Sequence record: AP012533
Length of the DNA: 62,274 bases
Origin: Stx2-converting phage Stx2a_F723
Reading direction: 5' to 3' (one strand)
The notes beneath the pieces were generated by a model. The model saw only the letters and a program-made list of their open reading frames with translations. It did no database searches and was not told the DNA's origin. Below, in pieces: positions 1 to 62,274 of the stretch. The position numbers and the translations under genes were made by a program. Positions within the stretch are counted from its first letter, which is position 1; each line of letters opens with the position of its first letter.

Positions 1-25
1 TTATATCCATTTAACTAAGAGGACA
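1..25. repeat. Prophage att core, left copy of 25-bp direct repeat
   Basis: TTATATCCATTTAACTAAGAGGACA at 1-25 is identical to 62250-62274; integrase gene lies just inside; repeat may extend beyond the window edge. Confidence 0.7.
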
Positions 26-144
26 TTGTTGCGTATTGATTTTGGTTGTTCACCATATGACTGATAATACCGTCTTTATGGTTTTAAAATCAAGGTGTAA
101 GTTTGTTTTTGTTCATGGTTGATTATCTTCTTTTGCGTTGAAAA

Positions 145-1389
145 GTGTTTTGTTCACTTGCTAATGCGTACATATTGAGTACAGAATACATTATAAACTT
201 GTGTACAGGATATAAAGCATTGGCACTGAGCGACACCAAACTACGAGGCCTCTACGGAAAACCCTACTCTGGCCCTGCTGAAATCACCGATGGTGACGGG
301 TTAAGTGTGCGGATTACTCCAGCAGGAACTATCACGTTTCAGTACCGTTATCGCTGGAATGGTAAGCCAGTACGTCTTACTGTCGGGCGCTATCCGTCTA
401 CTTCACTGAAGGACGCGCGTGTTATCGTCGGTGAGATGCGCGCATTGTACATGAAGGGAGTTAACCCTAAAAATTATTTTGCGCCCAGTGACGGCGAACT
501 GACATTAAAAGAATGCCTGGATCAGTGGTGGGATAAGTATGTTACTGATCTGAAACCCAATACACAGACGCTTTACAGATCCGTCGTGTACAACACTATG
601 TACACACAGTTTGAAGGCTCGCCAGTTGCCAGTATCCCAGTATCGGCATGGGCTCGTTTCTTTGACAAACAAGAAAGCCTCAACAAGAAAAAGGCTCGTG
701 TTTTGTTGTTACAACTGCGTTCAGTTATTAACTGGTGTATCAGCCGCCAGTTAATCCCATCATGCGAATTACTCAAGCTTAGTGTTAAGAATATTGGGAA
801 AAAACCAGATGTAGGGAGTCGTGTACTTACCTATACGGAACTGGCAAAAATTTGGCTGGCGCTGGAGAACTCAAAAGTAGTTACTTCCAACAAGGTGTTA
901 CATCAATTGCTATTGCTATGGGGGGCCAGACTTTCTGAGCTACGTCTCGCGACAGCCAGTGAGTTCAACATGGAAGATCTGGTCTGGACAACCCCAAAAG
1001 AGCATTCAAAAATGGGGAATATTATCCGGCGTCCGGTATTCACTCAGGTTAAACCTTATATCGAGAGATTGCTTAATGCGGGTTTTGATGTGCTATTCCC
1101 CGGGCAGGAAATAGATAAACCTATTGATCGTTCGTCGGCTAATTTGTACATGAAAAAGTTAAGGGAGAAAATTGATATTCCTGAATGGAGAACGCATGAT
1201 TTTAGGCGTTCTCTGGTAACGAATTTATCTGGGGAAGGAATTATGCCCCACGTCACTGAAAAAATGCTGGGGCATGAACTTGGGGGAGTTATGGCCGTGT
1301 ATAATAAACACGACTGGTTGTCGGAACAGAAAGATGCGTATGAGTTGTATGCTGATAAAATTTTCTGGCACGCTAAACAGCTCGGTTAA
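145..1389 (+). CDS. int: Tyrosine integrase (P4-like family)
   Basis: 414-aa ORF next to att repeat; N-terminal LSDTKLRGL motif and overall layout typical of P4-type phage integrases; track start at 145 is GTG, true start uncertain. Confidence 0.85.
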   Translation: MFCSLANAYILSTEYIINLCTGYKALALSDTKLRGLYGKPYSGPAEITDGDGLSVRITPAGTITFQYRYRWNGKPVRLTVGRYPSTSLKDARVIVGEMRALYMKGVNPKNYFAPSDGELTLKECLDQWWDKYVTDLKPNTQTLYRSVVYNTMYTQFEGSPVASIPVSAWARFFDKQESLNKKKARVLLLQLRSVINWCISRQLIPSCELLKLSVKNIGKKPDVGSRVLTYTELAKIWLALENSKVVTSNKVLHQLLLLWGARLSELRLATASEFNMEDLVWTTPKEHSKMGNIIRRPVFTQVKPYIERLLNAGFDVLFPGQEIDKPIDRSSANLYMKKLREKIDIPEWRTHDFRRSLVTNLSGEGIMPHVTEKMLGHELGGVMAVYNKHDWLSEQKDAYELYADKIFWHAKQLG

Positions 1390-1555
1390 TTCCTCCGGCT
1401 TTAAGCCATTGTTCAACGGCCTGACGACTATATCGCGCCGGATGAGTAAGTACTGGTTCCGGGAATCCGTGTTTTTTTCGCAAATTATACAAAGCTGTGC
1501 GCCTTTTTTGTAACAAATCAGAAACCTCTTTTTCGGTCATTAAGTTGACTTCCAT
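1373..1555 (-). CDS. AlpA-like excisionase/DNA-binding protein
   Basis: 60-aa ORF converging on int; short HTH protein with LYNLRKKHGFPEPV and C-terminal W..L pattern typical of AlpA/Xis family. Confidence 0.6.
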   Translation of the reverse strand: MEVNLMTEKEVSDLLQKRRTALYNLRKKHGFPEPVLTHPARYSRQAVEQWLKAGGINRAV

Positions 1556-1633
1556 AGTATGCGCTCCTTTTCTACATGTATTTCAACAGCCTGATATCAT
1601 CCACGCCCTAAAGGACGTGGATTCCCGCTACGT

Positions 1634-2002
1634 TCACTCTGACAATTCGTTGATCAAGTCACGGTATTTATTCAGTTCTTGCAACGCCTTACATGCACCC
1701 TCCCATCGTTTCTGTTTCCGCCCGGCGCGGCGCGCTTCTTTCCGTGATTTACGTAGCAGGTCACCTATAATGTTGTTCTGCACTGGCTGAACTGGTTGAA
1801 CTGGTTGAACTGAATCAATATCTGTTTTGCTTCCAACTCCCTCTACTGCCTGCCAGATGCCGTTTTTTACCTTTACGATCCCCTGGTTTTTCAACTTCCA
1901 CAGCGTATCAATGACGTCATTCAAATCAATATTGAGACCTTTAGAAATGCTGTCGGCTGTTGCTTTTCCTAATTTGTTCAATTCTGTGAGTACGGCGTTC
2001 AT
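1634..2002 (-). CDS. Hypothetical protein with VQP tandem repeat
   Basis: 122-aa ORF; encodes VQPVQPVQPVQ from 9-bp tandem nucleotide repeats at about 1783-1818. Confidence 0.5.
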   Translation of the reverse strand: MNAVLTELNKLGKATADSISKGLNIDLNDVIDTLWKLKNQGIVKVKNGIWQAVEGVGSKTDIDSVQPVQPVQPVQNNIIGDLLRKSRKEARRAGRKQKRWEGACKALQELNKYRDLINELSE

Positions 2003-2037
2003 TTTTTTCTCCTGATATTTTAATGTCGGTGGGGGTG

Positions 2038-2250
2038 TTATGCGATTGGTGAGGTGTCAGCTTCTTCTACCAGCTTTTCCAGTTCATCCAGCTTTCGGGA
2101 AAGAATTTCACCAAACAGATGAAGTTCTGTATCTGCTGTGATCGGGATCGGAACAAAGCGTATTCCACTTCTGGCAAGTTGATTTGCGATTTCCAGGCAC
2201 TGCCTTAATTCAACTGGTGATGCCTTTGTCAACGTCGTTTTTTCGCTCAT
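2038..2250 (-). CDS. DUF1382-like small protein
   Basis: Internal ATG at 2250 gives [37 protein letters not shown]..., a paralogue of the ORF at 7905-8096; longer track ORF (to 2334) overlaps the methylase. Confidence 0.55.
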   Translation of the reverse strand: MSEKTTLTKASPVELRQCLEIANQLARSGIRFVPIPITADTELHLFGEILSRKLDELEKLVEEADTSPIA

Positions 2251-2836
2251 TGGTTTTCTCCAGAAATTTAACAATACCCGGAACCATCTCAATGGATGGT
2301 GTTCCGCATTGGTTACCCCAGACATCAAATCCATGCGAGGTGTGACGGGCGAACAGTTCTATCCGGGGAACATCGCCAAGAAGTTGCACAAGTTTTTCTC
2401 GCGCCATATCCGGCTTGCGGGAGTGATCAAGGCGCGGTGCAGTGAATGACTGGATTATTCCGGCGTTAATGCGTTCAGGCAGATTTCCTTTCACTGCAAA
2501 AAGGCAGTCTTCGCTGTTAGCGCGAGTGGTGCTACCCATACCCATGACCAGCTTGTCGGTCTGTCTTTTCCCGCATTTGTTCCAGGTTAATCCTTTCATC
2601 GTCACCAGACGAAAGCCCCACGCTTCTACAACCTTCAATGCTTCAAGTGGTTGTGTAGGCACCCACCACATAGCCAACAGGCAATTATCGGCTGCCAGTT
2701 CCCATACCGGGAGGCGGCAGATATCCAGAAGACTCATGACCGGATATTTAAAACTTGCACCGCGTTGACCATCGGTTGCTTTGTCTCGGAATGTCCAGGG
2801 GGGATCTGCGTAAATGAGAGTGTATTTTTTCGTCAT
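2210..2836 (-). CDS. MT-A70 family DNA adenine methyltransferase
   Basis: 208-aa ORF with catalytic DPPW motif (IYADPPWTF) characteristic of MT-A70 N6-adenine methyltransferases. Confidence 0.8.
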   Translation of the reverse strand: MTKKYTLIYADPPWTFRDKATDGQRGASFKYPVMSLLDICRLPVWELAADNCLLAMWWVPTQPLEALKVVEAWGFRLVTMKGLTWNKCGKRQTDKLVMGMGSTTRANSEDCLFAVKGNLPERINAGIIQSFTAPRLDHSRKPDMAREKLVQLLGDVPRIELFARHTSHGFDVWGNQCGTPSIEMVPGIVKFLEKTNERKNDVDKGITS

Positions 2837-3063
2837 AGCGCGTTTTCAAACTCATCAATGTAAAGTGCAACAAGTGCAACGCATCGTCTGAAATCGGCTG
2901 CGTCATGTGGAGCACCGAAGCTATGACCATAGATATTCTTTTTCAGTCCACATGCGATTGAGGCAAGAGTTGCGCTACTGATGCCAACATAGTCAGTCGA
3001 TTGCCATTTCAAAACCTTCATAGCCAAATCTGACATTTCTTGTCTCCAATAAAAAACCGCCAT
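2833..3063 (-). CDS. Hypothetical protein
   Basis: 76-aa ORF whose stop overlaps the methylase start (ATGA-type coupling). Confidence 0.45.
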   Translation of the reverse strand: MAVFYWRQEMSDLAMKVLKWQSTDYVGISSATLASIACGLKKNIYGHSFGAPHDAADFRRCVALVALYIDEFENAL

Positions 3064-3230
3064 CAGGCGGCTTGGTGTTCTTTCAGTTCTTCAATTCGAA
3101 TATTGGTTACTTCTGCATGTGCTATCTGCGCCCATATCATCCAGTGGTCATAGCAGTCATTGATATTCTCCGCTTCGATAACTCTGTTGAATGGTTCTCC
3201 ATTCCATTCACCTGTGAATTTGAATTTCAT
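3063..3230 (-). CDS. Hypothetical small protein (55 aa)
   Basis: Hand-translated MKFKFTGEWNGEPFNRVIEAENINDCYDHWMIWAQIAHAEVTNIRIEELKEHQAA; SD AGGTGA upstream; stop overlaps start of next gene; below ORF-track size cutoff. Confidence 0.35.
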   Translation of the reverse strand: MKFKFTGEWNGEPFNRVIEAENINDCYDHWMIWAQIAHAEVTNIRIEELKEHQAA

Positions 3231-3244
3231 TAAGTTTCACCTGT

Positions 3245-3266
3245 AAAAAAAGGAGCCGAAGCTCCT
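3245..3266 (-). terminator. Rho-independent terminator downstream of antA-like gene
   Basis: GGAGC-CGAA-GCTCC hairpin followed by T-tract on minus strand. Confidence 0.55.
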
Positions 3267-3272
3267 TTGATA

Positions 3273-3896
3273 TTAAAATTCGAATTGTCTCGCCCGAAGG
3301 CTTTTTAACATTGGTCTTGCCCGTTCGAAAATGGCGCTTGTCTGGTCAATTCGTGTTGCCTCCCTGAGCAATGCGTCTCTGTTTTTCGTCACCGTGTAGA
3401 AAGTCTCAAACGCGATGTCATACAGCTTGCTCGCGTATGATGAGTTCAGTTCCTTCAATATCGGATACAGGCGTTTGCTGATGTCCTGTGCTTTCTCCAT
3501 CTGTACCTGCATGTAGCAGAGGAGGATGATTTCCTCGTCTGTGAATTGCTGTGCTGGTTGCATGCTGCGAAGTTTCTTTTCGCACTCGATGAAGTATCGG
3601 CGTATCTGGCGGCCTTTTTCGTTACGCTCAACCATCGCCAGTTCTTTGGCTGTGTCGAGAGTTAGGTGGTAGTCCTTGCTACGGCGATCACCTCCTCGCC
3701 CTTTGGTTTGCCCATTTTGGCAAATCAAAATATAGTCCTGGCTTTCAACGAATCCATATTCAGCAATGCGTTCTTTAACCCAGTGCGCGAACATTCTGCC
3801 CACACCAAGAAAAGAGTGTAGATCACGAGCGTTAACTAGAAGAATTGTTTCGTTGTCGATAGTGCCGTTGAATACGGGGATGAGTTGACTGGTCAT
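3273..3896 (-). CDS. AntA/Bro-N family antirepressor-like protein
   Basis: Start at ATG 3896 with AGGAGG SD (MTSQLIPVFNGT...); N-terminal AntA-like region and C-terminal KilAC-like region recognised by similarity. Confidence 0.65.
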   Translation of the reverse strand: MTSQLIPVFNGTIDNETILLVNARDLHSFLGVGRMFAHWVKERIAEYGFVESQDYILICQNGQTKGRGGDRRSKDYHLTLDTAKELAMVERNEKGRQIRRYFIECEKKLRSMQPAQQFTDEEIILLCYMQVQMEKAQDISKRLYPILKELNSSYASKLYDIAFETFYTVTKNRDALLREATRIDQTSAIFERARPMLKSLRARQFEF

Positions 3897-3925
3897 GATG
3901 ACCTCCTTTGAAGTTTTAGTTAGCA

Positions 3926-3948
3926 ATCACCAGTTAGTGGCTGGTGAT
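3926..3948. promoter_or_regulatory. Operator-like dyad upstream of antirepressor gene
   Basis: ATCACCAG-ttagtgg-CTGGTGAT perfect 8-bp inverted repeat 30 bp upstream of the antA-like start; arms resemble lambda operator half-sites (ATCACC). Confidence 0.35.
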
Positions 3949-4251
3949 CGGGTGTCAACTAGAGCCTTCAAAGATGCTCCGGGCATATTCCCCTTGCGGG
4001 TATTGTATTACGCCTCTCCACCCGACCTTTGTACGGATGTGACTATGCCAAATTGCAGGCATAAAAAAGCCGCAAAGCTATCGGGTGCGGATGACCGCTT
4101 TGAAGTTCTAGTGCGGTCAGTATGCGATAGCTCTGGCGGATTTGTCAAATCATGTAGGCCTTATCTTGCTGTAAGCCGCGCCATTCGGGCTTTTCCCCAG
4201 ATTTGGGGGAAACTATCTGCGAAGTATTCACCTTTAACGGCAAGTTGCAGG

Positions 4252-4539
4252 TTAGCCACGACCTTCCTCCTTTGGCTTGTGAATTTGTATCGTCATGTCG
4301 CTTTGAGTGGTGACTACAATGATAGAACCAGGCTGAAGGCTGTTAAGATTGAATGCTTCGTAAAACGAATCCAAGGCCAGCGCTTTTTTATTCTTTCGGT
4401 TCCACCAACGCCATCCCTTGCTACAGGCTACACTGACAATCCACTGTCCACTCCTATAAGCCAAATAAAACCAGATGAGCAAAACCTGAAGGAATGCTAT
4501 CCAGTCAATAATCGTATATTTCGCGAAGGAGTCCATCAA
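4252..4539 (-). CDS. Hypothetical membrane-like protein
   Basis: 95-aa ORF with hydrophobic N-terminus; start overlaps stop of upstream gene at 4536. Confidence 0.4.
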   Translation of the reverse strand: MMDSFAKYTIIDWIAFLQVLLIWFYLAYRSGQWIVSVACSKGWRWWNRKNKKALALDSFYEAFNLNSLQPGSIIVVTTQSDMTIQIHKPKEEGRG

Positions 4540-5153
4540 TTAACCTCCTGCGGCGGTTCTGGTAGCGGCATCCAGTGAGTTGCTTGCTCAATACCATTAC
4601 CCGGCTTAATCGTTGCATCTCCGCGCCGAAAGGTGCTTCCGGTATAGCGTGCGGAGCATATTAGCGGTTCAACCAGAGAGCTATCGAAATTCACCGAAAT
4701 AAGCACGTTCTGGCCCTTTTCAGGCATTCGATCACTACAGCTTATCCAACTATCCGGAGTTACCGGAGAGTTACCAGCCTCATAAGCGGATTTCATCCAG
4801 TGCGTAAGCGTTTCGATGCTTACACATCCGCAATCAACGTCTATTTTTTCTTTTTGTTCTGACAACCATTCCTGGAATGACAGCTTGGCAGTCTGGCTTG
4901 CTGGATCAATTCGTGGCAGGCCGATATATAGTGGTACATTTCCCGGCTCCATCGAATTGTCGGGACAAATAAACGTGTTACAACCATATTTAACGAGCTC
5001 AATTCCCACTGTGTCGATAGTGGCGAATGGTTCAGTGGTCAATGCAGTCAACGCAATTTCATAAGCACGGCGCTCAATATTATCTCGCACGTCCAGGCTG
5101 CCGATTCGCTCTTTGATTTCTTTAATCATTTCTTTGTCGGTGAACGTTGTCAT
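4536..5153 (-). CDS. Hypothetical phage protein (DUF551-like C-terminus)
   Basis: 205-aa ORF; C-terminal ...ATHWMPLPEPPQE resembles DUF551 phage proteins. Confidence 0.5.
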   Translation of the reverse strand: MTTFTDKEMIKEIKERIGSLDVRDNIERRAYEIALTALTTEPFATIDTVGIELVKYGCNTFICPDNSMEPGNVPLYIGLPRIDPASQTAKLSFQEWLSEQKEKIDVDCGCVSIETLTHWMKSAYEAGNSPVTPDSWISCSDRMPEKGQNVLISVNFDSSLVEPLICSARYTGSTFRRGDATIKPGNGIEQATHWMPLPEPPQEVN

Positions 5154-5156
5154 GTG

Positions 5157-5444
5157 TTAGTCCTTATCCACTTCAACGCCATCTTTCAGCGTGATGCCGT
5201 GCCAATCATCAGCCCAACTGGTTAACCCAGGCGCATCAATGCTAGGCATATAGACGCTTGCAGTGTGGTAGCCCTTATCGTTATCAATGCTGGCAACGTG
5301 CTCGCCGTTGTATGCGCTCAGCGTGTCTAGGACACTATAAAACTTTCCTCCGGCTGCCCTGAAATCCTTTACAGCCTTCACAAGACGATTCCACGCTTTT
5401 TCCTGTTCTGGCGTCAGGTCGATTAATTCCTGCAAAGTTGCCAT
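5157..5444 (-). CDS. Hypothetical protein
   Basis: ATG at 5444 (MATLQELIDLTPEQEKAW...), 1 bp after stop of upstream gene; track ORF extends to 5522. Confidence 0.5.
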   Translation of the reverse strand: MATLQELIDLTPEQEKAWNRLVKAVKDFRAAGGKFYSVLDTLSAYNGEHVASIDNDKGYHTASVYMPSIDAPGLTSWADDWHGITLKDGVEVDKD

Positions 5445-5445
5445 T

Positions 5446-5664
5446 TCAGTTTTCCTTATATGGGTTAATTTTATTGTGCAGTGTGTTGAACGACGCCCAT
5501 ACCACGTCGTTATACAACTCAATAACTAGCTCAATTATTTTCCCGATTGCCCAGACAAAAATTAGCGGGGATATCGGTGTCATCAACACGATAAACAGAA
5601 TGAGAAACAAAAATTCTGTCGCTCTACTTTTTCGCGGATATTCTTTTCTGAATAATGTAGGCAC
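5446..5664 (-). CDS. Hypothetical small membrane protein
   Basis: 72-aa ORF with long hydrophobic stretch (FLFLILFIVLMTPISPLIFVWAIG). Confidence 0.45.
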   Translation of the reverse strand: MPTLFRKEYPRKSRATEFLFLILFIVLMTPISPLIFVWAIGKIIELVIELYNDVVWASFNTLHNKINPYKEN

Positions 5665-5665
5665 A

Positions 5666-5881
5666 TCACTCTCCTTTGTTGCTCCTCAAAATTTTATGCC
5701 CTGGCGCAAAAGCACGCGTTTTGTCTTTGTTTATTCGCCAGCCATCCTTGCGCGCCTCTTTTGCACAGCCAGCCCATGACGTACCGATATACTCACCGAA
5801 ATCTGGCGTTTGATATTTACCATTTGTACACTGGCGACAATCACAGTAGAGATGCATGGTGTAACTTGCGGCAATAGCCAT
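5666..5881 (-). CDS. Hypothetical Cys-rich small protein
   Basis: 71-aa ORF with CDCRQC...C pattern suggesting a metal-binding site. Confidence 0.4.
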   Translation of the reverse strand: MAIAASYTMHLYCDCRQCTNGKYQTPDFGEYIGTSWAGCAKEARKDGWRINKDKTRAFAPGHKILRSNKGE

Positions 5882-6347
5882 ATCCCCCTCCTTTACCCTG
5901 AAGCATGGCGTCGCTCCGCTCTATACCATCCAGCGCGATTCGCAGTGCCTGAATTGTGGTAGTGCTATCGTTTGGGGCTATTCCATATCGCTCGAATACA
6001 GCTAAATGGTTGCGCATAATCTCAGGCGTAAGCTCTTTGTAAGCATAAGCAAGAGGCTCTGATGCATTATCCGGCACAACCGACGCAGGCGCGGCAGCAT
6101 AAACAGGAATAACGTCCGCTTGCTCTTTATTGCTTTCATCCGTTAAAGCCCAGAATAATTTCCCGGCCGGATGTTTGAAAATATAAGCAACTGGTTCTGC
6201 ACTATCAGCTTCGCGCCGCTTCTGTAGCTCTGCTGCCATCGCTCTCACGACTTCAACTGGTGCCCTTGCAGCAAACTCCATGTTGGTGATCAGCTCATTA
6301 AGAAATTGCTCGCTGGGATACTGTTTCTTATCGGTTATAGTGGTCAT
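5841..6347 (-). CDS. Hypothetical protein
   Basis: ATG at 6347 (MTTITDKKQYPSEQF...) immediately after stop of upstream gene; track ORF extends to 6377. Confidence 0.5.
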   Translation of the reverse strand: MTTITDKKQYPSEQFLNELITNMEFAARAPVEVVRAMAAELQKRREADSAEPVAYIFKHPAGKLFWALTDESNKEQADVIPVYAAAPASVVPDNASEPLAYAYKELTPEIMRNHLAVFERYGIAPNDSTTTIQALRIALDGIERSDAMLQGKGGGYGYCRKLHHASLL

Positions 6348-6348
6348 A

Positions 6349-7296
6349 TCACTCTCCTTTGATGCGAATGCCAGCAAGCCAGTTTCTTATGCCGATATAT
6401 TCAGCGTTCCTGAAACCGCTTTTTACATATATAAATGGCAATCGAAGATTGTGACCATTGACTGCTAGGTAATCTTTACAACCCTGTTCGGTGAAACAGC
6501 AGGTAACGAATTCATCAATATCTTTCACAGCAACGCGCCGCCATTTTTCTGGTGGCTCCCGAAAGTTTTCATGAAGTAGTTCGAGACGACGACTTTGGAG
6601 TTTATTGGCTTCATTGCCATCTTCATCAACCCAGACAATCCGGTCATAGTCATAATCAGCATCAACAACGATTTCGCGCTTTTGATACACACAAAACATA
6701 GGATCTGACGTTATTCGATTATCCTGTGTTCGAATATTTTCACCGATGATGCCAAACGAATCTGGTGCAGATTTTGTCTGCATCTCTTCGATACGTTCAG
6801 CCATCGCAGCACACTCTTCAAAGTTGCTTAATGCTTTTCGCTCCCATTCGGCGCATTGTTTTTCCAGTTCTGCTATGTGCTTACTTCCATCCGAGATAAC
6901 GCCCTCGTAATACTCACGCTGCTCGTTGAGTTTTGATTTTGCTGCTTCAAGCTCAACGCGCAGCTTCCCTACCGTTAGCGCAATATCCTCGTTCTCCTGG
7001 TCGCGGCGTTTGATGTATTGCTGGTTTCTTTCCCGTTCATCCAGCAGTGCCAGCGCAACATTTGGATTAAAGGCAGCAATAAATTCAGCGTTTGCGTAAG
7101 CCTGAGCATCTGTTTCAACCAGGCAGTTAACATGACATTCTGCAATCACGCCACCGGGTTCTCCTTTCCATTTTTGGCAAACAAAAACTCCTGTTAAATT
7201 GCCGTGTTGGTTAACAGATGTATGCCCTACGATGTAGCTTCCTTTAGTTGCTTTCTCTGCCTTTTCACGCAGTGCCTGATAATTAATTTCGCTCAC
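6349..7296 (-). CDS. Ea22-like coiled-coil protein
   Basis: 315-aa ORF with central coiled-coil region, in the position of lambda ea22; family assignment by recollection. Confidence 0.5.
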   Translation of the reverse strand: MSEINYQALREKAEKATKGSYIVGHTSVNQHGNLTGVFVCQKWKGEPGGVIAECHVNCLVETDAQAYANAEFIAAFNPNVALALLDERERNQQYIKRRDQENEDIALTVGKLRVELEAAKSKLNEQREYYEGVISDGSKHIAELEKQCAEWERKALSNFEECAAMAERIEEMQTKSAPDSFGIIGENIRTQDNRITSDPMFCVYQKREIVVDADYDYDRIVWVDEDGNEANKLQSRRLELLHENFREPPEKWRRVAVKDIDEFVTCCFTEQGCKDYLAVNGHNLRLPFIYVKSGFRNAEYIGIRNWLAGIRIKGE

Positions 7297-7514
7297 TTCG
7301 AACCTCTCTGTTTACTGATAAGCTCCAGATCCTCCTGGCAACTTGCACAAGTCCGACAACCCTGAACGGCCAGGCGTCTTCGCTCATCTATGGGATCGCC
7401 ACACTCACAACAATGAGTGGCAGATATAGCCTGGTGGTTCAGGCGGCGCATTTTTATTGCGGTGTTGCGCTGTAATTCTTCAATTTCTGATGCTGAATCA
7501 ATGAGGTCTGCCAT
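7293..7514 (-). CDS. TraR/DksA-family zinc-finger protein
   Basis: 73-aa ORF with CxxC-(17)-CxxC motif (CECGDPIDERRRLAVQGCRTCASCQ). Confidence 0.6.
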   Translation of the reverse strand: MADLIDSASEIEELQRNTAIKMRRLNHQAISATHCCECGDPIDERRRLAVQGCRTCASCQEDLELISKQRGSK

Positions 7515-7567
7515 CTTTCATTAATCCCTGAATTGTTGGTTAATACGCTTGAGGGTGAATGCGAATA

Positions 7568-7590
7568 ATAAAAAAGGAGCCTGTAGCTCC
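7568..7590 (-). terminator. Rho-independent terminator
   Basis: GGAGC-CTGTA-GCTCC hairpin followed by T-tract on minus strand. Confidence 0.5.
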
Positions 7591-7612
7591 CTGATGATTT
7601 TGCTTTTCATGT

Positions 7613-7894
7613 TCACCGTTCCTTAAAGACGCCGTTTAACATACCGATTGCCAGACTTAAGTGAGTCGGTGTGAATCCCATCAGCGTTACCGTTTCGCGG
7701 TGCTTCTTCAGTACGCTACGGCAAATGTCATCGACGTTTTTATCCGGAAACTGCTGTCTGGCTTTTTTGATTTCAGAATTAGCCTGACGGGCAATGCTGC
7801 GAAGGGCGTTTTCCTGCTGAGGTGTCATTGAACAAGTCCCATGTCGGCAAGCATAAGCACACAGAATATAAAGCCCGCTGCCAGAAGAATGCAT
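7613..7894 (-). CDS. Hypothetical protein
   Basis: 93-aa ORF; start uncertain (internal Met at MTPQQENALR possible). Confidence 0.45.
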   Translation of the reverse strand: MHSSGSGLYILCAYACRHGTCSMTPQQENALRSIARQANSEIKKARQQFPDKNVDDICRSVLKKHRETVTLMGFTPTHLSLAIGMLNGVFKER

Positions 7895-7904
7895 TCAGTG
7901 GTTG

Positions 7905-8096
7905 TCATACCTGGTCTCTCTCATCTGCTTCTGCTTTCGCCACCATCATTTCCAGCTTTTGTGAAAGGGATGCGGCTAACGTATGAAATTCTTCGTCTGT
8001 TTCTACTGGTATTGGCACAAACCTGACTCCAATTTGAGCAAGGCTATGTGCCATCTCAATGCTCGTTCTTAACTCAACAGGAGATGCTTTGTGCAT
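7905..8096 (-). CDS. DUF1382-like small protein
   Basis: 63-aa [34 protein letters not shown]...; paralogue of 2038-2250. Confidence 0.55.
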   Translation of the reverse strand: MHKASPVELRTSIEMAHSLAQIGVRFVPIPVETDEEFHTLAASLSQKLEMMVAKAEADERDQV

Positions 8097-8257
8097 ACAG
8101 CCCCTCGTTTATTATTTATCTCCTCAGCCAGCCGCTGGGCTTTCAGTGGATTTTGGATAACAGAAAGGCCGGGAAATACCCAGCCTCGCTTTGTAACGGA
8201 GTAGACGAAAGTGATCGTGCCTACGCGGATATTATCGTGAGGATGCTTCATCGCCAT
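8069..8257 (-). CDS. Hypothetical lambdoid early protein
   Basis: 62-aa ORF immediately downstream of exo. Confidence 0.45.
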
Positions 8258-8928
8258 TGCTCCCCAAATACAAAACCAATTTCAGCCAGTGCCTCGTCCA
8301 TTTTTTCGATGAACTCCGGCACCATCTCGTCAAAACTCGCCATGTACTTTTCATCCCGCTCAACCACGACATAATGCAGTCCTTCACGCTTCATACGCGG
8401 GTCATAGTTGGCAAAGTACCAGGCATCTTTTCGCGTCACCCACATGCTGTACTGCACCTGGGCCAGGTAAGCCGATTTTATGGCCTCGAAACCACCGAGC
8501 CGGAATTTCATGAAATCCCGGGAGGTAAACGGGCATTTCAGTTCAAGGCCGTTGCCGTCACTGCATAAACCATCGGGAGAGCAGGCTGTACGCATACTTT
8601 CGTCGCGATAGATAATCGGGGATTCAGTAACATTCACGCCGGAGGTGAACTCAAACAGGACTCTGGCGTCGTTCTCGTATTGTTTTCCCCAGGCCAGTGC
8701 TTTGGCATTAACTTCCGGAGCCACACCGGTGCAAACCTCAGCAAGCAGGGTGTGGAAGTAGGACATTTTCATGTCAGGCCATTTCTTTCCTGAACGGGGT
8801 TTTGCTATCACGTTGTGAACTTCTGAAGCTGTAATGACGCCGAGCCGTAATTTGTGCCACGCATCATCCCCCTGTTCGACAGCTCTCACGTCGATCCCGG
8901 TACGCTGCAGGATAATGTCCGGTGTCAT
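8248..8928 (-). CDS. exo: Lambda-type exonuclease (Red alpha)
   Basis: 226-aa ORF closely matching lambda Exo as recalled; located downstream of bet. Confidence 0.9.
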
Positions 8929-18248: not shown

Positions 18249-18380
18249 GCAAATATCACTTCAATAAATCGCTTTTAAGGCATCACAATCGCTCTGTGGT
18301 GAGGTAAGCACGTGCAAGGTATACCGATAAGCAGCGAGAATGAAAAATGCGTCAGAATGCGTTTGAGGAGGTTTTAAGAA

Positions 18381-18596
18381 ATGAGTACGATAGCTGAGCT
18401 TGTCAGGGCTAATTTTCGTGAAGAGTTGGTGCGTTGGTATCGGTATCGTTCATCGTCCAGTTTGCCGCTTGATGAGTTGTATGAGCATTCACCTGCCGCA
18501 CGACGCTATCCGCGTGACCGTGTTCTTCGACGGTTGTTCAGACTCAATAATGAGTTTCAGCGCAACAGAATTATCCGGAGTCTGGATTTAAAGTGA
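18381..18596 (+). CDS. Hypothetical nin-region protein
   Basis: 71-aa ORF preceded by GAGGAGG SD. Confidence 0.5.
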   Translation: MSTIAELVRANFREELVRWYRYRSSSSLPLDELYEHSPAARRYPRDRVLRRLFRLNNEFQRNRIIRSLDLK

Positions 18597-18600
18597 AGGA

Positions 18601-18789
18601 GTGAGCATGAGCGAGCAAATATTCAGAGAGATTAAGCCACGGTTTTATCGCAAGGTAAGGGTGGTTTATCAGGACGAAAACAAGACATGTGCATACGCCA
18701 TTCATAATGGTCGGTGGTCAGTGTTCGACACCAAAAACTTCGAGAAGAACTTCGAGAGGATTAAGGGTGATGAGGAAACTAACATTTGA
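18601..18789 (+). CDS. Hypothetical small protein
   Basis: 62-aa ORF; 3' end overlaps ninB start. Confidence 0.35.
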   Translation: MSMSEQIFREIKPRFYRKVRVVYQDENKTCAYAIHNGRWSVFDTKNFEKNFERIKGDEETNI

Positions 18790-19186
18790 ACTAAGAAGCC
18801 CCATCCATCAGCAGAACGCCATTCAAGCTATCCAGCAAATTCTTCCAGACCCAACCAAACCAATCGTAGTAACCATTCAGGAACGCAACCGCAGCATTCG
18901 GCAAAATGCACGCCTTCACGCGATGCTATCTGAAATAAGTAAGAAGGCTACATATCACGGAAAAGCAAGAAATATTGAGTTTTGGAAGGGGTTATTCGTT
19001 TCTGGTTGGCAGATTGCAACCAACCAGCACCCTGAGATTATATCAGGGTTAGAAGGTGAGCTAATAAACATCAGAGAGAGTACGGCGACTCTATCTGTAA
19101 AAAAAATATCCGAAATAATGGACTACATAGAAGCATATTGTGCCATGAACTCAATTCATCTTAGCGAATGGAGGAATTATGATTGA
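18770..19186 (+). CDS. ninB: NinB recombination protein with altered C-terminus
   Basis: ATG at 18770 gives MRKLTFELRSPIHQQNAIQAIQQILPDPTKPIVVTIQERNRS...; ends ...SEWRNYD instead of the lambda-type ...KARWGDRAA. Confidence 0.8.
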   Translation: MRKLTFELRSPIHQQNAIQAIQQILPDPTKPIVVTIQERNRSIRQNARLHAMLSEISKKATYHGKARNIEFWKGLFVSGWQIATNQHPEIISGLEGELINIRESTATLSVKKISEIMDYIEAYCAMNSIHLSEWRNYD

Positions 19187-19781
19187 GGTTTGGGTAGATA
19201 TCGAAGGGATTCCATTTTATCAGGTTAGCAATAAAGGAAATTTCAGGTCTATTACGAGGGAAGTTACAGTAACATCAACCAGACAGAGGCCATATAAGAA
19301 AATAATTAATGGCACTAGTGTAAAACCATTCAAGTGCAAGTCGACAGGATATCTTCAAATAAAGGTATACGGTAAGAAATACAGCGCCCACAGGATAGTT
19401 GCGAAAGCATTCTGTACAGGGTTCTGTGATGGCTTGGTAGTTAATCACAAAAATGGGCGAAGAGATGACAATAGGGCTGATAACCTTGAATGGGTATCAC
19501 ATTCTGAAAACTCAAAACACGGATATAAACAAAATGGAAGAATACCTATATCGCTAGGTAAATTTAGTGGTGACCATCCTGCCAGTAAAGCTGTTATTTC
19601 TACTGACATGAAAACTGGGGAGGAGGTTTATTATGAAGCAGCTATGGATGCTGTCAGAGAAGGATTTGATAGTTCGTCAATTAGTCGTTGCTGTAATGGC
19701 GAAAGCTCATATCACAAAGGAAGATTCTGGCGATTTGCAAATGAAAAAATGAAAGCGCGATGGGGAGATCGGGCTGCATGA
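19179..19781 (+). CDS. HNH homing endonuclease carrying the original ninB C-terminal codons
   Basis: 200-aa ORF with HNH motif (VVNHKNGRRDDNRADNLEWVSHSEN); last residues KARWGDRAA match the lambda NinB C-terminus. Confidence 0.75.
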   Translation: MIEVWVDIEGIPFYQVSNKGNFRSITREVTVTSTRQRPYKKIINGTSVKPFKCKSTGYLQIKVYGKKYSAHRIVAKAFCTGFCDGLVVNHKNGRRDDNRADNLEWVSHSENSKHGYKQNGRIPISLGKFSGDHPASKAVISTDMKTGEEVYYEAAMDAVREGFDSSSISRCCNGESSYHKGRFWRFANEKMKARWGDRAA

Positions 19782-20305
19782 CTATCAAATCAAATACGCC
19801 AGCACACAACAAGGACTGCTGGCAAACGCCGCTTTGGCTTTTTGATGCACTGGATATTGAGTTTGGATTCTGGCTGGATTCAGCTGCGAGCGACAAAAAT
19901 GCTCTGTGCGCTCACTGGCTAACTGAGGTCGACGACGCGCTCAATTCTGAGTGGGTAAGCCACGGTGCAATCTGGAATAACCCACCGTACAGCAATATCA
20001 GGCCGTGGGTGGAAAAAGCCGCTGAGCAGTGCATACAACAGCGACAGACGGTAGTTATGCTTGTGCCAGAGGATATGTCAGTCGGATGGTTCAGCAAGGC
20101 TCTGGAGAGTGTTGACGAAGTTCGCATTATCACTGATGGACGGATTAATTTTATCGAACCATCGACGGGGCTGGAGAAGAAGGGAAACAGTAAAGGCTCC
20201 ATGCTGCTGATTTGGCGACCGTTCATCAGTCCTCGACGGATGTTTACTACCGTATCCAAAGCGGCATTGATGGCGATCGGGCAGGGCGTCAGGAGGGCGG
20301 CATGA
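19778..20305 (+). CDS. Phage Dam-like N6-adenine DNA methyltransferase
   Basis: ATG at 19778 ([18 protein letters not shown]...); NPPY catalytic motif ([12 protein letters not shown]); start overlaps the HNH stop. Confidence 0.75.
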
Positions 20306-20496
20306 GGCGACAGCGACGAAGTATCACCGACATCATCTGCGAAAACTGCAAATACCTTCCAACGAAACGCTCCAGAAATAAACGCAAGCCAATCCCAAAA
20401 GAATCTGACGTAAAAACCTTCAATTACACGGCTCACCTGTGGGATATCCGGTGGCTAAGACATCGTGCGAGGAATACAAGGGGATTGACGCGATGA
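20302..20496 (+). CDS. ninE: NinE
   Basis: ATG at 20302 gives [52 protein letters not shown]..., matching lambda NinE. Confidence 0.8.
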
Positions 20497-20574
20497 TTTA
20501 TCCGGGGCTATATTCCTCACACGCCAGCAAAATCTGGCGTCGGGATTGGCGTCCCGGATGAAAAAGGCGACAAC

Positions 20575-20596
20575 AGACGCGCCAGCGTCTTTTTTA
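20575..20596 (+). terminator. Rho-independent terminator
   Basis: AGACGC-GCCA-GCGTCT hairpin followed by TTTTTT. Confidence 0.5.
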
Positions 20597-20752
20597 TTGT
20601 CGTTTGCACAGTCACATCTCAATGGTGGGCTGTGTGGGGGCGGAGCAATCCGCGCCGGTTCCTTTTTCCCGGTTACGCCAACCCTGCACAGTTCACCACC
20701 AAGCGATTGGCGTCGCAGGTGGTGATGATTCACAAAGAAAAAGGATCATCTT

Positions 20753-21427
20753 ATGGCCACCAAAATCGCAGTTGAAACTCTTTCCCCGATTACCCACAAC
20801 CAGATCCCTGTCATAACCACCGAGCTATTGGCGCATCTTTATGGAACGGATGTTGCCAACATAAAAATGAATCATTCACGTAATCAAACTCGTTTTCTGG
20901 AAGGGAAGCATTATTTCAAAATCGTTGGCGATGATCTGAAAAATTTGCGAGTAACTTTTAGTTACCTGCAAATTTCCCCCAAAACCCGCTCCCTCATCCT
21001 CTGGACTGAACGCGGCGCTGCCCGTCACGCCAAAATGCTCGAAACCGATCAGGCGTGGGAAGTGTTCGAAAAACTGGAAGACTGCTATTTCAGCCAGTGC
21101 AAGAAAAATACTGGCAAACAAGAGAAGAAGCCCAACGGGCTTTCCGCAAAAGAAACAGACAGCCTTGTTTGGCTGTGGGATTATGCCAACCGCTCACAGG
21201 CATTGTTCCGTGAGTTGTATCCCGCATTAAAACTGATTCAGTCTGGCTATTCCGGCATATGCCACGACTACGGCTATGAGTTCTCGTATATCATCGGGAG
21301 GGCGAGGGGCGTTTTAATTAATCACACGCGGGATATAGATATTTATGAGCCTGACGGGCCGACGAACCTTCTGGCATGGGAAAGGCTTAAGAACAAAGAG
21401 TTGCCGCCTTCACTGCATCGCTACTGA
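20753..21427 (+). CDS. roi: Roi-like DNA-binding protein
   Basis: 224-aa ORF in nin region resembling HK022/933W Roi as recalled. Confidence 0.55.
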
Positions 21428-21445
21428 CAATTGACAACTTAACAA

Positions 21446-21468
21446 ACCCAGCTTCGGCTGGGTTTTTT
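21446..21468 (+). terminator. Rho-independent terminator downstream of roi
   Basis: ACCCAGC-TTCG-GCTGGGT hairpin followed by TTTTTT. Confidence 0.6.
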
Positions 21469-21495
21469 ATTGCTGAATTTTCAATGTGAGAGGAC

Positions 21496-21903
21496 ATGAC
21501 AATGCTTTTAATTCAACCTGGATTTGGCCTTAGCATCAAAAAAGGGCACATGTTTGGCGAGAAAGAGTCTCAACGAAAAATGGTGTCTATCCGGTTGCCA
21601 TTTATCAGTATTTATTGGCTAAACAGGGAGGCAACAAATTATTGGTATACCTGCGCCAGAGCAGCATTTAACGACCCTGACTGGTTTGTGAAAAACCACC
21701 ACGCAGTTCGTCAGGCAAAGAGAAAGGCCAACATGACATACATGAAGGCGTATAAAAAAGCATGGAAAGAACACCGCGACCGATACCAGCAAGACATGGA
21801 AAAGCTTGAATCAGAAAACATGGAATTAAGACGAAAGCTCGGTGAAGCAAAACGAGACATTGATGCTTACAAGCGACTTTTTAATGGTGAAAGCCATGCT
21901 TAG
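21496..21903 (+). CDS. Hypothetical protein
   Basis: 135-aa ORF (start uncertain) with coiled-coil-like C-terminus; ends at ninF start. Confidence 0.35.
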   Translation: MTMLLIQPGFGLSIKKGHMFGEKESQRKMVSIRLPFISIYWLNREATNYWYTCARAAFNDPDWFVKNHHAVRQAKRKANMTYMKAYKKAWKEHRDRYQQDMEKLESENMELRRKLGEAKRDIDAYKRLFNGESHA

Positions 21904-22072
21904 TCCATCCCAATCCCTTCAATACCAGAAAGAAAGCGTCGAGCGGGCTTTAACGTGCGCTAACTGCGGTCAGAAGCTGCATGTGCTGGAAGTTCACGTG
22001 TGCTCCGATTGCTGCGCAGAACTGATGAGCGATCCGAATAGCTCAATGTACGAGGAAGAAGACGATGAGTGA
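21896..22072 (+). CDS. ninF: NinF
   Basis: ATG at 21896 gives MLSPSQSLQYQKESVERALTCANCGQKLHVLEVHVCSDCCAELMSDPNSSM..., matching lambda NinF. Confidence 0.8.
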   Translation: MLSPSQSLQYQKESVERALTCANCGQKLHVLEVHVCSDCCAELMSDPNSSMYEEEDDE

Positions 22073-22787
22073 GTTAATAAATGGCAATGCCATCAAAATG
22101 ACAAGCATTGAAATCGCTGAGTTGGTGGGTAAGCGTCATGACAATGTGAAACGTACCATCGAAACGCTGGCTAAAAATGGTGTTATCCGGCTTCCTCAAA
22201 TTGAGGTTTCCGAAAGAATCAATAACTTAGGGTTCAATGTTCAGTACGAGCATTACGTCTTCGAAGGCGAACAAGGAAAGCGAGACAGTATTGTCGTTGT
22301 AGCCCAGCTGTCGCCGGAATTCACCGCTCGCCTTGTTGACCGCTGGCGAGAGCTTGAAGAAGCTGCGGTTAATATCCCCAAAACGCTACCAGAAGCGTTG
22401 CGCCTTGCTGCTGATCTTGCTGAGCAGAAAATGCAACTGGAAAACCAGCTCGCAATTGCCGCACCTAAAGTTGAGTTTGCCGATCGCGTTGGCGAGGCCA
22501 GCGGAATTTTGATTGGAAACTTTGCAAAGGTTGTTGGTATTGGTCCAAACAAACTGTTTGCGTGGATGCGCGATCACAAAATCCTTATTGCTTCAGGTGC
22601 CCGGCGCAATGTGCCAATGCAGGAATATATGGATCGCGGCTATTTCACAGTGAAAGAAACAGCGGTCAATACAAATCACGGAATACAGATATCGTTCACC
22701 ACAAAAATCACCGGGCGTGGTCAACAGTGGCTGACAAGAAAGCTGCTAGATAACGGAATGCTTAAAGTAACAGGGGAGGCTGCTTAA
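22065..22787 (+). CDS. Rha-family phage regulatory/antirepressor-like protein
   Basis: 240-aa ORF; N-terminal region resembles Rha (pRha) domain proteins. Confidence 0.55.
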
Positions 22788-23392
22788 TGGCTAAACCAGC
22801 GCGAAGGAAATGCAAAATCTGTAAGGAATGGTTTCACCCGGCATTCTCAAATCAGTGGTGGTGCTGCCCGGAACACGGAACTCAATTAGCACTCGAACGA
22901 CGAAGTAAAGAACGCGAAAAAGCGGAAAAAGCAGCAGAGAAGAAACGACGACGAGAGGAGCAGAAACAGAAAGATAAACTGAAGATTCGAAAACTCGCCT
23001 TAAAGCCCCGCAGTTACTGGATTAAACAAGCCCAACAAGCCGTAAACGCCTTCATCAGAGAAAGAGACCGCGACTTACCATGTATCTCGTGCGGAACGCT
23101 CACGTCTGCTCAGTGGGATGCCGGACATTACCGGACAACTGCTGCGACACCTCAACTCCGATTTGATGAACGCAATATTCACAAGCAATGCGTGGTGTGC
23201 AACCAGCACAAAAGCGGAAATCTCGTTCCGTATCGCGTCGAACTGATTAACCGCATCGGGCAGGAAGCAGTAGACGAAATCGAATCGAACCATAACCGCC
23301 ATCGCTGGACTGTCGAAGAATGCAGGGCGATCAAGGCGAAGTATCAGCAGAAACTTAAAGACCTGCGAAACAGCAGAAGTGAGGCCGCATGA
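22787..23392 (+). CDS. ninG: NinG (Rap) recombination protein
   Basis: 201-aa ORF with Cys-rich N-terminus and basic repeat region, matching lambda NinG as recalled. Confidence 0.85.
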
Positions 23393-23583
23393 CGTTCACA
23401 GTAAAAACCATTCCTGACATGCTCGTTGAGGCATATGAAAATCAGACCGAGGTAGCCAGAATACTGAACTGTAGTCGCAACACGGTCAGAAAATACACTG
23501 GCGATAAAGAAGGGAAAAGACACGCTATCGTCAACGGTGTTCTTATGGTTCACCGCGGATGGGGTAAAGATACTGATGCGTGA
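23389..23583 (+). CDS. ninH: NinH
   Basis: 64-aa [39 protein letters not shown]..., matching lambda NinH. Confidence 0.8.
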
Positions 23584-24010
23584 TATCCGGCAGGTTCTTG
23601 AGCGCTGGGGGGCATGGGCGGCAAATAACTATGAGGATGTTACATGGTCGCCCATTGCTGCCGGATTTAAGGGACTGATCCCCGAAAAAGTAAAATCACG
23701 TCCACAGTGCTGTGACGATGATGCGATGGTGATATGCGGGTGCATAGCCCGCCTTTACCGGAACAATCGCGATCTGCATGACTTGCTGGTTGATTATTAC
23801 GTGTTGGGGGAGACGTTCATGGCGTTGGCACGGAAACATGGGTGCTCTGACACCTGTATAGGTAAACGCCTTCACAAAGCGGAGGGGATTGTTGAAGGCA
23901 TGCTGATGATGCTGGGAGTGAGGCTTGAGATGGATCGGTATGTTGAGCGTGAATTGCCGGGAGGGAGAACCTCTGTATTTTATCAGCGAAAAAATAGTTT
24001 ACGATCGTAA
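23576..24010 (+). CDS. Q: Late antiterminator Q
   Basis: ATG at 23576 ([21 protein letters not shown]...); last nin-region gene before the tRNA/stx late region. Confidence 0.75.
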
Positions 24011-24055
24011 AAATCTGCATATCATGATAAGAGTGGTTACATTGCCACGCAGTCG

Positions 24056-24080
24056 AACCCGCCGATGCGCGGGTTTTTTT
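24056..24080 (+). terminator. Rho-independent terminator immediately downstream of Q
   Basis: AACCCGC-loop-GCGGGTT hairpin followed by seven T. Confidence 0.65.
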
Positions 24081-24260
24081 GTACCCCGAATCCTGTGAGC
24101 TATACGGAAAGTACACAGAAAGGAAGGTGCGACCGTAATTAATAACAAAATCTTAAAAATCGCATATAGCACTATTAGTTTTCTAAATATTGTATATTTT
24201 AAGTATTGCAGGATAACCCTGTAACGAAGTTTGCGTAACAGCATTTTGCTCTACGAGTTT

Positions 24261-24290
24261 GCCAGCCTCCCCCAGTGGCTGGCTTTTTTA
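24261..24290 (+). terminator. Rho-independent terminator (candidate tR')
   Basis: GCCAGCC-TCCCCCAGT-GGCTGGC hairpin followed by TTTTTT, downstream of an AT-rich promoter-like stretch (24100-24215). Confidence 0.65.
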
Positions 24291-24294
24291 TGTC

Positions 24295-24411
24295 CGTAGC
24301 GTCAAAGCAGCAATGGCGCTAGGGCGTCGTGCAATTGGCGTTGAGCTGGAGAGCGGGCGTTTTGAGCAGACGGTCAGGGAAGTTCAGAATGTAGTCAGTC
24401 AGAACGGATGA
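24295..24411 (+). pseudogene. Remnant of a DNA methyltransferase 3' end
   Basis: No start codon; reading frame ...MALGRRAIGVELESGRFEQTV... resembles the C-terminal end of N6/N4 DNA methylases. Confidence 0.3.
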
Positions 24412-24451
24412 TATTGCAGAATTAGTTACGTACCGTTATTATCCTGCGCCC

Positions 24452-24527
24452 GGCCCTTTAGCTCAGTGGTGAGAGCGAGCGACTCATAATCGCCAGGTCG
24501 CTGGTTCAAATCCAGCAAGGGCCACCA
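24452..24527 (+). tRNA. tRNA with CAU anticodon (Ile2/Met type)
   Basis: Cloverleaf with GGCCCTT/AAGGGCC acceptor stem, GCTC/GAGC D-stem, anticodon CAT at 24485-24487, encoded CCA. Confidence 0.85.
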
Positions 24528-24534
24528 TCACATA

Positions 24535-24611
24535 CCGCCATTAGCTCATCGGGATAGAGCGCCAGCCTTCGAAGCTGGCTGCGCGGGGTTCGAGTCCTCG
24601 ATGGCGGTCCA
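24535..24611 (+). tRNA. tRNA-Arg (anticodon UCG)
   Basis: Acceptor CCGCCAT/ATGGCGG, anticodon loop CTTCGAA (TCG at 24569-24571), encoded CCA. Confidence 0.8.
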
Positions 24612-24624
24612 TTATCTGCATTAT

Positions 24625-24701
24625 GCGTTGTTAGCTCAGCCGGACAGAGCAATTGCCTTCTGAGCAATCGGTCACTGGTTCGAATCCAGTACAACGCGCC
24701 A
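24625..24701 (+). tRNA. tRNA-Arg (anticodon UCU)
   Basis: Acceptor GCGTTGT/ACAACGC, anticodon loop CTTCTGA (TCT at 24659-24661), encoded CCA. Confidence 0.8.
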
Positions 24702-24714
24702 TATTTATTTACCA

Positions 24715-24738
24715 GGCTCGCTTTTGCGGGCCTTTTTT
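24715..24738 (+). terminator. Terminator-like hairpin between tRNA cluster and stx2A
   Basis: GGCTCGC-TTTT-GCGGGCC hairpin (one G-U pair) followed by TTTTTT, 54 bp upstream of the stxA start. Confidence 0.55.
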
Positions 24739-24791
24739 ATATCTGCGCCGGGTCTGGTGCTGATTACTTCAGCCAAAAGGAACACCTGTAT

Positions 24792-25751
24792 ATGAAGTGT
24801 ATATTATTTAAATGGGTACTGTGCCTGTTACTGGGTTTTTCTTCGGTATCCTATTCCCGGGAGTTTACGATAGACTTTTCGACCCAACAAAGTTATGTCT
24901 CTTCGTTAAATAGTATACGAACAGAGATATCGACCCCTCTTGAACATATATCTCAGGGGACCACATCGGTGTCTGTTATTAACCACACCCCACCGGGCAG
25001 TTATTTTGCTGTGGATATACGAGGGCTTGATGTCTATCAGGCGCGTTTTGACCATCTTCGTCTGATTATTGAGCAAAATAATTTATATGTGGCCGGGTTC
25101 GTTAATACGGCAACAAATACTTTCTACCGTTTTTCAGATTTTACACATATATCAGTGCCCGGTGTGACAACGGTTTCCATGACAACGGACAGCAGTTATA
25201 CCACTCTGCAACGTGTCGCAGCGCTGGAACGTTCCGGAATGCAAATCAGTCGTCACTCACTGGTTTCATCATATCTGGCGTTAATGGAGTTCAGTGGTAA
25301 TACAATGACCAGAGATGCATCCAGAGCAGTTCTGCGTTTTGTCACTGTCACAGCAGAAGCCTTACGCTTCAGGCAGATACAGAGAGAATTTCGTCAGGCA
25401 CTGTCTGAAACTGCTCCTGTGTATACGATGACGCCGGGAGACGTGGACCTCACTCTGAACTGGGGGCGAATCAGCAATGTGCTTCCGGAGTATCGGGGAG
25501 AGGATGGTGTCAGAGTGGGGAGAATATCCTTTAATAATATATCAGCGATACTGGGGACTGTGGCCGTTATACTGAATTGCCATCATCAGGGGGCGCGTTC
25601 TGTTCGCGCCGTGAATGAAGAGAGTCAACCAGAATGTCAGATAACTGGCGACAGGCCTGTTATAAAAATAAACAATACATTATGGGAAAGTAATACAGCT
25701 GCAGCGTTTCTGAACAGAAAGTCACAGTTTTTATATACAACGGGTAAATAA
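24792..25751 (+). CDS. stx2A: Shiga toxin 2 A subunit (rRNA N-glycosidase)
   Basis: 319-aa ORF with signal peptide; sequence recognised as Stx2 A subunit (…[33 protein letters not shown]…). Confidence 0.95.
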
Positions 25752-25762
25752 AGGAGTTAAGC

Positions 25763-26032
25763 ATGAAGAAGATGTTTATGGCGGTTCTATTTGCATTAGC
25801 TTCTGTTAATGCAATGGCGGCGGATTGTGCTAAAGGTAAAATTGAGTTTTCCAAGTATAATGAGGATGACACATTTACAGTGAAGGTTGACGGGAAAGAA
25901 TACTGGACCAGTCGCTGGAATCTGCAACCGTTACTGCAAAGTGCTCAGTTGACAGGAATGACTGTCACAATCAAATCCAGTACCTGTGAATCAGGCTCCG
26001 GATTTGCTGAAGTGCAGTTTAATAATGACTGA
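25763..26032 (+). CDS. stx2B: Shiga toxin 2 B subunit
   Basis: 89-aa [92 protein letters not shown]; 11 bp after stxA. Confidence 0.95.
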
Positions 26033-26280
26033 GGCATAACCTGATTCGTGGTATGTGGGTAACAAGTGTAATCTGTGTCACAATTCAGTCAGTTGACAGT
26101 TGCCTGTCAGACTGAGCATTTGTTAAAAAAATTTCGCATGGTGAATCCCCCTGTGTGGAGGGGCGACTGGTGAAAAATCCTTGCTTGTGATTCATTATCG
26201 ACACGGGTTCGGTGGTACCAGGCCGAACTCACCGGGAGGCACCCGGCACCATGCAGTATACAGAGATTAGGCATATACCA

Positions 26281-26307
26281 AGGCCTCTCATAGCAGGGGC
26301 CTTTTTA
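26281..26307 (+). terminator. Rho-independent terminator downstream of stx2AB
   Basis: AGGCCTC-TCATAGCA-GGGGCCT hairpin followed by TTTTT; a second oppositely oriented hairpin follows at about 26312-26336. Confidence 0.6.
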
Positions 26308-26518
26308 CATGTAAAAAAGCCCGAGTGGGTTCGGGCAATTGCATGAGATACTCGTTTTAATAATCGAAATCATTTTAACCAGGATTCATAAGGCTGCGCA
26401 ACTGCGCGACCTTTTTCGAATTGCGGGCTGTAGTCTCCCTTCTGCCATTGTCCTGTAACTTCCGGACTTCAGCCCGCTCCTTATTTTACTCACAATATTA
26501 TCCCGGCCGGGAGGATTC

Positions 26519-28456
26519 ATGGCATTTAAACACTATGATGTTGTCAGGGCGGCGTCGCCGTCAGACCTTGCGAAACGAATAACTCAAAAACTGAAGGAAG
26601 GGTGGCAGCCTTATGGTAGTGCGCTGATTTCGACAGCTGGTTATGGTGCGGAGTTCATCCAGCCAGTTGTGAGTGAGGGGAGCATCTCATCACCAGAGGA
26701 GCCAGGCAACCGTCCGACGACCTCAGCGCCTTCTGTTGCGCCAGAATATTACTATGTGATCGCGCTTGCTGGTCAGTCCAATGGTATGTCATACGGTGAG
26801 GGACTGCCATTGCCGGATACATTCGACAGCCCTGATCCACGTATTAAACAGTTAGCGCGTCGCAGTACGGTGACACCGGGCGGTGCAGTATGCAAATATA
26901 ACGACATCATTCCGGCGGACCATTGTCTGCATGATGTGCAGGACATGAGCCGTCTTAACCATCCGAAAGCGGACCTGTCAAAGGGGCAGTACGGAACCGT
27001 GGGGCAGGGGCTGCATATCGCCAAAAAACTGCTGCCGTTTATACCGGCGAATGCGGGCATTCTGCTGGTTCCGTGCTGTCGTGGTGGTTCAGCGTTCACC
27101 ACCGGAGCCGATGGCACATACAGTGACGCGAGTGGTGCCTCGGAGAATTCAACCCGCTGGGGTGTGGACAAGCCGCTGTATAAGGACCTTATCGGTCGAA
27201 CAAAAGCAGCACTGAAGAAGAATCCGAAAAATGTGCTGTTTGCCGTGGTGTGGATGCAGGGGGAATTTGATTTTGGCGGTACGCCGGTAAATCACGCCGC
27301 ACAGTTTGGTGCGCTGGTTGATAAATTCCGTGCAGACCTGGCGGATATGGCAGGCCAGTGCGTCGGTGGCTCTGCTGGCGGTGTTCCCTGGATATGCGGG
27401 GACACGACGTATTTCTGGAAGCAGAAGAACGAATCCACGTACCAGACGGTGTATGGCAGCTATAAAAACAAAACGGAAAAGAATATCCATTTCGTACCGT
27501 TCATGACGGATGAGAACGGGGTGAATGTGCCGACGAACAAACCGGAAGAAGACCCGGACATTCCGGGTATCGGATATTACGGTTCGAAATGGCGTGACAG
27601 CTCAGCCACCTGGACGTCACAGGACAGGGCGAGCCATTTCAGTTCATGGGCTCGCCGCGGGATTATTTCCGACCGTCTGGCAACGGCGATTTTGCGCCAT
27701 GCGGGAAGAGTGGCGCTAAACGCGGGGGCATCATCGACAGTATCAGAGGTGCGCCCGTCATCGCCTTCCGGTGCAGAAGCCACAGGCGTCACAACACTGC
27801 TCTCTTACCTTGCCAGCGAGTCAGAGGGAAGCCTGAAAGTACAGGGATGGTCAGCCAGTGGCGGCAGGGCAGAAGTGGTCAGCGATGCGGAGGGAACCGG
27901 AGGTAAGGCAGTGAAGCTGACCAAGGAAGCCGGTAAAAGCAGCTGGGTGCTGGAGTACGCCGCGGGCAACGGTGCGGCTCTGTTACAGAAAGGGGGGCAG
28001 ATTCGCTGCCGCTTTAAGGTTTCGGGAGCGCTGGCTGCGAACCAGTATGTTATGGCGTTTTACTGGCCGGTATCTTCACTGCCACAGGGCGTTGCCCTGA
28101 CCGGAGACGGGGGGAATAACCTGCTGGCAGCGTTCTACATCCAGACAGATGCAAAAGACCTGAATGTGATGTACCACAATGCGAAAGTGGCGACAAACAA
28201 CCTGAAACTGGGAACCTTTGGCGCATTTGATAACGAATGGCATACGCTGGCTTTCCGCTTTGCCGGGAATAACAGCCTGCAGGTGACGCCGGTTATTGAT
28301 GGTCAGGATGGCACACCGTTCACGCTGACGCAGTCACCGGTCAGTGCCTTTGCGGCGGATAAACTGCATGTGACAGACATTACCAGAGGTGCGACTTACC
28401 CGGTACTGATAGACAGCATTGCGGTGGAAGTGAACAGCACAGACACTGCGGCATGA
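26519..28456 (+). CDS. nanS-p: NanS-p-like sialate O-acetylesterase (SGNH/SASA domain)
   Basis: 645-aa ORF directly downstream of stx2; GQSNG-type esterase motif (IALAGQSNGMSYGEG); matches the esterase gene known at this position in EHEC Stx prophages. Confidence 0.7.
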   Translation: MAFKHYDVVRAASPSDLAKRITQKLKEGWQPYGSALISTAGYGAEFIQPVVSEGSISSPEEPGNRPTTSAPSVAPEYYYVIALAGQSNGMSYGEGLPLPDTFDSPDPRIKQLARRSTVTPGGAVCKYNDIIPADHCLHDVQDMSRLNHPKADLSKGQYGTVGQGLHIAKKLLPFIPANAGILLVPCCRGGSAFTTGADGTYSDASGASENSTRWGVDKPLYKDLIGRTKAALKKNPKNVLFAVVWMQGEFDFGGTPVNHAAQFGALVDKFRADLADMAGQCVGGSAGGVPWICGDTTYFWKQKNESTYQTVYGSYKNKTEKNIHFVPFMTDENGVNVPTNKPEEDPDIPGIGYYGSKWRDSSATWTSQDRASHFSSWARRGIISDRLATAILRHAGRVALNAGASSTVSEVRPSSPSGAEATGVTTLLSYLASESEGSLKVQGWSASGGRAEVVSDAEGTGGKAVKLTKEAGKSSWVLEYAAGNGAALLQKGGQIRCRFKVSGALAANQYVMAFYWPVSSLPQGVALTGDGGNNLLAAFYIQTDAKDLNVMYHNAKVATNNLKLGTFGAFDNEWHTLAFRFAGNNSLQVTPVIDGQDGTPFTLTQSPVSAFAADKLHVTDITRGATYPVLIDSIAVEVNSTDTAA

Positions 28457-28590
28457 TAAAAAAACCGCCAGCGACAGGAATGGACGCTGGCGGTGGTGAT
28501 ACCTATGGAGAAAAAATAAAGGAACGATACTTTCGTACTCTGGTTTTTAATGAAAACAGTTCTTATTGTCAACAATAACGGAAAGAAATT

Positions 28591-28770
28591 ATGACATTTC
28601 TGAACCAGTTAATGCTGTACTTCTGTACGGTGGTCTGTGTGCTGTATCTCCTTTCGGGTGGGTACAGGGCCATGCGTGACTTCTGGCGCAGACAGATTGA
28701 CAAAAGGGCCGCTGAGAAAATCAGCGCCAGTCAGTCAGCCGGAAGCAAACCCGAAGAGCCGCTCATTTAG
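28591..28770 (+). CDS. Hypothetical small membrane protein (59 aa)
   Basis: Hand-translated MTFLNQLMLYFCTVVCVLYLLSGGYRAMRDFWRRQIDKRAAEKISASQSAGSKPEEPLI; N-terminal TM helix; below ORF-track cutoff. Confidence 0.3.
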   Translation: MTFLNQLMLYFCTVVCVLYLLSGGYRAMRDFWRRQIDKRAAEKISASQSAGSKPEEPLI

Positions 28771-28810
28771 CGGCAACTTTCTTAATCACACCTTTCGACG
28801 AGAAAATCCC

Positions 28811-29083
28811 ATGTCAGAAATTACATCCCTGGTCACTGCAGAGGCAGTGAAGGACGTCCTGCGCTCTGAAGAAGTCCGGAGCGCACTGAAACAGAAACTT
28901 CGCCATAACCTGGAAGCGCGTCTTGATGCAGAAGTGGATGCCATTCTGGATGAACTGCTTGGTGTACAGGCAGAGCCACCGACTGAAGCGGGAGATACCA
29001 CCGCAGAGAGCGGTGAAGTTCAGCCTGAATCACCGGTCGCCGATGCGACTGAACCTCAACCCGAATCGGTCATGATGCTGTAA
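28811..29083 (+). CDS. Hypothetical acidic protein
   Basis: ATG at 28811 ([22 protein letters not shown]...); acidic, Pro/Glu-rich C-terminus. Confidence 0.4.
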
Positions 29084-29159
29084 CGGGGAGTCAGGGCCAT
29101 CAGTAAACAGCTGCTGGCCTTTTTCATGTTGTGAGCTTCCGGATTGCGGGAGACGGGGT

Positions 29160-29375
29160 ATGTACCAGATGGAAAAAATCACAACAGGTGTGTCATACAC
29201 CACGTCAGCGGTGGGAACGGGCTACTGGTTCCTGCAGTTGCTGGACAGGGTTTCCCCGTCTCAGTGGGCGGCAATAGGCGTGCTGGGGAGTCTGCTGTTT
29301 GGTCTGCTGACGTACCTGACGAACCTGTATTTCAAGATTAAAGAAGACCGGCGTAAGGCGGCGCGGGGAGAGTAA
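29160..29375 (+). CDS. S: Holin (phage 21 S-like pinholin, dual-start)
   Basis: 71-aa [74 protein letters not shown] with dual Met start and two TM segments. Confidence 0.85.
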
Positions 29376-29379
29376 GCTG

Positions 29380-29913
29380 ATGAGCAGGAAATTCCGCTAT
29401 GGTTTATCAGCGGTAGTTCTGGCGCTGATTGCCGCAGGTGCTTCTGCGCCTGAAATCCTCGACCAGTTTCTGGATGAAAAGGAAGGTAACCACACCACGG
29501 CATACCGTGATGGTGTGGGTATCTGGACCATCTGCCGTGGAGCCACCCGGGTGGATGGTAAGCCTGTGATTCCTGGCATGAAGCTGTCGAAGGAAAAATG
29601 CGACCGGGTTAACGCTATCGAACGGGATAAGGCGCTGGCATGGGTGGCGAAGAACATCAGAGTGCCACTGACTGAACCCCAGAAAGCGGGTATTGCGTCA
29701 TTCTGTCCTTACAACATTGGCCCCGGTAAGTGTTTCCCGTCGACGTTTTATAAACGAATTAATGCAGGTGATCGAAAAGGTGCCTGCGAAGCGATTCGCT
29801 GGTGGATTAAGGACGGTGGCAGAGACTGCCGTATCCGCTCAAATAATTGCTACGGTCAGGTATCAAGACGTGACCAGGAGAGTGCGCTGTCATGCTGGGG
29901 TATCGACAGATAA
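29380..29913 (+). CDS. R: Endolysin (lysozyme, likely SAR type)
   Basis: 177-aa ORF with Ala/Gly-rich N-terminal hydrophobic segment and T4-lysozyme-like catalytic region (EGNHTTAYRDGVGIWTICRG). Confidence 0.85.
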   Translation: MSRKFRYGLSAVVLALIAAGASAPEILDQFLDEKEGNHTTAYRDGVGIWTICRGATRVDGKPVIPGMKLSKEKCDRVNAIERDKALAWVAKNIRVPLTEPQKAGIASFCPYNIGPGKCFPSTFYKRINAGDRKGACEAIRWWIKDGGRDCRIRSNNCYGQVSRRDQESALSCWGIDR

Positions 29914-30021
29914 GCAGAATATTTTGCTGAAAAATGACGTTGGCCAACGCGGCAGATAACACGAAATCCTGCAAACTGGCAAAATGTAAGTGAATAAAGT
30001 TAACAAGATTGTTTCATGAAG

Positions 30022-30049
30022 AGGCACCGTAATGGTGCCTTTGTCATTT
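30022..30049 (+). terminator. Rho-independent terminator downstream of endolysin
   Basis: AGGCACC-GTAAT-GGTGCCT hairpin followed by T-rich tract. Confidence 0.5.
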
Positions 30050-30186
30050 CTGCGCTTCGCACAAGCGTAAATAAACCAAAGAACCTTTCAGGATGAGCCC
30101 TGGTGGATAACCGGCAGTGGTCTGGTTAACCCTCTTTGGGCTGGTTATTCCTGTGCGCAGGGTTCATCACTAAAAGGAAATAACCG

Positions 30187-30756
30187 ATGAATATGATGAC
30201 CGTGCCGTTTCACGGCGATTCTCTTTATGTGGTTAACCATAACGGCGAACCATACGTTCCCATGAAACCTGTCGTTGCGGGGATGGGGCTGGCCTGGCAA
30301 TCACAGTTGGCTAAGTTAAGACAGCGTTTTGCGTCAACTATAACGGAAATCGTTATGGTTGCTGAGGATGGGAAACGACGCAATATGGTGTCCCTGCCGC
30401 TTCGAAAACTTGCAGGCTGGTTACAAACCATCAATCCCAACAAAGTAAAACCCGAAATCCGCGGCAAGGTAATCCAGTATCAGGAAGAGTGTGACGATGT
30501 TCTCTATGAATACTGGACGAAGGGTTTTGTCGTTAATCCCCGTCGAATGAGTGTGATGGAAGAACTCAATCAGGCTTGCGCTGACATGAAACGGGATAAA
30601 AACATTGCCAGTGTGTTTGCTACCGGGCTGAATGAGTGGAAACAGGTTAAATCCGCGCATGTATCAAAAATCCGCACATTGATAAACGAAGCGAATCTGC
30701 TGATTGATTTTGTCCTGGCTGATACAGGCAAAGGGAAAATAACAAAGGCGGATTGA
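30187..30756 (+). CDS. P22-type antirepressor N-terminal domain protein
   Basis: 189-aa ORF inserted between R and Rz; N-terminal region resembles P22_AR_N domain proteins. Confidence 0.5.
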   Translation: MNMMTVPFHGDSLYVVNHNGEPYVPMKPVVAGMGLAWQSQLAKLRQRFASTITEIVMVAEDGKRRNMVSLPLRKLAGWLQTINPNKVKPEIRGKVIQYQEECDDVLYEYWTKGFVVNPRRMSVMEELNQACADMKRDKNIASVFATGLNEWKQVKSAHVSKIRTLINEANLLIDFVLADTGKGKITKAD

Positions 30757-30905
30757 TGGAGTGGTGGCTAATGATATCGGATAAACTCATAACGCTGGCG
30801 AAGATCCTCTGTGTAATCGTCGGCATTTCATTTTTAGTCATGCTGGTTGCCATTTTCTTTTCCACCGCCTGGCGAGTCCTGACGTTATCGGGACTGGTGG
30901 GGTGA
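30756..30905 (+). CDS. Hypothetical small membrane protein (49 aa)
   Basis: Hand-translated MEWWLMISDKLITLAKILCVIVGISFLVMLVAIFFSTAWRVLTLSGLVG; start overlaps stop of upstream gene. Confidence 0.3.
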   Translation: MEWWLMISDKLITLAKILCVIVGISFLVMLVAIFFSTAWRVLTLSGLVG

Positions 30906-30912
30906 AAGAGAG

Positions 30913-31377
30913 ATGAACCGTGTTCTGTGTGTGGTGATTATTGTCCTGCTGGTAGCCTGTGGTGCGCTTAGTCTGGGGCTGAATCATTACCGCGATAACG
31001 CCATAACCTACAAAGAGCAGCGCGATAAAAAAGTCAGTGAGCTGGAGCTGGCAAATGCAACCATTACTGATATGCAGCAGCGCCAGCGTGATGTTGCTGC
31101 ACTTGATGCCAGATACTCGAGGGAATTAGCCGATGCGAGAGCTGAAAATGAAACTCTTCGCGCTGACGTTGCCGCTGGTTACCGCAGCCTGCGGATCAAC
31201 GCCACCTGTCCAGGTCCCGTGCGTGAAGCCACCGGCACCGCCCGCGTGGATAATGCAACCGGCCCCCGACTGGCAGACACCGCTGAACGGGATTATTTCA
31301 CCCTCAGAGAGAGGCTGATCACTATGCAAAAACAACTGGAAGGAACCCAGAAGTATATTAATGAGCAGTGCAGATAG
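30913..31377 (+). CDS. Rz: Spanin inner-membrane subunit Rz
   Basis: 154-aa ORF with N-terminal TM helix and coiled-coil periplasmic domain; contains embedded Rz1. Confidence 0.85.
   Translation: MNRVLCVVIIVLLVACGALSLGLNHYRDNAITYKEQRDKKVSELELANATITDMQQRQRDVAALDARYSRELADARAENETLRADVAAGYRSLRINATCPGPVREATGTARVDNATGPRLADTAERDYFTLRERLITMQKQLEGTQKYINEQCR
31148..31318 (+). CDS. Rz1: Spanin outer-membrane lipoprotein Rz1 (embedded in Rz, +1 frame)
   Basis: MKLFALTLPLVTAACGS lipobox followed by Pro-rich sequence, entirely within Rz. Confidence 0.75.
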   Translation: MKLFALTLPLVTAACGSTPPVQVPCVKPPAPPAWIMQPAPDWQTPLNGIISPSERG

Positions 31378-31408
31378 AGTTGCCCATATCGATGGGCAAC
31401 TCATGCAA

Positions 31409-31702
31409 TTATTGTGAGCAATACACCCGCGCTTCCAGCGGAGTATAAATGCCTAAAGTAATAAAACCGAGCAATCCATTTACGAATGTTTGCTGGGTTT
31501 CTGTTTTAACAACATTTTCTGTGCCGCCACAAATTTTGGCTGCATCGACAGTTTTCTTCTGCCCAATTCCAGAAACGAAGAAATGATGGGTGATGGTTTC
31601 CTTTGGTGCTACTGCTGTCTGTTTGTTTTGAACAGTAAACGTCTGTTGAGCACATCCTGTAATAAGCAGGGCCAGCGCAGTAGCGAGTAGCATTTTTTTC
31701 AT
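31409..31702 (-). CDS. bor: Bor lipoprotein (serum-resistance, Iss-like)
   Basis: 97-aa ORF MKKMLLATALALLITGCAQQTFTVQNKQ... with lipobox; matches lambda Bor. Confidence 0.9.
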   Translation of the reverse strand: MKKMLLATALALLITGCAQQTFTVQNKQTAVAPKETITHHFFVSGIGQKKTVDAAKICGGTENVVKTETQQTFVNGLLGFITLGIYTPLEARVYCSQ

Positions 31703-32110
31703 GGTGTTATTCCCGATGCTTTTTGAAGTTCGCAGAATCGTATGTGTAGAAAATTAAACAAACCCTAAACAATGAGTTGAAATTTCATATTGTTAATATT
31801 TATTAATGTATGTCAGGTGCGATGAATCGTCATTGTATTCCCGGATTAACTATGTCCACAGCCCTGACGGGGAACTTCTCTGCGGGAGTGTGCGGGGATA
31901 ATCAAAAACGATGCACACCGGGTTTTCTCATTTTTCACGAGATGGGAGCGATTTCCCGCGAAGCCGCCTGTCCGGTGCGGTGGTGGAAGAAACCGGATAA
32001 AACAACCGCATTGTGCAAATATCGATCAAATATGGTGCTGCTGTGTGAAATCTGAAAAATCACAGCGGTCATTATGCATCAGTTTTTAACACAGGACGTC
32101 AGAACGTGAC

Positions 32111-32917
32111 ATGGCAAAGCTGGACTGGAAAAAGCTGGAGCAGGCATTCCGACGCGAACATGCCGAAACGGGAATAACATTACTGGACTGGTGCCGGAAG
32201 AAAAAGATTAATTACAACACCGCCAGAACCCGTATAAAAATGGGCAAAATCGATCATGAAATTGATCATAAAACCGATCATGAAATCGATCATGACATCT
32301 CAGATGAAGAACCCTGCAATGACGCGGGTTCCGGCGATGAAAAATGCGCAAAAAACTCTGAAAAAAACTGCGCAAATTCGGCAGAAACGAAACGGATTCG
32401 TGGTTCCCGACTTTTACCACCTTCAAACGCTTTTTCTCAGCGAAACACCCACGCCGTAAGACACCGTGGATATGCGAAGTATCTTGAGGCAGATAACCTC
32501 ATGGATGATGCGTCCGACATGGTGCTGTTCGATGAACTGGTGTTCACCCGGGCCCGCGCACTTTCAGTAACTAAGGCACTTAAAGGGATGTTCGCCGACC
32601 TGGAAGAGGCAACTGACGTGGAAACCCGTGTTGCTCTTTACGACAAAATACTCAAAGCTGAACAGGCCCTTGACCGGAATATTGCCCGTATCGAGTCAAT
32701 TGAACGCTCATTGCTGACGCTGGACGTCCTGGCTGAGACAGCACCAAAACTTCGTGCTGACCGGGAAAGAATCAACGCCGCCAGAGATAAACTCAGAGCT
32801 GAAACCGATATTCTGACCAACCAGCGTCGGGGCGTTGTTACGCCTGTCAGTGACATCGTGTCATCGCTGCATGAAATGAGTAATTCGGGGAGACTGGATG
32901 ACATTCCGGAAGAATGA
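32111..32917 (+). CDS. Terminase small subunit
   Basis: 268-aa ORF immediately upstream of and overlapping terminase large subunit; contains IDHEIDHKTDHEIDHD repeat. Confidence 0.65.
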   Translation: MAKLDWKKLEQAFRREHAETGITLLDWCRKKKINYNTARTRIKMGKIDHEIDHKTDHEIDHDISDEEPCNDAGSGDEKCAKNSEKNCANSAETKRIRGSRLLPPSNAFSQRNTHAVRHRGYAKYLEADNLMDDASDMVLFDELVFTRARALSVTKALKGMFADLEEATDVETRVALYDKILKAEQALDRNIARIESIERSLLTLDVLAETAPKLRADRERINAARDKLRAETDILTNQRRGVVTPVSDIVSSLHEMSNSGRLDDIPEE

Positions 32918-34604
32918 ACCGCGATGTGATGAGCCGTCAGAAATGACCGAGGCTGAACAACGTCTGTTCATCATGACTAAACTGAGCAATCCCTGGTGGC
33001 GGCTCAATCATCTCTACAAAATACAGAACGAAAAAGGTGAACTGGTCACCTTCAGAATGCGACCGGCGCAGCGCCAGTTGTTCCGGAGCATGCACAATAA
33101 AAATATTATCCTGAAAGCGCGCCAGCTGGGATTTTCCACAGCCATTGATATTTATCTTCTCGACCAGGCATTATTCATTCCGCATCTCAAATGCGGGATC
33201 GTCGCTCAGGATAAACAGGCTGCCAGTGAAATTTTCCGCACAAAAATTGCTGTACCGTTTGATCATCTCCCTGACTGGCTGAGAGCCTCATTCACCATCG
33301 TTGAACGTCGTAGCGGTGCCAGCGGTGGCTATATCCTGTTTGGTCACGGCTCGAGTATCCAGGTGGCAACCTCATTCCGTTCAGGTACGGTGCAGCGCCT
33401 GCATATCTCAGAGCACGGCAAAATTTGCGCGAAATATCCGGCTAAGGCGAAAGAACTGCGAACCGGTACGCTTAATGCCGTCTCTGATGAATGCATTATT
33501 TTTGATGAGTCCACTGCTGAAGGCGTGGGTGGTGATTTTTACGAGATGAGTAACCGAGCACAGGAGATCACTGCATCAGGCTTATTGCTGACGGCACAGG
33601 ATTATAAATTCCATTTTTACGCCTGGTGGCAGGATCCTAAATACAGCGCCAGAGTGCCGGAAAGCGGGCTGAAGCTGTCACGGGAAAAAATGACGTATTT
33701 TTCTGCGGTTGAGAAGGCAATGAACATCACGCTTACTGATGAACAGAAGCAGTGGTACATCAATAAGGAAACTGAACAGCGTGAGGAAATGAAGCAGGAG
33801 TTTCCCTCAACGCCACAGGAGGCGTTTCTGACGTCCGGACGACGTGTGTTCAGTGCCGAAAGTACGTTGCAGGCAGAATCATTCTGTTCGCCACCGATGA
33901 TTGTTTATGACATTGAACCTGTTACAGGAGCGAAGACTAAAGCTCAGTCTCTGCGTGAAGGAAATAAAAACGAGTTGCAGCGGACGCTGATGAATTATCT
34001 GCTGGTATGGGAACTGCCGGATCCGGATGAAGAGTATGTTTGTGGGGCAGATACTGCCGAAGGGCTGGAGCACGGAGACCGCTCATCGCTGGATGTTGTC
34101 AAACGCAGTAATGGCGAGCAGGTGGCTCACTGGTTCGGGCATCTCGATGCTGAACTTTTTGCTCATCTCATTTCGCAGGTCTGTCGTATGTATAACAACG
34201 CGTTTGTGGGGCCGGAGCGTAATAATCACGGACATGCAGTTATCCTGAAACTCCGGGAACTCTATCCGACACGTTATATCTACAACGAACAGCATCTTGA
34301 CCAGGCATATGACGACGATACGCCCCGCCTTGGCTGGCTGACAACCCGTCAGAGCAAACCTGTTCTGACCGAAGGAATGAAAACGCTTCTGAATAATGGA
34401 ATATCAGGGATCCGCTGGTCAGGCACATTATCGGAAATGAACACCTACGTTTATGACGCGAAAGGCTCCATGAATGCACAGGAAGGCTGCTTTGATGATC
34501 AGCTCATGAGCTACATGATTGCCCAGGAGATGCGCGCCAGAATGCCGGTGAGGGTAAAACAGAAAACGGATAAACGCAGAACCACACACTGGATGGCACA
34601 CTGA
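32898..34604 (+). CDS. Terminase large subunit
   Basis: 568-aa ORF with terminase ATPase/nuclease architecture; followed directly by portal. Confidence 0.85.
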   Translation: MTFRKNEPRCDEPSEMTEAEQRLFIMTKLSNPWWRLNHLYKIQNEKGELVTFRMRPAQRQLFRSMHNKNIILKARQLGFSTAIDIYLLDQALFIPHLKCGIVAQDKQAASEIFRTKIAVPFDHLPDWLRASFTIVERRSGASGGYILFGHGSSIQVATSFRSGTVQRLHISEHGKICAKYPAKAKELRTGTLNAVSDECIIFDESTAEGVGGDFYEMSNRAQEITASGLLLTAQDYKFHFYAWWQDPKYSARVPESGLKLSREKMTYFSAVEKAMNITLTDEQKQWYINKETEQREEMKQEFPSTPQEAFLTSGRRVFSAESTLQAESFCSPPMIVYDIEPVTGAKTKAQSLREGNKNELQRTLMNYLLVWELPDPDEEYVCGADTAEGLEHGDRSSLDVVKRSNGEQVAHWFGHLDAELFAHLISQVCRMYNNAFVGPERNNHGHAVILKLRELYPTRYIYNEQHLDQAYDDDTPRLGWLTTRQSKPVLTEGMKTLLNNGISGIRWSGTLSEMNTYVYDAKGSMNAQEGCFDDQLMSYMIAQEMRARMPVRVKQKTDKRRTTHWMAH

Positions 34605-36748
34605 TGAAAAATGAAATTAACACCACAGCGATGAAAAACGATCATGGATCCACGCCGCGTTTTTCTCAGCGTCAGTTACTGTCTCTCTGTTCTGATATTG
34701 ACAGTCAGCCTCTCTGGCGTGATGCCGCAAACAAGGCCTGTGCGTATTATGATGGCGACCAGCTGGCACCGGAAGTTATCCAGGTACTGAAAGATCGCGG
34801 TCAGCCCATGACCATCCATAACCTCATTGCCCCCACGGTAGATGGTGTACTGGGAATGGAGGCAAAAACAAGAACGGACCTGATAGTGATGTCAGACGAT
34901 CCGAACGATGATACAGAGAAACTGGCAGAGGCCATTAATGCGGAGTTTGCTGATGCGTGCCGTCTTGGCAACATGAATAAGGCCCGCTCCGATGCCTATG
35001 CGGAACAAATCAAGGCGGGCCTCAGTTGGGTGGAGGTCAGACGAAACAGTGATCCGTTCGGGCCTGAATTTAAGGTGTCTACTGTCAGCCGGAATGAGGT
35101 TTTCTGGGACTGGCTGAGCCGGGAGGCTGATTTAAGTGACTGCCGCTGGCTGATGCGTCGCCGCTGGATGGATACCGATGAGGCAAAAGCTACATTCCCG
35201 GGAATGGCTCAGGTTATCGATTATGCCATTGATGACTGGCGTGGTTTTGTCGATACCACGGTTACTGAAGGCCAGCCCAGTCCGTTGATGAGTGCATGGG
35301 AAGAGTATCAGTCATGGGATCGACAGCAGAACGAATGGCTTCAGCGTGAACGCCGTCGTGTGCTGCTTCAGGTGGTTTATTACCGTACATTCGAGCGTCT
35401 TCCGGTGATTGAACTCAGTAATGGACGGGTGGTGGCCTTTGATAAAAATAATCTGATGCAGGCGGTAGCTGTGGCATCCGGGCGGGTTCAGGTGAAAGTC
35501 GGGCGGGTAAGCCGTATTCGTGAAGCCTGGTTTGTCGGGCCGCACTTTATTGTGGATCGCCCCTGTAGTGCTCCGCAGGGGATGTTTCCGCTGGTTCCTT
35601 TCTGGGGATACCGAAAGGATAAAACCGGGGAGCCATACGGGCTAATTTCCCGCGCCATTCCGGCACAGGATGAGGTGAATTTTCGTCGTATCAAGCTGAC
35701 CTGGTTGCTTCAGGCCAAACGTGTGATTATGGACGAGGATGCCACCCAGTTGTCAGACAACGACCTGATGGAGCAGCTCGAACGTCCGGATGGCATTATT
35801 AAACTGAATCCGGTCCGAAAAAATCAGAAAAGTGTCGCAGATGTTTTTCGGGTTGAGCAGGATTTTCAGGTTGCCAGCCAGCAGTTTCAGGTCATGCAGG
35901 AATCGGAAAAACTTATCCAGGATACCATGGGAGTGTATTCCGCATTTCTCGGGCAGGATTCAGGTGCGACGTCAGGCGTGGCTATCAGTAACCTGGTGGA
36001 GCAGGGGGCCACAACCCTTGCGGAAATCAACGATAACTACCAGTTTGCCTGCCAGCAGGTGGGAAGACTGTTGCTGGCTTATCTTCTCGATGACCTGAAA
36101 AAACGCCGTAATCATGCAGTGGTGATTAATCGCGATGATCGCCAGCGTCGCCAGACCATTGTCCTCAATGCTGAAGGTGATAATGGTGAACTGACCAATG
36201 ATATTTCAAGGTTAAATACACATATTGCGCTGGCGCCTGTTCAGCAGACACCGGCGTTTAAGGCACAGCTTGCACAGAGAATGTCAGAGGTTATTCAGGG
36301 GCTGCCGCCTCAGGTGCAGGCTGTTGTGCTCGACCTGTGGGTTAATCTTCTGGATGTGCCGCAGAAACAGGAGTTTGTTGAGCGTATTCGTGCTGCGCTG
36401 GGGACGCCAAAATCACCGGATGAAATGACGCCGGAAGAACAGGAAGTAGCGGCACAACAACAGGCACTTCAGCAACAACAGGCAGAACTCCAGATGCGCG
36501 AGATGGCTGGCAGAGTGGCAAAACTGGAAGCTGACGCCGCCAGGGCACATGCAGCTGCACAACGGGATAATGCCAGTGCACAGCGGGAAGTCGCCCTGAC
36601 ACAGGGGCAGCGTTATGTGGATGCGCTTAACCAGGCACATACGGCAGAAATCATTACCGGCGTACAGAATATGGAACAGGAGCAGGACGTTCTTCAGCAA
36701 CAGATGCTGTATACGTTACAACAGCGGATGAATGAAATGTCGCTCTGA
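34604..36748 (+). CDS. Portal protein
   Basis: 714-aa ORF directly downstream of terminase large subunit with overlapping stop/start. Confidence 0.8.
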   Translation: MKNEINTTAMKNDHGSTPRFSQRQLLSLCSDIDSQPLWRDAANKACAYYDGDQLAPEVIQVLKDRGQPMTIHNLIAPTVDGVLGMEAKTRTDLIVMSDDPNDDTEKLAEAINAEFADACRLGNMNKARSDAYAEQIKAGLSWVEVRRNSDPFGPEFKVSTVSRNEVFWDWLSREADLSDCRWLMRRRWMDTDEAKATFPGMAQVIDYAIDDWRGFVDTTVTEGQPSPLMSAWEEYQSWDRQQNEWLQRERRRVLLQVVYYRTFERLPVIELSNGRVVAFDKNNLMQAVAVASGRVQVKVGRVSRIREAWFVGPHFIVDRPCSAPQGMFPLVPFWGYRKDKTGEPYGLISRAIPAQDEVNFRRIKLTWLLQAKRVIMDEDATQLSDNDLMEQLERPDGIIKLNPVRKNQKSVADVFRVEQDFQVASQQFQVMQESEKLIQDTMGVYSAFLGQDSGATSGVAISNLVEQGATTLAEINDNYQFACQQVGRLLLAYLLDDLKKRRNHAVVINRDDRQRRQTIVLNAEGDNGELTNDISRLNTHIALAPVQQTPAFKAQLAQRMSEVIQGLPPQVQAVVLDLWVNLLDVPQKQEFVERIRAALGTPKSPDEMTPEEQEVAAQQQALQQQQAELQMREMAGRVAKLEADAARAHAAAQRDNASAQREVALTQGQRYVDALNQAHTAEIITGVQNMEQEQDVLQQQMLYTLQQRMNEMSL

Positions 36749-36767
36749 AAACTCTGGCTTCAACTGA

Positions 36768-36792
36768 ACCCCGTCATCGTACGGGGTTTTTT
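36768..36792 (+). terminator. Terminator-like hairpin downstream of portal gene
   Basis: ACCCCGT-loop-ACGGGGT hairpin followed by TTTTTT. Confidence 0.45.
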
Positions 36793-36905
36793 GTTTCCGG
36801 AGGTAAGCGTTCCGGGAGCGGTGCGCTTATTCGCGGGGGCAGCGATAAGCCTTATTTACTCAACCATTCGGATCTGTCCGATAAACAGACCATGCGGAGT
36901 TATTT

Positions 36906-37463
36906 ATGGATTTTGAATTTACGGGTGAAGAAACCCCGGAACAACTGGAAAAAATGCTGGAAGGACTTGGGGATGTGGATATTGACAGTCACGCACAGGA
37001 CGTCGTGACGGAAGATACCACGGAAAAACATGCGGATGAGGAAGCACAGACTCAGACGGGCGATAACAATGTGGCACCGACGCCGGATGCCAGTGTGGAG
37101 CAGACGCAGGACGTGAAGGAGCCGGAAGCGAAGGGGGTGCTCACCCGCGACGGTAAACACGTCATTCCCTATGAAGTCCTTGAGGCTGAACGTTCCGGTA
37201 AGCAACGGGCCGAACAGGAAGCCGCACTTCTTCGTGGGCAGATAGCTGAAGAAAAACGCAGGGTGGAACTGCTGACGTCTCAGATCCACCAGGCCGGTAT
37301 GAAGCCCACACCGTTACCGGAAAACGAAAAAATTTCTGATGAGCAGATTGCCCGTATCAGGGAGATGTATCCGGAAATTGGTGACGCGGTGGCTTCGCTC
37401 ATCCGTAAAAATAACTATCTCCATGAACCGCCCCGGGTTTCCTGGAGAGTGTTTTATCTGTGA
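36906..37463 (+). CDS. Hypothetical head-assembly protein with 3' end replaced by IS629 insertion
   Basis: 185-aa acidic ORF; last 9 codons (from 37422) run into IS629 sequence; uninterrupted sequence would end ...NNYLPVPCSAISTAGRR at 38775. Confidence 0.6.
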   Translation: MDFEFTGEETPEQLEKMLEGLGDVDIDSHAQDVVTEDTTEKHADEEAQTQTGDNNVAPTPDASVEQTQDVKEPEAKGVLTRDGKHVIPYEVLEAERSGKQRAEQEAALLRGQIAEEKRRVELLTSQIHQAGMKPTPLPENEKISDEQIARIREMYPEIGDAVASLIRKNNYLHEPPRVSWRVFYL

Positions 37464-37465
37464 AC

Positions 37466-38356
37466 TCAGGCTGCCAGATCATCGTTTCCGATGGAAGCAT
37501 AATAAGCTTTTTCTGCTTCTGCCGGAGGAGTATGGCCCAGCCTTCCCAGCAATCGTCGATTGTTATACCAGTCCACCCACGTTAGTGTGGCCAGTTCCAC
37601 TTCTGCACGGTTTTTCCAGCTCTTACGGTGTATTACCTCCGCTTTGTAAAGACCATTGATGCTCTCAGCCATCGCGTTGTCATACGAGTCGCCTGTACTC
37701 CCTGTTGATGCCAGTAATCCGGCTTCTTTTAGTCGCTCCGTATAGGCCAGTGACACATACTGAGAGCCTTTATCGCTGTGATGGATGGTGCCAGACGGAC
37801 GACGGGCCCACAACGCCTGCTCCAGCGCATCCAGCACGAATGTCGTTTCCATAGACGATGAGACCCGCCACCCCACGATGTATCCGGCAAACACATCAAT
37901 GATAAACGCCACATAGACGAAGCCCTGCCATGTGCTGACGTAAGTAAAATCAGCCACCCACAGCTGGTCAGGTCGTTCTGCCACGAACTGACGGTTTACG
38001 CGGTCGCCTGCGGCAACGGCTTTCCGGCTGATGGTCGTACGGACCTTTTTACCCCGGAGAACACCGGCAAGTCCCATAACCGCCATGAGACGTGCCACTG
38101 TACATCTGGCCACCCTGATTCCTTCCCGTAACAACTGACGCCAGACTTTACGCACACCGTACACCTGATGATTTTCATCGTATACGCGCTGTATCTCTCT
38201 CTTCAGCCAGTCGTCGTGCTGCGCACGGGCACTGCGTTTATCCGGATGATGTCGCTGTTGCTGACAATGGTAATACGTTGACGGGGCAATATGCAGTTCG
38301 CTGCATACCGGTCCGACCCCGTACTGCTCACGCAGCTTATCCAGCAGTGGCATCAT
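37466..38356 (-). CDS. IS629 transposase OrfB (DDE integrase domain)
   Basis: 296-aa ORF matching IS3-family OrfB as recalled. Confidence 0.9.
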
Positions 38357-38679
38357 TTTTTCCAGAGGCGGTCGAACTCCGCCTTCGCAAAATAAGCGGA
38401 AGCCTGGCGAAGGATATCGTTACTGCGGCGCAGTTCACGATTTTCACGTTCCAGCTCTTTCAGACGCTGACGTTCAGCGCTGGTGAGCCCACCATCACCG
38501 CCCCCGGTATCCCGCTCATGCTGGCGAACCCAGACACGCAGAGTCTCCGGCGTACAGCCAATCTTTGGGGCAATGGAACAAATTGCCGCCCACTGTGAGT
38601 CATATTCATCCTGACTTTCCAGAACCATACGAATCGCCCGCTGACGGACTTCGGGGGAAAAACGAGTATTTTTAGTCAT
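38353..38679 (-). CDS. IS629 transposase OrfA (HTH)
   Basis: 108-aa [54 protein letters not shown]... matching IS629 OrfA; overlaps orfB as expected for a -1 frameshift arrangement. Confidence 0.9.
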
Positions 38680-38809
38680 CCTGTTTACCTCTTTCTCAGG
38701 GAGTTTAGTCTCCAGGATTTCCGGGGCGGTTCACCAGTCCCGTGTTCAGCAATCAGCACAGCAGGCAGAAGGTAATGGTGGTGAGGATTTATCACCGGTT
38801 CTTGATGCG

Positions 38810-39226
38810 ATGAATGCCGTGCCGGTGCTGAAAACGTGGCAGGAGTCCGATCCAGATCGCTTCTCGGTTGCTGTATCCATCGACGGGAAGCTCCAGAATG
38901 ACCCCGCATGGAAAGACAAAACGCTCACTGAACGTTTCGCTGAAGTGGCCCGTCGTACGCAGGTTGCTTTCGGTGAAGTCAGTGAGTCGTCTGCTGACAA
39001 CAAGGCAGACAAAACGGATATCCGGAAAACGGCGGAAGAGAAAGTGAAGACCGCTGAACAGGAGCAGGCAGTACCTGCTTCCCCGTCAGATTTAGGCACC
39101 ACGGCTTCCGTCGGAACCGGTGATAATTTTGAACGGTTACTTGGCGCTTCTCATTCAGAGGCAGAGGCGATTATGCGCGGTATGACGAATGCTGAAATAG
39201 ACGCGCTTCTGGAGAAGCTCGGGTAA
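38810..39226 (+). CDS. Hypothetical head protein
   Basis: 138-aa ORF immediately upstream of major capsid gene. Confidence 0.55.
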   Translation: MNAVPVLKTWQESDPDRFSVAVSIDGKLQNDPAWKDKTLTERFAEVARRTQVAFGEVSESSADNKADKTDIRKTAEEKVKTAEQEQAVPASPSDLGTTASVGTGDNFERLLGASHSEAEAIMRGMTNAEIDALLEKLG

Positions 39227-39249
39227 CTTACTGAAGGAGAACTGAAGTA

Positions 39250-40464
39250 ATGACGACTGTAACATCAGCCCAGGCGAATAAGCTGTATCAGGTGGCGCTT
39301 TTTACCGCTGCCAACCGCAACCGCTCGATGGTAAATATCCTCACTGAACAGCAGGAAGCGCCAAAAGCGGTTTCGCCGGACAAGAAAAGCACGAAGCAGA
39401 CCAGCGCGGGTGCGCCGGTTGTCCGTATCACAGACCTTAACAAACAGGCCGGTGATGAAGTGACCTTCAGCATCATGCACAAACTCTCAAAACGTCCGAC
39501 GATGGGAGATGAGCGTGTTGAAGGTCGTGGTGAGGATCTCAGCCATGCTGACTTCTCCCTGAAAATCAATCAGGGACGTCACCTGGTGGATGCAGGCGGA
39601 CGTATGAGTCAGCAGCGCACGAAGTTTAACCTGGCATCCTCAGCCAGAACGCTTCTGGGGACGTACTTTAATGACCTGCAGGACCAGTGTGCGATAGTGC
39701 ATCTTGCTGGAGCTCGTGGTGATTTTGTTGCTGACGACACTATTCTGCCGACAGCGGAGCACCCTGAATTCAAAAAAATCATGATCAACGATGTACTGCC
39801 TCCGACACATGACCGTCACTTTTTTGGCGGTGATGCGACAAGCTTTGAGCAGATTGAAGCGGCAGATATTTTTTCTATTGGCCTGGTGGACAATCTCTCC
39901 CTGTTCATTGACGAAATGGCGCATCCGTTACAGCCGGTTCGTCTGTCCGGTGATGAACTTCACGGAGAAGATCCATATTACGTCCTGTACGTCACGCCGC
40001 GTCAGTGGAATGACTGGTACACCTCGACGTCCGGTAAGGACTGGAACCAGATGATGGTTCGTGCCGTGAACCGTGCAAAAGGTTTTAATCATCCGCTGTT
40101 CAAAGGTGAATGTGCGATGTGGCGCAATATCCTGGTTCGTAAGTATGCGGGTATGCCGATCCGTTTCTATCAGGGGTCAAAGGTTCTGGTATCAGAGAAT
40201 AACCTGACGGCAACCACGAAAGAGGTCGCTGCTGCAACCAATATTGACCGCGCCATGTTACTGGGGGCTCAGGCGCTGGCAAATGCTTACGGTCAGAAGG
40301 CGGGCGGTCACTTCAACATGGTTGAGAAGAAAACGGATATGGATAACCGTACTGAGATAGCAATCAGCTGGATCAACGGTCTGAAAAAAATCCGTTTCCC
40401 CGAGAAGAGCGGCAAGATGCAGGATCACGGCGTGATTGCCGTTGATACAGCAGTGAAGCTCTGA
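39250..40464 (+). CDS. Major capsid protein
   Basis: 404-aa ORF after portal/scaffold-like genes and followed by a strong terminator; assignment by position and size. Confidence 0.65.
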   Translation: MTTVTSAQANKLYQVALFTAANRNRSMVNILTEQQEAPKAVSPDKKSTKQTSAGAPVVRITDLNKQAGDEVTFSIMHKLSKRPTMGDERVEGRGEDLSHADFSLKINQGRHLVDAGGRMSQQRTKFNLASSARTLLGTYFNDLQDQCAIVHLAGARGDFVADDTILPTAEHPEFKKIMINDVLPPTHDRHFFGGDATSFEQIEAADIFSIGLVDNLSLFIDEMAHPLQPVRLSGDELHGEDPYYVLYVTPRQWNDWYTSTSGKDWNQMMVRAVNRAKGFNHPLFKGECAMWRNILVRKYAGMPIRFYQGSKVLVSENNLTATTKEVAAATNIDRAMLLGAQALANAYGQKAGGHFNMVEKKTDMDNRTEIAISWINGLKKIRFPEKSGKMQDHGVIAVDTAVKL

Positions 40465-40481
40465 TTTTTTCCTTTCCCTAT

Positions 40482-40504
40482 GCCGGGTTTTCGCCCGGCT
40501 TTTT
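40482..40504 (+). terminator. Rho-independent terminator downstream of capsid gene
   Basis: GCCGGG-loop-CCCGGC hairpin followed by TTTTT. Confidence 0.6.
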
Positions 40505-40519
40505 CAGGAGTCATTAATT

Positions 40520-40909
40520 ATGGCAAAGACTATCCTTGCCCCGTCACTGAGTGAACGGGTCTATACGGGTACGCACGGTAATGAGTCGGTGGCAGAAGGC
40601 GTATTTACGGTGAATGCTGCGGAAGCGGACAGTGTTATTCATCTTCTCTCACTGCCAGTGGGCATCCGTATCAACTCACTCCAACTGGTTTCAACGGGTG
40701 GTCTGGGTACTGCAACCGTCAGCATTAAGTCCGGTGAGCATGCTCTCATCGATAACAGCGAAGCTGTTTCTGCAAAATTTGCCAGATATGTGCCAGTGGA
40801 GCCGTACACCACACAGCGTGACGGGGAGCTGGTTACTGTCACCATTAAGACTGCCGCTGCAACCGGCACCCTGAATGTTCTGCTGCGTTATACCGTGGTG
40901 GGATACTGA
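40520..40909 (+). CDS. Hypothetical virion protein
   Basis: 129-aa ORF with AGGAG SD, between two terminators. Confidence 0.55.
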   Translation: MAKTILAPSLSERVYTGTHGNESVAEGVFTVNAAEADSVIHLLSLPVGIRINSLQLVSTGGLGTATVSIKSGEHALIDNSEAVSAKFARYVPVEPYTTQRDGELVTVTIKTAAATGTLNVLLRYTVVGY

Positions 40910-40922
40910 TTAAAACCTTCCG

Positions 40923-40944
40923 GCCCGCGTCATGCGGGCTTTTT
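40923..40944 (+). terminator. Rho-independent terminator
   Basis: GCCCGC-GTCAT-GCGGGC hairpin followed by TTTTT. Confidence 0.6.
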
Positions 40945-40958
40945 ATCCGGGGAATTAT

Positions 40959-41420
40959 ATGAGTGAGAAAATTGCCGTTGTCTATATCGGCCCAAAACCC
41001 GTGAAAAAGGACACCATTACCGGAAGTCGCACGCTGTTCCCACGTCTTGAGCCGGTGCATGTTGACAGCGCGATGGCCTGGCAACTGCTGGGGTTTCCGG
41101 ATGTCTGGGTTCGTCATGAAGAGCTTGATGATGTTCTGAAAAAGCAACAACAGAATGAGCAGTTGCGGCAGGCACAGCAGGCGCAGGAAAGAGTGCTTGC
41201 TGCGCTGGCAGAAGCGGAGAACAGTTTTGTTGTTTCTGTTAACGGGCAGGAGGTGGATTTAAGTAAGCTCACCTCAGCACGGCTGGCGACGCTGTGTGAG
41301 GCAGAAGAGCTGGATATTCACAAAGACCCGAAAGAAACGGCTGAGGCATTCCGTATCCGGGTGCGTGAGGCATTTCGCCGTCGTGTTGCGGAGACTGAAC
41401 AGCATGGCGGAACTGAGTGA
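40959..41420 (+). CDS. Hypothetical virion protein
   Basis: ATG at 40959 (MSEKIAVVYIGPKPVKK...); Gln-rich coiled-coil segment. Confidence 0.55.
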   Translation: MSEKIAVVYIGPKPVKKDTITGSRTLFPRLEPVHVDSAMAWQLLGFPDVWVRHEELDDVLKKQQQNEQLRQAQQAQERVLAALAEAENSFVVSVNGQEVDLSKLTSARLATLCEAEELDIHKDPKETAEAFRIRVREAFRRRVAETEQHGGTE

Positions 41421-41967
41421 TTTTTTACCGTATGTCCGTCGTCATATCAGCGGTCCACTGAACATTATGATGACGGATGCTCTGTCAATGGCTGCCGTGG
41501 CATTCAGCCGCCAGTCGTTGGTGTGCCGTCGGGAGGTTACTGTTGTACCAGTAGCAGGAAAAGAAATCGTGCTTCCGTATGACAAAGATGATGAGGAGTG
41601 CGTTCATATCATCCGTATCTCTGACGATAATCATGAGCTTTTTGTCGGTCGGGATGTGGATATCAGCTCCGGACGCTCCCTGCGATTTGCCTGTTCTCCC
41701 GGTGAGGTGAGCGTGCTTTATGCCGTCGCTCCGAAAGCCGGACGCAGCCAGATACCGGATGAACTCCTCACATGGCCTGAAGAAGTGGCTGCGGGGGCAC
41801 TTGAGCGGTTGTTCATGCAGACTGGTGTTTCATGGTCAGATCCGTTACGCGCACAGTATTTTTCTGTGCAGTTTTCTGAGGGGATCCGTCGGGCATATCG
41901 TCATACACTGGCGACAAGCCCGTACTCTTCATACCGCAACCCTGTACGCAGGCAGAGGTTTTTCTGA
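41404..41967 (+). CDS. Hypothetical virion protein
   Basis: ATG at 41404 (MAELSDFLPYVRRHISGPLN...) overlapping upstream stop. Confidence 0.55.
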   Translation: MAELSDFLPYVRRHISGPLNIMMTDALSMAAVAFSRQSLVCRREVTVVPVAGKEIVLPYDKDDEECVHIIRISDDNHELFVGRDVDISSGRSLRFACSPGEVSVLYAVAPKAGRSQIPDELLTWPEEVAAGALERLFMQTGVSWSDPLRAQYFSVQFSEGIRRAYRHTLATSPYSSYRNPVRRQRFF

Positions 41968-42617
41968 TGACGACGATTACAGAAATCATCGGACGTGTGA
42001 ATACACAACTGGTTGACCCGATGATGGTTCGCTGGCCCCTGCAGGAATTGTGCGATTATTACAATGATGCTGTGAGGGCAGTGATTCTGGCGAGACCGGA
42101 TGCTGGCGCAAGCCTGGAAACAATAAGTTGTGTTCCTGGCGCCCGTCAGGTTTTGCCCGATGGTGTAATACAACTTCTTGACGTGATATGCCTCAGTGAC
42201 GGTAGTGCAGTCAGACCATTATCCCGGGAGGTGCTGGATGCGCAGTATCCTGAGTGGCCCACAATGAAGGGTATTCCTGAATGTTTTATCAGCAACGACC
42301 TGTCCCCGCGCGTATTCTGGCTGTTTCCTGCTCCTGACAAAGAGATAAGTATTGATGCAGTGGTAAGCCGGATACCGGAGGCAGTGTATGTTCTGACGCA
42401 GGACGATGATACGCCAGTTCCACTGGAAGAGGCTTATGTTAACCCACTGGTGGAGTGGATGTTGTTTCGCGCTTTCAGTAAGGATGCTGCCGGTGGCGCA
42501 GAATCGGGGCTGGCTGCGCAGCATTATCAGAGTTTTGTTGAGCAACTTGGGATCAAACAGGGGGCAGACAGTGCATTGTCTGCCCGTAAAAAAGTGTTTA
42601 ACGGAGGTGGAGTGTGA
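41967..42617 (+). CDS. Hypothetical virion protein
   Basis: 216-aa ORF with coupled start/stop to neighbours. Confidence 0.55.
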   Translation: MTTITEIIGRVNTQLVDPMMVRWPLQELCDYYNDAVRAVILARPDAGASLETISCVPGARQVLPDGVIQLLDVICLSDGSAVRPLSREVLDAQYPEWPTMKGIPECFISNDLSPRVFWLFPAPDKEISIDAVVSRIPEAVYVLTQDDDTPVPLEEAYVNPLVEWMLFRAFSKDAAGGAESGLAAQHYQSFVEQLGIKQGADSALSARKKVFNGGGV

Positions 42618-44551
42618 GTGTTGTTGTTTCGGGGACGCTGAAATCTCCTGATGGTGAGGCGATATCAGGAGCAAATATTACCCTGACGGCGCTGACAGTT
42701 TCACCGGATGCGCTCAGCGGCACCAGTGCGTCGGCAGTGACCCGTGAAGGTGGATATTACGGAATGACGATGGATCCGGGGGAGTATGCGGTTTCGGTGA
42801 CGGTGAAAGGGAAGACTGTTGTCTACGGACGTGTGCGTATTGAGGGGACCGAAAGTACGGTGACGCTCAATATGCTGTTACGCCGCAGTCTTGTTGAGGT
42901 TAGCATACCCGGAGAACTGCTGACAGATTTCCGGCAGATACAGAATAATGTGGCTGATGACCTTGCCACTATTCGTCGCCTGAATGAAGACACGGCGACA
43001 AAAAACACTCAGGCCACACAGTCAAAAGAAAGTGCAGCAGCCAGTGCGAAGAGTGCATCTGACAGTGCAAAGACGGCAACCAGCAGGGCGGCTGAAGCCG
43101 GACAAAAAGCGACTGATGCCACTGAGGCTGCGACCCGTGCAGTCACAGCAGCGGGGAATGCAGAGGAAAGCTCGACCCGTGCCGGAGAGTCTGAAAAAGC
43201 CGCCGGAGCTGATGCAGAAAAAGCCAGACAGCATGCTGAAAAGGCCAGGCTGGCGCAGGAGAGCGCCGGAGAGATCCTTAAGCGGGCAGAGGCTGCCACT
43301 GTCAGTGCTGAAGAGGCCAGACGTATGGCTGAGAATGCACGGGGGCCCCGGGGGCCTCAGGGAGAAACTGGTCCGAAGGGGGATGTCGGTCCTAAAGGCG
43401 AAACAGGTCCAGTGGGCCCTCAAGGGCCCGCAGGGCCGAAAGGTGAGCGTGGTGACGTTGGTGCTCAGGGGGCTGTAGGGCCTGCTGGTCCGCGTGGTGA
43501 GAAGGGCGAACAGGGGGAGCGAGGACCGCAGGGAATACCAGGCCTGAAGGGGGATACCGGAGAGCGGGGGCCTAAAGGGGACCAGGGGGATATGGGGCCA
43601 AAAGGCGAGAAAGGTGATCCGGGAGGTCCTGCAGGCCCGCAAGGTCCTAAAGGCGAACGAGGAGAAGCCGGACCACAGGGACCGATGGGAGCACGAGGTG
43701 AGCGTGGGGAGACTGGCCCCCGAGGTGAACCTGGTCCTGCAGGTCCGAGAGGCGAACGAGGAGAGACCGGACCTCAGGGACCTCGTGGAGAGCCAGGTCC
43801 GGCAGGCAGCGCTGCAAATGTGGCTGATGCAACGACGGCACAGAAGGGAATTGTGCAGTTAAGCAGCGCAACGGACAGTGATGATGAAACGAAGGCTGCC
43901 ACCCCGAAAGCGGTGAAAGCGGCAATGGATGTGGCAAATGAAGCGAAAACAAAGGCAGAAGAGGCTGCAGCAGGAGGTGGTGTTCCCGGTCCGAAAGGAG
44001 ATAAAGGGGACACGGGGCCAGCAGGTCCGGCTGGGCCGAAGGGTGATAAGGGAGAGCGCGGTGACACCGGCCCTGTCGGGGCAACCGGCGAACGGGGACC
44101 GGCAGGTGATGCTGGTCCGGCAGGCCCGCAGGGGCCGAAAGGTGACAGGGGAGAGCGGGGAGAGACCGGTCTGACGGGAAATGCAGGTCCACAGGGTCCA
44201 AAGGGAGATACCGGTGCGGCAGGCCCGGCAGGCCCACAGGGACCGAAAGGAGAAACAGGTGCGGCAGGCCCGGTGGGGGCGACCGGACCTCAGGGGCCGA
44301 AGGGCGACCCGGGGGAGACGCAAATACGGTTCCGTCTGGGGCCGGGAAACATTATTGAGACAAACAGCCATGGCTGGTTCCCGGATACAGATGGCGCACT
44401 CATCACCGGACTGACCTTTCTTGACCCCAAAGATGCCACACGGGTTCAGGGTTTTTTTCAGCATTTGCAGGTCAGGTTTGGTGACGGGCCGTGGCAGGAT
44501 GTCAAGGGGCTGGATGAAGTGGGCAGTGATACAGGCAGAACAGGAGAATGA
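42614..44551 (+). CDS. Tail fibre protein with collagen-like Gly-X-Y repeats
   Basis: 645-aa ORF; two long runs of GXY triplets ([38 protein letters not shown]...); Ala/Glu-rich coiled-coil N-terminal region. Confidence 0.8.
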
Positions 44552-44552
44552 C

Positions 44553-44822
44553 ATGAATATTTTGAGAAAGCTTATGCAGAGTCTGTGCGGTTGCGGAAAG
44601 CATGATGACTGTGAAAACGGGCAGTCGCTTACAGCACAACTGCGACTGGGACCGGCAGACATTCTGGAGTCAGATGAGAATGGCATTATTCCGGAGCAGG
44701 ACAGGGTAATCACACAGGTGGTGATACTGGATGCAGATAAAAAGCAGATACAGTGTGTGGTAAGACCGCTGCAAATCCTGCGTGCTGACGGGACGTGGGA
44801 AAATATTGGCGGGATGAAATAG
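44553..44822 (+). CDS. Hypothetical protein (possible tail-fibre accessory)
   Basis: ATG at 44553 (MNILRKLMQSLCGCGKHDDCENGQ...), 1 bp after tail-fibre stop. Confidence 0.5.
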   Translation: MNILRKLMQSLCGCGKHDDCENGQSLTAQLRLGPADILESDENGIIPEQDRVITQVVILDADKKQIQCVVRPLQILRADGTWENIGGMK

Positions 44823-44840
44823 CCGACAGCTTCACAAAAA

Positions 44841-44862
44841 CCGGAGCCCGGCTCCGGTTTTT
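44841..44862 (+). terminator. Rho-independent terminator
   Basis: CCGGAGC-CCG-GCTCCGG hairpin followed by TTTTT. Confidence 0.65.
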
Positions 44863-44906
44863 GTTGTCATGTATAGGGGGGGTTATTAGAGAGTGAAGTA
44901 ATAAAC

Positions 44907-45149
44907 ATGTTAATACGATGGAGTGAAGGATGCCGTGTAATTCTGGTTCAAGAGTTTTTTATGCCGGAAAATCGCAGGATTATTCTGGATAGTAAAGAAT
45001 CCTGGTTAATAATCTGTGATAGTCAGTTGGGCCATTTAATGCGCAGTATGTATCAGGGACGCCGTTTTATTCAGCTGAATCTGGAAAAATTGAAAGGGGT
45101 ACATGATGTCGCCTTGCCAGTGAAATGGGAATTCACACGAAGACAGTGA
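44907..45149 (+). CDS. Hypothetical protein in AT-rich island
   Basis: 80-aa ORF in a low-GC segment between two tail-gene blocks; no recognised motif. Confidence 0.3.
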   Translation: MLIRWSEGCRVILVQEFFMPENRRIILDSKESWLIICDSQLGHLMRSMYQGRRFIQLNLEKLKGVHDVALPVKWEFTRRQ

Positions 45150-45443
45150 ATAGCTTTCTGTATACGGGAATGGCGAAAAATGGACTGTATGGTGTGAGTG
45201 TGAAACATCTTGCGTGTGCGGAGTGATGCTTCTCGTTGCTACAGCGGCAATGATAATGCAGTGAAAAAAGGGGAGCAATATGCTCCCCCAAACCGAAAGA
45301 AAATTGCAATAATCAATGAAGTTATTTAGTCATCATCAGAATGTCATGCAAGGCATTTTGTTTCAGTGATGCCGATCGCGATTTTAGCGAATTCCATCAT
45401 AAATCCCCTGATTTTTAAGCCTGAAGCAGTCAAAGGAATTTCT

Positions 45444-47069
45444 ATGCCCTATATCGATATCACCACGATGCGTGGGATGATGCCGCGCGTTGTGACATCC
45501 ATGCTGCCCGAGCATTCCGCTGTACTGGCGGAGGACTGCCATTTCCGGTTTGGTGTTATTACACCAGAACGTCAGATATCCGGGGTTGAGAAAACATTCA
45601 CAATTAAGCCAAAAACAATTTTTCATTACCGTGACGATTTCTGGTTTGCATGGCCGGATGTGGTGGATGTGATCCGCAGTCCGATCGCTCAGGACCCCCA
45701 CGGGCGTATTTACTACACTGACGGGCGTTTTCCTAAAGTGACGGATGCGACTATTGCCACAAAAGGGGACGGGAATCACCCGACATCATCGTATCGTCTG
45801 GGGATCCCCGCGCCGACGACAGCTCCTGTCTGTACTGTTCAGCAGGGCGGTGATGTTTCTGACGATAACCCGAATGATGACGAAACCCGGTTTTATACTG
45901 AAACCTTTGTCTCAGATTATGGTGAAGAAGGTCCGCCTGGTCCGGCGTCTCTGGAGGTAACACTCCGTACTCCGGGGACTGCGGTACAACTGACGCTGGC
46001 TCCGGTGCCATTGCAGAATGCCAATATTAAACGTCGCCGGATTTATCGCTCTGCATCAGGTGGAGGAGAAGCGGATTTTTTACTTGTGGCTGAACTGGAT
46101 GCGTCAGTGCTCAGTTACACGGACAAAATACCGACGAAAAACCTTGGGCCTTCCCTGGCAACATGGGATTACCTGCCGCCACCGGAGAATATGACGGGTC
46201 TTTGCCTGATGGCTAATGGTATTGCTGCCGGGTTTGCCGGTAATGAAGTGATGTTTTCGGAAGCGTATCTGCCGTATGCATGGCCGGAAGTGAATCGTCA
46301 CACGACGGCAGAAGATATTGTGGCTATCTGTCCGCTGGGAACGTCACTGGTGGTGGCGACAAAGGGGGAGCCTTATCTGTTCAGTGGTGTATCGCCTTCC
46401 ACAATTTCTGGCTCCAGAATTCCTTCCATGCAGGCATGCCTGAGCCGAAGAAGCATGGTGGCGATGGAGGGATTCGTACTGTATGCCGGGACAAACGGTC
46501 TGGTATCTGTTGATGTAAACGGTAATACAGCACTGGCAACGGAAAAGATTATTTCACCAGAACAGTGGCAGAGTCAGTTTAACCCGATGTCCATTGTGGC
46601 TTATTCCTGGCGTGGTGACTATATCGGTTGTTACACAAAACCGGATGGTAAGCAGGATGTGTTTGTATTCAGTCCGGCGAACATGGATATCCGTTATCTC
46701 AGCACGCCGTTTGACTGTGCATGGATTGATCTTGCAAAAGATATGATGCGCGTGGTGACAGGGGACAAAATGTCAGTGCTTGCCGGGGACTCTCTGCCGT
46801 CCATGATAAGGTGGCATTCAAAAATTTTTTCATTACCTGAAAGAACCTCTTTTTCCTGTATCAGAGTGAAATCTCCGGCACCTGAGCGGGTGGGGATCAC
46901 TGTTATGGCTGATGATGTTCCTGTGATTCATTTTGCGCCGGGTACGTTTAAGGGAAGTGTGGTGAGACTTCCGGCAGCAACCGGGCAAAACTGGCAGGTG
47001 ATGGTATCCGGATTCGGGCAGGTGGAACGAATAACCCTGAGTACATCGATGTCGGAGATGCCGGTATGA
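45444..47069 (+). CDS. Hypothetical tail protein
   Basis: ATG at 45444 with AAGGA SD (MPYIDITTMRGMMPRVV...); track ORF starts at GTG 45366. Confidence 0.6.
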   Translation: MPYIDITTMRGMMPRVVTSMLPEHSAVLAEDCHFRFGVITPERQISGVEKTFTIKPKTIFHYRDDFWFAWPDVVDVIRSPIAQDPHGRIYYTDGRFPKVTDATIATKGDGNHPTSSYRLGIPAPTTAPVCTVQQGGDVSDDNPNDDETRFYTETFVSDYGEEGPPGPASLEVTLRTPGTAVQLTLAPVPLQNANIKRRRIYRSASGGGEADFLLVAELDASVLSYTDKIPTKNLGPSLATWDYLPPPENMTGLCLMANGIAAGFAGNEVMFSEAYLPYAWPEVNRHTTAEDIVAICPLGTSLVVATKGEPYLFSGVSPSTISGSRIPSMQACLSRRSMVAMEGFVLYAGTNGLVSVDVNGNTALATEKIISPEQWQSQFNPMSIVAYSWRGDYIGCYTKPDGKQDVFVFSPANMDIRYLSTPFDCAWIDLAKDMMRVVTGDKMSVLAGDSLPSMIRWHSKIFSLPERTSFSCIRVKSPAPERVGITVMADDVPVIHFAPGTFKGSVVRLPAATGQNWQVMVSGFGQVERITLSTSMSEMPV

Positions 47070-48334
47070 CCAGAAAACCGTGGCGTGCGGGGAAGGATTT
47101 ATCCACAGTTGTGGAGAACATGGAAATTGGCACCGGGCAGCGTGGTGACGGACGCCACGCATTTGTGACCCGTGAGGAACTGGTTGGTCTTAAACTCGCC
47201 CGGCGTCGAACATCGGGTGGTGCCTCATATGCACTGAATCCGGGTATTGAGATTGACAGTACTTTAATGACTGTTGATTTTCCCACAAAACCGCTGAATT
47301 TTAAGGCGACAGGAGGATTTGGCTCGGTTCTTCTTGAATGGGATATGCCTAATTATCGCGGACATTCACTGACTGAAATCTGGCGGGGTACGGAGGATGA
47401 CCTTGCTGATGCAGTGCTGGTTGCCACGACGCCGGGGCAGGTTTACGGCGATCCGGTTGACCCTGGCTGGTCGGGATTTTACTGGATACGTTTTGTTAAC
47501 GCGGCAGGAGTGAAAGGTCCATGGAATGCTGAAAAAGGCACTCAGGCACAAACACAGATCGGCGTGAAGGCCATCATTGACCAGATCCGCGATGAGGCTG
47601 CAAAGTCGCCGGTTGTGTCCGAGCTGCGTAAAGAAATAAAAAACGCGCAGGGGCAGGCTGTAAAGGATGCTGCAATTAAGACAACCGAAGTTGTGGGGAC
47701 TCTCAGGGAAGAAACGACAAGAACGATTGGTGGTATTGAAACCCGCATTAGCACACTGGATTCGTCAACCAGTGAATCGCTTAATGAGGTCGACAAGCGC
47801 ATCACTAAACTGGATAAAGAAGGCGGTGAGGCGTTTCTGGCAATGTGGTCAAAAAAAGCGGGAGTTGATGGTATCACTGCGGGGATCGGGATTGTCGCCG
47901 GAAAAGACAGTGAAGGCAGGCCTGTAAGTCAGGTTGCAATTTCTGCGTCGCAGTTGTTTGTCTTTGACCCGAACAACCCGGATAACACCGCCTATCCGTT
48001 TGCGGTATCAGGTGGCAAGGTTGTGATCCCGAAAGCGATGATTTATGACGCGGTGATTGAAACACTGGTGTCGCGGAAGGTTGTGGCGGATGAGGTAAAA
48101 GCCGGGGTAAGTATCACTTCGCCAGTTATCCGGAGTGCCGTTATTCAGAACGGAAACTTTCAGGTTGATTCTCAGGGTAACCTGAATATTGGAGGCCTTT
48201 TCAGTGTTACGTCACAAGGGCAACTGACAATTCGTTACTCTAATCAGAATGTAGGACTGGTGATCCGCAATGATAAAATTGAGGTTTATGATCAGAATGG
48301 ACGACTGGCTGTTCGCATAGGCAGATTACGCTGA
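47066..48334 (+). CDS. Tail fibre/host-specificity-like protein
   Basis: 422-aa ORF; segment GFYWIRFVNAAGVKGPW resembles the fibronectin-III-like region of lambda J-type tail proteins. Confidence 0.55.
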   Translation: MTRKPWRAGKDLSTVVENMEIGTGQRGDGRHAFVTREELVGLKLARRRTSGGASYALNPGIEIDSTLMTVDFPTKPLNFKATGGFGSVLLEWDMPNYRGHSLTEIWRGTEDDLADAVLVATTPGQVYGDPVDPGWSGFYWIRFVNAAGVKGPWNAEKGTQAQTQIGVKAIIDQIRDEAAKSPVVSELRKEIKNAQGQAVKDAAIKTTEVVGTLREETTRTIGGIETRISTLDSSTSESLNEVDKRITKLDKEGGEAFLAMWSKKAGVDGITAGIGIVAGKDSEGRPVSQVAISASQLFVFDPNNPDNTAYPFAVSGGKVVIPKAMIYDAVIETLVSRKVVADEVKAGVSITSPVIRSAVIQNGNFQVDSQGNLNIGGLFSVTSQGQLTIRYSNQNVGLVIRNDKIEVYDQNGRLAVRIGRLR

Positions 48335-48348
48335 TCAGGAGGTGAGTA

Positions 48349-48627
48349 TTGGAATACGGTTTTGCCATTTATAACAGAAATAACGTTAATGTTACGGGCG
48401 TGCTGACTCCGGTATTTTTCCTGGACAGATTTACAGCGGAGTCTGGCTCAAAGACGTACACGAATAAACCCGACGGGAAATCATTGCAGGCTGTATGTTG
48501 TTTATTTCCCTGGAATAATGTATTTGCGGATCGGAAAGTACCGAAGATAACCATTAATGGCAATACGGTGACGTGGTCGAATCTTGAGCAGGGTATGGGA
48601 TCTTATATTTATACATTCTGGGGATAA
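48349..48627 (+). CDS. Hypothetical protein with YG-x-AIYN motif
   Basis: 92-aa ORF sharing an N-terminal motif with the next ORF. Confidence 0.45.
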   Translation: MEYGFAIYNRNNVNVTGVLTPVFFLDRFTAESGSKTYTNKPDGKSLQAVCCLFPWNNVFADRKVPKITINGNTVTWSNLEQGMGSYIYTFWG

Positions 48628-48632
48628 GTGTC

Positions 48633-49250
48633 ATGTATGGTTTGAGCATTATGAAGCCGGATGGCAGCGTATGGATAAGTCCAGGTTTTACGCCGCAGTG
48701 TCTGATCAACAAAGGCACCATACCGGCGACTGAAAAGTCTTTTTTTAAAACATCAATCCCGTCAGGCAAAAGTTGTTTTTTCTTTATCAGAACAGAGAAG
48801 AAGGCCGATGTCATGTACACGCATGAACAGATTGATGGATATCATGCACTAAGGCTTCATGTAATTGTCAGGGGAACGAACCCTGGTGTTACGACGGTTT
48901 ATGCTTTCGCGAATATGGTTACTCCACCTTCTGAGTATGGTATCGCCATGTATAACCCGGACGGTGAGATGATTTATCATGGCGAAATGATGCTGCTTGA
49001 CGCGAAGTTAATACCTGTTGATATCAAATTTGAAAAGGACCTTGGATATCCATGCGCAATCATGCCTGCACTGGTCGGGTATTATAACTGGAAAAGAACT
49101 CCTTATGATCGACCGATTTATACCACATCCACTGGTGCTACAGGAAATAAAATATATTCCTGTGAGCATTATTCCGGCGGTGCAACATGGGATATTCGAA
49201 AGCCGTATATAGATAAGGTCTTGGTTATTAATACATCAGTATATGATTAG
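48633..49250 (+). CDS. Hypothetical protein with internal repeat
   Basis: 205-aa ORF with two copies of a YG(L/I)(S/A)(I/M)(M/Y)(K/N)PDG motif. Confidence 0.5.
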   Translation: MYGLSIMKPDGSVWISPGFTPQCLINKGTIPATEKSFFKTSIPSGKSCFFFIRTEKKADVMYTHEQIDGYHALRLHVIVRGTNPGVTTVYAFANMVTPPSEYGIAMYNPDGEMIYHGEMMLLDAKLIPVDIKFEKDLGYPCAIMPALVGYYNWKRTPYDRPIYTTSTGATGNKIYSCEHYSGGATWDIRKPYIDKVLVINTSVYD

Positions 49251-49340
49251 TTGAAGCGAGTCTTTAATATTCATTTAAAATGTCTAAAAAGATGTATTAT
49301 TAAAAAGTTTAGCGTGTTATCTGAATACAGGATATCTTAA

Positions 49341-50075
49341 ATGAAGAGTATAGCAACACTGGTTGTGTGTGCAATCTCCGGGATTGCCTGTGTAAATTTA
49401 TCTGCACATGCAGCAGAAGGAAACCATACAATTTCTCTGGGGTATGCGCACTTTCAGTTTCCGGGACTGAAGGATTTTGTAAAGGATGCGACTGCTCATA
49501 ACAGGGAGACTTTCAGTCATTTCGTCAACAGAAACTACTTTTCTTCATTGGGCGAATATACAGATGGTCGGGTCAGTGGATATGAAGGCAAGGATAAAAA
49601 TCCACAGGGCATTAATATCAGGTATCGCTACGAGATAACGGATGATTTTGGCGTTATCACCTCTTTTACATGGACGCGTTCTCTCACTAACTCACAGACA
49701 TTTATTGATGTGCAGTCAGCCGATCATACCAGGAAGATTAAGAATCCGGCAGCTTCTGCCAGAACGGATATCAGGGCGAATTACTGGAGTCTGTTAGCGG
49801 GGCCTTCATGGCGGGTTAATCAGTACATGAGCTTATATGCGATGGCAGGGATGGGCGTTGCTAAAGTTAGCGCTGACCTGAAAATTAAGGACAATATTAA
49901 CAGTAGTGGCGGATTTTCTGAAAGCAACAGCACGAAAAAAAACTCCCTTGCGTGGGCTGCAGGTGCACAGTTTAACCTGAATGAGAGTGTTACACTGGAT
50001 GTGGCTTACGAAGGTTCCGGCTCTGGCGACTGGCGCACGAGTGGAATTACTGCTGGCATTGGCCTGAAATTCTAA
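49341..50075 (+). CDS. lom: Outer-membrane protein Lom (Ail/Lom/OmpX family)
   Basis: 244-aa ORF with signal peptide and C-terminal beta-barrel ending ...GIGLKF; AT-rich promoter region upstream. Confidence 0.85.
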   Translation: MKSIATLVVCAISGIACVNLSAHAAEGNHTISLGYAHFQFPGLKDFVKDATAHNRETFSHFVNRNYFSSLGEYTDGRVSGYEGKDKNPQGINIRYRYEITDDFGVITSFTWTRSLTNSQTFIDVQSADHTRKIKNPAASARTDIRANYWSLLAGPSWRVNQYMSLYAMAGMGVAKVSADLKIKDNINSSGGFSESNSTKKNSLAWAAGAQFNLNESVTLDVAYEGSGSGDWRTSGITAGIGLKF

Positions 50076-50098
50076 CCTGTATCCGGTAACCGTTTACT

Positions 50099-50122
50099 AC
50101 CCGCTGTGATGGCGGGTTTTTT
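50099..50122 (+). terminator. Rho-independent terminator downstream of lom
   Basis: ACCCGC-loop-GCGGGT hairpin followed by TTTTTT. Confidence 0.65.
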
Positions 50123-50305
50123 ATTGCCCGTACAGGGCAAAAACCGTAAATTATGCGTGGGTGCCTTTCGGCTGATGGCTGGAGGGTGAACCTGAAGGCC
50201 TGATGTGGAAAGGCCCCGAGTCAACTTAACGTTAACCCGAGGCCCTAACACTTCGTACCTTGACAAGTAGAAGGTTAGCGCCTCTCCACTCAGGAGGCAA
50301 GCGCT

Positions 50306-50446
50306 ATGTCGCAAAAATCGCTTATCACCGTCACAATTTGTATGACGGTTATCTTCACCATCTGGATGTTACACGGCTCGTTGTGTGAGTTCCGGCTGAA
50401 TTTGTGGGGAGCGGAGTTTGCGGCGTTCTTACAGTGTAAGCAGTAG
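50306..50446 (+). CDS. Hok/Gef-family type I toxin (46 aa), unannotated in ORF track
   Basis: Hand-translated MSQKSLITVTICMTVIFTIWMLHGSLCEFRLNLWGAEFAAFLQCKQ; AGGAGG SD 8 nt upstream; single TM helix then SLCE...AAFL.CK pattern as in HokA/Gef. Confidence 0.6.
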   Translation: MSQKSLITVTICMTVIFTIWMLHGSLCEFRLNLWGAEFAAFLQCKQ

Positions 50447-50526
50447 GAAAACCGCGGCGGGGACGAAAGTCCCCGTCAACTGGTTGCTGAGGTTCAGCCG
50501 ATATGGCACCCGTTTCAGGTGAGAGA

Positions 50527-50904
50527 ATGAACGATAAAATTCTCCGGTATATGCAGCGTGTGGTGAGAAATTCCCGCAACCCTGAATTTATGAATGAAGT
50601 TAAAGACGCCTGCCTTAAAAAGCAGGCGTTTTGTTTTGAGGCACCTGATGGCTTTCTGGTGCTGCGTTCTGTGCTCAGTGCTGATGGTATCCCTTATGTT
50701 CTGGTGTTGCTGGGCGTGTGTACGGGGAGTAACAGTGTTGAGCGTTATCTGCCGGAGGTGAAGACATTAACCCGTCTGGCTGGCGGACGTTGGGCTGAAT
50801 TTCATACGGCAAGGCGGGGATTTATCCGGCTGGGAAAACGTCTGGGCTTTGAGCGAATGCCGGATGATGAGGATGGCTTCATGGTGTTCAGGATAGCGGT
50901 CTGA
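50527..50904 (+). CDS. Hypothetical protein
   Basis: ATG at 50527 (MNDKILRYMQRVVRNSRNPEF...) with AGGTGAG SD; track ORF starts at 50503. Confidence 0.5.
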   Translation: MNDKILRYMQRVVRNSRNPEFMNEVKDACLKKQAFCFEAPDGFLVLRSVLSADGIPYVLVLLGVCTGSNSVERYLPEVKTLTRLAGGRWAEFHTARRGFIRLGKRLGFERMPDDEDGFMVFRIAV

Positions 50905-50956
50905 CTGCCACAGTTTTCATCATCGTGTTTAAACCAACATTGCAATTCACATTCTG

Positions 50957-50980
50957 ACCCTGCTCCGGCAGGGTTTTTTT
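50957..50980 (+). terminator. Rho-independent terminator
   Basis: ACCCTGC-TCCG-GCAGGGT hairpin followed by seven T. Confidence 0.65.
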
Positions 50981-50998
50981 ATTATCCAGGGGGCCATT

Positions 50999-51655
50999 AT
51001 GGGTGGAAGTAAAGGTGGTGGTGATACCAAAGTAAAACCAACAGCAGCGCAAATAGCACAGGAAGAAGTGGCCTGGAAAGGGTGGCAGGATTACAAAAAT
51101 ATCCTCCGCCCGGCTGAAGATAACTTCATGGAAAAGGTCGATGACCTGAACAGTGAGCAGCAGTACGACAATATTGCTGGCACCACAAATCTGGGGTATC
51201 AGAAACAGTTTGGCGAAGCACGGAAGGAGCTGGCGGGTAATCTTGCTCAGTCCGGTGTTGACCCGTCCAGTGGTCGCTTTAACGCGGTAATGAATGCGAA
51301 CCAGAGTGATCAGGTAACCGGGCAGATTGACACAACCACACGGGGGCAGGTATCGCAGGCAGATAAGTATGTTGCCGGGCTACAGGATGTTGCAGCTCTC
51401 GGTTCAGGTCAGAAGGCGGATGCGTTACAGAGTTTTAACTCGCTGGCAGACAGCAGTCTGGCAAAAGCTAAATCGGACGCACAGGCTGCGTTTACGAAAC
51501 AGCAGGGGCGAGCCTCTCTTGTTGGCGCTGGTTTGGGTGCGGTAGGTGCATATGCGATGCATAAGGCTGGTGGTAGCGGAGGAAGTGGCGGTGCTAAAAC
51601 ACCTGGCACCGGCGCTAATGCCATTCAGTATCAGGCTCAGAACTGGAGACTGTGA
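50999..51655 (+). CDS. Hypothetical virion protein
   Basis: 218-aa ORF, Gly/Ala/Gln-rich, first of a block of coupled genes leading to the giant ORF. Confidence 0.55.
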   Translation: MGGSKGGGDTKVKPTAAQIAQEEVAWKGWQDYKNILRPAEDNFMEKVDDLNSEQQYDNIAGTTNLGYQKQFGEARKELAGNLAQSGVDPSSGRFNAVMNANQSDQVTGQIDTTTRGQVSQADKYVAGLQDVAALGSGQKADALQSFNSLADSSLAKAKSDAQAAFTKQQGRASLVGAGLGAVGAYAMHKAGGSGGSGGAKTPGTGANAIQYQAQNWRL

Positions 51656-52104
51656 TTATGGAGTACGGTAAATACGAAACACTTGCGAGATACGGTTATA
51701 CCGGAGCAGCCCGCCCTCAGGGGGACTGGCAGACATCCGCAGCGCTGACCCGCCAGCAATACGACGACTGGCGCACCAGATATTTACCCCGTGTAGCAAG
51801 GCTGGCTGACCTTGGCGAGAACAACAGCCTGATGAATGCACAGCTTGCCCGGGTGGGCGGCCTTGCCACTTCCAGTCTCCGTACAGCGCAGATGGCGCAG
51901 GATAACCAGATGGCGAGATACGGGGTAAGCCGCCCGGATAATCCCGACAGTAATACGCTGGGGTTACGTAATGCCCTGGCAATTGCTGGCGCGAAAAATG
52001 GTATCCGTGAAGCCGAACAGGATCGCCAGATGAATATTCTGACGGGGGCTTCTGCACCGGCAAGACAGAAACTGAGTGTTGGCGGACAACTGGTGGCAGC
52101 GTAA
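51652..52104 (+). CDS. Hypothetical virion protein
   Basis: 150-aa ORF with overlapping start/stop to neighbours. Confidence 0.55.
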   Translation: MIMEYGKYETLARYGYTGAARPQGDWQTSAALTRQQYDDWRTRYLPRVARLADLGENNSLMNAQLARVGGLATSSLRTAQMAQDNQMARYGVSRPDNPDSNTLGLRNALAIAGAKNGIREAEQDRQMNILTGASAPARQKLSVGGQLVAA

Positions 52105-52113
52105 GGAGGAAAT

Positions 52114-52407
52114 ATGGGATACGGTTTACTGGATATTGCAAATCAGTCGCGGCGTGAGGCATTACAGGGAATAAGCGAGGCAGACAGACGACGTGAAGAA
52201 ATTGAGGCGTCAAACAAGATGATGGCGGCGCAGCAGAAAGCTCAGAAAAAACAGAATATCGCCACGGGCATTGGTACGGGGGCTGCTGTGGGTGCATCTG
52301 TGGCAGGCTCCAGCGCTGCAATGGGGGCCACGCTCGGAGCATGGGCTGGTCCCGTCGGGATAGCTGCTGGTGCTGTGATTGGCGGCATTGCAGGCGCTTT
52401 GTTTTAA
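52114..52407 (+). CDS. Hypothetical membrane protein with glycine-zipper C-terminus
   Basis: 97-aa ORF ending ...GTGAAVGASVAGSSAAMGATLGAWAGPVGIAAGAVIGGIAGALF. Confidence 0.55.
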   Translation: MGYGLLDIANQSRREALQGISEADRRREEIEASNKMMAAQQKAQKKQNIATGIGTGAAVGASVAGSSAAMGATLGAWAGPVGIAAGAVIGGIAGALF

Positions 52408-52417
52408 GGAGTGGTGA

Positions 52418-53683
52418 ATGAGCGGATTTGCACAGGGGTTACTTGCCGGATTCAGCACCGTTGACCAGGCAATGACCCGTCGTAAGGAGCTTGGTTTGCG
52501 AGAAGCACAGCTTGCTCAGCAACAGAAAAATAACGAGCGCGATTTTGAATTTGCGCAGTCGCAGTTTGAGCACCGAAAAGAGAATGATCAGCGTACATAT
52601 GATCTTAATGTCAGGAATGCTGACCGTGAATATGCGCTGAAAGAGAGGGAACACAAAGCAGCGCAGAATTATCGAAATGCGTCACTTGGGCTATCTCAGC
52701 AGAGACTGCAACTGGAAAAATACAACCAGCGACGGCTTGAGTATAACGATATGATTGCCCATAGCCAGCCACTAATGGAAGCGCTTGGAAAAGCAATTGA
52801 GGCTGGCGATCAGGAGGCTGCAACGCGTCTGTTCGGGCAGCTGCCAAAGGGACATCCATTAATTCTTATGTCAAACGAAGGCTATGCAGCGAAAGCGGGT
52901 CAGGCCGTGATCAACCTGCAAAAAATCTTTGGTGATAAGCCGGACATGGCGATCGATTCGCTGAATACCCCGGAAAATCTCGATGTGCTTTCCGGCGTGT
53001 TTGCCCCGGAACTACAACAGCGTATTGGCATGCCTGATTCAACCGGGGAAAAAACGATAAAAGAGGCCAGGATTGGCAGTATCGTACCGGCGCAGCAGGA
53101 AGGGTACGTACTTATTGGCCTTGATCTCACATACAGCGATGGCTCCACCGCGCATAAACCTGTAACAGAATACGGCAGTGCGCACCCTGATGATCAAACC
53201 GTGCTGGCGATACCCGTTGATAAGGCTATCGCTCAGGTCAGGGATCGCAGCAAATTTGCAGAGATATCGAAAAATTATGGTTATTTTATGCCGAAGCAGC
53301 AGGGACTTTCTCTGAAAGAGCTTCAGAAGGGGGCCAGCAACGTAGCGGCGGACGCGATCAAGAATGGCGGTAATGCACAGGCTGCGGTGGATGAATATTA
53401 TGCTGCGACTGGTTCACAACCGCATCAACAGAAAATTCAGCAACAAAAACTTCAGCAACAGGTTATCAACTGGGCGGGAGATGATCCTGATAAGCTGTCA
53501 TTTGCCAGAAATGTAGCGGCCCGTCAGCCTGAAATGCTGGAGCCTCAGAATCAGAAATTGCTGGAGAACGGGTATGCGAATTTTCTCCGTATTCAAAAGG
53601 CTAGGGGGGAACAGGCCAGAGATGAAAGTGCTTCATCTGCATCTCAGTTTATCCGTGGACTGAAACAGAATTACGCCCAGTAA
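52418..53683 (+). CDS. Hypothetical virion protein
   Basis: 421-aa ORF, Gln-rich, followed by a terminator. Confidence 0.55.
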   Translation: MSGFAQGLLAGFSTVDQAMTRRKELGLREAQLAQQQKNNERDFEFAQSQFEHRKENDQRTYDLNVRNADREYALKEREHKAAQNYRNASLGLSQQRLQLEKYNQRRLEYNDMIAHSQPLMEALGKAIEAGDQEAATRLFGQLPKGHPLILMSNEGYAAKAGQAVINLQKIFGDKPDMAIDSLNTPENLDVLSGVFAPELQQRIGMPDSTGEKTIKEARIGSIVPAQQEGYVLIGLDLTYSDGSTAHKPVTEYGSAHPDDQTVLAIPVDKAIAQVRDRSKFAEISKNYGYFMPKQQGLSLKELQKGASNVAADAIKNGGNAQAAVDEYYAATGSQPHQQKIQQQKLQQQVINWAGDDPDKLSFARNVAARQPEMLEPQNQKLLENGYANFLRIQKARGEQARDESASSASQFIRGLKQNYAQ

Positions 53684-53717
53684 TTCACGATATTCCATTA
53701 ATACCATTTCCTGATGC

Positions 53718-53740
53718 CCGGCCATTGTGCCGGTTTTTTT
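53718..53740 (+). terminator. Rho-independent terminator upstream of giant ORF
   Basis: CCGGC-loop-GCCGG hairpin followed by seven T. Confidence 0.6.
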
Positions 53741-53751
53741 ATGGAGTCTGT

Positions 53752-56700
53752 ATGGCCTATTCAGAGGAACAGCGTCCTGAGGCGCAACTCGGTAACCAGA
53801 ATCGTAACAGCCTGAACATTCAGCAACCCGGCGAAACTGACAGCTATGAAGCATTTTTCTCTGATCCGAATCGCTGGAAGGATAACAGTACGTCGTTCAG
53901 CCTGGGCGATGTATTGCCAACAATGGGTAAAGGTTTCGCCCAGTCCGTCCGGGGAACAGGGGAAATGGCCCGTGGACTCGGTGATGCGATGATTCAGAGC
54001 CCGGTAAAAACAGGGGCGCGTATTTTAAATGAGTTCAGCCGTATGGGGCTGCCGGGTGTCGCAACTGTGCAGGATATTTTTGCCGGTGGCAGCAGGGGGG
54101 CTGATGAGGTCATCGATACCCTGCCTGATGGCAAAAACGCGGTTACTGATACTGTCGGTAAAGGTCTGAAGGCAACCGGTAAGGCTGTCAGTGATGGTGC
54201 TAAAGCCACTGATGAATGGCTGACCGGTAAGATGTCGCCGGGTGCAGTTCGTGCGCTGAATACGCCGATGACCGAAGGCTATGATGATTCTGCGGTCTGG
54301 GTGGCGAAGGGTGTAAACCTGATTGGTGCGCTTGTACCTGATATGGTTGCTGGCGGTGTGGCTAAAAAGGTGGGTGATGTCACACTGCGAAAAATGCTGA
54401 CCGCCGGGCTGGAGAAAAAATACATCGCGGCAGGGATGCAGCCGGAAAGAGCCACGGCACTGGCAGCAGAAGCTGTCGATAAAAAAATGCCGGATTTATT
54501 CCAGGCGGGCCTGATCACCCATTCCACAGCCAGTGCACAGGGGCAGAGTGCAATGGCGGCAGCAGATGCTGTTCTTAATGCGGATTACTCTGAGCTGGCG
54601 CAGTCACCGAAATTTCAGCAGACGTTTTTGTCCATTGACGCCGACCCGCAGCACGCACAGCTTACTGATCGCCAGAAAATGGATCTGGCAAAAGAGCGTG
54701 TTGCCGATGAGGTGCGCGCGCAGCTGGCAACCGATCCTGAATTGCTGGCTGTGAATGCCATGGCGGCAAAACTGGGTGACGCACAACTGTTTAATCTGGT
54801 GACACGAGGCACAGCGAAGACCGTTAAAAGCGGCATTGTCAGAAATGCCACGGAACAGGGGGCGATTAATGCGGCGCAGGGCGGCTATTCACGCTATCAG
54901 GAAAACACGGCATTGCGTGAGACCGCCGGAATGGATGTGTCACCGTGGGAGGGCGTGGCTGACGCAACGATCGAAGGTGCAGCCTTTGGTGCTGCGATGG
55001 GGGCTCCATCCGGTGCGGTTGCCGGATATCGTGGCAGACGTCAGGCCGCAGAAGAAGCAGCCATGCGTGATGCTGAAACCGTGCAGCAGGACGACGCAGC
55101 CCCGCAACCAGAATCTGTTGATCCGGTGGCGCAGCATCGTGAATCCATGCAGGGGATGAATCGCGAGCAGCTTCTGGAGCAGTATGCTGATGCGGATATG
55201 GCAACAGAGGGTGACGCATCCGCAGCTCATCGCCGGGAAGCTGCCAGCCAGCTGTTGAATGAACTGGATGAACAGGCGAAGCGACAGGCGGTGATGGATG
55301 AGCTGAAGGCGAAGCCGCGTCCTGAACTGCTTGAGGAATACCGCAGACTCAGCCTGAAGGAAGGGCGTACTGAGACTGAAGAGCAGCAGTTACAGGCTAT
55401 CCGTGATGTGCTTCGCCCTCAGCAGGAGGCCAGACCGGAGGCACAGCCAGAAAATACAGATGATGGCGACGGGAGTATTTATCCGACGGTGCGGTTCCGC
55501 GATCCGGATGAAGTGCGTATTGAAATTAACGGGAGTGGCGCGTCCAGACCAGCGGAACGCATTGAAAAGGTGCGTCCGGACAACCGTTATTTCACGGATG
55601 AGAAAAGCGCTATGGGTAGCGATGTTTTTCGCAATGCCAGCGCCACCGGCCTGAAACCGTCCGTAGTGAAGAAAGGTGAGAATCAGTATGCCGTTGAAAT
55701 GGATAATCCTGCGTTCTCTGAAGATGTGGCAACGGAAACCATTAACACCCTGGCTGACGGAGAGCGTATTACTGATGCTGATCCGATGGAGCAGCCAGCG
55801 TTCATGCGTGACCCGCGATTCCGGGGTTTTACGGGAGATGATACAGAAGTGCAGGCCCGCCTTGCCCGTGGCAACGTGCCGACGGCGGAAGAGCTGGTGC
55901 GTTCACAGATGGCTGAAGGTGATGCCGGTCCGACAGCTCAGGAGTTAACTGAGCGTCCGCGTCTGCCCGCCCCCGGCGATATTCATCCCGGACAGGGATA
56001 TCCGTTACCGGGAGAAGTGGCGCGTACGCCGGATGAAAATCAGGCCGGACGTGGTGGTCGTTTTACCATAACCGGTGAGGTTAAGGGCCAGAGTTTCCAG
56101 AAAGGACGTGCTCCGGCACCGGAAAACGCCGCTGGTCGCCAGGGGGAAACACTCGAGGGTGAAACGGTTCGTCGGGGTCTGCCGTCACCGGATGCGCAGA
56201 ACGCGACAGCACCGGTACGTGAAGGGCTACCGGCTCCTGACATTGCGCGTAATGTTCGTATGCCTCAGCCTGAATCACTTCCCCGCACTGTACGGGACTC
56301 ACTGCCTGAGCTCGCACAGCAGGCAGAAGTACGTCGGCAGGCCAGAGAAAATCGTGACATCCTGCAGCCTGAGACAATCGCACCTGAATCTGAAACAACA
56401 GTCTCTACTGACAGGGAAGCTACCGTGCGCGGAGGTGAAGTCAGGGGCAAAAAAATTGAAGACTTTGGTGAAGAAATTAAGGGCGCGGCAAAACACCGTT
56501 ATGCACAGCTTGCCGAAACACTGGGTAAAACGCTGGAAGACAGGGATTATGTCACGCAACCGCTGAGCAAACTGTTCCCGAAACCGGACTACGCAAAACT
56601 GGCGAACGAAGGTGCCGATGCTGATACCCTGGCAATGATAGCGCTGTATCGTAGCGATATTCCGGCGAAGACGAAACTCAATGCAGTGAAGTGGGTGGAG

Positions 56701-59700
56701 AGTGTAAAGAGTATCCGCACAAGTGTGGCGGGAATGCTGGAAGGAAAAGTGACTGCCGGACGGCTTGCTGAGTGGATGGAAGGCAGAATGCCCGCCCGTT
56801 ACGCGGACACATGGCAACTGTTACGCACGCTGCCACCCTCGCAGATAGACAAGGCTTCTGCTTATCGGGTGGTATCCGGTGTGTATCAGGCGGCAGGAGG
56901 GAAACGTTACGATCCGCCACGGAAACTTTATTCACTGCGCAATAAGGACAATAAGGGGAGCAATCTCTTTTTCTCGGAAAGCAGGGATGAATTACTGACA
57001 AAGGCAAAAGCCTGGTTTGCAGAGCAGGAGGAAAAATCACAGGCGAAAGGTGATGAAAAAACAGCACTGTCACCGGATGACAAAATCAGCTTTGACGTAT
57101 ACCGGAATACCCGCAGTGGCGATATTTTTATTGCTTACGGCAAAAACAAAATGCGGGTGAGAGGTGGCTTTAAGTCAGCCAGTGATGCGCGTAAGTACAT
57201 TGATTCACATCGTGATGAGCTTGTTCGTCATGTGAAGGAGATGCGTGAGATTTCGCGTGAGGAGCAGCGTAACGCCACCAACCGCGATCGTACCGGGCCA
57301 GAACGCCGCAAGGGTGATGTCTCACCGAAGCAGTTCAGCGATGCGTTTGGTTTTCGTGGTGTGCAGTTTGGTAACTACGTGGAAGGTCCGCGTCGTCAGG
57401 CTGATTTGAACCGGGCTTATGACTCGCTGCATGACCTTGCGGAAGTACTGAATGTACCGACAAAAGCGCTTTCCCTGAACGGTCGTCTTGGCCTGGCATT
57501 TGGTGCCCGTGGTAAGGGTAAGGCGGCAGCACACTATGAGCCGGGTGAGGTGGCAATCAACCTGACAAAAGGTAACGGACCGGGTGCGCTGGCGCACGAA
57601 TGGTTCCATTCACTGGATAATTATTTTGGTCGTTATGATGTTTCCACTGACGGGAAGATTACGTCAGGTGGTGACTTTATGACGGAAGCCAGGCGTGTCA
57701 AGCGCGTATTTAAAGACGGCCGGTTTGTTGACGCTGAATATCCGGTGCGTCAGGAGGTTTACGACGCGTTTAAAGGTGTCATTGAGGCCATTAAAAACAG
57801 TGACATGCCGCGTCGTTCAGCGCTTCTCGATGAGGTGCGCTCAAAACCGTACTGGTCAACGGATGTTGAAATGGCGGCACGTGCCTTTGAACGTTATGTT
57901 CAGGATAAAGCGCGTAAAGCTGGCGTGGAGAATGATTATCTGGTCAATATCCGTAAGGCACCTGAGCACAACACAGATAACACCTACGCTTATCCGACGA
58001 ATGCGGAACTGGATGGCGGTATTCGTGAGGCATTCGATCACCTGTTCCGCACCCTGAAAACCCGTGAGACGGACAAGGGCGTTGCGTTTTATTCCCGTAA
58101 GGGCGTTACCCGCACACCTGAAGGTAATCTCATTTCGGATGTTAACCGTAGTGCGGAAGCCAAAGGCAGCCCGGTCCCGCAGGTTGAAGCGGTTGCCCGT
58201 GGCGTGATGAGCGGCATTAAGGACAGTGACCTGAAGGTCCGTGTGGTGAAGTCACAGAAAGAGGCTGAAGCGCTGGCGGGTGAATTGTTCGATGGTTACG
58301 GCAGGGTGCACGCATTCTATCGTCCGGATAAACGAGAAATTGTCCTGGTGGCGGATAACATCCCTGACGGGCGGACCGTTCGCGAGAAGCTGCGTCACGA
58401 GATCATTCACCATGCCATGGAGCATGTTGTCACACCAGCGGAATATCAGACGATTATCAAAACCGTGCTGAAAACCCGCGACAGTGATAACGTCACCATC
58501 CGTGAAGCCTGGCGTAAGGTTGATGCTTCCTATGGTAAGGAATCACCGGAAGTACAGGCGGGTGAATTTCTGGCACATATGGCGGAGAAACAGCCGAATA
58601 AATTCGTGGCGGCATGGGAGCGTGTTGTTGCCCTGGTCAAAGGGGTACTGCGTCGTACGGGGTTACTGAAGCCGACGGAACTGAACGATATCAGACTTGT
58701 TCGCGAGACCATCCGTACGTTAGGCCAGCGTGTGCGGGAAGGTTACACGCCGCGTGAGGATGGCGCGGGCGCATCGTCTCAGTACTCCCGTAGTGGTAAA
58801 CGTGATCCGTTCAAAGTGCCGGAAGGTGAGGGCGAGCGTTATCGTGATGACCTTGCCAGAATGATGAAATCTCTGCGCACCACAGATTTAACGGTAAACA
58901 TCGGGCGTACGCCGCCGGTATTGCGTCACCTTGGTGCACCGGATTTGCCGCTGGTTATTTCCCGCGATACTGTGCGGAAGGCCACCAATGGTGTGAAACA
59001 TGTGGTGCCGATGGATGTTATCGAGAGACTACCGGAACTGATGCACGATCCGGATGCAATTTACCGCTCAGCGACAGAAAGAAATGCGGTTGTGATGCTG
59101 CTTGATGCCGTGGATAAAAATGGTGATCCGGTGGTGTCAGCGGTACACATGAAGGCTGTCCGGTCGCGTCTGGAAATCAACAAGGTAGCTTCTGTTTACG
59201 GTACAGAAAATGGAAAAAAACTGAAGAGTATGGAAATGACCGGGTTAACGTTGTACCGGAGAGAAAAATTAAGCCGCGATAACCTTCTGCACAGAGGGCT
59301 CCAATTGCCCAAAGGGGAACATTCTTATCGCGGCTCTGCGGATAAAATACTCTATCCTGAAGATATTCGCAAGGGGCCGTATTACTCCCGTACCAGCAGT
59401 CTGACACCGGAAGAGACAATTGCATCGCGTTTTGTGCGCCAGATGCAGGATAAATTCCAGGTGCTGAAAGCTGTTCAGGAGAATATCCGTAAAACTGGCG
59501 GCAAAGTGGACGACAGTAACAACGCTTATATGGCGGAAGAACTCTTCCACGGGAAGGCGGAAAACGACCTGAACGTGATGAAGGAGCGCTACGTTCAGCC
59601 ACTGGCTAAATTACTGGCGGACTACAAAATTGCGCAGGCCGATCTGGATGAGTACCTCTACGCCCGTCACGCGCCGGAACGTAACGCGCATATCGCGAAA

Positions 59701-62127
59701 ATCAACCCGAAAATGCCGGACGGCGGTTCGGGGATGACCAACGCGGAAGCGGCGGAAATCATGCAGCGTGTACGTAACAGTGGCAAACAGGCACAGTATG
59801 ACCGTCTGGCAGGGATTATTGACGATATGCTGGCCCGTCGCCGTGAGCTTATCCGTGAGGCCGGACTTGAAGAGAACGGTGTGGTGGATGCCTGGCAGAA
59901 CGCCTACCGTTACTACGTTCCCCTGAAAGGTCAGGATGTTGACGGTGTGGTGTCACTGCCCCGTACAGGTAAGGGCTTCACCATCGGCGGACGTGAAAGC
60001 AGGCAAGCCATGGGGCGTGCATCCCGGGCACAGTCTCCGTCCACTCAGGCGATACAGGACCTGAGCGAATCGCTGATCCGCCATCGCAAAAACGAAGTGG
60101 GTAACGCCTTCCTGAAACTGGTGCAGGATAATCCCGACAAGGATTACTGGCAGGTATTCACCGATGACAGACCGGATACCATGCGGACGATTGCAGAGCG
60201 CAAGGACCAGGAAACTGGTGAAACCATTCGCGAAGTTGTCGAACGCCCTGTACCGATGGCAATGATGGCAGACCGGTACTTCACCACCAAAAAGAACGGC
60301 AAAACGTACTACATCAAACTCCATGATCCGCGCCTGATGCGTGCGATGAAGAATATGGGACCGGAAACCAGCAATGCCTTTGTTCGTACGCTGGGGAAAG
60401 TTAACCGCTTCCTGGCAACGGTGAACACGTCGTATAACCCGGAATTCCTGGTCAGTAACTTCATCCGTGACGTGCAGACGGCGGTGATGAACCTGAAGGC
60501 GGAGCAGGGAAGGAGCGACGGTAAACTGAAAGGGCTGGATAACTTATCCGCCCTGGCTGTGGTGAAAGACAGCCGTTCTGCCATGTCAGCCGTATACGCC
60601 AGTCTGCGTGGTAAAACCCTCACGGGAAAAGGTGCACAGTGGCAGAAGGTGTGGAAAGAGTTTGTTGAGGACGGAGGTAAAACCGGCTGGTTTAACATGG
60701 GTGACCTTGAAGGCCAGCAGAAGGAAATGGATCGCCTTGTATCGCTGGCGAAGGGAGGATGGAAAGGCCAGAGTATCGGTGCATGGAATTCGTTCCTTAA
60801 CCTTGTCGAGGATGCCAACGGGGCGGTTGAAAACGCTCTGCGTCTTTCTGCCTATAAACACGCCCGTGATGCCGGTTTGTCACGCCAGCAGGCGGCGTCT
60901 CTTGCCAAAAACATGACGGTGAACTTTAACCGTCGTGGTGAGCAGGGAGCGCTGATGAACTCGCTGTACATGTTCGCCAACGCCAGCATTCAGGGGACCG
61001 CAAACCTGGTGAGAACGCTCGGACATCTTAATGGCGACGGGCCGTTACTGGAGCGCCTTCGCTGGAAGAATCTCAATGTACCGCAGAAAATCGCGCTTGC
61101 AGCTGTGGGAGCGGGTTATCTGCTTGGCTCGCTTAACCGCAGTGTTGCGGGGGAGGATGATGACGGGGTTAACTGGTATGACAAGGTGCCGTCTCATGTG
61201 AAAGAGCGTAACCTCGTCATTATGAAATCGGTGTTCGGGGGCAAGGCCGGAGAGTACTGGAGTATTCCTCTGCCTTACGGGTACAACGTTTTCTTCCTGC
61301 TTGGTCACACAGCCGAAGGGGTGGCAGCGGGCGACCTGACCGCTTCACGTGCTGCCGGTAATGTTGTTGGTGGTGTGCTTGGGGCATTCAGTCCTGTGGG
61401 CAGTGAAACGTCGGAAACACTGTCCGGGGCATTGCTGAAAAATGCAGCACCGACAATTCTGCGTCCGTTTGCGAATCTTGCCATGAACGAAAACTTCATG
61501 GGGGCGCAGATTTACCAGGAGAACATGCCGTTTGGTACACCAAAACCTGACAGCCAGCTGGGAAGACGTTCAACGCCAGAAGCGTACAAGGCGTTTGCAT
61601 CCTGGCTGAATGCGTTCTCTGGTGGCAGCCAGTACCGTTCCGGTGCGGTGGATGTCACGCCGGAATCACTGAAATACTGGATTGACTATATCTCCGGAGG
61701 GACAGGGCGCTTCATTTCCAAAACCACGGATGCGGCGGTGAAATCGCTGAACGGTATTGATATACCGGAGCAGCAGGTGCCCTTCCTGGGGAAAATTTCA
61801 GGTGAGGTGATGCCGTATGCTGACCAGCAGAAGATGTACGACCGGATGACAGAGGTTGCGCAGTATCACGCAGAGCTGAAGAGTCTGACCGGTGCAGAAA
61901 GAACGGCGTTCATTGACGAGAACAACGGAAAATTGTCGATGAACGGGCTTATGCAGGATACCCGGAAGAGACTGAAGGATTTGCGTAAACAGCGTGATGC
62001 CATTTACGCCGACAGTACTCTCAGTCTGGCGCAACAGTCGGCGATGGTGAAATCGGTTGAGCGGGATATGAAAATTGCCGTGGATCGGTTTAACCGCGAG
62101 TACAACAAAAAAGTGGGAGTGGAGTAA
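53752..62127 (+). CDS. Giant multidomain protein (2791 aa) with two HExxH motifs; possible injected virion protein
   Basis: Uninterrupted 8.4-kb ORF; ATG at 53752 with GGAG SD (track start 53725 is TTG); HEWFH at 57595-57609 and HEIIH at 58396-58410. Confidence 0.8.
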   Translation: MAYSEEQRPEAQLGNQNRNSLNIQQPGETDSYEAFFSDPNRWKDNSTSFSLGDVLPTMGKGFAQSVRGTGEMARGLGDAMIQSPVKTGARILNEFSRMGLPGVATVQDIFAGGSRGADEVIDTLPDGKNAVTDTVGKGLKATGKAVSDGAKATDEWLTGKMSPGAVRALNTPMTEGYDDSAVWVAKGVNLIGALVPDMVAGGVAKKVGDVTLRKMLTAGLEKKYIAAGMQPERATALAAEAVDKKMPDLFQAGLITHSTASAQGQSAMAAADAVLNADYSELAQSPKFQQTFLSIDADPQHAQLTDRQKMDLAKERVADEVRAQLATDPELLAVNAMAAKLGDAQLFNLVTRGTAKTVKSGIVRNATEQGAINAAQGGYSRYQENTALRETAGMDVSPWEGVADATIEGAAFGAAMGAPSGAVAGYRGRRQAAEEAAMRDAETVQQDDAAPQPESVDPVAQHRESMQGMNREQLLEQYADADMATEGDASAAHRREAASQLLNELDEQAKRQAVMDELKAKPRPELLEEYRRLSLKEGRTETEEQQLQAIRDVLRPQQEARPEAQPENTDDGDGSIYPTVRFRDPDEVRIEINGSGASRPAERIEKVRPDNRYFTDEKSAMGSDVFRNASATGLKPSVVKKGENQYAVEMDNPAFSEDVATETINTLADGERITDADPMEQPAFMRDPRFRGFTGDDTEVQARLARGNVPTAEELVRSQMAEGDAGPTAQELTERPRLPAPGDIHPGQGYPLPGEVARTPDENQAGRGGRFTITGEVKGQSFQKGRAPAPENAAGRQGETLEGETVRRGLPSPDAQNATAPVREGLPAPDIARNVRMPQPESLPRTVRDSLPELAQQAEVRRQARENRDILQPETIAPESETTVSTDREATVRGGEVRGKKIEDFGEEIKGAAKHRYAQLAETLGKTLEDRDYVTQPLSKLFPKPDYAKLANEGADADTLAMIALYRSDIPAKTKLNAVKWVESVKSIRTSVAGMLEGKVTAGRLAEWMEGRMPARYADTWQLLRTLPPSQIDKASAYRVVSGVYQAAGGKRYDPPRKLYSLRNKDNKGSNLFFSESRDELLTKAKAWFAEQEEKSQAKGDEKTALSPDDKISFDVYRNTRSGDIFIAYGKNKMRVRGGFKSASDARKYIDSHRDELVRHVKEMREISREEQRNATNRDRTGPERRKGDVSPKQFSDAFGFRGVQFGNYVEGPRRQADLNRAYDSLHDLAEVLNVPTKALSLNGRLGLAFGARGKGKAAAHYEPGEVAINLTKGNGPGALAHEWFHSLDNYFGRYDVSTDGKITSGGDFMTEARRVKRVFKDGRFVDAEYPVRQEVYDAFKGVIEAIKNSDMPRRSALLDEVRSKPYWSTDVEMAARAFERYVQDKARKAGVENDYLVNIRKAPEHNTDNTYAYPTNAELDGGIREAFDHLFRTLKTRETDKGVAFYSRKGVTRTPEGNLISDVNRSAEAKGSPVPQVEAVARGVMSGIKDSDLKVRVVKSQKEAEALAGELFDGYGRVHAFYRPDKREIVLVADNIPDGRTVREKLRHEIIHHAMEHVVTPAEYQTIIKTVLKTRDSDNVTIREAWRKVDASYGKESPEVQAGEFLAHMAEKQPNKFVAAWERVVALVKGVLRRTGLLKPTELNDIRLVRETIRTLGQRVREGYTPREDGAGASSQYSRSGKRDPFKVPEGEGERYRDDLARMMKSLRTTDLTVNIGRTPPVLRHLGAPDLPLVISRDTVRKATNGVKHVVPMDVIERLPELMHDPDAIYRSATERNAVVMLLDAVDKNGDPVVSAVHMKAVRSRLEINKVASVYGTENGKKLKSMEMTGLTLYRREKLSRDNLLHRGLQLPKGEHSYRGSADKILYPEDIRKGPYYSRTSSLTPEETIASRFVRQMQDKFQVLKAVQENIRKTGGKVDDSNNAYMAEELFHGKAENDLNVMKERYVQPLAKLLADYKIAQADLDEYLYARHAPERNAHIAKINPKMPDGGSGMTNAEAAEIMQRVRNSGKQAQYDRLAGIIDDMLARRRELIREAGLEENGVVDAWQNAYRYYVPLKGQDVDGVVSLPRTGKGFTIGGRESRQAMGRASRAQSPSTQAIQDLSESLIRHRKNEVGNAFLKLVQDNPDKDYWQVFTDDRPDTMRTIAERKDQETGETIREVVERPVPMAMMADRYFTTKKNGKTYYIKLHDPRLMRAMKNMGPETSNAFVRTLGKVNRFLATVNTSYNPEFLVSNFIRDVQTAVMNLKAEQGRSDGKLKGLDNLSALAVVKDSRSAMSAVYASLRGKTLTGKGAQWQKVWKEFVEDGGKTGWFNMGDLEGQQKEMDRLVSLAKGGWKGQSIGAWNSFLNLVEDANGAVENALRLSAYKHARDAGLSRQQAASLAKNMTVNFNRRGEQGALMNSLYMFANASIQGTANLVRTLGHLNGDGPLLERLRWKNLNVPQKIALAAVGAGYLLGSLNRSVAGEDDDGVNWYDKVPSHVKERNLVIMKSVFGGKAGEYWSIPLPYGYNVFFLLGHTAEGVAAGDLTASRAAGNVVGGVLGAFSPVGSETSETLSGALLKNAAPTILRPFANLAMNENFMGAQIYQENMPFGTPKPDSQLGRRSTPEAYKAFASWLNAFSGGSQYRSGAVDVTPESLKYWIDYISGGTGRFISKTTDAAVKSLNGIDIPEQQVPFLGKISGEVMPYADQQKMYDRMTEVAQYHAELKSLTGAERTAFIDENNGKLSMNGLMQDTRKRLKDLRKQRDAIYADSTLSLAQQSAMVKSVERDMKIAVDRFNREYNKKVGVE

Positions 62128-62249
62128 AGAACATGCCCCGTACGGAAGTGCGGGGCATGCTTAACGGGGTGTGTACATAAATGGGTACTGATATGACGAT
62201 TATTTCGCCACTTTCTGTATTTAAATCAATGACTTAATACTTATATTCA

Positions 62250-62274
62250 TTATATCCATTTAACTAAGAGGACA
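62250..62274. repeat. Prophage att core, right copy of 25-bp direct repeat
   Basis: Identical to bases 1-25; preceded by an AT-rich stretch and a hairpin at 62133-62160. Confidence 0.7.

What the first reader, a model, noticed from the sequence alone, without database searches (positions are those of the whole stretch)
18770..19781. HNH endonuclease gene inserted into the 3' end of ninB
The NinB homologue ends with a novel tail (...IHLSEWRNYD) at 19186. The HNH endonuclease ORF starting at 19179 ends with KARWGDRAA, which I recognise as the C-terminus of lambda-type NinB, and keeps the ATGA stop-start overlap with the next gene. This is the footprint of a free-standing homing endonuclease inserted a few codons before the ninB stop, capturing the original 3' end and translational coupling signal.
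Basis: partly seen in the sequence, partly recalled or inferred. Interest (0 to 1): 0.5.

Follow-up and report, generated by a model that had tools for sequence, protein, structure and literature searches.

The report
Mobile HNH nuclease cassette replacing ninB
In this Shiga-toxin phage, a selfish-type HNH nuclease gene and the foreign piece of the recombination gene ninB that always travels with it have replaced the middle of the resident ninB, and the last nine ninB codons now form the tail of the nuclease; it is a tidy example of a known kind of mobile gene, not a new mechanism.

Summary
ninB (18770-19186) ends ...IHLSEWRNYD. The HNH ORF (19179-19781) ends KARWGDRAA, which is the C-terminus of lambda-type NinB, and its stop overlaps the dam start in ATGA.

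An HNH-less "empty-site" allele from an E. coli prophage matches the window at 123/126 nt up to 18895 and at 544/555 nt from 19751. Between those points, 284 nt of lambda-type ninB (codons 43-137) are replaced by 855 nt. The replacement carries a heterologous "type-2" ninB segment with its own stop, plus an I-HmuI-like HNH gene with no stop of its own.

- **Linkage:** in 77 E. coli genomes and 62 phage records the type-2 segment never occurs without the HNH.
- **Mobility:** the same cassette sits in front of four different downstream genes and behind three different ninB 5' ends.
- **Family pattern:** across Proteobacteria most listed members of this HNH clade end in frame in a ninB 3' relic of variable length. 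Of the contexts examined, all but one have ninB immediately upstream.

The best reading is a free-standing homing-type endonuclease that spreads with a linked ninB segment. Nuclease activity and homing were not tested. It is a new member of a known kind, of moderate interest.

The parts
18770..19186 (+). Chimeric ninB/orf gene (138 aa), which has its own stop codon.
   Evidence: ORF list and sequence. Pfam NinB E=2.5e-40 covering profile positions 2-129 of 131. It aligns to lambda Orf (PDB 1PC6) at residues 1-130 against 1-126, so it lacks an equivalent of lambda residues 131-146, the C-terminal helix.
18770..18895 (+). Lambda-type 5' segment of ninB (codons 1-42). This is the resident sequence and forms the left homology arm.
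   Evidence: 123/126 nt identical to the HNH-less allele of E. coli WP3-W18-ESBL-08. About 90% identical to lambda and Sf101, with 18840-18895 identical. Thousands of megablast matches in E. coli genomes end at exactly this position.
18881..18895 (+). Left junction zone, GAACGCAACCGCAGC (E-R-N-R-S).
   Evidence: This is the last stretch shared with lambda-type alleles. It is also the first stretch shared with cassette copies that carry an unrelated ninB 5' end (L007, L008).
18896..19750 (+). The 855-nt cassette: a heterologous 'type-2' ninB segment plus an HNH gene that has no stop codon of its own.
   Evidence: It replaces 284 nt of the empty-site allele. Copies in E. coli prophages with different flanks are 98-100% identical. 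It never occurs as the ninB part alone: 77 of 77 E. coli genomes and 62 of 62 close phage records carry both parts.
18896..19186 (+). Type-2 ninB segment (codons 43-138 plus stop), carrying the motif EFWKGLFVSGWQIAT..PEI..GLEGE.INIREST.
   Evidence: No nucleotide similarity to lambda-type ninB. It is 85% identical in protein to Salmonella phage SEN22 NinB, and about 25% identical to P22- and HK022-type NinB. The subfamily was defined from homologues.
19170..19174 (+). GGAGG Shine-Dalgarno sequence for the HNH gene, lying inside ninB codons W134-R135.
   Evidence: Read directly from the sequence. A purine-rich GGAG-type site lies in the same position in diverged relatives.
19179..19751 (+). Native part of the HNH endonuclease ORF (residues 1-191), with the architecture NUMOD4 / HNH_3 / I-HmuI-like NUMOD.
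   Evidence: Pfam hits. phmmer to I-HmuI (1U3E) gives E=3.7e-14, residues 55-186 against 36-170 of 174, so the native end lies near residue 190. SEN22 homology stops at residue 191. Against SEN22, pN is 0.13 and pS is 0.81.
19752..19781 (+). Relic of the displaced lambda-type ninB 3' end ([13 protein letters not shown]), read in frame as the tail of the HNH protein.
   Evidence: Nearly identical in nucleotides to the 3' end of HNH-less ninB in L159, Sf101 and lambda. Polymorphisms in this relic co-vary with the downstream gene among cassette copies.
19778..19781 (+). ATGA stop/start overlap between HNH (formerly ninB) and dam.
   Evidence: Read from the sequence. The same overlap joins ninB and dam in Sf101 and L159.
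19778..20305 (+). Dam-family N6-adenine methyltransferase gene. This is resident sequence and forms the right homology arm.
   Evidence: Pfam Dam E=1.7e-64. The stretch 19751-20305 is 544/555 identical to the empty-site allele.

Best explanation
The ORF at 19179-19781 is a free-standing, I-HmuI-like HNH endonuclease gene of the homing type, lodged at the 3' end of the recombination-mediator gene ninB.

**Structure.** The gene is part of an 855-nt mobile cassette (18896-19750). The cassette also carries a heterologous type-2 ninB segment, codons 43-138 with its own stop. It has replaced codons 43-137 of a resident lambda-type ninB. What remains of the resident gene is codons 1-42, now fused to the incoming ninB segment, and the last nine codons plus the stop. 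The HNH ORF has no stop of its own. It reads in frame through that relic and terminates in the original ATGA, so translation still runs up to the dam start.

**Proposed spread.** When an HNH-carrying phage or prophage meets an HNH-less lambdoid genome, the nuclease cuts or nicks the lambda-type ninB allele. Repair by Red or RecA then uses the 126-nt left arm and the right arm (about 30 nt of relic plus whatever lies downstream) to copy in the cassette. The linked type-2 ninB segment is co-converted and presumably lacks the cleavage site, which would give self-immunity while keeping a working NinB core.

**Shown here:** the anatomy, both junctions, the empty-site allele, family membership by sequence, strict linkage of the two halves of the cassette, the same cassette in several flanking contexts, and purifying selection.

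**Inferred:** nuclease activity, a target inside ninB, nuclease-driven homing, and immunity of the type-2 segment.
For: **Family.** Pfam matches NUMOD4 and HNH_3. The closest solved structure is the homing endonuclease I-HmuI at E=3.7e-14. Putative catalytic residues H90, N102 and N111 are invariant in 29 homologues.

**Empty site.** L159 matches at 123/126 nt on the left and 544/555 nt on the right. Between them, 284 nt there correspond to 855 nt in the window.

**Presence/absence polymorphism.**
- The cassette is in 77 of 5,426 complete E. coli genomes.
- The lambda-type segment it replaces is in 1,307 genomes.

**Linkage.** The type-2 ninB part never occurs without the HNH, in 77 of 77 genomes and in all 62 close phage records plus SEN22.

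**Different contexts, same end points.** Cassette copies 98-100% identical lie upstream of dam, ninD, ninE and ninC (PAPS reductase). They lie behind lambda-like, window-type or unrelated ninB 5' ends. Polymorphisms in the 30-nt relic follow the downstream module; for example L019 equals lambda exactly.

**Depth of the association.**
- NinBs 56-89% identical to the window's are all followed by an HNH in IMG/VR and in contigs from Yersinia, a Pantoea MAG, an Acinetobacter MAG and a metagenome.
- NinB and HNH identities fall in the same rank order: 85/78, 71/66, 67/64 and 60/54%.
- In a species-level genome scan, only HNHs at least 51% identical to this one have NinB upstream (4 of 4, against 0 of 76).

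**Relics throughout the clade.** HNH homologues end in ninB 3' relics of different lengths and subtypes. Examples are SDASRLEIEWATRWGKS, AHAFGTQRGVEWSPTSLGRAA, GTEHGVKWADEAKAA and ...EQWEAAA. In L078 the relic duplicates the end of the NinB standing upstream.

**Selection.** pN/pS is 0.13/0.81 for HNH and 0.075/0.71 for ninB against SEN22.

**A hot spot.** A second HNH architecture (HNH_3 plus AP2-like) occupies the same site in L010, L011, L050 and L052. Another sits in the ninB 5' end of L008, fused to ninB codons 1-32.
Against: - No cleavage or homing experiment exists, and the target site is unknown.
- Lambdoid phages are strongly mosaic. Red recombination works with about 30-50 nt of homology (my own knowledge, not tested here). 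The same cassette in several contexts could therefore arise by ordinary recombination without any nuclease drive.
- Strong, long-lasting purifying selection and co-divergence with ninB would also fit a domesticated nuclease.
- The right junction is not at one fixed position across the whole HNH clade; relic length runs from 2 to about 22 residues. That is not what a strictly site-specific insertion gives. It may reflect later in-frame deletions, independent events, or both.
- In a P. aeruginosa prophage (L157) the HNH carries a NinB-like tail but no NinB gene lies upstream.
- I-HmuI is a nicking enzyme that acts on both intron-plus and intron-minus DNA (my own knowledge). Self-immunity of the linked allele is therefore an assumption.
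Confidence: 0.67

Rival explanations
1. One reading: the HNH gene alone was inserted a few codons before the stop of the resident ninB. The upstream ninB would then be the same gene with a new tail created by the insertion.
For: The last nine codons and the ATGA are the lambda-type ninB end. The residues R-N-Y-D are encoded by the HNH gene's own SD and start region.
Against: ninB codons 43-134 have no nucleotide similarity to the allele that supplies both flanks, and are about 25% identical in protein to P22/HK022-type NinB, which is near-identical to lambda's. Relative to the empty site, 284 nt are missing. A simple insertion cannot remove codons 43-137.
Confidence: 0.05
2. Ordinary lambdoid mosaicism. 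The type-2 ninB plus HNH module is a passively carried 'moron' block. It was shuffled between phages by general or Red-mediated recombination at short conserved sequences, namely the ERNRS codons and the ninB 3' end. The nuclease would play no part in its spread.
For: Both junctions lie in sequences conserved among ninB alleles. The nin region is visibly mosaic in all loci compared, and the downstream genes differ. The cassette is rare, at about 5% of lambda-flanked ninB loci in E. coli.
Against: The close HNH clade (at least 51% identical) is tied to ninB 3' ends across distant hosts, while more distant HNHs are not. Two unrelated HNH architectures occupy the same site, and a third invades the ninB 5' end. 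This focus on one small gene is what targeting predicts and is not expected from random shuffling.
Confidence: 0.17
3. A domesticated partner nuclease. The HNH protein would work together with the type-2 NinB in phage recombination or replication restart. The NinB-derived tail could serve as a contact to NinB or to DNA. The pair would then be kept because it benefits the phage.
For: The pairing is long-lived and the two genes co-diverge. Purifying selection is strong. NinB/Orf domains are fused to HNH nuclease domains in Gram-positive phages (PMC4118853, PMC2034487). The lambda Orf C-terminal helix contributes to DNA binding (PMC4118853). Tails keep recognisable motifs within subclades, such as WIGY, GFLD and HGVxWS.
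Against: Tails evolve faster than the HNH body (identities 0.43 against 0.78, 0.38 against 0.62, 0.30 against 0.49). They shrink to as few as 2 residues. Decayed copies exist: an IS insertion, frameshifts and a truncation. Most lambda-type ninB phages do without the HNH. The HNH here is of the I-HmuI type and not of the DUF968 type.
Confidence: 0.1
4. The HNH ORF lies in a self-splicing intron or an intein, and RNA or protein splicing restores a full-length NinB.
For: I-HmuI itself is intron-encoded (my own knowledge). The NinB relic is in frame with the HNH ORF.
Against: A permissive Rfam scan of 18500-20100 finds no intron or ribozyme. The ORF fills the whole insert, which leaves no room for a ribozyme core. 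ninB ends in a stop codon in a different frame from the HNH, so no single polypeptide spans both. The upstream ninB segment is heterologous to the relic.
Confidence: 0.01

Closest known systems
I-HmuI and its relatives (I-HmuII, I-BasI, I-TwoI): HNH homing endonucleases of Bacillus and Staphylococcus phages (PDB 1U3E)
   Same: The domain order is the same: an N-terminal NUMOD4-type DNA-binding module, an HNH_3 catalytic core and a C-terminal NUMOD/HTH module. Sequence similarity is significant at E=3.7e-14 over residues 55-186.
   Different: Those enzymes are encoded inside group I introns of DNA polymerase genes. This one is free-standing, with no intron. It sits in ninB of lambdoid phages of Proteobacteria and carries a 9-residue tail derived from its target gene.
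Free-standing homing endonucleases of T-even phages and 'intronless homing' (SegF, SegG, MobE; reviewed in PMC2988022, PMC2790892)
   Same: The endonuclease gene lies between or within genes and not in an intron. It is present or absent among otherwise homologous phages. It moves together with adjacent sequence that replaces the recipient's non-identical allele, which is localized marker exclusion or co-conversion.
   Different: Here the co-travelling sequence is two thirds of the target gene itself, from a different subfamily. The nuclease ORF has lost its own stop and ends in a relic of the displaced gene. Homing has not been tested.
mobE insertion in nrdA of Aeromonas phage Aeh1, the 'genes in pieces' ribonucleotide reductase (PMC3045599)
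   Same: A free-standing HNH gene is lodged inside a phage gene of DNA metabolism. The host function is retained despite the interruption. Sequence at the junctions is re-used.
   Different: In Aeh1 both gene halves are expressed and reassemble. Here the upstream ninB is made whole by the imported segment, and the downstream piece is a short relic appended to the nuclease.
NinB/Orf-HNH fusion proteins (DUF968) of Gram-positive phages (PMC4118853, PMC2034487)
   Same: A NinB/Orf DNA-binding module is associated with an HNH nuclease in a phage recombination region.
   Different: Those are single polypeptides with a zinc-finger HNH at the C-terminus of Orf. Here there are two ORFs in different frames, with an I-HmuI-type HNH. 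Only 9 NinB residues are fused, and they sit at the C-terminus of the nuclease.
Nuclease genes at boundaries of genetic exchange between phages (ICP1 phages, PMC10448857)
   Same: The HEG marks the edge of a recombination tract between related phages.
   Different: A different phage group and different nuclease families. I did not read that paper beyond its abstract.

Membership tests
I-HmuI-like HNH homing endonucleases | HNH_3 catalytic core with conserved His/Asn residues | tested here: met
   PF13392 E=2.4e-11, 43.5 bits against a cut-off of 24.8. H90, N102 and N111 are invariant in 29 homologues. The region aligns to the I-HmuI core.
I-HmuI-like HNH homing endonucleases | N-terminal NUMOD4 DNA-binding module | tested here: met
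   PF07463 E=1.4e-13, 51.3 bits against a cut-off of 23.4.
I-HmuI-like HNH homing endonucleases | C-terminal NUMOD/helix-turn-helix module | tested here: inconclusive
   PF22083 scores 19.2 bits, below the 27-bit cut-off. However, the phmmer alignment to 1U3E runs through this region to residue 186.
I-HmuI-like HNH homing endonucleases | Encoded within a group I intron | tested here: not met
   No Rfam match at E up to 10. The ORF fills the insert, so the gene is free-standing.
I-HmuI-like HNH homing endonucleases | Site-specific nicking or cleavage of the cognate allele | not testable with these tools
   This needs purified protein and ninB substrates.
Free-standing homing endonuclease genes (intronless homing) | Presence/absence polymorphism at a defined site between otherwise homologous genomes | tested here: met
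   The empty-site allele L159 matches at 123/126 and 544/555 nt in the flanks. The cassette is in 77 E. coli genomes and the replaced segment in 1,307.
Free-standing homing endonuclease genes (intronless homing) | Co-transfer of adjacent donor sequence that replaces the recipient allele | tested here: met
   The type-2 ninB segment is always linked to the HNH. The whole cassette occurs in at least 4 downstream and 3 upstream contexts with the same end points. This is comparative evidence only.
Free-standing homing endonuclease genes (intronless homing) | Super-Mendelian inheritance that depends on the nuclease | not testable with these tools
   This needs phage crosses.
NinB/Orf recombination mediators (PF05772) | Complete NinB core domain | tested here: met
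   E=2.5e-40, profile positions 2-129 of 131. Aligns to lambda Orf residues 1-126.
NinB/Orf recombination mediators (PF05772) | C-terminal helix of lambda Orf (residues about 131-146, including W137) | tested here: not met
   The ORF stops at a position equivalent to about lambda residue 134, and its last four residues come from the HNH leader. Residues 138-146 are attached to the HNH instead. HNH-less type-2 relatives also have short tails, for example ...LSAPEDAWA.
NinB-HNH fusion proteins (DUF968) | A single polypeptide with an N-terminal Orf domain and a C-terminal HNH | tested here: not met
   There are two ORFs in different frames, separated by a stop. Pfam gives no DUF968 hit.
Inteins / group I or II introns | An in-frame intein, or ribozyme structure flanking the ORF | tested here: not met
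   ninB has a stop codon and the HNH is in a different frame. No Rfam hit.

The most novel reading that the evidence does not exclude
The nuclease and the NinB it travels with could form a functional pair. The NinB-derived C-terminal tail on the HNH protein, a piece of the Orf C-terminal helix, would tether the nuclease to the tail-less type-2 NinB ring or to the same DNA. The break made by the nuclease would then be handed directly to a recombination mediator that loads RecA or Red-beta. That would be a homing endonuclease that carries its own repair-channelling factor. It would also explain why this HNH clade is associated with ninB wherever a NinB-bearing context was examined, and why the relic stays in frame and keeps subclade-specific motifs.
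Probability: 0.1. Interest if true: 0.7.

Novelty: new member of a known kind. Interest (0 to 1): 0.4.

Why it matters
- **Stx-phage genomics.** The cassette explains a recurrent annotation oddity in many Stx2a-converting phages and EHEC prophages. There, a short NinB and a 'NUMOD4 domain protein' ending in a NinB tail are one mobile cassette and not two unrelated genes.
- **A marker for recombination.** The cassette gives a sharply defined, easily scored marker, present or absent with known end points, for tracing recombination among lambdoid and Stx prophages.
- **A testable homing system.** It points to a clade of nucleases that appears specialised on the ninB gene across Proteobacteria. 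This would be a convenient, genetically tractable system in lambda for studying intronless homing, co-conversion and how a selfish gene limits damage. Here it does so by importing a replacement for the gene it disrupts and by reading through the relic, so that translation still reaches the start of the next gene.

It does not reveal a new mechanism.

Tried and rejected
1. **VT2-Sakai/933W-type phages as the empty site.** Rejected. They carry a different module at this position, a Lar-like gene plus another NinB subtype, so the alignment is uninformative between 18590 and 19760.
2. **Intron or ribozyme.** A permissive Rfam scan gave only two chance-level hits to eukaryotic RNA families.
3. **An HNH-less copy of the type-2 ninB segment.** None was found at megablast level in phages or in E. 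coli genomes. HNH-less type-2-like NinBs exist only at 55% identity or less.
4. **dN/dS.** Synonymous sites are saturated for all pairs except ninB against SEN22, so only pN and pS are reported.
5. **The species-level genome scan with the HNH profile.** It returned mostly distant HNHs (at most 43% identical) in unrelated contexts. These served only as a negative control.
6. **Selection on the tail.** Whether the relic tail is under protein-level selection could not be settled. Tails are less conserved than the HNH body but not random.
7. **Structure prediction and fold search.** Not run. Sequence matches to 1U3E and 1PC6 already placed both proteins. The tools do not accept engineered sequences, so a NinB-plus-tail chimera could not be modelled.
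8. **Literature.** Full-text searches found no description of this ninB-HNH arrangement. They did find NinB-HNH domain fusions, and maps that mark 'HNH' boxes in nin regions. The library is incomplete, so this absence is weak evidence.
Full report
**What is in the window.** The window is a Stx-converting lambdoid phage. The stretch 18500-20400 is 100% identical to vB_EcoS_P27 and 99.7% identical to dozens of Stx2a prophages. Three genes lie in this stretch.
- ninB runs from 18770 to 19186. It encodes 138 aa, matches Pfam NinB at 2.5e-40, and ends ...IHLSEWRNYD.
- An ORF of 200 aa runs from 19179 to 19781. It has NUMOD4 (1.4e-13), HNH_3 (2.4e-11) and a weak I-HmuI NUMOD-like match, and ends ...[15 protein letters not shown].
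- A Dam-family methyltransferase gene runs from 19778 to 20305, and its ATG overlaps the HNH stop as ATGA.

Lambda, Sf101 and many prophage NinBs end ...[14 protein letters not shown].

**The empty site.** HNH-less relatives were used to define the break points. VT2-Sakai was not usable, because it has a different module at this position. Sf101 and lambda match the window from the ninB start to 18895 and again from about 19751.

The best comparator is a prophage of E. coli WP3-W18-ESBL-08 (locus L159).
- Its ninB encodes MRKLTFELRSPIHQQNAIQAIQQILPDPTKPIVVTIQERNRS|LDQNRKLW...[14 protein letters not shown].
- It is 123/126 nt identical to the window over 18770-18895.
- It is 544/555 nt identical over 19751-20305, which includes dam.
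- Between those arms it has 284 nt (codons 43-137), where the window has 855 nt (18896-19750).

In megablast against 5,426 complete E. coli genomes, the left-arm matches end at 18895 and the right-arm matches begin at about 19751 in the HNH-less genomes listed. The event is therefore a replacement and not a simple insertion.

**What the 855 nt contain.**

*The imported ninB segment.* The first 291 nt (18896-19186) encode NinB residues 43-138 plus a stop. This segment has no nucleotide similarity to lambda-type ninB and is about 25% identical in protein to P22/HK022-type NinB, near-identical to lambda's. It belongs to a distinct NinB subfamily, here called type-2, with the motif EFWKGLFVSGWQIAT..PEI.PGLEGEFINIREST. 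The chimeric protein still covers the whole Pfam NinB core. It aligns to lambda Orf (1PC6) residues 1-126. It lacks lambda's C-terminal helix (about 131-146), which contributes to DNA binding according to PMC4118853.

*The HNH ORF.* The remaining nucleotides are the HNH ORF up to residue 191.
- Its Shine-Dalgarno sequence (GGAGG, 19170-19174) and its ATG lie inside the last ninB codons. The ninB ending W-R-N-Y-D-stop is the reading of the HNH leader in the ninB frame.
- The closest solved structure is the homing endonuclease I-HmuI (1U3E, E=3.7e-14). The alignment reaches I-HmuI residue 170 of 174 at HNH residue 186, so the native protein should end near residue 190.
- Residues 192-200 plus the stop are the last 30 nt of the displaced lambda-type ninB.

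**The two halves of the cassette are always together.**
- In the phage collection, the type-2 segment occurs at 99% identity or more in 62 records, and at 85% in Salmonella phage SEN22. In every one of these examined it is next to the HNH. All other hits are below 60%.
- In complete E. coli genomes the cassette is in 77 genomes. All 77 hold both parts.
- The lambda-type segment it replaces is in 1,307 genomes.
- In IMG/VR, every NinB at least 56% identical to the window's is followed by an HNH. The apparent exceptions are decayed copies. NinBs of 55% identity or less lack it, with one exception.
- Contig look-ups gave the same picture for Yersinia kristensenii, MAG contigs assigned to Pantoea and Acinetobacter, and a metagenomic phage contig.
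- NinB and HNH identities to the window decline in parallel: 85/78, 71/66, 67/64 and 60/54%. Synonymous sites are saturated while pN stays low: HNH 0.13 against pS 0.81, and ninB 0.075 against 0.71, both against SEN22. The pair is therefore old and both genes are under purifying selection.

**Evidence for mobility.** Cassette copies 98-100% identical were aligned from E. coli prophages with different neighbours.
- Downstream of the relic lie dam (the window, L020), ninD (L017), ninE (L018, L008) or the ninC/PAPS-reductase gene (L019).
- Upstream, the ninB 5' part is lambda-like (L017, L019, L020), the window's variant, or unrelated (L007, L008).
- All copies share the same left limit, inside the ERNRS codons at 18881-18895. 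All share the same right limit, ...AATG|AAAGC at 19750/19751.
- The synonymous polymorphisms of the 30-nt relic follow the downstream module. L019's relic and downstream gene are identical to lambda's.
- SEN22, at 78% HNH identity, has a shorter relic (...ERMAA) in front of ninD.

The cassette has thus been placed into several resident lambda-type ninB genes. This is what homing with co-conversion predicts. It could also result from Red-type recombination using the 126-nt and roughly 30-nt arms.

**The wider family.** A protein search with HNH residues 1-191 found 148 relatives at E of 1e-20 or better. The 120 best, listed in the output, are 46-100% identical to the query. The named ones come from Enterobacterales, Pseudomonas, Aeromonas, Achromobacter and Camelimonas.

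After the conserved ...HKGxxWRF end, most members continue in frame into a sequence recognisable as a NinB C-terminus. The length and subtype vary:
- SDASRLEIEWATRWGKS
- AHAFGTQRGVEWSPTSLGRAA
- GTEHGVKWADEAKAA
- GDRHGVRWSDEARA
- ...ITEWIGYDETSNRSAA
- ...PEQWEAAA
- many ...RAA or ...AA endings

For comparison, lambda ends [29 protein letters not shown].

Further observations on the family:
- In Camelimonas (L078) the NinB upstream ends ...AAEKGVILRNGEENA and the HNH ends ...GARHGVVFHAQMEDA. This is a diverged duplicate of the same region, as expected if an incoming ninB-plus-HNH unit displaced a resident ninB and left its 3' end behind.
- In a one-genome-per-species scan, the four loci with an HNH at least 51% identical to this one all have NinB directly upstream. 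None of 76 more distant HNHs does.
- One P. aeruginosa prophage has the HNH with a NinB-like tail but no NinB upstream.
- Within subclades the tails are less conserved than the HNH body (0.43 against 0.78, 0.38 against 0.62, 0.30 against 0.49) and differ by in-frame indels. That fits a relic under weak constraint, kept open so that translation reaches the ATGA of the next gene. It does not exclude a role for the tail.

**ninB as a hot spot.** A different HNH architecture (HNH_3 plus an AP2-like domain, about 30% identical in the core) occupies the same position after type-2 NinB in L010, L011, L050 and L052. It ends in a long lambda-like relic...QAIDWARRFGETKRAA. In L008 and L009 a related AP2-type HNH sits at the other end of ninB. 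Its ORF begins with ninB codons 1-32 (MRKLTFELRSPIHQQNAIQAIQQILPDPTKPI) and is followed by a replacement ninB 5' part. This is a mirror image of the window's arrangement.

**Alternatives.**
- An intron or intein is excluded.
- Passive mosaicism and a domesticated partner nuclease cannot be excluded without experiments. I give them about 0.17 and 0.10.
- The literature searched knows NinB-HNH domain fusions in Gram-positive phages, and marks HNH boxes in nin-region maps (PMC4118853, PMC2034487). I found no description of this cassette or of the relic tails. The library is incomplete.
- The nearest precedents are intronless homing by free-standing T4 endonucleases (PMC2988022, PMC2790892) and the mobE-split nrdA of phage Aeh1 (PMC3045599).

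**Verdict.** The feature is a free-standing I-HmuI-like HNH gene that travels with a linked, heterologous ninB segment. It has replaced the middle of a lambda-type ninB, and the last nine ninB codons and the ATGA junction are re-used as the end of the nuclease ORF. The anatomy, the polymorphism and the family-wide association are shown. Nuclease activity, the target site and nuclease-driven spread are inferred. It is a new member of a known kind, of moderate interest (0.4).

Noticed in passing
L008 1912-2499 and L009 1912-2499 (E. coli prophage contigs); compare window 18770-18865: A second HNH gene (HNH_3 plus AP2-like, 195 aa) lies immediately upstream of ninB. It starts with the first 32 codons of the window-type ninB. 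A replacement ninB 5' part (MKCVKYHLTNESIRYNAIQYLRTCDLDIIVEFKQ) follows it. ninB in these prophages is therefore invaded from both ends.
   Followed up: partly
L010 2910-3458, L011 2910-3461, L050, L052: An HNH_3 plus AP2-like endonuclease, a different architecture from the window's, occupies the same position after type-2 NinB. In L010, L011 and L050 it ends in a long NinB-like relic (...QAIDWARRFGETKRAA in L010). The L052 copy ends ...KEAESKYWGQ with no obvious relic. This looks like nuclease turnover at one site.
   Followed up: partly
window 19099-19106: There is an A8 homopolymer inside ninB. IMG/VR copies L047 and L048 have A7 at this position, which frameshifts ninB (...SVKKYPK*). This may be a slippage-prone site or a sequencing artefact.
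   Followed up: partly
L028 about 2550-3750; equivalent to window 19315-19318 (CTAG): One IMG/VR copy has an insertion of about 1.2 kb in the HNH gene, truncating it at 56 aa. The insertion begins GGAAGGTGCGAACAAG. From memory this looks like an IS5-type end; it was not checked against a database.
   Followed up: partly
Proteins P0124-P0126 (E. coli); L079 1480-1872 (Mixta): Some HNH copies are decayed. The E. coli proteins are frameshifted near residue 150 and then run in the frame of window ORF 19633-19752. The Mixta copy is truncated after about 122 residues counted from its ATG.
   Followed up: no
L157 1501-2094 (P. aeruginosa CP084890 prophage): An HNH of this clade ends in a NinB-like tail (...TTRDYWEAA). 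The upstream gene is a 112-aa non-NinB protein, so the ninB appears to have been lost or replaced while the relic stayed.
   Followed up: no
window 18601-18789 and 18689-19186: A 62-aa ORF of unknown function overlaps the ninB start. A GTG at 18689 opens a 165-aa in-frame extension of ninB, which mechanical ORF calling and the collection's protein P0001 take as the start. The P27 annotation uses the ATG at 18770.
   Followed up: no
L006 3313-3594 (Salmonella phage SEN22); L016 2306-3043: Further HNH genes lie elsewhere in the nin regions of related phages: between ninF and rusA in SEN22, and two genes downstream of ninB in L016. This region seems generally rich in such nucleases.
   Followed up: no

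What the first reader, a model, noticed from the sequence alone, without database searches (positions are those of the whole stretch)
50125..50502. Unannotated hok/gef-family type I toxin gene between lom and the downstream virion genes
A 46-codon ORF (50306-50446) with a near-consensus SD (AGGAGG, 8 nt upstream) encodes MSQKSLITVTICMTVIFTIWMLHGSLCEFRLNLWGAEFAAFLQCKQ. It has one transmembrane helix followed by the SLCE...E.AAFL.CK pattern I recognise from Hok/Gef toxins, closest to HokA as recalled. It falls below the 60-aa ORF-track cutoff. It sits in a 430-bp spacer after the lom terminator, with a GGGGAC-GAAA-GTCCCC hairpin just 3' (50456-50473). Hok/Sok-type loci cause post-segregational killing and can abort phage infection, so here it could stabilise the prophage or exclude other phages. 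I could not identify a mok-like overlapping frame or a sok antisense promoter by eye.
Basis: partly seen in the sequence, partly recalled or inferred. Interest (0 to 1): 0.65.

Follow-up and report, generated by a model that had tools for sequence, protein, structure and literature searches.

The report
Known Hok toxin cassette after lom
The small gene after lom in this Shiga-toxin prophage is a real Hok-family membrane toxin with its antisense-RNA antidote, but it is already annotated in public genomes, catalogued and reported toxic in a recent survey, so it is an ordinary, known kind of element.

Summary
ORF 50306-50446 (46 aa, AGGAGG 8 nt upstream) exists and passes Pfam HOK_GEF (33.2 bits, cutoff 22).

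Around it lies most of a hok/sok-type cassette (about 50124-50511):
- a weak promoter and a leader homologous to the hokC/B/E/W/R1 leaders;
- an antisense promoter whose hexamers are identical to those of the annotated sokW, driving a predicted Sok RNA of about 59 nt;
- an SD-sequestering hairpin and a covarying 3' hairpin;
- 15 bp of 5'-3' (tac/fbi) pairing that closes the mRNA.

No conserved mok frame is present, and the Stx-phage copy lacks the terminator found in sister copies.

It is not new. RefSeq annotates the identical locus as "Hok/Gef family protein" (WP_000078907.1), PHROGs as "MokW-like host killing". A bioRxiv survey (10.1101/2025.08.07.668861) cloned this exact CDS (72_1589) and does not list it among its three non-toxic constructs.

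It is distinct from the published hokW-sokW of Sp5/933W (33% identity, about 13 kb away in 933W), which this window lacks. 933W/Sp5 carry both loci, and the hokW paper does not mention the second. HokA is the closest named Hok (46% identity) but not an orthologue.

Its biological role (prophage addiction, exclusion of other phages or help with lysis) is untested. Verdict: interpretation supported, already known, low interest.

The parts
49341..50075 (+). lom (Ail/Lom outer-membrane protein); upstream neighbour, for context only
   Evidence: Pfam Ail_Lom E = 6.2e-32; annotated as Lom
50099..50124 (+). lom intrinsic terminator (stem 50099-50117 plus T-run), directly abutting the hok promoter
   Evidence: terminator scan
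50124..50152 (+). predicted hok promoter: -35 TTGCCC (50124-50129), 17-nt spacer, -10 TAAATT (50147-50152)
   Evidence: read from the sequence; aligns with the -10 regions of hokC (TATAAT), hokB and hokE; matches 8 of 12 consensus positions, below the scan threshold; conserved in sister cassettes; not shown experimentally
50159..50511 (+). hok mRNA core, from the predicted 5' end (GGGUGCC) to the end of the fbi; the true 3' end is unknown
   Evidence: full-length Rfam RF01794 match to 50159-50317, E = 7e-7 but below gathering; leader alignment with hokW/C/B/E/R1; the homology block shared with unrelated contexts is 50139-50511; fold z = -5.7
50159..50175 (+). tac-like 5' element; pairs with the fbi in the full-length RNA and with 50205-50217 (ucb-like) once the 3' end is removed
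50207..50265 (-). predicted Sok-like antisense antitoxin RNA, about 59 nt: 5' single-stranded tail of about 20 nt, 16-bp stem-loop, then CCUUUCC
   Evidence: ends placed by homology to the annotated sokW/sokC/sokB/sokE; fold -36 kcal/mol, z = -5.9; hairpin -26.5 kcal/mol on the antisense strand against -11.9 on the sense strand, an asymmetry kept in every variant together with compensatory stem changes; transcription not shown
50272..50300 (-). predicted sok promoter: -35 TTGCCT (complement of 50295-50300), 17 nt, -10 TAACCT (complement of 50272-50277)
   Evidence: hexamers identical to those upstream of the annotated sokW and same layout as sokC/B/E; -10 invariant in all 8 cassettes compared
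50260..50388 (+). remnant of a mok-like frame (TTG start, 42 codons, same frame as mokW through AGG-TTA-GC); probably not functional
   Evidence: no ATG where hokW/hokC/R1 have the mok ATG; the nearest GAGG is 17-18 nt upstream; the start is lost in 933W, O111, C7, AR86 and E32511 copies
50279..50304 (+). hairpin that sequesters the hok Shine-Dalgarno sequence (AGGAGG, 50292-50297) against CCUCU (50283-50287)
   Evidence: MFE and partition function, P(unpaired) 0.18; stem conserved and loop variable across variants
50306..50446 (+). hok-family toxin gene, 46 aa
   Evidence: Pfam HOK_GEF 33.2 bits against cutoff 22; phrog_251 E = 2.8e-24; WP_000078907.1 'Hok/Gef family protein'; exact CDS = construct 72_1589 in bioRxiv 10.1101/2025.08.07.668861
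50450..50485 (+). stable 3' stem-loop (core 50456-50477); probable stop for 3' exonucleolytic trimming, not a terminator because no U-tract follows
   Evidence: two pairs each show 5 compensatory changes among 12 sequences; the role is inferred from the R1 hok paradigm
50494..50511 (+). fbi-like element (TCAGCCGA ... GGCACCC), complementary to the 5' end; overlaps the first ATG (50503) of the next ORF
   Evidence: pairs 50159-50165 with 50505-50511 and 50168-50175 with 50494-50501 in every transcript model that contains it; kept 353-357 nt from the 5' end in all variants; 7-bp closure kept in the consensus fold
50606..50637 (+). nearest terminator-like hairpin plus T-run, inside the downstream phrog_610 ORF; possible 3' end of the hok transcript in the lysogen
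   Evidence: speculative; sister P2-type cassettes instead have their own terminator about 22 nt after the fbi

Best explanation
This is an intact hok/sok-type type I toxin-antitoxin cassette of the HokA-like subfamily (cluster 72 of Escalera-Maurer et al.), carried as a moron between lom and the downstream genes of a 933W-like Stx prophage. Shown here by sequence analysis: a 46-aa Hok-family ORF; a leader homologous to canonical hok leaders; an antisense sok-type promoter and a Sok-like hairpin RNA; a local hairpin that hides the hok SD; and long-range 5'-3' (tac/fbi) pairing that closes the mRNA. Inferred from the R1 hok/sok paradigm (Gerdes laboratory, named knowledge): the full-length mRNA is stable and not translated. 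Slow 3' trimming back to the stable hairpin at 50456-50477 removes the fbi. The 5' end then re-pairs with 50205-50217, and the RNA becomes both translatable and open to Sok. While the short-lived Sok is being made, it pairs with 50207-50265 and the duplex is destroyed. When Sok synthesis stops, through prophage loss, transcription shut-off or induction, Hok is made, inserts in the inner membrane and kills. This copy differs from the R1 model in three ways: it has no conserved mok, hok has its own strong SD, and it lacks a dedicated terminator while lying in the same orientation as the Q-antiterminated late operon. Late read-through transcripts would therefore also carry it. The most likely biological pay-off is the one measured for the sister locus hokW-sokW, earlier growth arrest and more phage release on induction. 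Addiction or exclusion remain possible.
For: Toxin gene: Pfam above its cutoff; phrog_251; only hok-like ORF in the window; 46-codon frame kept in all variants and 5 of 5 synonymous differences from 933W. All seven residues reported as more than 80% conserved in Hok (M1, C16, T18, L30, C31, E32, E41) are present as M1, C12, T14, L26, C27, E28, E37. The exact CDS was cloned for the toxicity assay and is not among the three constructs reported non-toxic. RNA elements: Rfam hok-leader model matched full length at E = 7e-7; leader alignment to hokW/C/B/E/R1. The sok promoter hexamers are identical to sokW's and laid out like sokC/B/E. The Sok hairpin is about twice as stable on the antisense strand in every variant. 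The fold has z = -5.7 with 5'-3' closure in both MFE and centroid. The consensus fold has 15 pairs with compensatory changes. The tac/fbi to tac/ucb switch appears when the 3' end is trimmed. Cassette nature: the same block, 50139-50511, recurs next to ogr in P2-like prophages at different insertion sites, on a plasmid and beside a type-B L31 gene. Role: hokW-sokW results in Sp5 (PMC8621323).
Against: Nothing here shows transcription of either strand, the RNA ends, 3' processing or Sok-dependent repression. The Rfam match is below gathering (37.9 against 59 bits). The generic 5'-3' duplex energy is only moderately unusual: 4 SD below shuffles and 4th of 655 genomic windows. The 5' partner never varies, so the tac/fbi helix has no two-sided covariation. 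With no conserved mok, it is unclear how Sok, which binds 27 nt or more upstream of the SD, would block translation. No terminator follows the fbi in this copy. Chromosomal hokA/B/C loci were reported unable to mediate post-segregational killing (cited). The toxicity result is read by exclusion from the main text of a preprint; I could not see Fig. S4.
Confidence: 0.85

Rival explanations
1. The toxin gene is intact but its regulation has decayed. Like the K-12 chromosomal hok loci, this copy no longer works as an addiction or abortive-infection module and is carried along without any benefit to the phage.
For: No conserved mok frame. The terminator present in P2-type copies is missing here. 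The Rfam and NCBIfam scores are below their curated cutoffs. Chromosomal hokA/B/C were reported not to mediate killing after rifampicin. This prophage also carries an IS1203 insertion in a virion gene, so it may itself be decaying.
Against: The promoter, tac, Sok hairpin, sok -10, SD hairpin, 3' hairpin and fbi are all conserved, some with compensatory changes, across cassettes whose CDS differs by up to a third. The locus is kept in 185 of 197 matching phage records at full length. All five differences from 933W in the CDS are synonymous.
Confidence: 0.15
2. It acts mainly as a late-gene moron. During induction, Q-antiterminated transcripts from pR' read through the lom terminator and deliver hok as part of the late mRNA, so Hok works as a lysis or membrane-depolarising accessory. 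Sok then serves only to silence leaky expression in the lysogen.
For: The cassette has the same orientation as lom and the downstream genes and sits 6 nt after the lom terminator. It lost its own terminator and has a strong SD of its own. HokW in the related Sp5 is produced on induction and roughly doubles phage release.
Against: The tac/fbi closure and the SD hairpin are still predicted within a read-through fragment, so read-through alone would not make it translatable. The same cassette sits at prophage ends next to ogr in P2-like phages, outside any late operon. There are no expression data.
Confidence: 0.25
3. It is a chance small ORF in an intergenic spacer, with no gene there.
For: ORFs of 40-50 codons are common in the six-frame list.
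Against: Pfam E = 4e-8, above the cutoff; PHROG E = 2.8e-24; the frame is conserved in divergent copies; the exact peptide occurs on at least 1000 public contigs.
Confidence: 0.01

Closest known systems
Hok cluster 72 (sequences 72_1589 and 72_1621) in Escalera-Maurer et al., bioRxiv 10.1101/2025.08.07.668861
   Same: 72_1589 is the identical CDS and peptide. 72_1621 is the P2-prophage variant found here next to ogr. Both were cloned under an arabinose promoter, and neither is among the three homologs reported non-toxic.
   Different: Nothing differs at the CDS level. The survey deliberately did not analyse Sok, mok or the mRNA structure and does not discuss the position after lom.
hokW-sokW of Sp5 / 933W (Takada et al. 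2021, PMC8621323)
   Same: Same phage family, same type I TA family, and identical sok promoter hexamers (TTGCCT / TAACCT) with a homologous leader.
   Different: It is a different locus. HokW is 51 aa and 33% identical. It has an in-frame mokW with an ATG. It lies about 13 kb away on the opposite strand in 933W and is absent from this window. 933W and Sp5 carry both loci; the paper does not mention the second.
hokA of E. coli (chromosomal)
   Same: Closest named Hok: 46% identity, shared W in the TM helix, SLCE, AAFL and a hard-coded second Cys (xCK). It is also the best NCBIfam hit.
   Different: The match is well below the HokA equivalog cutoff (38.4 against 89 bits). The peptide is 46 aa rather than 50 aa and sits in a different genomic context. 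K-12 hokA is disrupted upstream by IS150.
hok/sok (parB) of plasmid R1
   Same: The overall plan matches: a toxin of about 50 aa, an antisense RNA made from a promoter inside the leader, an SD hidden in structure, 5'-3' tac/fbi closure and a 3' stem-loop.
   Different: The peptide is 28% identical. There is no conserved mok and hok has its own strong SD. No terminator follows the fbi in this copy. The cassette is on a prophage rather than a plasmid.

Membership tests
Hok/Gef toxin family (Pfam PF01848) | The peptide scores above the curated Pfam gathering threshold | tested here: met
   33.2 bits against a cutoff of 22, E = 4e-8, covering profile positions 6-42 of 42
Hok/Gef toxin family (Pfam PF01848) | About 50 aa with one N-terminal TM helix and the conserved residues M1, C16, T18, L30, C31, E32, E41 (logo numbering of bioRxiv 10.1101/2025.08.07.668861) | tested here: met
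   46 aa; M1, C12, T14, L26, C27, E28 and E37 align to those positions; the second Cys (C44) is hard-coded, as in HokA
Hok/Gef toxin family (Pfam PF01848) | Toxic to E. coli when overexpressed | not testable with these tools
   Literature only: the exact CDS is construct LRP157 / 72_1589, and the main text names only 19_179, 60_1482 and 69_1540 as non-toxic. This is read by exclusion; the figure was not seen.
hok/sok type I TA locus (R1 paradigm) | A short antisense RNA (Sok) made from a promoter inside the hok leader, overlapping the leader upstream of hok | tested here: met
   A promoter with sokW's hexamers sits in the homologous place. The predicted 59-nt RNA has a terminator-like hairpin that is favoured on the antisense strand in all variants. 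This rests on sequence and structure; transcription was not tested.
hok/sok type I TA locus (R1 paradigm) | Long-range pairing of the mRNA 5' end (tac) with a 3' element (fbi) | tested here: met
   15 bp, 50159-50175 with 50494-50511, in the MFE, the centroid and all longer transcript models. It is kept in all variants at 353-357 nt. The consensus closure shows only G-C to G-U changes and one break. There is no two-sided covariation.
hok/sok type I TA locus (R1 paradigm) | A mok reading frame that overlaps hok and couples its translation | tested here: not met
   No start codon where hokW/hokC/R1 have the mok ATG. The TTG 50260 frame lacks a properly spaced SD and is lost in most sister copies.
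hok/sok type I TA locus (R1 paradigm) | An intrinsic terminator just after the fbi that defines the full-length mRNA | tested here: not met
   None lies between 50511 and 50606. P2-type copies have one about 22 nt after the fbi.
Rfam RF01794 (sok / hok leader) | Score at or above the family's gathering threshold | tested here: not met
   37.9 bits against 59, although the match is full length (model 1-157) with E = 7e-7. It is not reported in the gathering-threshold scan.
HokA equivalog (NCBIfam NF007290) | Score at or above the equivalog cutoff | tested here: not met
   38.4 bits against 89; 46% identity to K-12 HokA
hokW-sokW of 933W/Sp5 | Same locus as the one published | tested here: not met
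   The published primers are absent from the window at up to 3 mismatches. The locus occupies a different position and strand in 933W. The peptide is 33% identical.

The most novel reading that the evidence does not exclude
The hok cassette after lom is a functional second type I TA of 933W-like Stx phages, and the only one in phages such as this. It works without mok. Because it is embedded in the late operon without a terminator, it is delivered by Q read-through on induction. It would then act redundantly with hokW-sokW in Sp5/933W, which could explain why deleting hokW-sokW only halved phage release, and it would influence the timing of lysis and hence Stx release.
Probability: 0.2. Interest if true: 0.35.

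Novelty: already known. Interest (0 to 1): 0.12.

Why it matters
It matters little as a discovery. The gene is named in RefSeq, UniRef and PHROGs, and the exact CDS has been tested in a published survey. Three points have modest practical value. First, the classic 933W and VT2-Sakai records still lack the feature. Second, Sp5 and 933W carry two hok loci, and the only functional study (hokW-sokW) did not take the second into account, so its partial phenotypes may reflect redundancy. Third, phages like this one, which have only the lom-proximal copy, would be the clean background in which to test what a prophage hok does for Stx-phage induction, lysis timing and toxin release. The mok-less layout with its own strong SD is a small mechanistic variation on the R1 paradigm.

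Tried and rejected
1. I looked for the published hokW-sokW in the window using primer sequences from PMC8621323. It is absent at up to 3 mismatches, and the HMM scan found no other Hok-like ORF. The locus is therefore not hokW.
A degenerate DNA pattern for CEFRLNLWGAEFAAF in the GTDB species representatives gave one hit, an 857-bp Xanthomonas pisi contig, which was no use for comparison.
3. The sigma-70 scan found no promoter on either strand. Both promoters are weak matches (8 of 12 and 7 of 12 consensus positions) and could only be placed by homology.
4. For a mok frame, I rejected an in-frame extension (stop at 50261-50263) and the homologous ATG position. The TTG 50260 frame is not conserved.
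5. A generic duplex-energy baseline for tac/fbi was only moderately discriminating, so I relied on positional conservation and on the fold results instead.
6. Literature searches for a description of the lom-proximal locus in Stx phages found none beyond the survey tables. TableS1 of the survey was truncated in storage, so I could not check whether cluster 72 is listed in T1TAdb or mapped to prophages.
7. I did not run structure prediction or the large protein database searches, because the family assignment was already unambiguous.

Full report
**Observation.** The sequence is as described. ORF 50306-50446 (+) encodes MSQKSLITVTICMTVIFTIWMLHGSLCEFRLNLWGAEFAAFLQCKQ, with AGGAGG at 50292-50297, 8 nt before the ATG. 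It lies in the 427-bp gap between lom (49341-50075; Pfam Ail_Lom) and the next ORF (50503-50904). The lom terminator is at 50099-50117. The GGGGAC-GAAA-GTCCCC hairpin core is at 50459-50474.

**Family assignment.** The peptide passes Pfam HOK_GEF (33.2 bits, cutoff 22, E = 4e-8). It matches phrog_251 'MokW-like host killing' at E = 2.8e-24. In NCBIfam the best hit is the HokA equivalog model, but far below its cutoff (38.4 against 89 bits). Identity is 46% to K-12 HokA, 33% to HokW, 36% to HokE and 26-28% to HokB, HokC and Hok of R1. The seven residues reported as more than 80% conserved across 1264 Hok peptides are all present. An HMM built from named Hoks and the sister variants found no other Hok-like ORF among 1445 stop-to-stop segments of the window.

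**What the window is.** It is a 933W/PA28-like Stx-converting prophage (Sepvirinae, Traversvirus). The 481-bp region is 100% identical in phages PA28 and P27 and in O157:H7 strains EC4115, TW14359 and TR01. It is 96.5% identical in 933W and VT2-Sakai/Sp5.

**Is it unannotated?** Only in some records. 933W AF125520 has nothing between lom and L0129. RefSeq/PGAP calls it 'Hok/Gef family protein', WP_000078907.1. The P27 RefSeq record calls it 'MokW-like host killing', and other records use 'small toxic polypeptide' or 'prophage host toxic membrane protein'. The exact peptide is on at least 1000 public contigs under those names.

**It is not the published hokW-sokW.** Takada et al. 2021 (PMC8621323) characterised hokW-sokW of Sp5. 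Their primers define a 51-aa HokW (MKQQKAM...DYESEK). That locus lies at 58.4-58.7 kb of 933W on the other strand, with annotated mokW and sokW. It is about 13 kb from the lom-proximal locus at 45.4-45.9 kb. The window lacks it: here the prophage ends right after the 8.4-kb LPD38 gene, next to yfdC. So 933W and Sp5 carry two hok loci and this phage carries one. The paper does not mention the second locus.

**Prior experimental work on this exact CDS.** Escalera-Maurer et al. (bioRxiv 10.1101/2025.08.07.668861) surveyed Hok diversity and reported enrichment in prophages. Their Table S2 lists this exact nucleotide CDS and peptide as construct LRP157, sequence 72_1589, from a high-abundance cluster. 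The P2-prophage variant is listed as 72_1621. The main text says 42 of 45 tested homologs were toxic and names only 19_179, 60_1482 and 69_1540 as non-toxic. I could not see Fig. S4 itself. The survey did not analyse Sok, mok or mRNA structure.

**Anatomy of the cassette.** Relatives at 77-83% identity all align to window 50139-50511 and to nothing beyond it. They sit in unrelated contexts: next to ogr at the ends of P2-like prophages inserted near tRNA genes, serS, ihfA and other sites; on a plasmid; and beside a type-B L31 gene in O157. The unit is therefore a discrete cassette whose limits are those of a hok mRNA. Its parts are:

- **Promoter and 5' end.** The -35 TTGCCC (50124-50129), a 17-nt spacer and the -10 TAAATT (50147-50152) align with the hokC, hokB and hokE promoters. 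The GGGUGCC 5' end at 50159 aligns with the GGGUGC(U/C) 5' ends of hokW, hokC, hokB and hokE. Rfam RF01794 is in effect the sense-strand hok leader ending at the hok AUG. It matches 50159-50317 over its full length at E = 7e-7, but below gathering (37.9 against 59 bits).
- **Sok.** On the minus strand, TTGCCT (complement of 50295-50300), 17 nt and TAACCT (complement of 50272-50277) are the same hexamers and spacing as upstream of the annotated sokW. The layout is the same as for sokC, sokB and sokE. Those RNAs start 7 nt after the -10, which puts the start here at 50265/50264. The predicted RNA of about 59 nt has a single-stranded 5' tail of about 20 nt, a 16-bp stem and then CCUUUCC (-36 kcal/mol, z = -5.9). 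The hairpin is far more stable on the antisense strand than on the sense strand (-26.5 against -11.9 kcal/mol), because three antisense G-U pairs become A-C mismatches on the sense strand. The asymmetry holds in every variant, and the two stem versions differ by compensatory changes. The antisense -10 is invariant in all copies compared.
- **SD hairpin.** The hok SD pairs with CCUCU at 50283-50287, with P(unpaired) = 0.18. The stem is conserved and the loop varies.
- **3' stem-loop.** The stem-loop at 50456-50477 has two pairs with five compensatory changes each among 12 sequences. No U-tract follows, so it is not a terminator. By analogy with R1 it is the likely stop for 3' trimming.
- **tac/fbi.** 50159-50165 pairs with 50505-50511, and 50168-50175 with 50494-50501. 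This pairing closes the molecule in the MFE and the centroid (z = -5.7), and also in longer and read-through transcript models. The pairing site lies 353-357 nt from the 5' end in all variants. The 7-bp closure survives in the consensus fold, which has 15 pairs with compensatory changes overall. Against shuffles and other genomic windows, the duplex energy alone is only moderately unusual. When the RNA is trimmed to 50478, the 5' end re-pairs with 50205-50217 and the AUG opens, with P(unpaired) rising from 0.21 to 0.49. This is the hok-type refolding switch, here as a model only.

**Departures from the paradigm.**

- **No conserved mok.** Where hokW, hokC and R1 have the mok ATG, this leader has none. 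The TTG 50260-50388 frame is in the homologous reading frame, but the nearest GAGG is 17-18 nt upstream, and the start is lost in 933W and most sister copies.
- **No dedicated terminator.** P2-type copies have a canonical terminator about 22 nt after the fbi. In the Stx-phage copy the homology ends at the fbi, which overlaps the first ATG of the next ORF. The nearest terminator-like site is 50606-50629 plus a T-run, inside that ORF.
- **Orientation.** The cassette points the same way as the late operon, so Q-modified polymerase should read through it. That step is an inference.

**Coding constraint.** All variants keep 46 codons. The 933W copy differs at 5 CDS positions, all synonymous. More distant copies change many TM residues conservatively while keeping C12, W20, H23, the CE(F/I)R motif and AAFLQCK.

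**Function.** The molecular identity is well supported. The biological role is not tested for this locus. The nearest evidence is hokW-sokW. In that system SokW disappears and HokW appears on RecA-dependent induction, growth arrest comes about 40 min earlier, and phage release is about two-fold higher than in the deletion mutant. Addiction and abortive infection, the classical roles, remain possible.

**Verdict.** The finding is an already known and already annotated member of a classical family, so I score interest low. The useful residue is the map of its RNA elements, the point that Sp5 and 933W have two hok loci, and the fact that this phage is a natural single-hok background.

Noticed in passing
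window 37466-38679 (-), Rfam ALIL pseudoknot at 38282-38398: A copy of the IS3-family element IS1203/IS629 splits a gene lying between the portal gene and the N4-gp56-type major capsid gene. The two halves are annotated as pseudogenes in the identical prophage of strain TR01, so this prophage may be unable to make virions.
   Followed up: partly
window 53752-62127 (+) and the window's right end: The prophage ends directly after an 8.4-kb gene for an LPD38-domain protein, with yfdC just beyond the window. The 933W segment L0135-hokW/sokW-L0141 is missing, so this phage has only the lom-proximal hok locus.
   Followed up: partly
L003 (933W 45.4-45.9 kb) and L004 (933W 58.4-58.7 kb): 933W and Sp5 carry two hok-family loci. 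The functional study of hokW-sokW (PMC8621323) does not mention the lom-proximal one, which could be redundant with it and could confound the partial phenotypes reported.
   Followed up: partly
L011, L012, L015-L020 (about 1180-1630 in each): The same 46-aa hok cassette sits just after ogr at the ends of P2-like prophages inserted at several chromosomal sites, and on one plasmid. There it has its own intrinsic terminator about 22 nt after the fbi. Some of these copies also keep a long open frame in the mok register.
   Followed up: partly
window 50606-50637 (both strands): A bidirectional terminator-like hairpin with T-runs lies inside the coding sequence of the phrog_610 ORF (50503/50527-50904).
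   Followed up: no
window 50503 versus 50527: Annotations disagree on the start of the downstream ORF: PGAP uses the ATG at 50503 (inside the fbi element), while the P27 record uses the ATG at 50527 with an RBS. The PHROG profile aligns from residue 9, which favours 50527.
   Followed up: no
window 26107-26366, 24452-24698, 20508-20703, 10319-10377, 3938-4027: Rfam hits above gathering: STnc100 (+) abutting AsxR (-), three tRNA genes, c4-a1b1/isrK/C4 antisense RNA, the lambda cIII thermoregulator and sRNA-Xcc1.
   Followed up: no
L010 (Xanthomonas pisi DSM 18956 contig NZ_JPLE01000227.1, 857 bp): This was the only hit among the GTDB species-representative genomes for the exact CEFRLNLWGAEFAAF coding pattern. 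It is a tiny contig in a Xanthomonas assembly and most likely contamination with E. coli or phage DNA.
   Followed up: no

What the first reader, a model, noticed from the sequence alone, without database searches (positions are those of the whole stretch)
53752..62127. 2791-aa giant protein with two HExxH motifs next to attR
A single uninterrupted 8.4-kb ORF ends the virion-gene block. It contains two potential zincin-type metal-binding motifs, GPGALAHEWFHSLDNYFG (codons ~1280-1286) and REKLRHEIIHHAMEHV (codons ~1549-1554), in an otherwise unrecognisable sequence with long low-complexity Ala/Gly/Gln stretches at the N-terminus. Its size and position after head/tail genes in a short-tailed phage suggest a packaged protein ejected into the host, analogous to large internal virion proteins or polyvalent proteins carrying anti-defence or effector domains. 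I cannot assign domains by eye.
Basis: inference. Interest (0 to 1): 0.55.

Follow-up and report, generated by a model that had tools for sequence, protein, structure and literature searches.

The report
Stx-phage giant internal polyvalent protein

Summary
ORF 53752-62127 (+) encodes 2791 aa, with HExxH at residues 1282 and 1549 and zero cysteines. Its stop lies 122 bp from a 25-bp att core that repeats at both window ends.

The window is a complete 933W-like Stx2 prophage, 100% identical over this gene to phages PA28 and phi345. The gene is already known. It is Sp5 ORF80/ECs1242 (essential, DNA packaged, non-infectious) and phi24B gp47 (about 19 copies per virion by mass spectrometry, invisible in cryo-EM, proposed ejection protein). 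Databases name it an LPD5/LPD38 domain-containing protein.

Work added here:
- **HExxH-1** lies in an LPD5-zincin-LPD1 module whose model resembles PPEP, MtfA and anthrax lethal factor.
- **HExxH-2** is a minimal gluzincin with invariant H, E, H and E. Its family has at least 381 representatives and no Pfam model.
- **MuF_C** keeps an invariant His and Ser, as expected for a BECR-type RNase.
- **Terminal modules:** an N-terminal glycine-zipper module and a C-terminal LPD38 module are conserved "bookends" across relatives.
- **Cysteine absence** matches T7, P22 and N4 ejection proteins.
- **Unsupported claims:** AAA+ ATPase, DarB-like and peptidoglycan-hydrolase readings.

The parts
53752..62127 (+). 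Giant ORF, 2791 aa, zero Cys; orthologue of Sp5 ORF80/ECs1242 and phi24B gp47
   Evidence: 100% identical to PA28 gp48 and phi345; full-length match to phrog_616
53718..53746 (+). Terminator-like hairpin (53718-53733 plus T run), then GGAG ribosome-binding site (53743-53746) 5 nt before the ATG
   Evidence: read directly from the sequence
54199..55071 (+). N-terminal conserved module (aa ~150-440). It lies at the N-terminus in all 41 relatives matched at BLASTP level
   Evidence: no PDB sequence relative
54964..55032 (+). Glycine zipper GxxxGxxxGxxxGxxxG (aa 409-425) followed by Arg; conserved in the family
   Evidence: weak Gly-zipper Pfam hits at E 0.1
55189..56451 (+). Charged, Pro-rich, poorly conserved linker (aa ~480-900), probably disordered
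   Evidence: composition; lowest homologue coverage; no Pfam hit
56896..57345 (+). LPD5 domain (aa 1049-1198), N-terminal part of the first protease module
   Evidence: Pfam PF18799, E 5e-43; modelled at high confidence together with the zincin
57289..58065 (+). Zincin 1 (aa ~1180-1438): CLCA_X-like gluzincin. Contains HEWFH (nt 57595-57609), D1289 and the LPD1 helices (nt 57826-58065)
58147..58746 (+). Zincin 2 (aa 1466-1665): minimal gluzincin with HEIIH (nt 58396-58410) and E1605 (nt 58564-58566); no Pfam model
58993..59262 (+). MuF_C domain (aa 1748-1837), a phage BECR-fold predicted RNase; H1750 and S1814 invariant
   Evidence: Pfam PF18819, E 1e-17; PMC5512222; conservation
59449..62124 (+). 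C-terminal conserved module (aa ~1900-2791) including LPD38 (aa 2474-2679, nt 61171-61788) and moderately hydrophobic segments at aa 2440-2467 and 2513-2549. It lies at the C-terminus in all 36 relatives matched
   Evidence: no PDB sequence relative; standalone versions exist
62132..62159 (+). 9-bp G+C-rich hairpin 5 nt after the stop codon, without a T run
   Evidence: read
62250..62274 (.). attR core, identical to window 1-25 (attL)
   Evidence: PA28 annotation

Best explanation
This is the giant internal virion protein of short-tailed Stx phages, a phage-type polyvalent protein. Shown by others: it is essential, its loss leaves DNA-filled but non-infectious particles, and about 10-35 copies are present in purified virions without being visible in the symmetric structure. 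Inferred: it is stored inside the T=9 head and expelled through the tail channel, largely unfolded, at the start of infection. The conserved N-terminal glycine-zipper module and C-terminal LPD38 module would do the structural and translocation work, serving as a conduit or membrane anchor. The middle carries the cargo: two unrelated zincin proteases and a BECR-type RNase-like MuF-C domain. The proteases most likely cut the polyprotein itself after delivery to free its domains, and possibly host proteins as well. The RNase-like domain would act on host RNA.
For: - **Family membership:** LPD5, LPD1, MuF_C and LPD38 all score above their Pfam thresholds. The gene is the last of the virion block.
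- **Genetics:** Sp5 delta-ORF80 is plaque-negative, packaging-positive and complementable (PMC5155283).
- **Proteomics:** phi24B gp47 has an estimated mean of ~19 copies per virion. Spectral counts are highest in the top gel slices. It is absent from the cryo-EM model.
- **Zincin folds:** both HExxH regions model as zincins. Ligand residues are invariant: H1282/E1283/H1286 nearly invariant in 51 sequences, and H1549/E1550/H1553/E1605 invariant in 66.
- **First protease:** the HExxH-xx-D pattern matches the 'widely distributed phage-type MPTase' of Iyer et al..
- **Second protease next to effectors:** zincin 2 sits directly upstream of effector domains in relatives. These include MuF_C in P0134/P0137/P0139/P0140, Zeta toxin in P0278 and LPD3 in P0271. 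This fits a releasing protease.
- **RNase-like domain:** MuF_C keeps an invariant His and Ser.
- **Cysteine absence:** the protein has zero Cys in 2791 aa (P ~8e-13 at the prophage's own 0.99% Cys). So do 99 of 111 large relatives. Established ejection proteins show the same: T7 gp15/gp16, P22 gp7/gp20/gp16 and N4 vRNAP/gp51/gp52.
- **Modular layout:** terminal modules are positionally fixed while the middle varies. Larger relatives add ddrB-ParB, a methyltransferase, LPD39 and LPD23.
Against: - Ejection has never been observed.
- The Sp5 mutant also lost tail-fibre antibody binding (data not shown in that paper), which hints at an assembly role.
- No segment is strongly hydrophobic: the best 19-mer scores Kyte-Doolittle 1.38. 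Membrane insertion is therefore conjecture.
- In virions stored for six months the protein is still mostly very large, so the proteases are not active on it inside the head.
- No peptidoglycan hydrolase domain was found.
- There is no sequence similarity to T7, P22 or N4 ejection proteins.
Confidence: 0.7

Rival explanations
1. It is a tail-assembly factor, an AAA+ type ATPase that powers a step of tail formation and is not a delivered protein. This was the 2016 Sp5 interpretation.
For: The delta-ORF80 mutant makes DNA-filled heads with no detectable tail-fibre antibody binding. A COG1483 hit was reported (PMC5155283).
Against: There is no Walker A motif anywhere in 2791 aa. No ATPase family appears in Pfam, NCBIfam or PADLOC. 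The protein is abundant in mature virions, which is unusual for an assembly chaperone. 'Packaging-positive, infectivity-negative' is equally what an ejection-protein mutant gives.
Confidence: 0.1
2. Its metallopeptidase domains digest peptidoglycan so that a trans-periplasmic conduit can reach the inner membrane. This was suggested in the phi24B preprint.
For: Podophage ejection proteins often carry a wall-degrading activity, such as T7 gp16 (annotation). The preprint proposes this role.
Against: The preprint attributes metallopeptidase activity to MuF-C, which Iyer et al. classify as a BECR RNase fold. The two real zincins resemble protein endopeptidases and minimal zincins: PPEP, lethal factor, MtfA, SprT, YbeY and M32. 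They do not resemble cell-wall peptidases. No lysozyme, transglycosylase or M23/M15 domain is detected.
Confidence: 0.1
3. It is chiefly an anti-defence or host-takeover effector. The proteases and RNase attack host defence proteins or RNAs, and the rest of the protein is only a carrier.
For: It belongs to the polyvalent-protein class. Relatives carry ddrB-ParB and methyltransferase modules. phrog_10089 'DarB-like antirestriction' shares the LPD38 region. The MuF_C catalytic-type residues are conserved.
Against: The gene is essential on a laboratory K-12 host, whereas pure anti-defence factors are usually dispensable there. About 19 copies of a 305-kDa protein is far more than catalytic effectors need. 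There are no PADLOC matches, methylase domains or helicase domains.
Confidence: 0.2

Closest known systems
Sp5 ORF80 (ECs1242) / phi24B gp47 / PA28 gp48: the giant ORF of Sepvirinae Stx phages
   Same: It is the same gene. The DNA is 100% identical to PA28 and phi345 and 93-98% identical to most Stx2a phages. Position (last late gene before attR) and size (2791-2811 aa) also match.
   Different: Nothing substantive differs. Annotated start codons vary, giving 2791, 2793 or 2811 aa.
Phage-type polyvalent proteins (Iyer, Burroughs, Anand, de Souza, Aravind 2017, PMC5512222)
   Same: It is a giant multi-domain late-gene product with zincin MPTase hub domains, MuF-C/PBECR and LPD domains. LPD38 is stated to be phage-specific.
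   Different: It is cargo-poor, with no methylase, helicase, ART, ParB or lysozyme domain. Its second MPTase is not captured by any Pfam model.
Phage N4 virion RNA polymerase gp50 (3500 aa)
   Same: It is a giant, Cys-free protein packaged in a T=9 podovirus head and ejected. It contains a zincin MPTase region needed for encapsidation.
   Different: There is no detectable sequence similarity and no RNA polymerase module. The estimated copy number is about 19, against the ~4 copies known for N4 (background knowledge).
T7 gp14/gp15/gp16 and P22 gp7/gp20/gp16 ejection proteins
   Same: They are internal head proteins encoded at the end of the virion block, are Cys-free, and give a 'packaged but non-infectious' mutant phenotype.
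   Different: They are three separate small proteins rather than one giant. There is no sequence homology, and the T7 gp16 transglycosylase domain is absent here.
CLCA_X / CLCA-type and M34-like (anthrax lethal factor, PPEP) gluzincins
   Different: The score of 149 bits is below the CLCA_X cutoff of 260. The domain is embedded in a polyprotein with an LPD5 N-terminal extension. Sequence identity to the structural neighbours is 11-15%.

Membership tests
Phage-type polyvalent protein (Iyer et al. 2017) | Several unrelated domains from the polyvalent repertoire in one large polypeptide | tested here: met
   LPD5, LPD1, MuF_C and LPD38 all score above their Pfam gathering thresholds
Phage-type polyvalent protein (Iyer et al. 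2017) | Zincin-like MPTase hub domain(s) | tested here: met
   Two HExxH domains have zincin folds and invariant ligands
Phage-type polyvalent protein (Iyer et al. 2017) | Encoded among late/virion genes of a (pro)phage | tested here: met
   It is the last gene of the virion block, 122 bp from attR
Phage-type polyvalent protein (Iyer et al. 2017) | Carried in the virion and delivered with the DNA | not testable with these tools
   Virion presence is shown for phi24B gp47 by mass spectrometry. Delivery is not shown anywhere.
Zincin / gluzincin metallopeptidase | HExxH on a helix plus a third ligand (Glu) on a following helix, after a three-stranded sheet | tested here: met
Zincin / gluzincin metallopeptidase | Zinc-dependent peptidase activity | not testable with these tools
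   This needs a biochemical assay
NCBIfam NF041907 CLCA_X family | Whole-protein score at or above the curated cutoff (260 bits) | tested here: not met
   149.3 bits, E 1.3e-43, covering aa 1180-1435. It is a related domain, not a family member by the curated rule.
Podovirus ejection proteins (T7 gp14-16, P22 gp7/20/16, N4 gp50-52) | Sequence homology to a characterised member | tested here: not met
   phmmer and hmmsearch give no significant match
Podovirus ejection proteins (T7 gp14-16, P22 gp7/20/16, N4 gp50-52) | Internal head location and release before or with the DNA | not testable with these tools
   Internal location is inferred from mass-spectrometry presence plus absence from the cryo-EM map. 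Release is untested.
Podovirus ejection proteins (T7 gp14-16, P22 gp7/20/16, N4 gp50-52) | Compositional signature: absence of cysteine (my own criterion, derived from the controls) | tested here: met
   0 of 2791 residues here. T7 gp15/16, P22 gp7/20/16 and N4 gp50/51/52 also have 0.
AAA+ ATPase (COG1483, claimed in 2016) | Walker A P-loop and an ATPase domain match | tested here: not met
   No [AG]xxxxGK[ST] motif. No ATPase family in Pfam or NCBIfam.
DarB-like antirestriction protein (phrog_10089) | Methyltransferase plus helicase modules | tested here: not met
   Only aa 2349-2679 (the LPD38 region) matches the C-terminal end of that 4647-position profile. No methylase or helicase is found in Pfam.

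The most novel reading that the evidence does not exclude
The N-terminal glycine-zipper module and the C-terminal ~900-aa LPD38 module may together form an unrecognised, widely shared 'ejection chassis' of giant Cys-free phage proteins. Cargo would be swapped between these two ends. In Stx phages about 19 copies of this single protein would replace the three-protein ejectosome of T7 and P22. After delivery, the two zincins would cut it to release an active BECR RNase into the host.
Probability: 0.3. Interest if true: 0.6.

Novelty: already known. Interest (0 to 1): 0.3.

Why it matters
Short-tailed Stx phages spread Shiga toxin genes. This gene sits in 427 of 5426 complete E. coli genomes, takes up 13% of the phage genome and is essential, yet its mechanism is unknown. 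The domain map gives concrete residues to mutate: E1283, E1550, H1750 and the glycine zipper. It also corrects two published annotations (AAA+ ATPase; 'MuF-C metallopeptidase'). Absence of cysteine may be a simple, cheap predictor of ejected phage proteins.

Tried and rejected
- Whole-protein and profile searches of PDB sequences found nothing usable. This covers the whole protein, A1, A2, the N-module A3 and the C-module A4.
- PADLOC gave no match.
- Tiled Pfam at E<=10 added only noise for aa 1-1040 and 1850-2470.
- The word-indexed homologue search on zincin 2 returned only near-identical fragments. The exhaustive representative search was needed.
- hhalign of the two zincin profiles shows no relationship beyond the motif, so they are not a duplication.
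- The search for related loci with alignment A2 failed because there was no conserved 7-10 column stretch.
- The afdb50 fold library was unavailable.
- Comparison with T7, P22 and N4 ejection proteins gave no homology.
- The Walker A search was negative.
The N- and C-terminal modules and aa 1850-2470 therefore remain unfolded.

Full report
**Observation**

The window carries an open frame from 53725 to 62127 on the + strand. Translation from the ATG at 53752 gives 2791 residues ending in a single stop. A GGAG lies 5 nt upstream of this ATG.

HExxH occurs exactly twice, as HEWFH at 1282-1286 and HEIIH at 1549-1553. Histidine makes up only 1.3% of the protein, so 0.034 such motifs are expected by chance. 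The first and last 25 bases of the window are identical (TTATATCCATTTAACTAAGAGGACA). The PA28 GenBank record labels the right-hand copy attR. The window is therefore one complete prophage, and the giant gene ends 122 bp from attR.

**Identity**

The 8.4-kb gene is 100% identical to Escherichia phages PA28, phi345 and Lys19259Vzw. It is 90-99% identical to 185 Stx-converting phage records. PA28 is classified as Traversvirus, Sepvirinae. The gene is present in 427 of 5426 complete E. coli genomes, where PGAP names it 'LPD38 domain-containing protein'. It matches PHROG 616 end to end.

**What the literature already says**

- In Sp5 of O157:H7 Sakai the orthologue ORF80/ECs1242 (2793 aa) is essential. 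The deletion excises, packages DNase-resistant DNA and makes normal-looking heads. It forms no plaques or lysogens and is complemented in trans (PMC5155283).
- The Sp5 authors filed it under 'tail formation' and noted a COG1483 AAA+ hit.
- A 2026 preprint on phi24B (10.64898/2026.04.10.717836) found gp47 (2811 aa) in purified virions. It reported the LPD5, LPD1, LPD38 and MuF-C domains, could not see the protein in cryo-EM, and proposed an encapsidated ejection protein.
- The preprint's supplementary table estimates 11-35 copies per virion, mean 18.7.
- Spectral counts are highest in the uppermost gel slices: 2188, 1686, 1187, 1260, then falling. The portal peaks in slice 5 and the major capsid protein in slice 11. 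The virion form is therefore mostly very large.
- Iyer et al. 2017 (PMC5512222) defined the polyvalent-protein class and these LPD domains.

**Domain map made here**

Pfam gives four domains:

| Domain | Residues | E-value |
|---|---|---|
| LPD5 | 1049-1198 | 5e-43 |
| LPD1 | 1359-1438 | 7e-24 |
| MuF_C | 1748-1837 | 1e-17 |
| LPD38 | 2474-2679 | 2e-48 |

*First HExxH.* This motif lies between LPD5 and LPD1.

- NCBIfam's CLCA_X model spans 1180-1435 at E 1e-43, though below its curated cutoff.
- Many free-standing ~330-aa proteins consist of just LPD5 plus this region plus LPD1.
- In a 51-sequence alignment, H1282, E1283, H1286 and D1289 are at least 90% conserved, as are an upstream AAAHYEP and Glu residues in the LPD1 helices.
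- This is the pattern Iyer et al. describe for the widespread phage-type MPTase: a His at the end of strand 2 and an Asp three residues after HExxH.
- An AlphaFold model of aa 1040-1445 has pLDDT 83 and pTM 0.78.
- LPD5, the HExxH core and LPD1 thus form one gluzincin-type enzyme module.

*Second HExxH.* Pfam has no model for this region; the best hit is Peptidase_M76 at E 0.1.

- An exhaustive HMMER search with aa 1460-1690 found 381 cluster representatives at E<1e-3.
- Of the 149 listed whose sequences were retrieved, 111 are proteins of 1500-6026 aa.
- In 66 of them, H1549, E1550, H1553 and E1605 are invariant and E1612 is 94% conserved.
- The model of aa 1466-1665 has pLDDT 85.7. It shows helix, three strands, the HExxH helix and a later Glu-bearing helix.
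- In BFVD the fold recurs in fragments of giant viral polyvalent proteins. It also recurs in an independently predicted phi191 fragment, with TM 0.96.
- The two zincins are not related to each other beyond the motif.
- In relatives, zincin 2 often sits just upstream of an effector domain. These are MuF_C in P0134, P0137, P0139 and P0140, Zeta toxin in P0278 and LPD3 in P0271.

*MuF_C.* Iyer et al. classify this domain as a phage BECR-fold predicted RNase, not a peptidase. The preprint's phrase 'MuF-C metallopeptidase' is therefore a mislabel. In 20 homologues plus the query, H1750 and S1814 are invariant, and H1799 and K1743 are 95% conserved. This matches the His plus Ser/Thr pattern given for active versions.

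*Bookends.* BLASTP of the giant against 124 large relatives shows four conserved blocks separated by a poorly conserved, charged, Pro-rich stretch at ~480-900.

- The aa 150-440 block lies at the N-terminus in every relative that has it.
- The aa ~1900-2791 block always lies at the C-terminus.
- The N-block contains a conserved GxxxGxxxGxxxGxxxG zipper at 409-425.
- The C-block is the best conserved part (40-56% identity). It has moderately hydrophobic segments at 2440-2467 and 2513-2549.
- Distant relatives keep zincin 2, MuF_C and LPD38 but lack LPD5/LPD1.
- Larger relatives add ddrB-ParB, a methyltransferase, LPD39 or LPD23.
- A Halomonas prophage encodes a free-standing 686-aa LPD38 protein as the last gene of its virion block.
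- Neither terminal module has a sequence relative in the PDB.

**Cysteine**

- The protein has no cysteine. At the 0.99% Cys of the other long ORFs of this prophage, the chance of that is about 8e-13.
- 99 of 111 large relatives, which are less than 50% identical to one another, also have none.
- As a control I translated known ejection proteins:
  - T7 gp15 (747 aa) and gp16 (1302 aa read) have none.
  - P22 gp7, gp20 and gp16 have none.
  - N4 vRNAP (3500 aa), gp51 and gp52 have none.
  - Terminases, tailspikes and replication proteins of the same phages have about 1%.
- Some non-ejected structural proteins are also Cys-free, for example P22 scaffold, P22 needle and N4 capsid. The signature is therefore suggestive, not specific.

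**Mechanism**

The best-supported reading is a head-internal protein that is expelled through the tail at infection. The terminal modules would provide structural or translocation function. The zincins would act as processing proteases, or possibly host-directed ones. A BECR RNase-like domain would be the deliverable.

- Shown: gene essentiality, virion presence, zincin folds and conserved catalytic-type residues.
- Inferred: ejection, autoprocessing, RNase activity and membrane insertion.
- The protein stays large in stored virions. Any self-cleavage would therefore have to occur after release.

**Rivals**

- *AAA+ tail-assembly ATPase.* No Walker A motif and no ATPase domain are found.
- *Peptidoglycan digestion by the metallopeptidase.* The zincins resemble protein endopeptidases, and no wall hydrolase domain is present.
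- *Purely anti-defence role.* This is hard to square with essentiality on K-12 and with about 19 copies per virion.

**Verdict**

The object is already described genetically, proteomically and in domain databases. My additions are incremental:
- fold-level confirmation of both proteases;
- recognition that the second belongs to a large family without a Pfam model;
- the MuF-C catalytic-type residues;
- the bookend architecture;
- the Cys-free signature;
- two corrections to published annotations.

Novelty: already known. Interest: 0.3.

Noticed in passing
window 50999-51655, 51652-52104, 52418-53683 (also 42614-44551 and 47066-48334): The ORFs just upstream of the giant gene are also completely Cys-free, while other long ORFs of the prophage average about 1% Cys. 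By size and order three of them appear to correspond to phi24B gp51, gp50 and gp48. Those proteins were detected in virions by mass spectrometry and are not among those built into the cryo-EM model. The 421-aa ORF corresponds by position and size to Sp5 ORF79, an essential gene. They are candidates for further ejection proteins.
   Followed up: partly
window 1-25 and 62250-62274: An identical 25-bp sequence (TTATATCCATTTAACTAAGAGGACA) lies at both ends, so the window is cut exactly attL to attR of the prophage.
   Followed up: yes
window 53718-53740 and 62132-62159: A terminator-like hairpin with a T run lies between the upstream gene and the giant gene's ribosome-binding site. It implies read-through, antiterminated late transcription. 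A 9-bp G+C-rich hairpin without a T run follows the stop codon.
   Followed up: no
T7, P22 and N4 loci L002, L003, L004: Experimentally established ejection proteins are all Cys-free, whereas terminase, tailspike and replication proteins are not. The Cys-free set is T7 gp15/16, P22 gp7/20/16 and N4 vRNAP, gp51 and gp52. Cys absence may be a general, easily computed marker of ejected phage proteins.
   Followed up: partly
proteins P0278 and P0271: Short proteins join the Pfam-less HExxH-2 zincin directly to a Zeta-toxin kinase (P0278, 504 aa) or to LPD3 (P0271, 368 aa). They look like protease-plus-effector cassettes.
   Followed up: no
L006 10001-14970: A 924-aa LPD38 protein sits beside an integrase and a DarT/Macro (DarTG-like) pair in a metagenomic contig. 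It looks like a prophage remnant next to a toxin-antitoxin or defence module.
   Followed up: no
literature (PMC5155283; bioRxiv 10.64898/2026.04.10.717836): Two published annotations of this protein are not borne out. No AAA+/COG1483 ATPase features are present. MuF-C is a BECR RNase-type domain rather than a metallopeptidase. The real metallopeptidase motifs lie elsewhere, at aa 1282 and 1549.
   Followed up: yes
window versus PA28 record (NC_041935): The window is 982 bp longer than the PA28 genome record, although the giant gene is identical. PA28 annotates an IS3-family transposase pair in the tail-fibre region, and I did not see a matching long ORF at the corresponding offset in the window. 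The two prophages therefore differ by at least one indel upstream.
   Followed up: no
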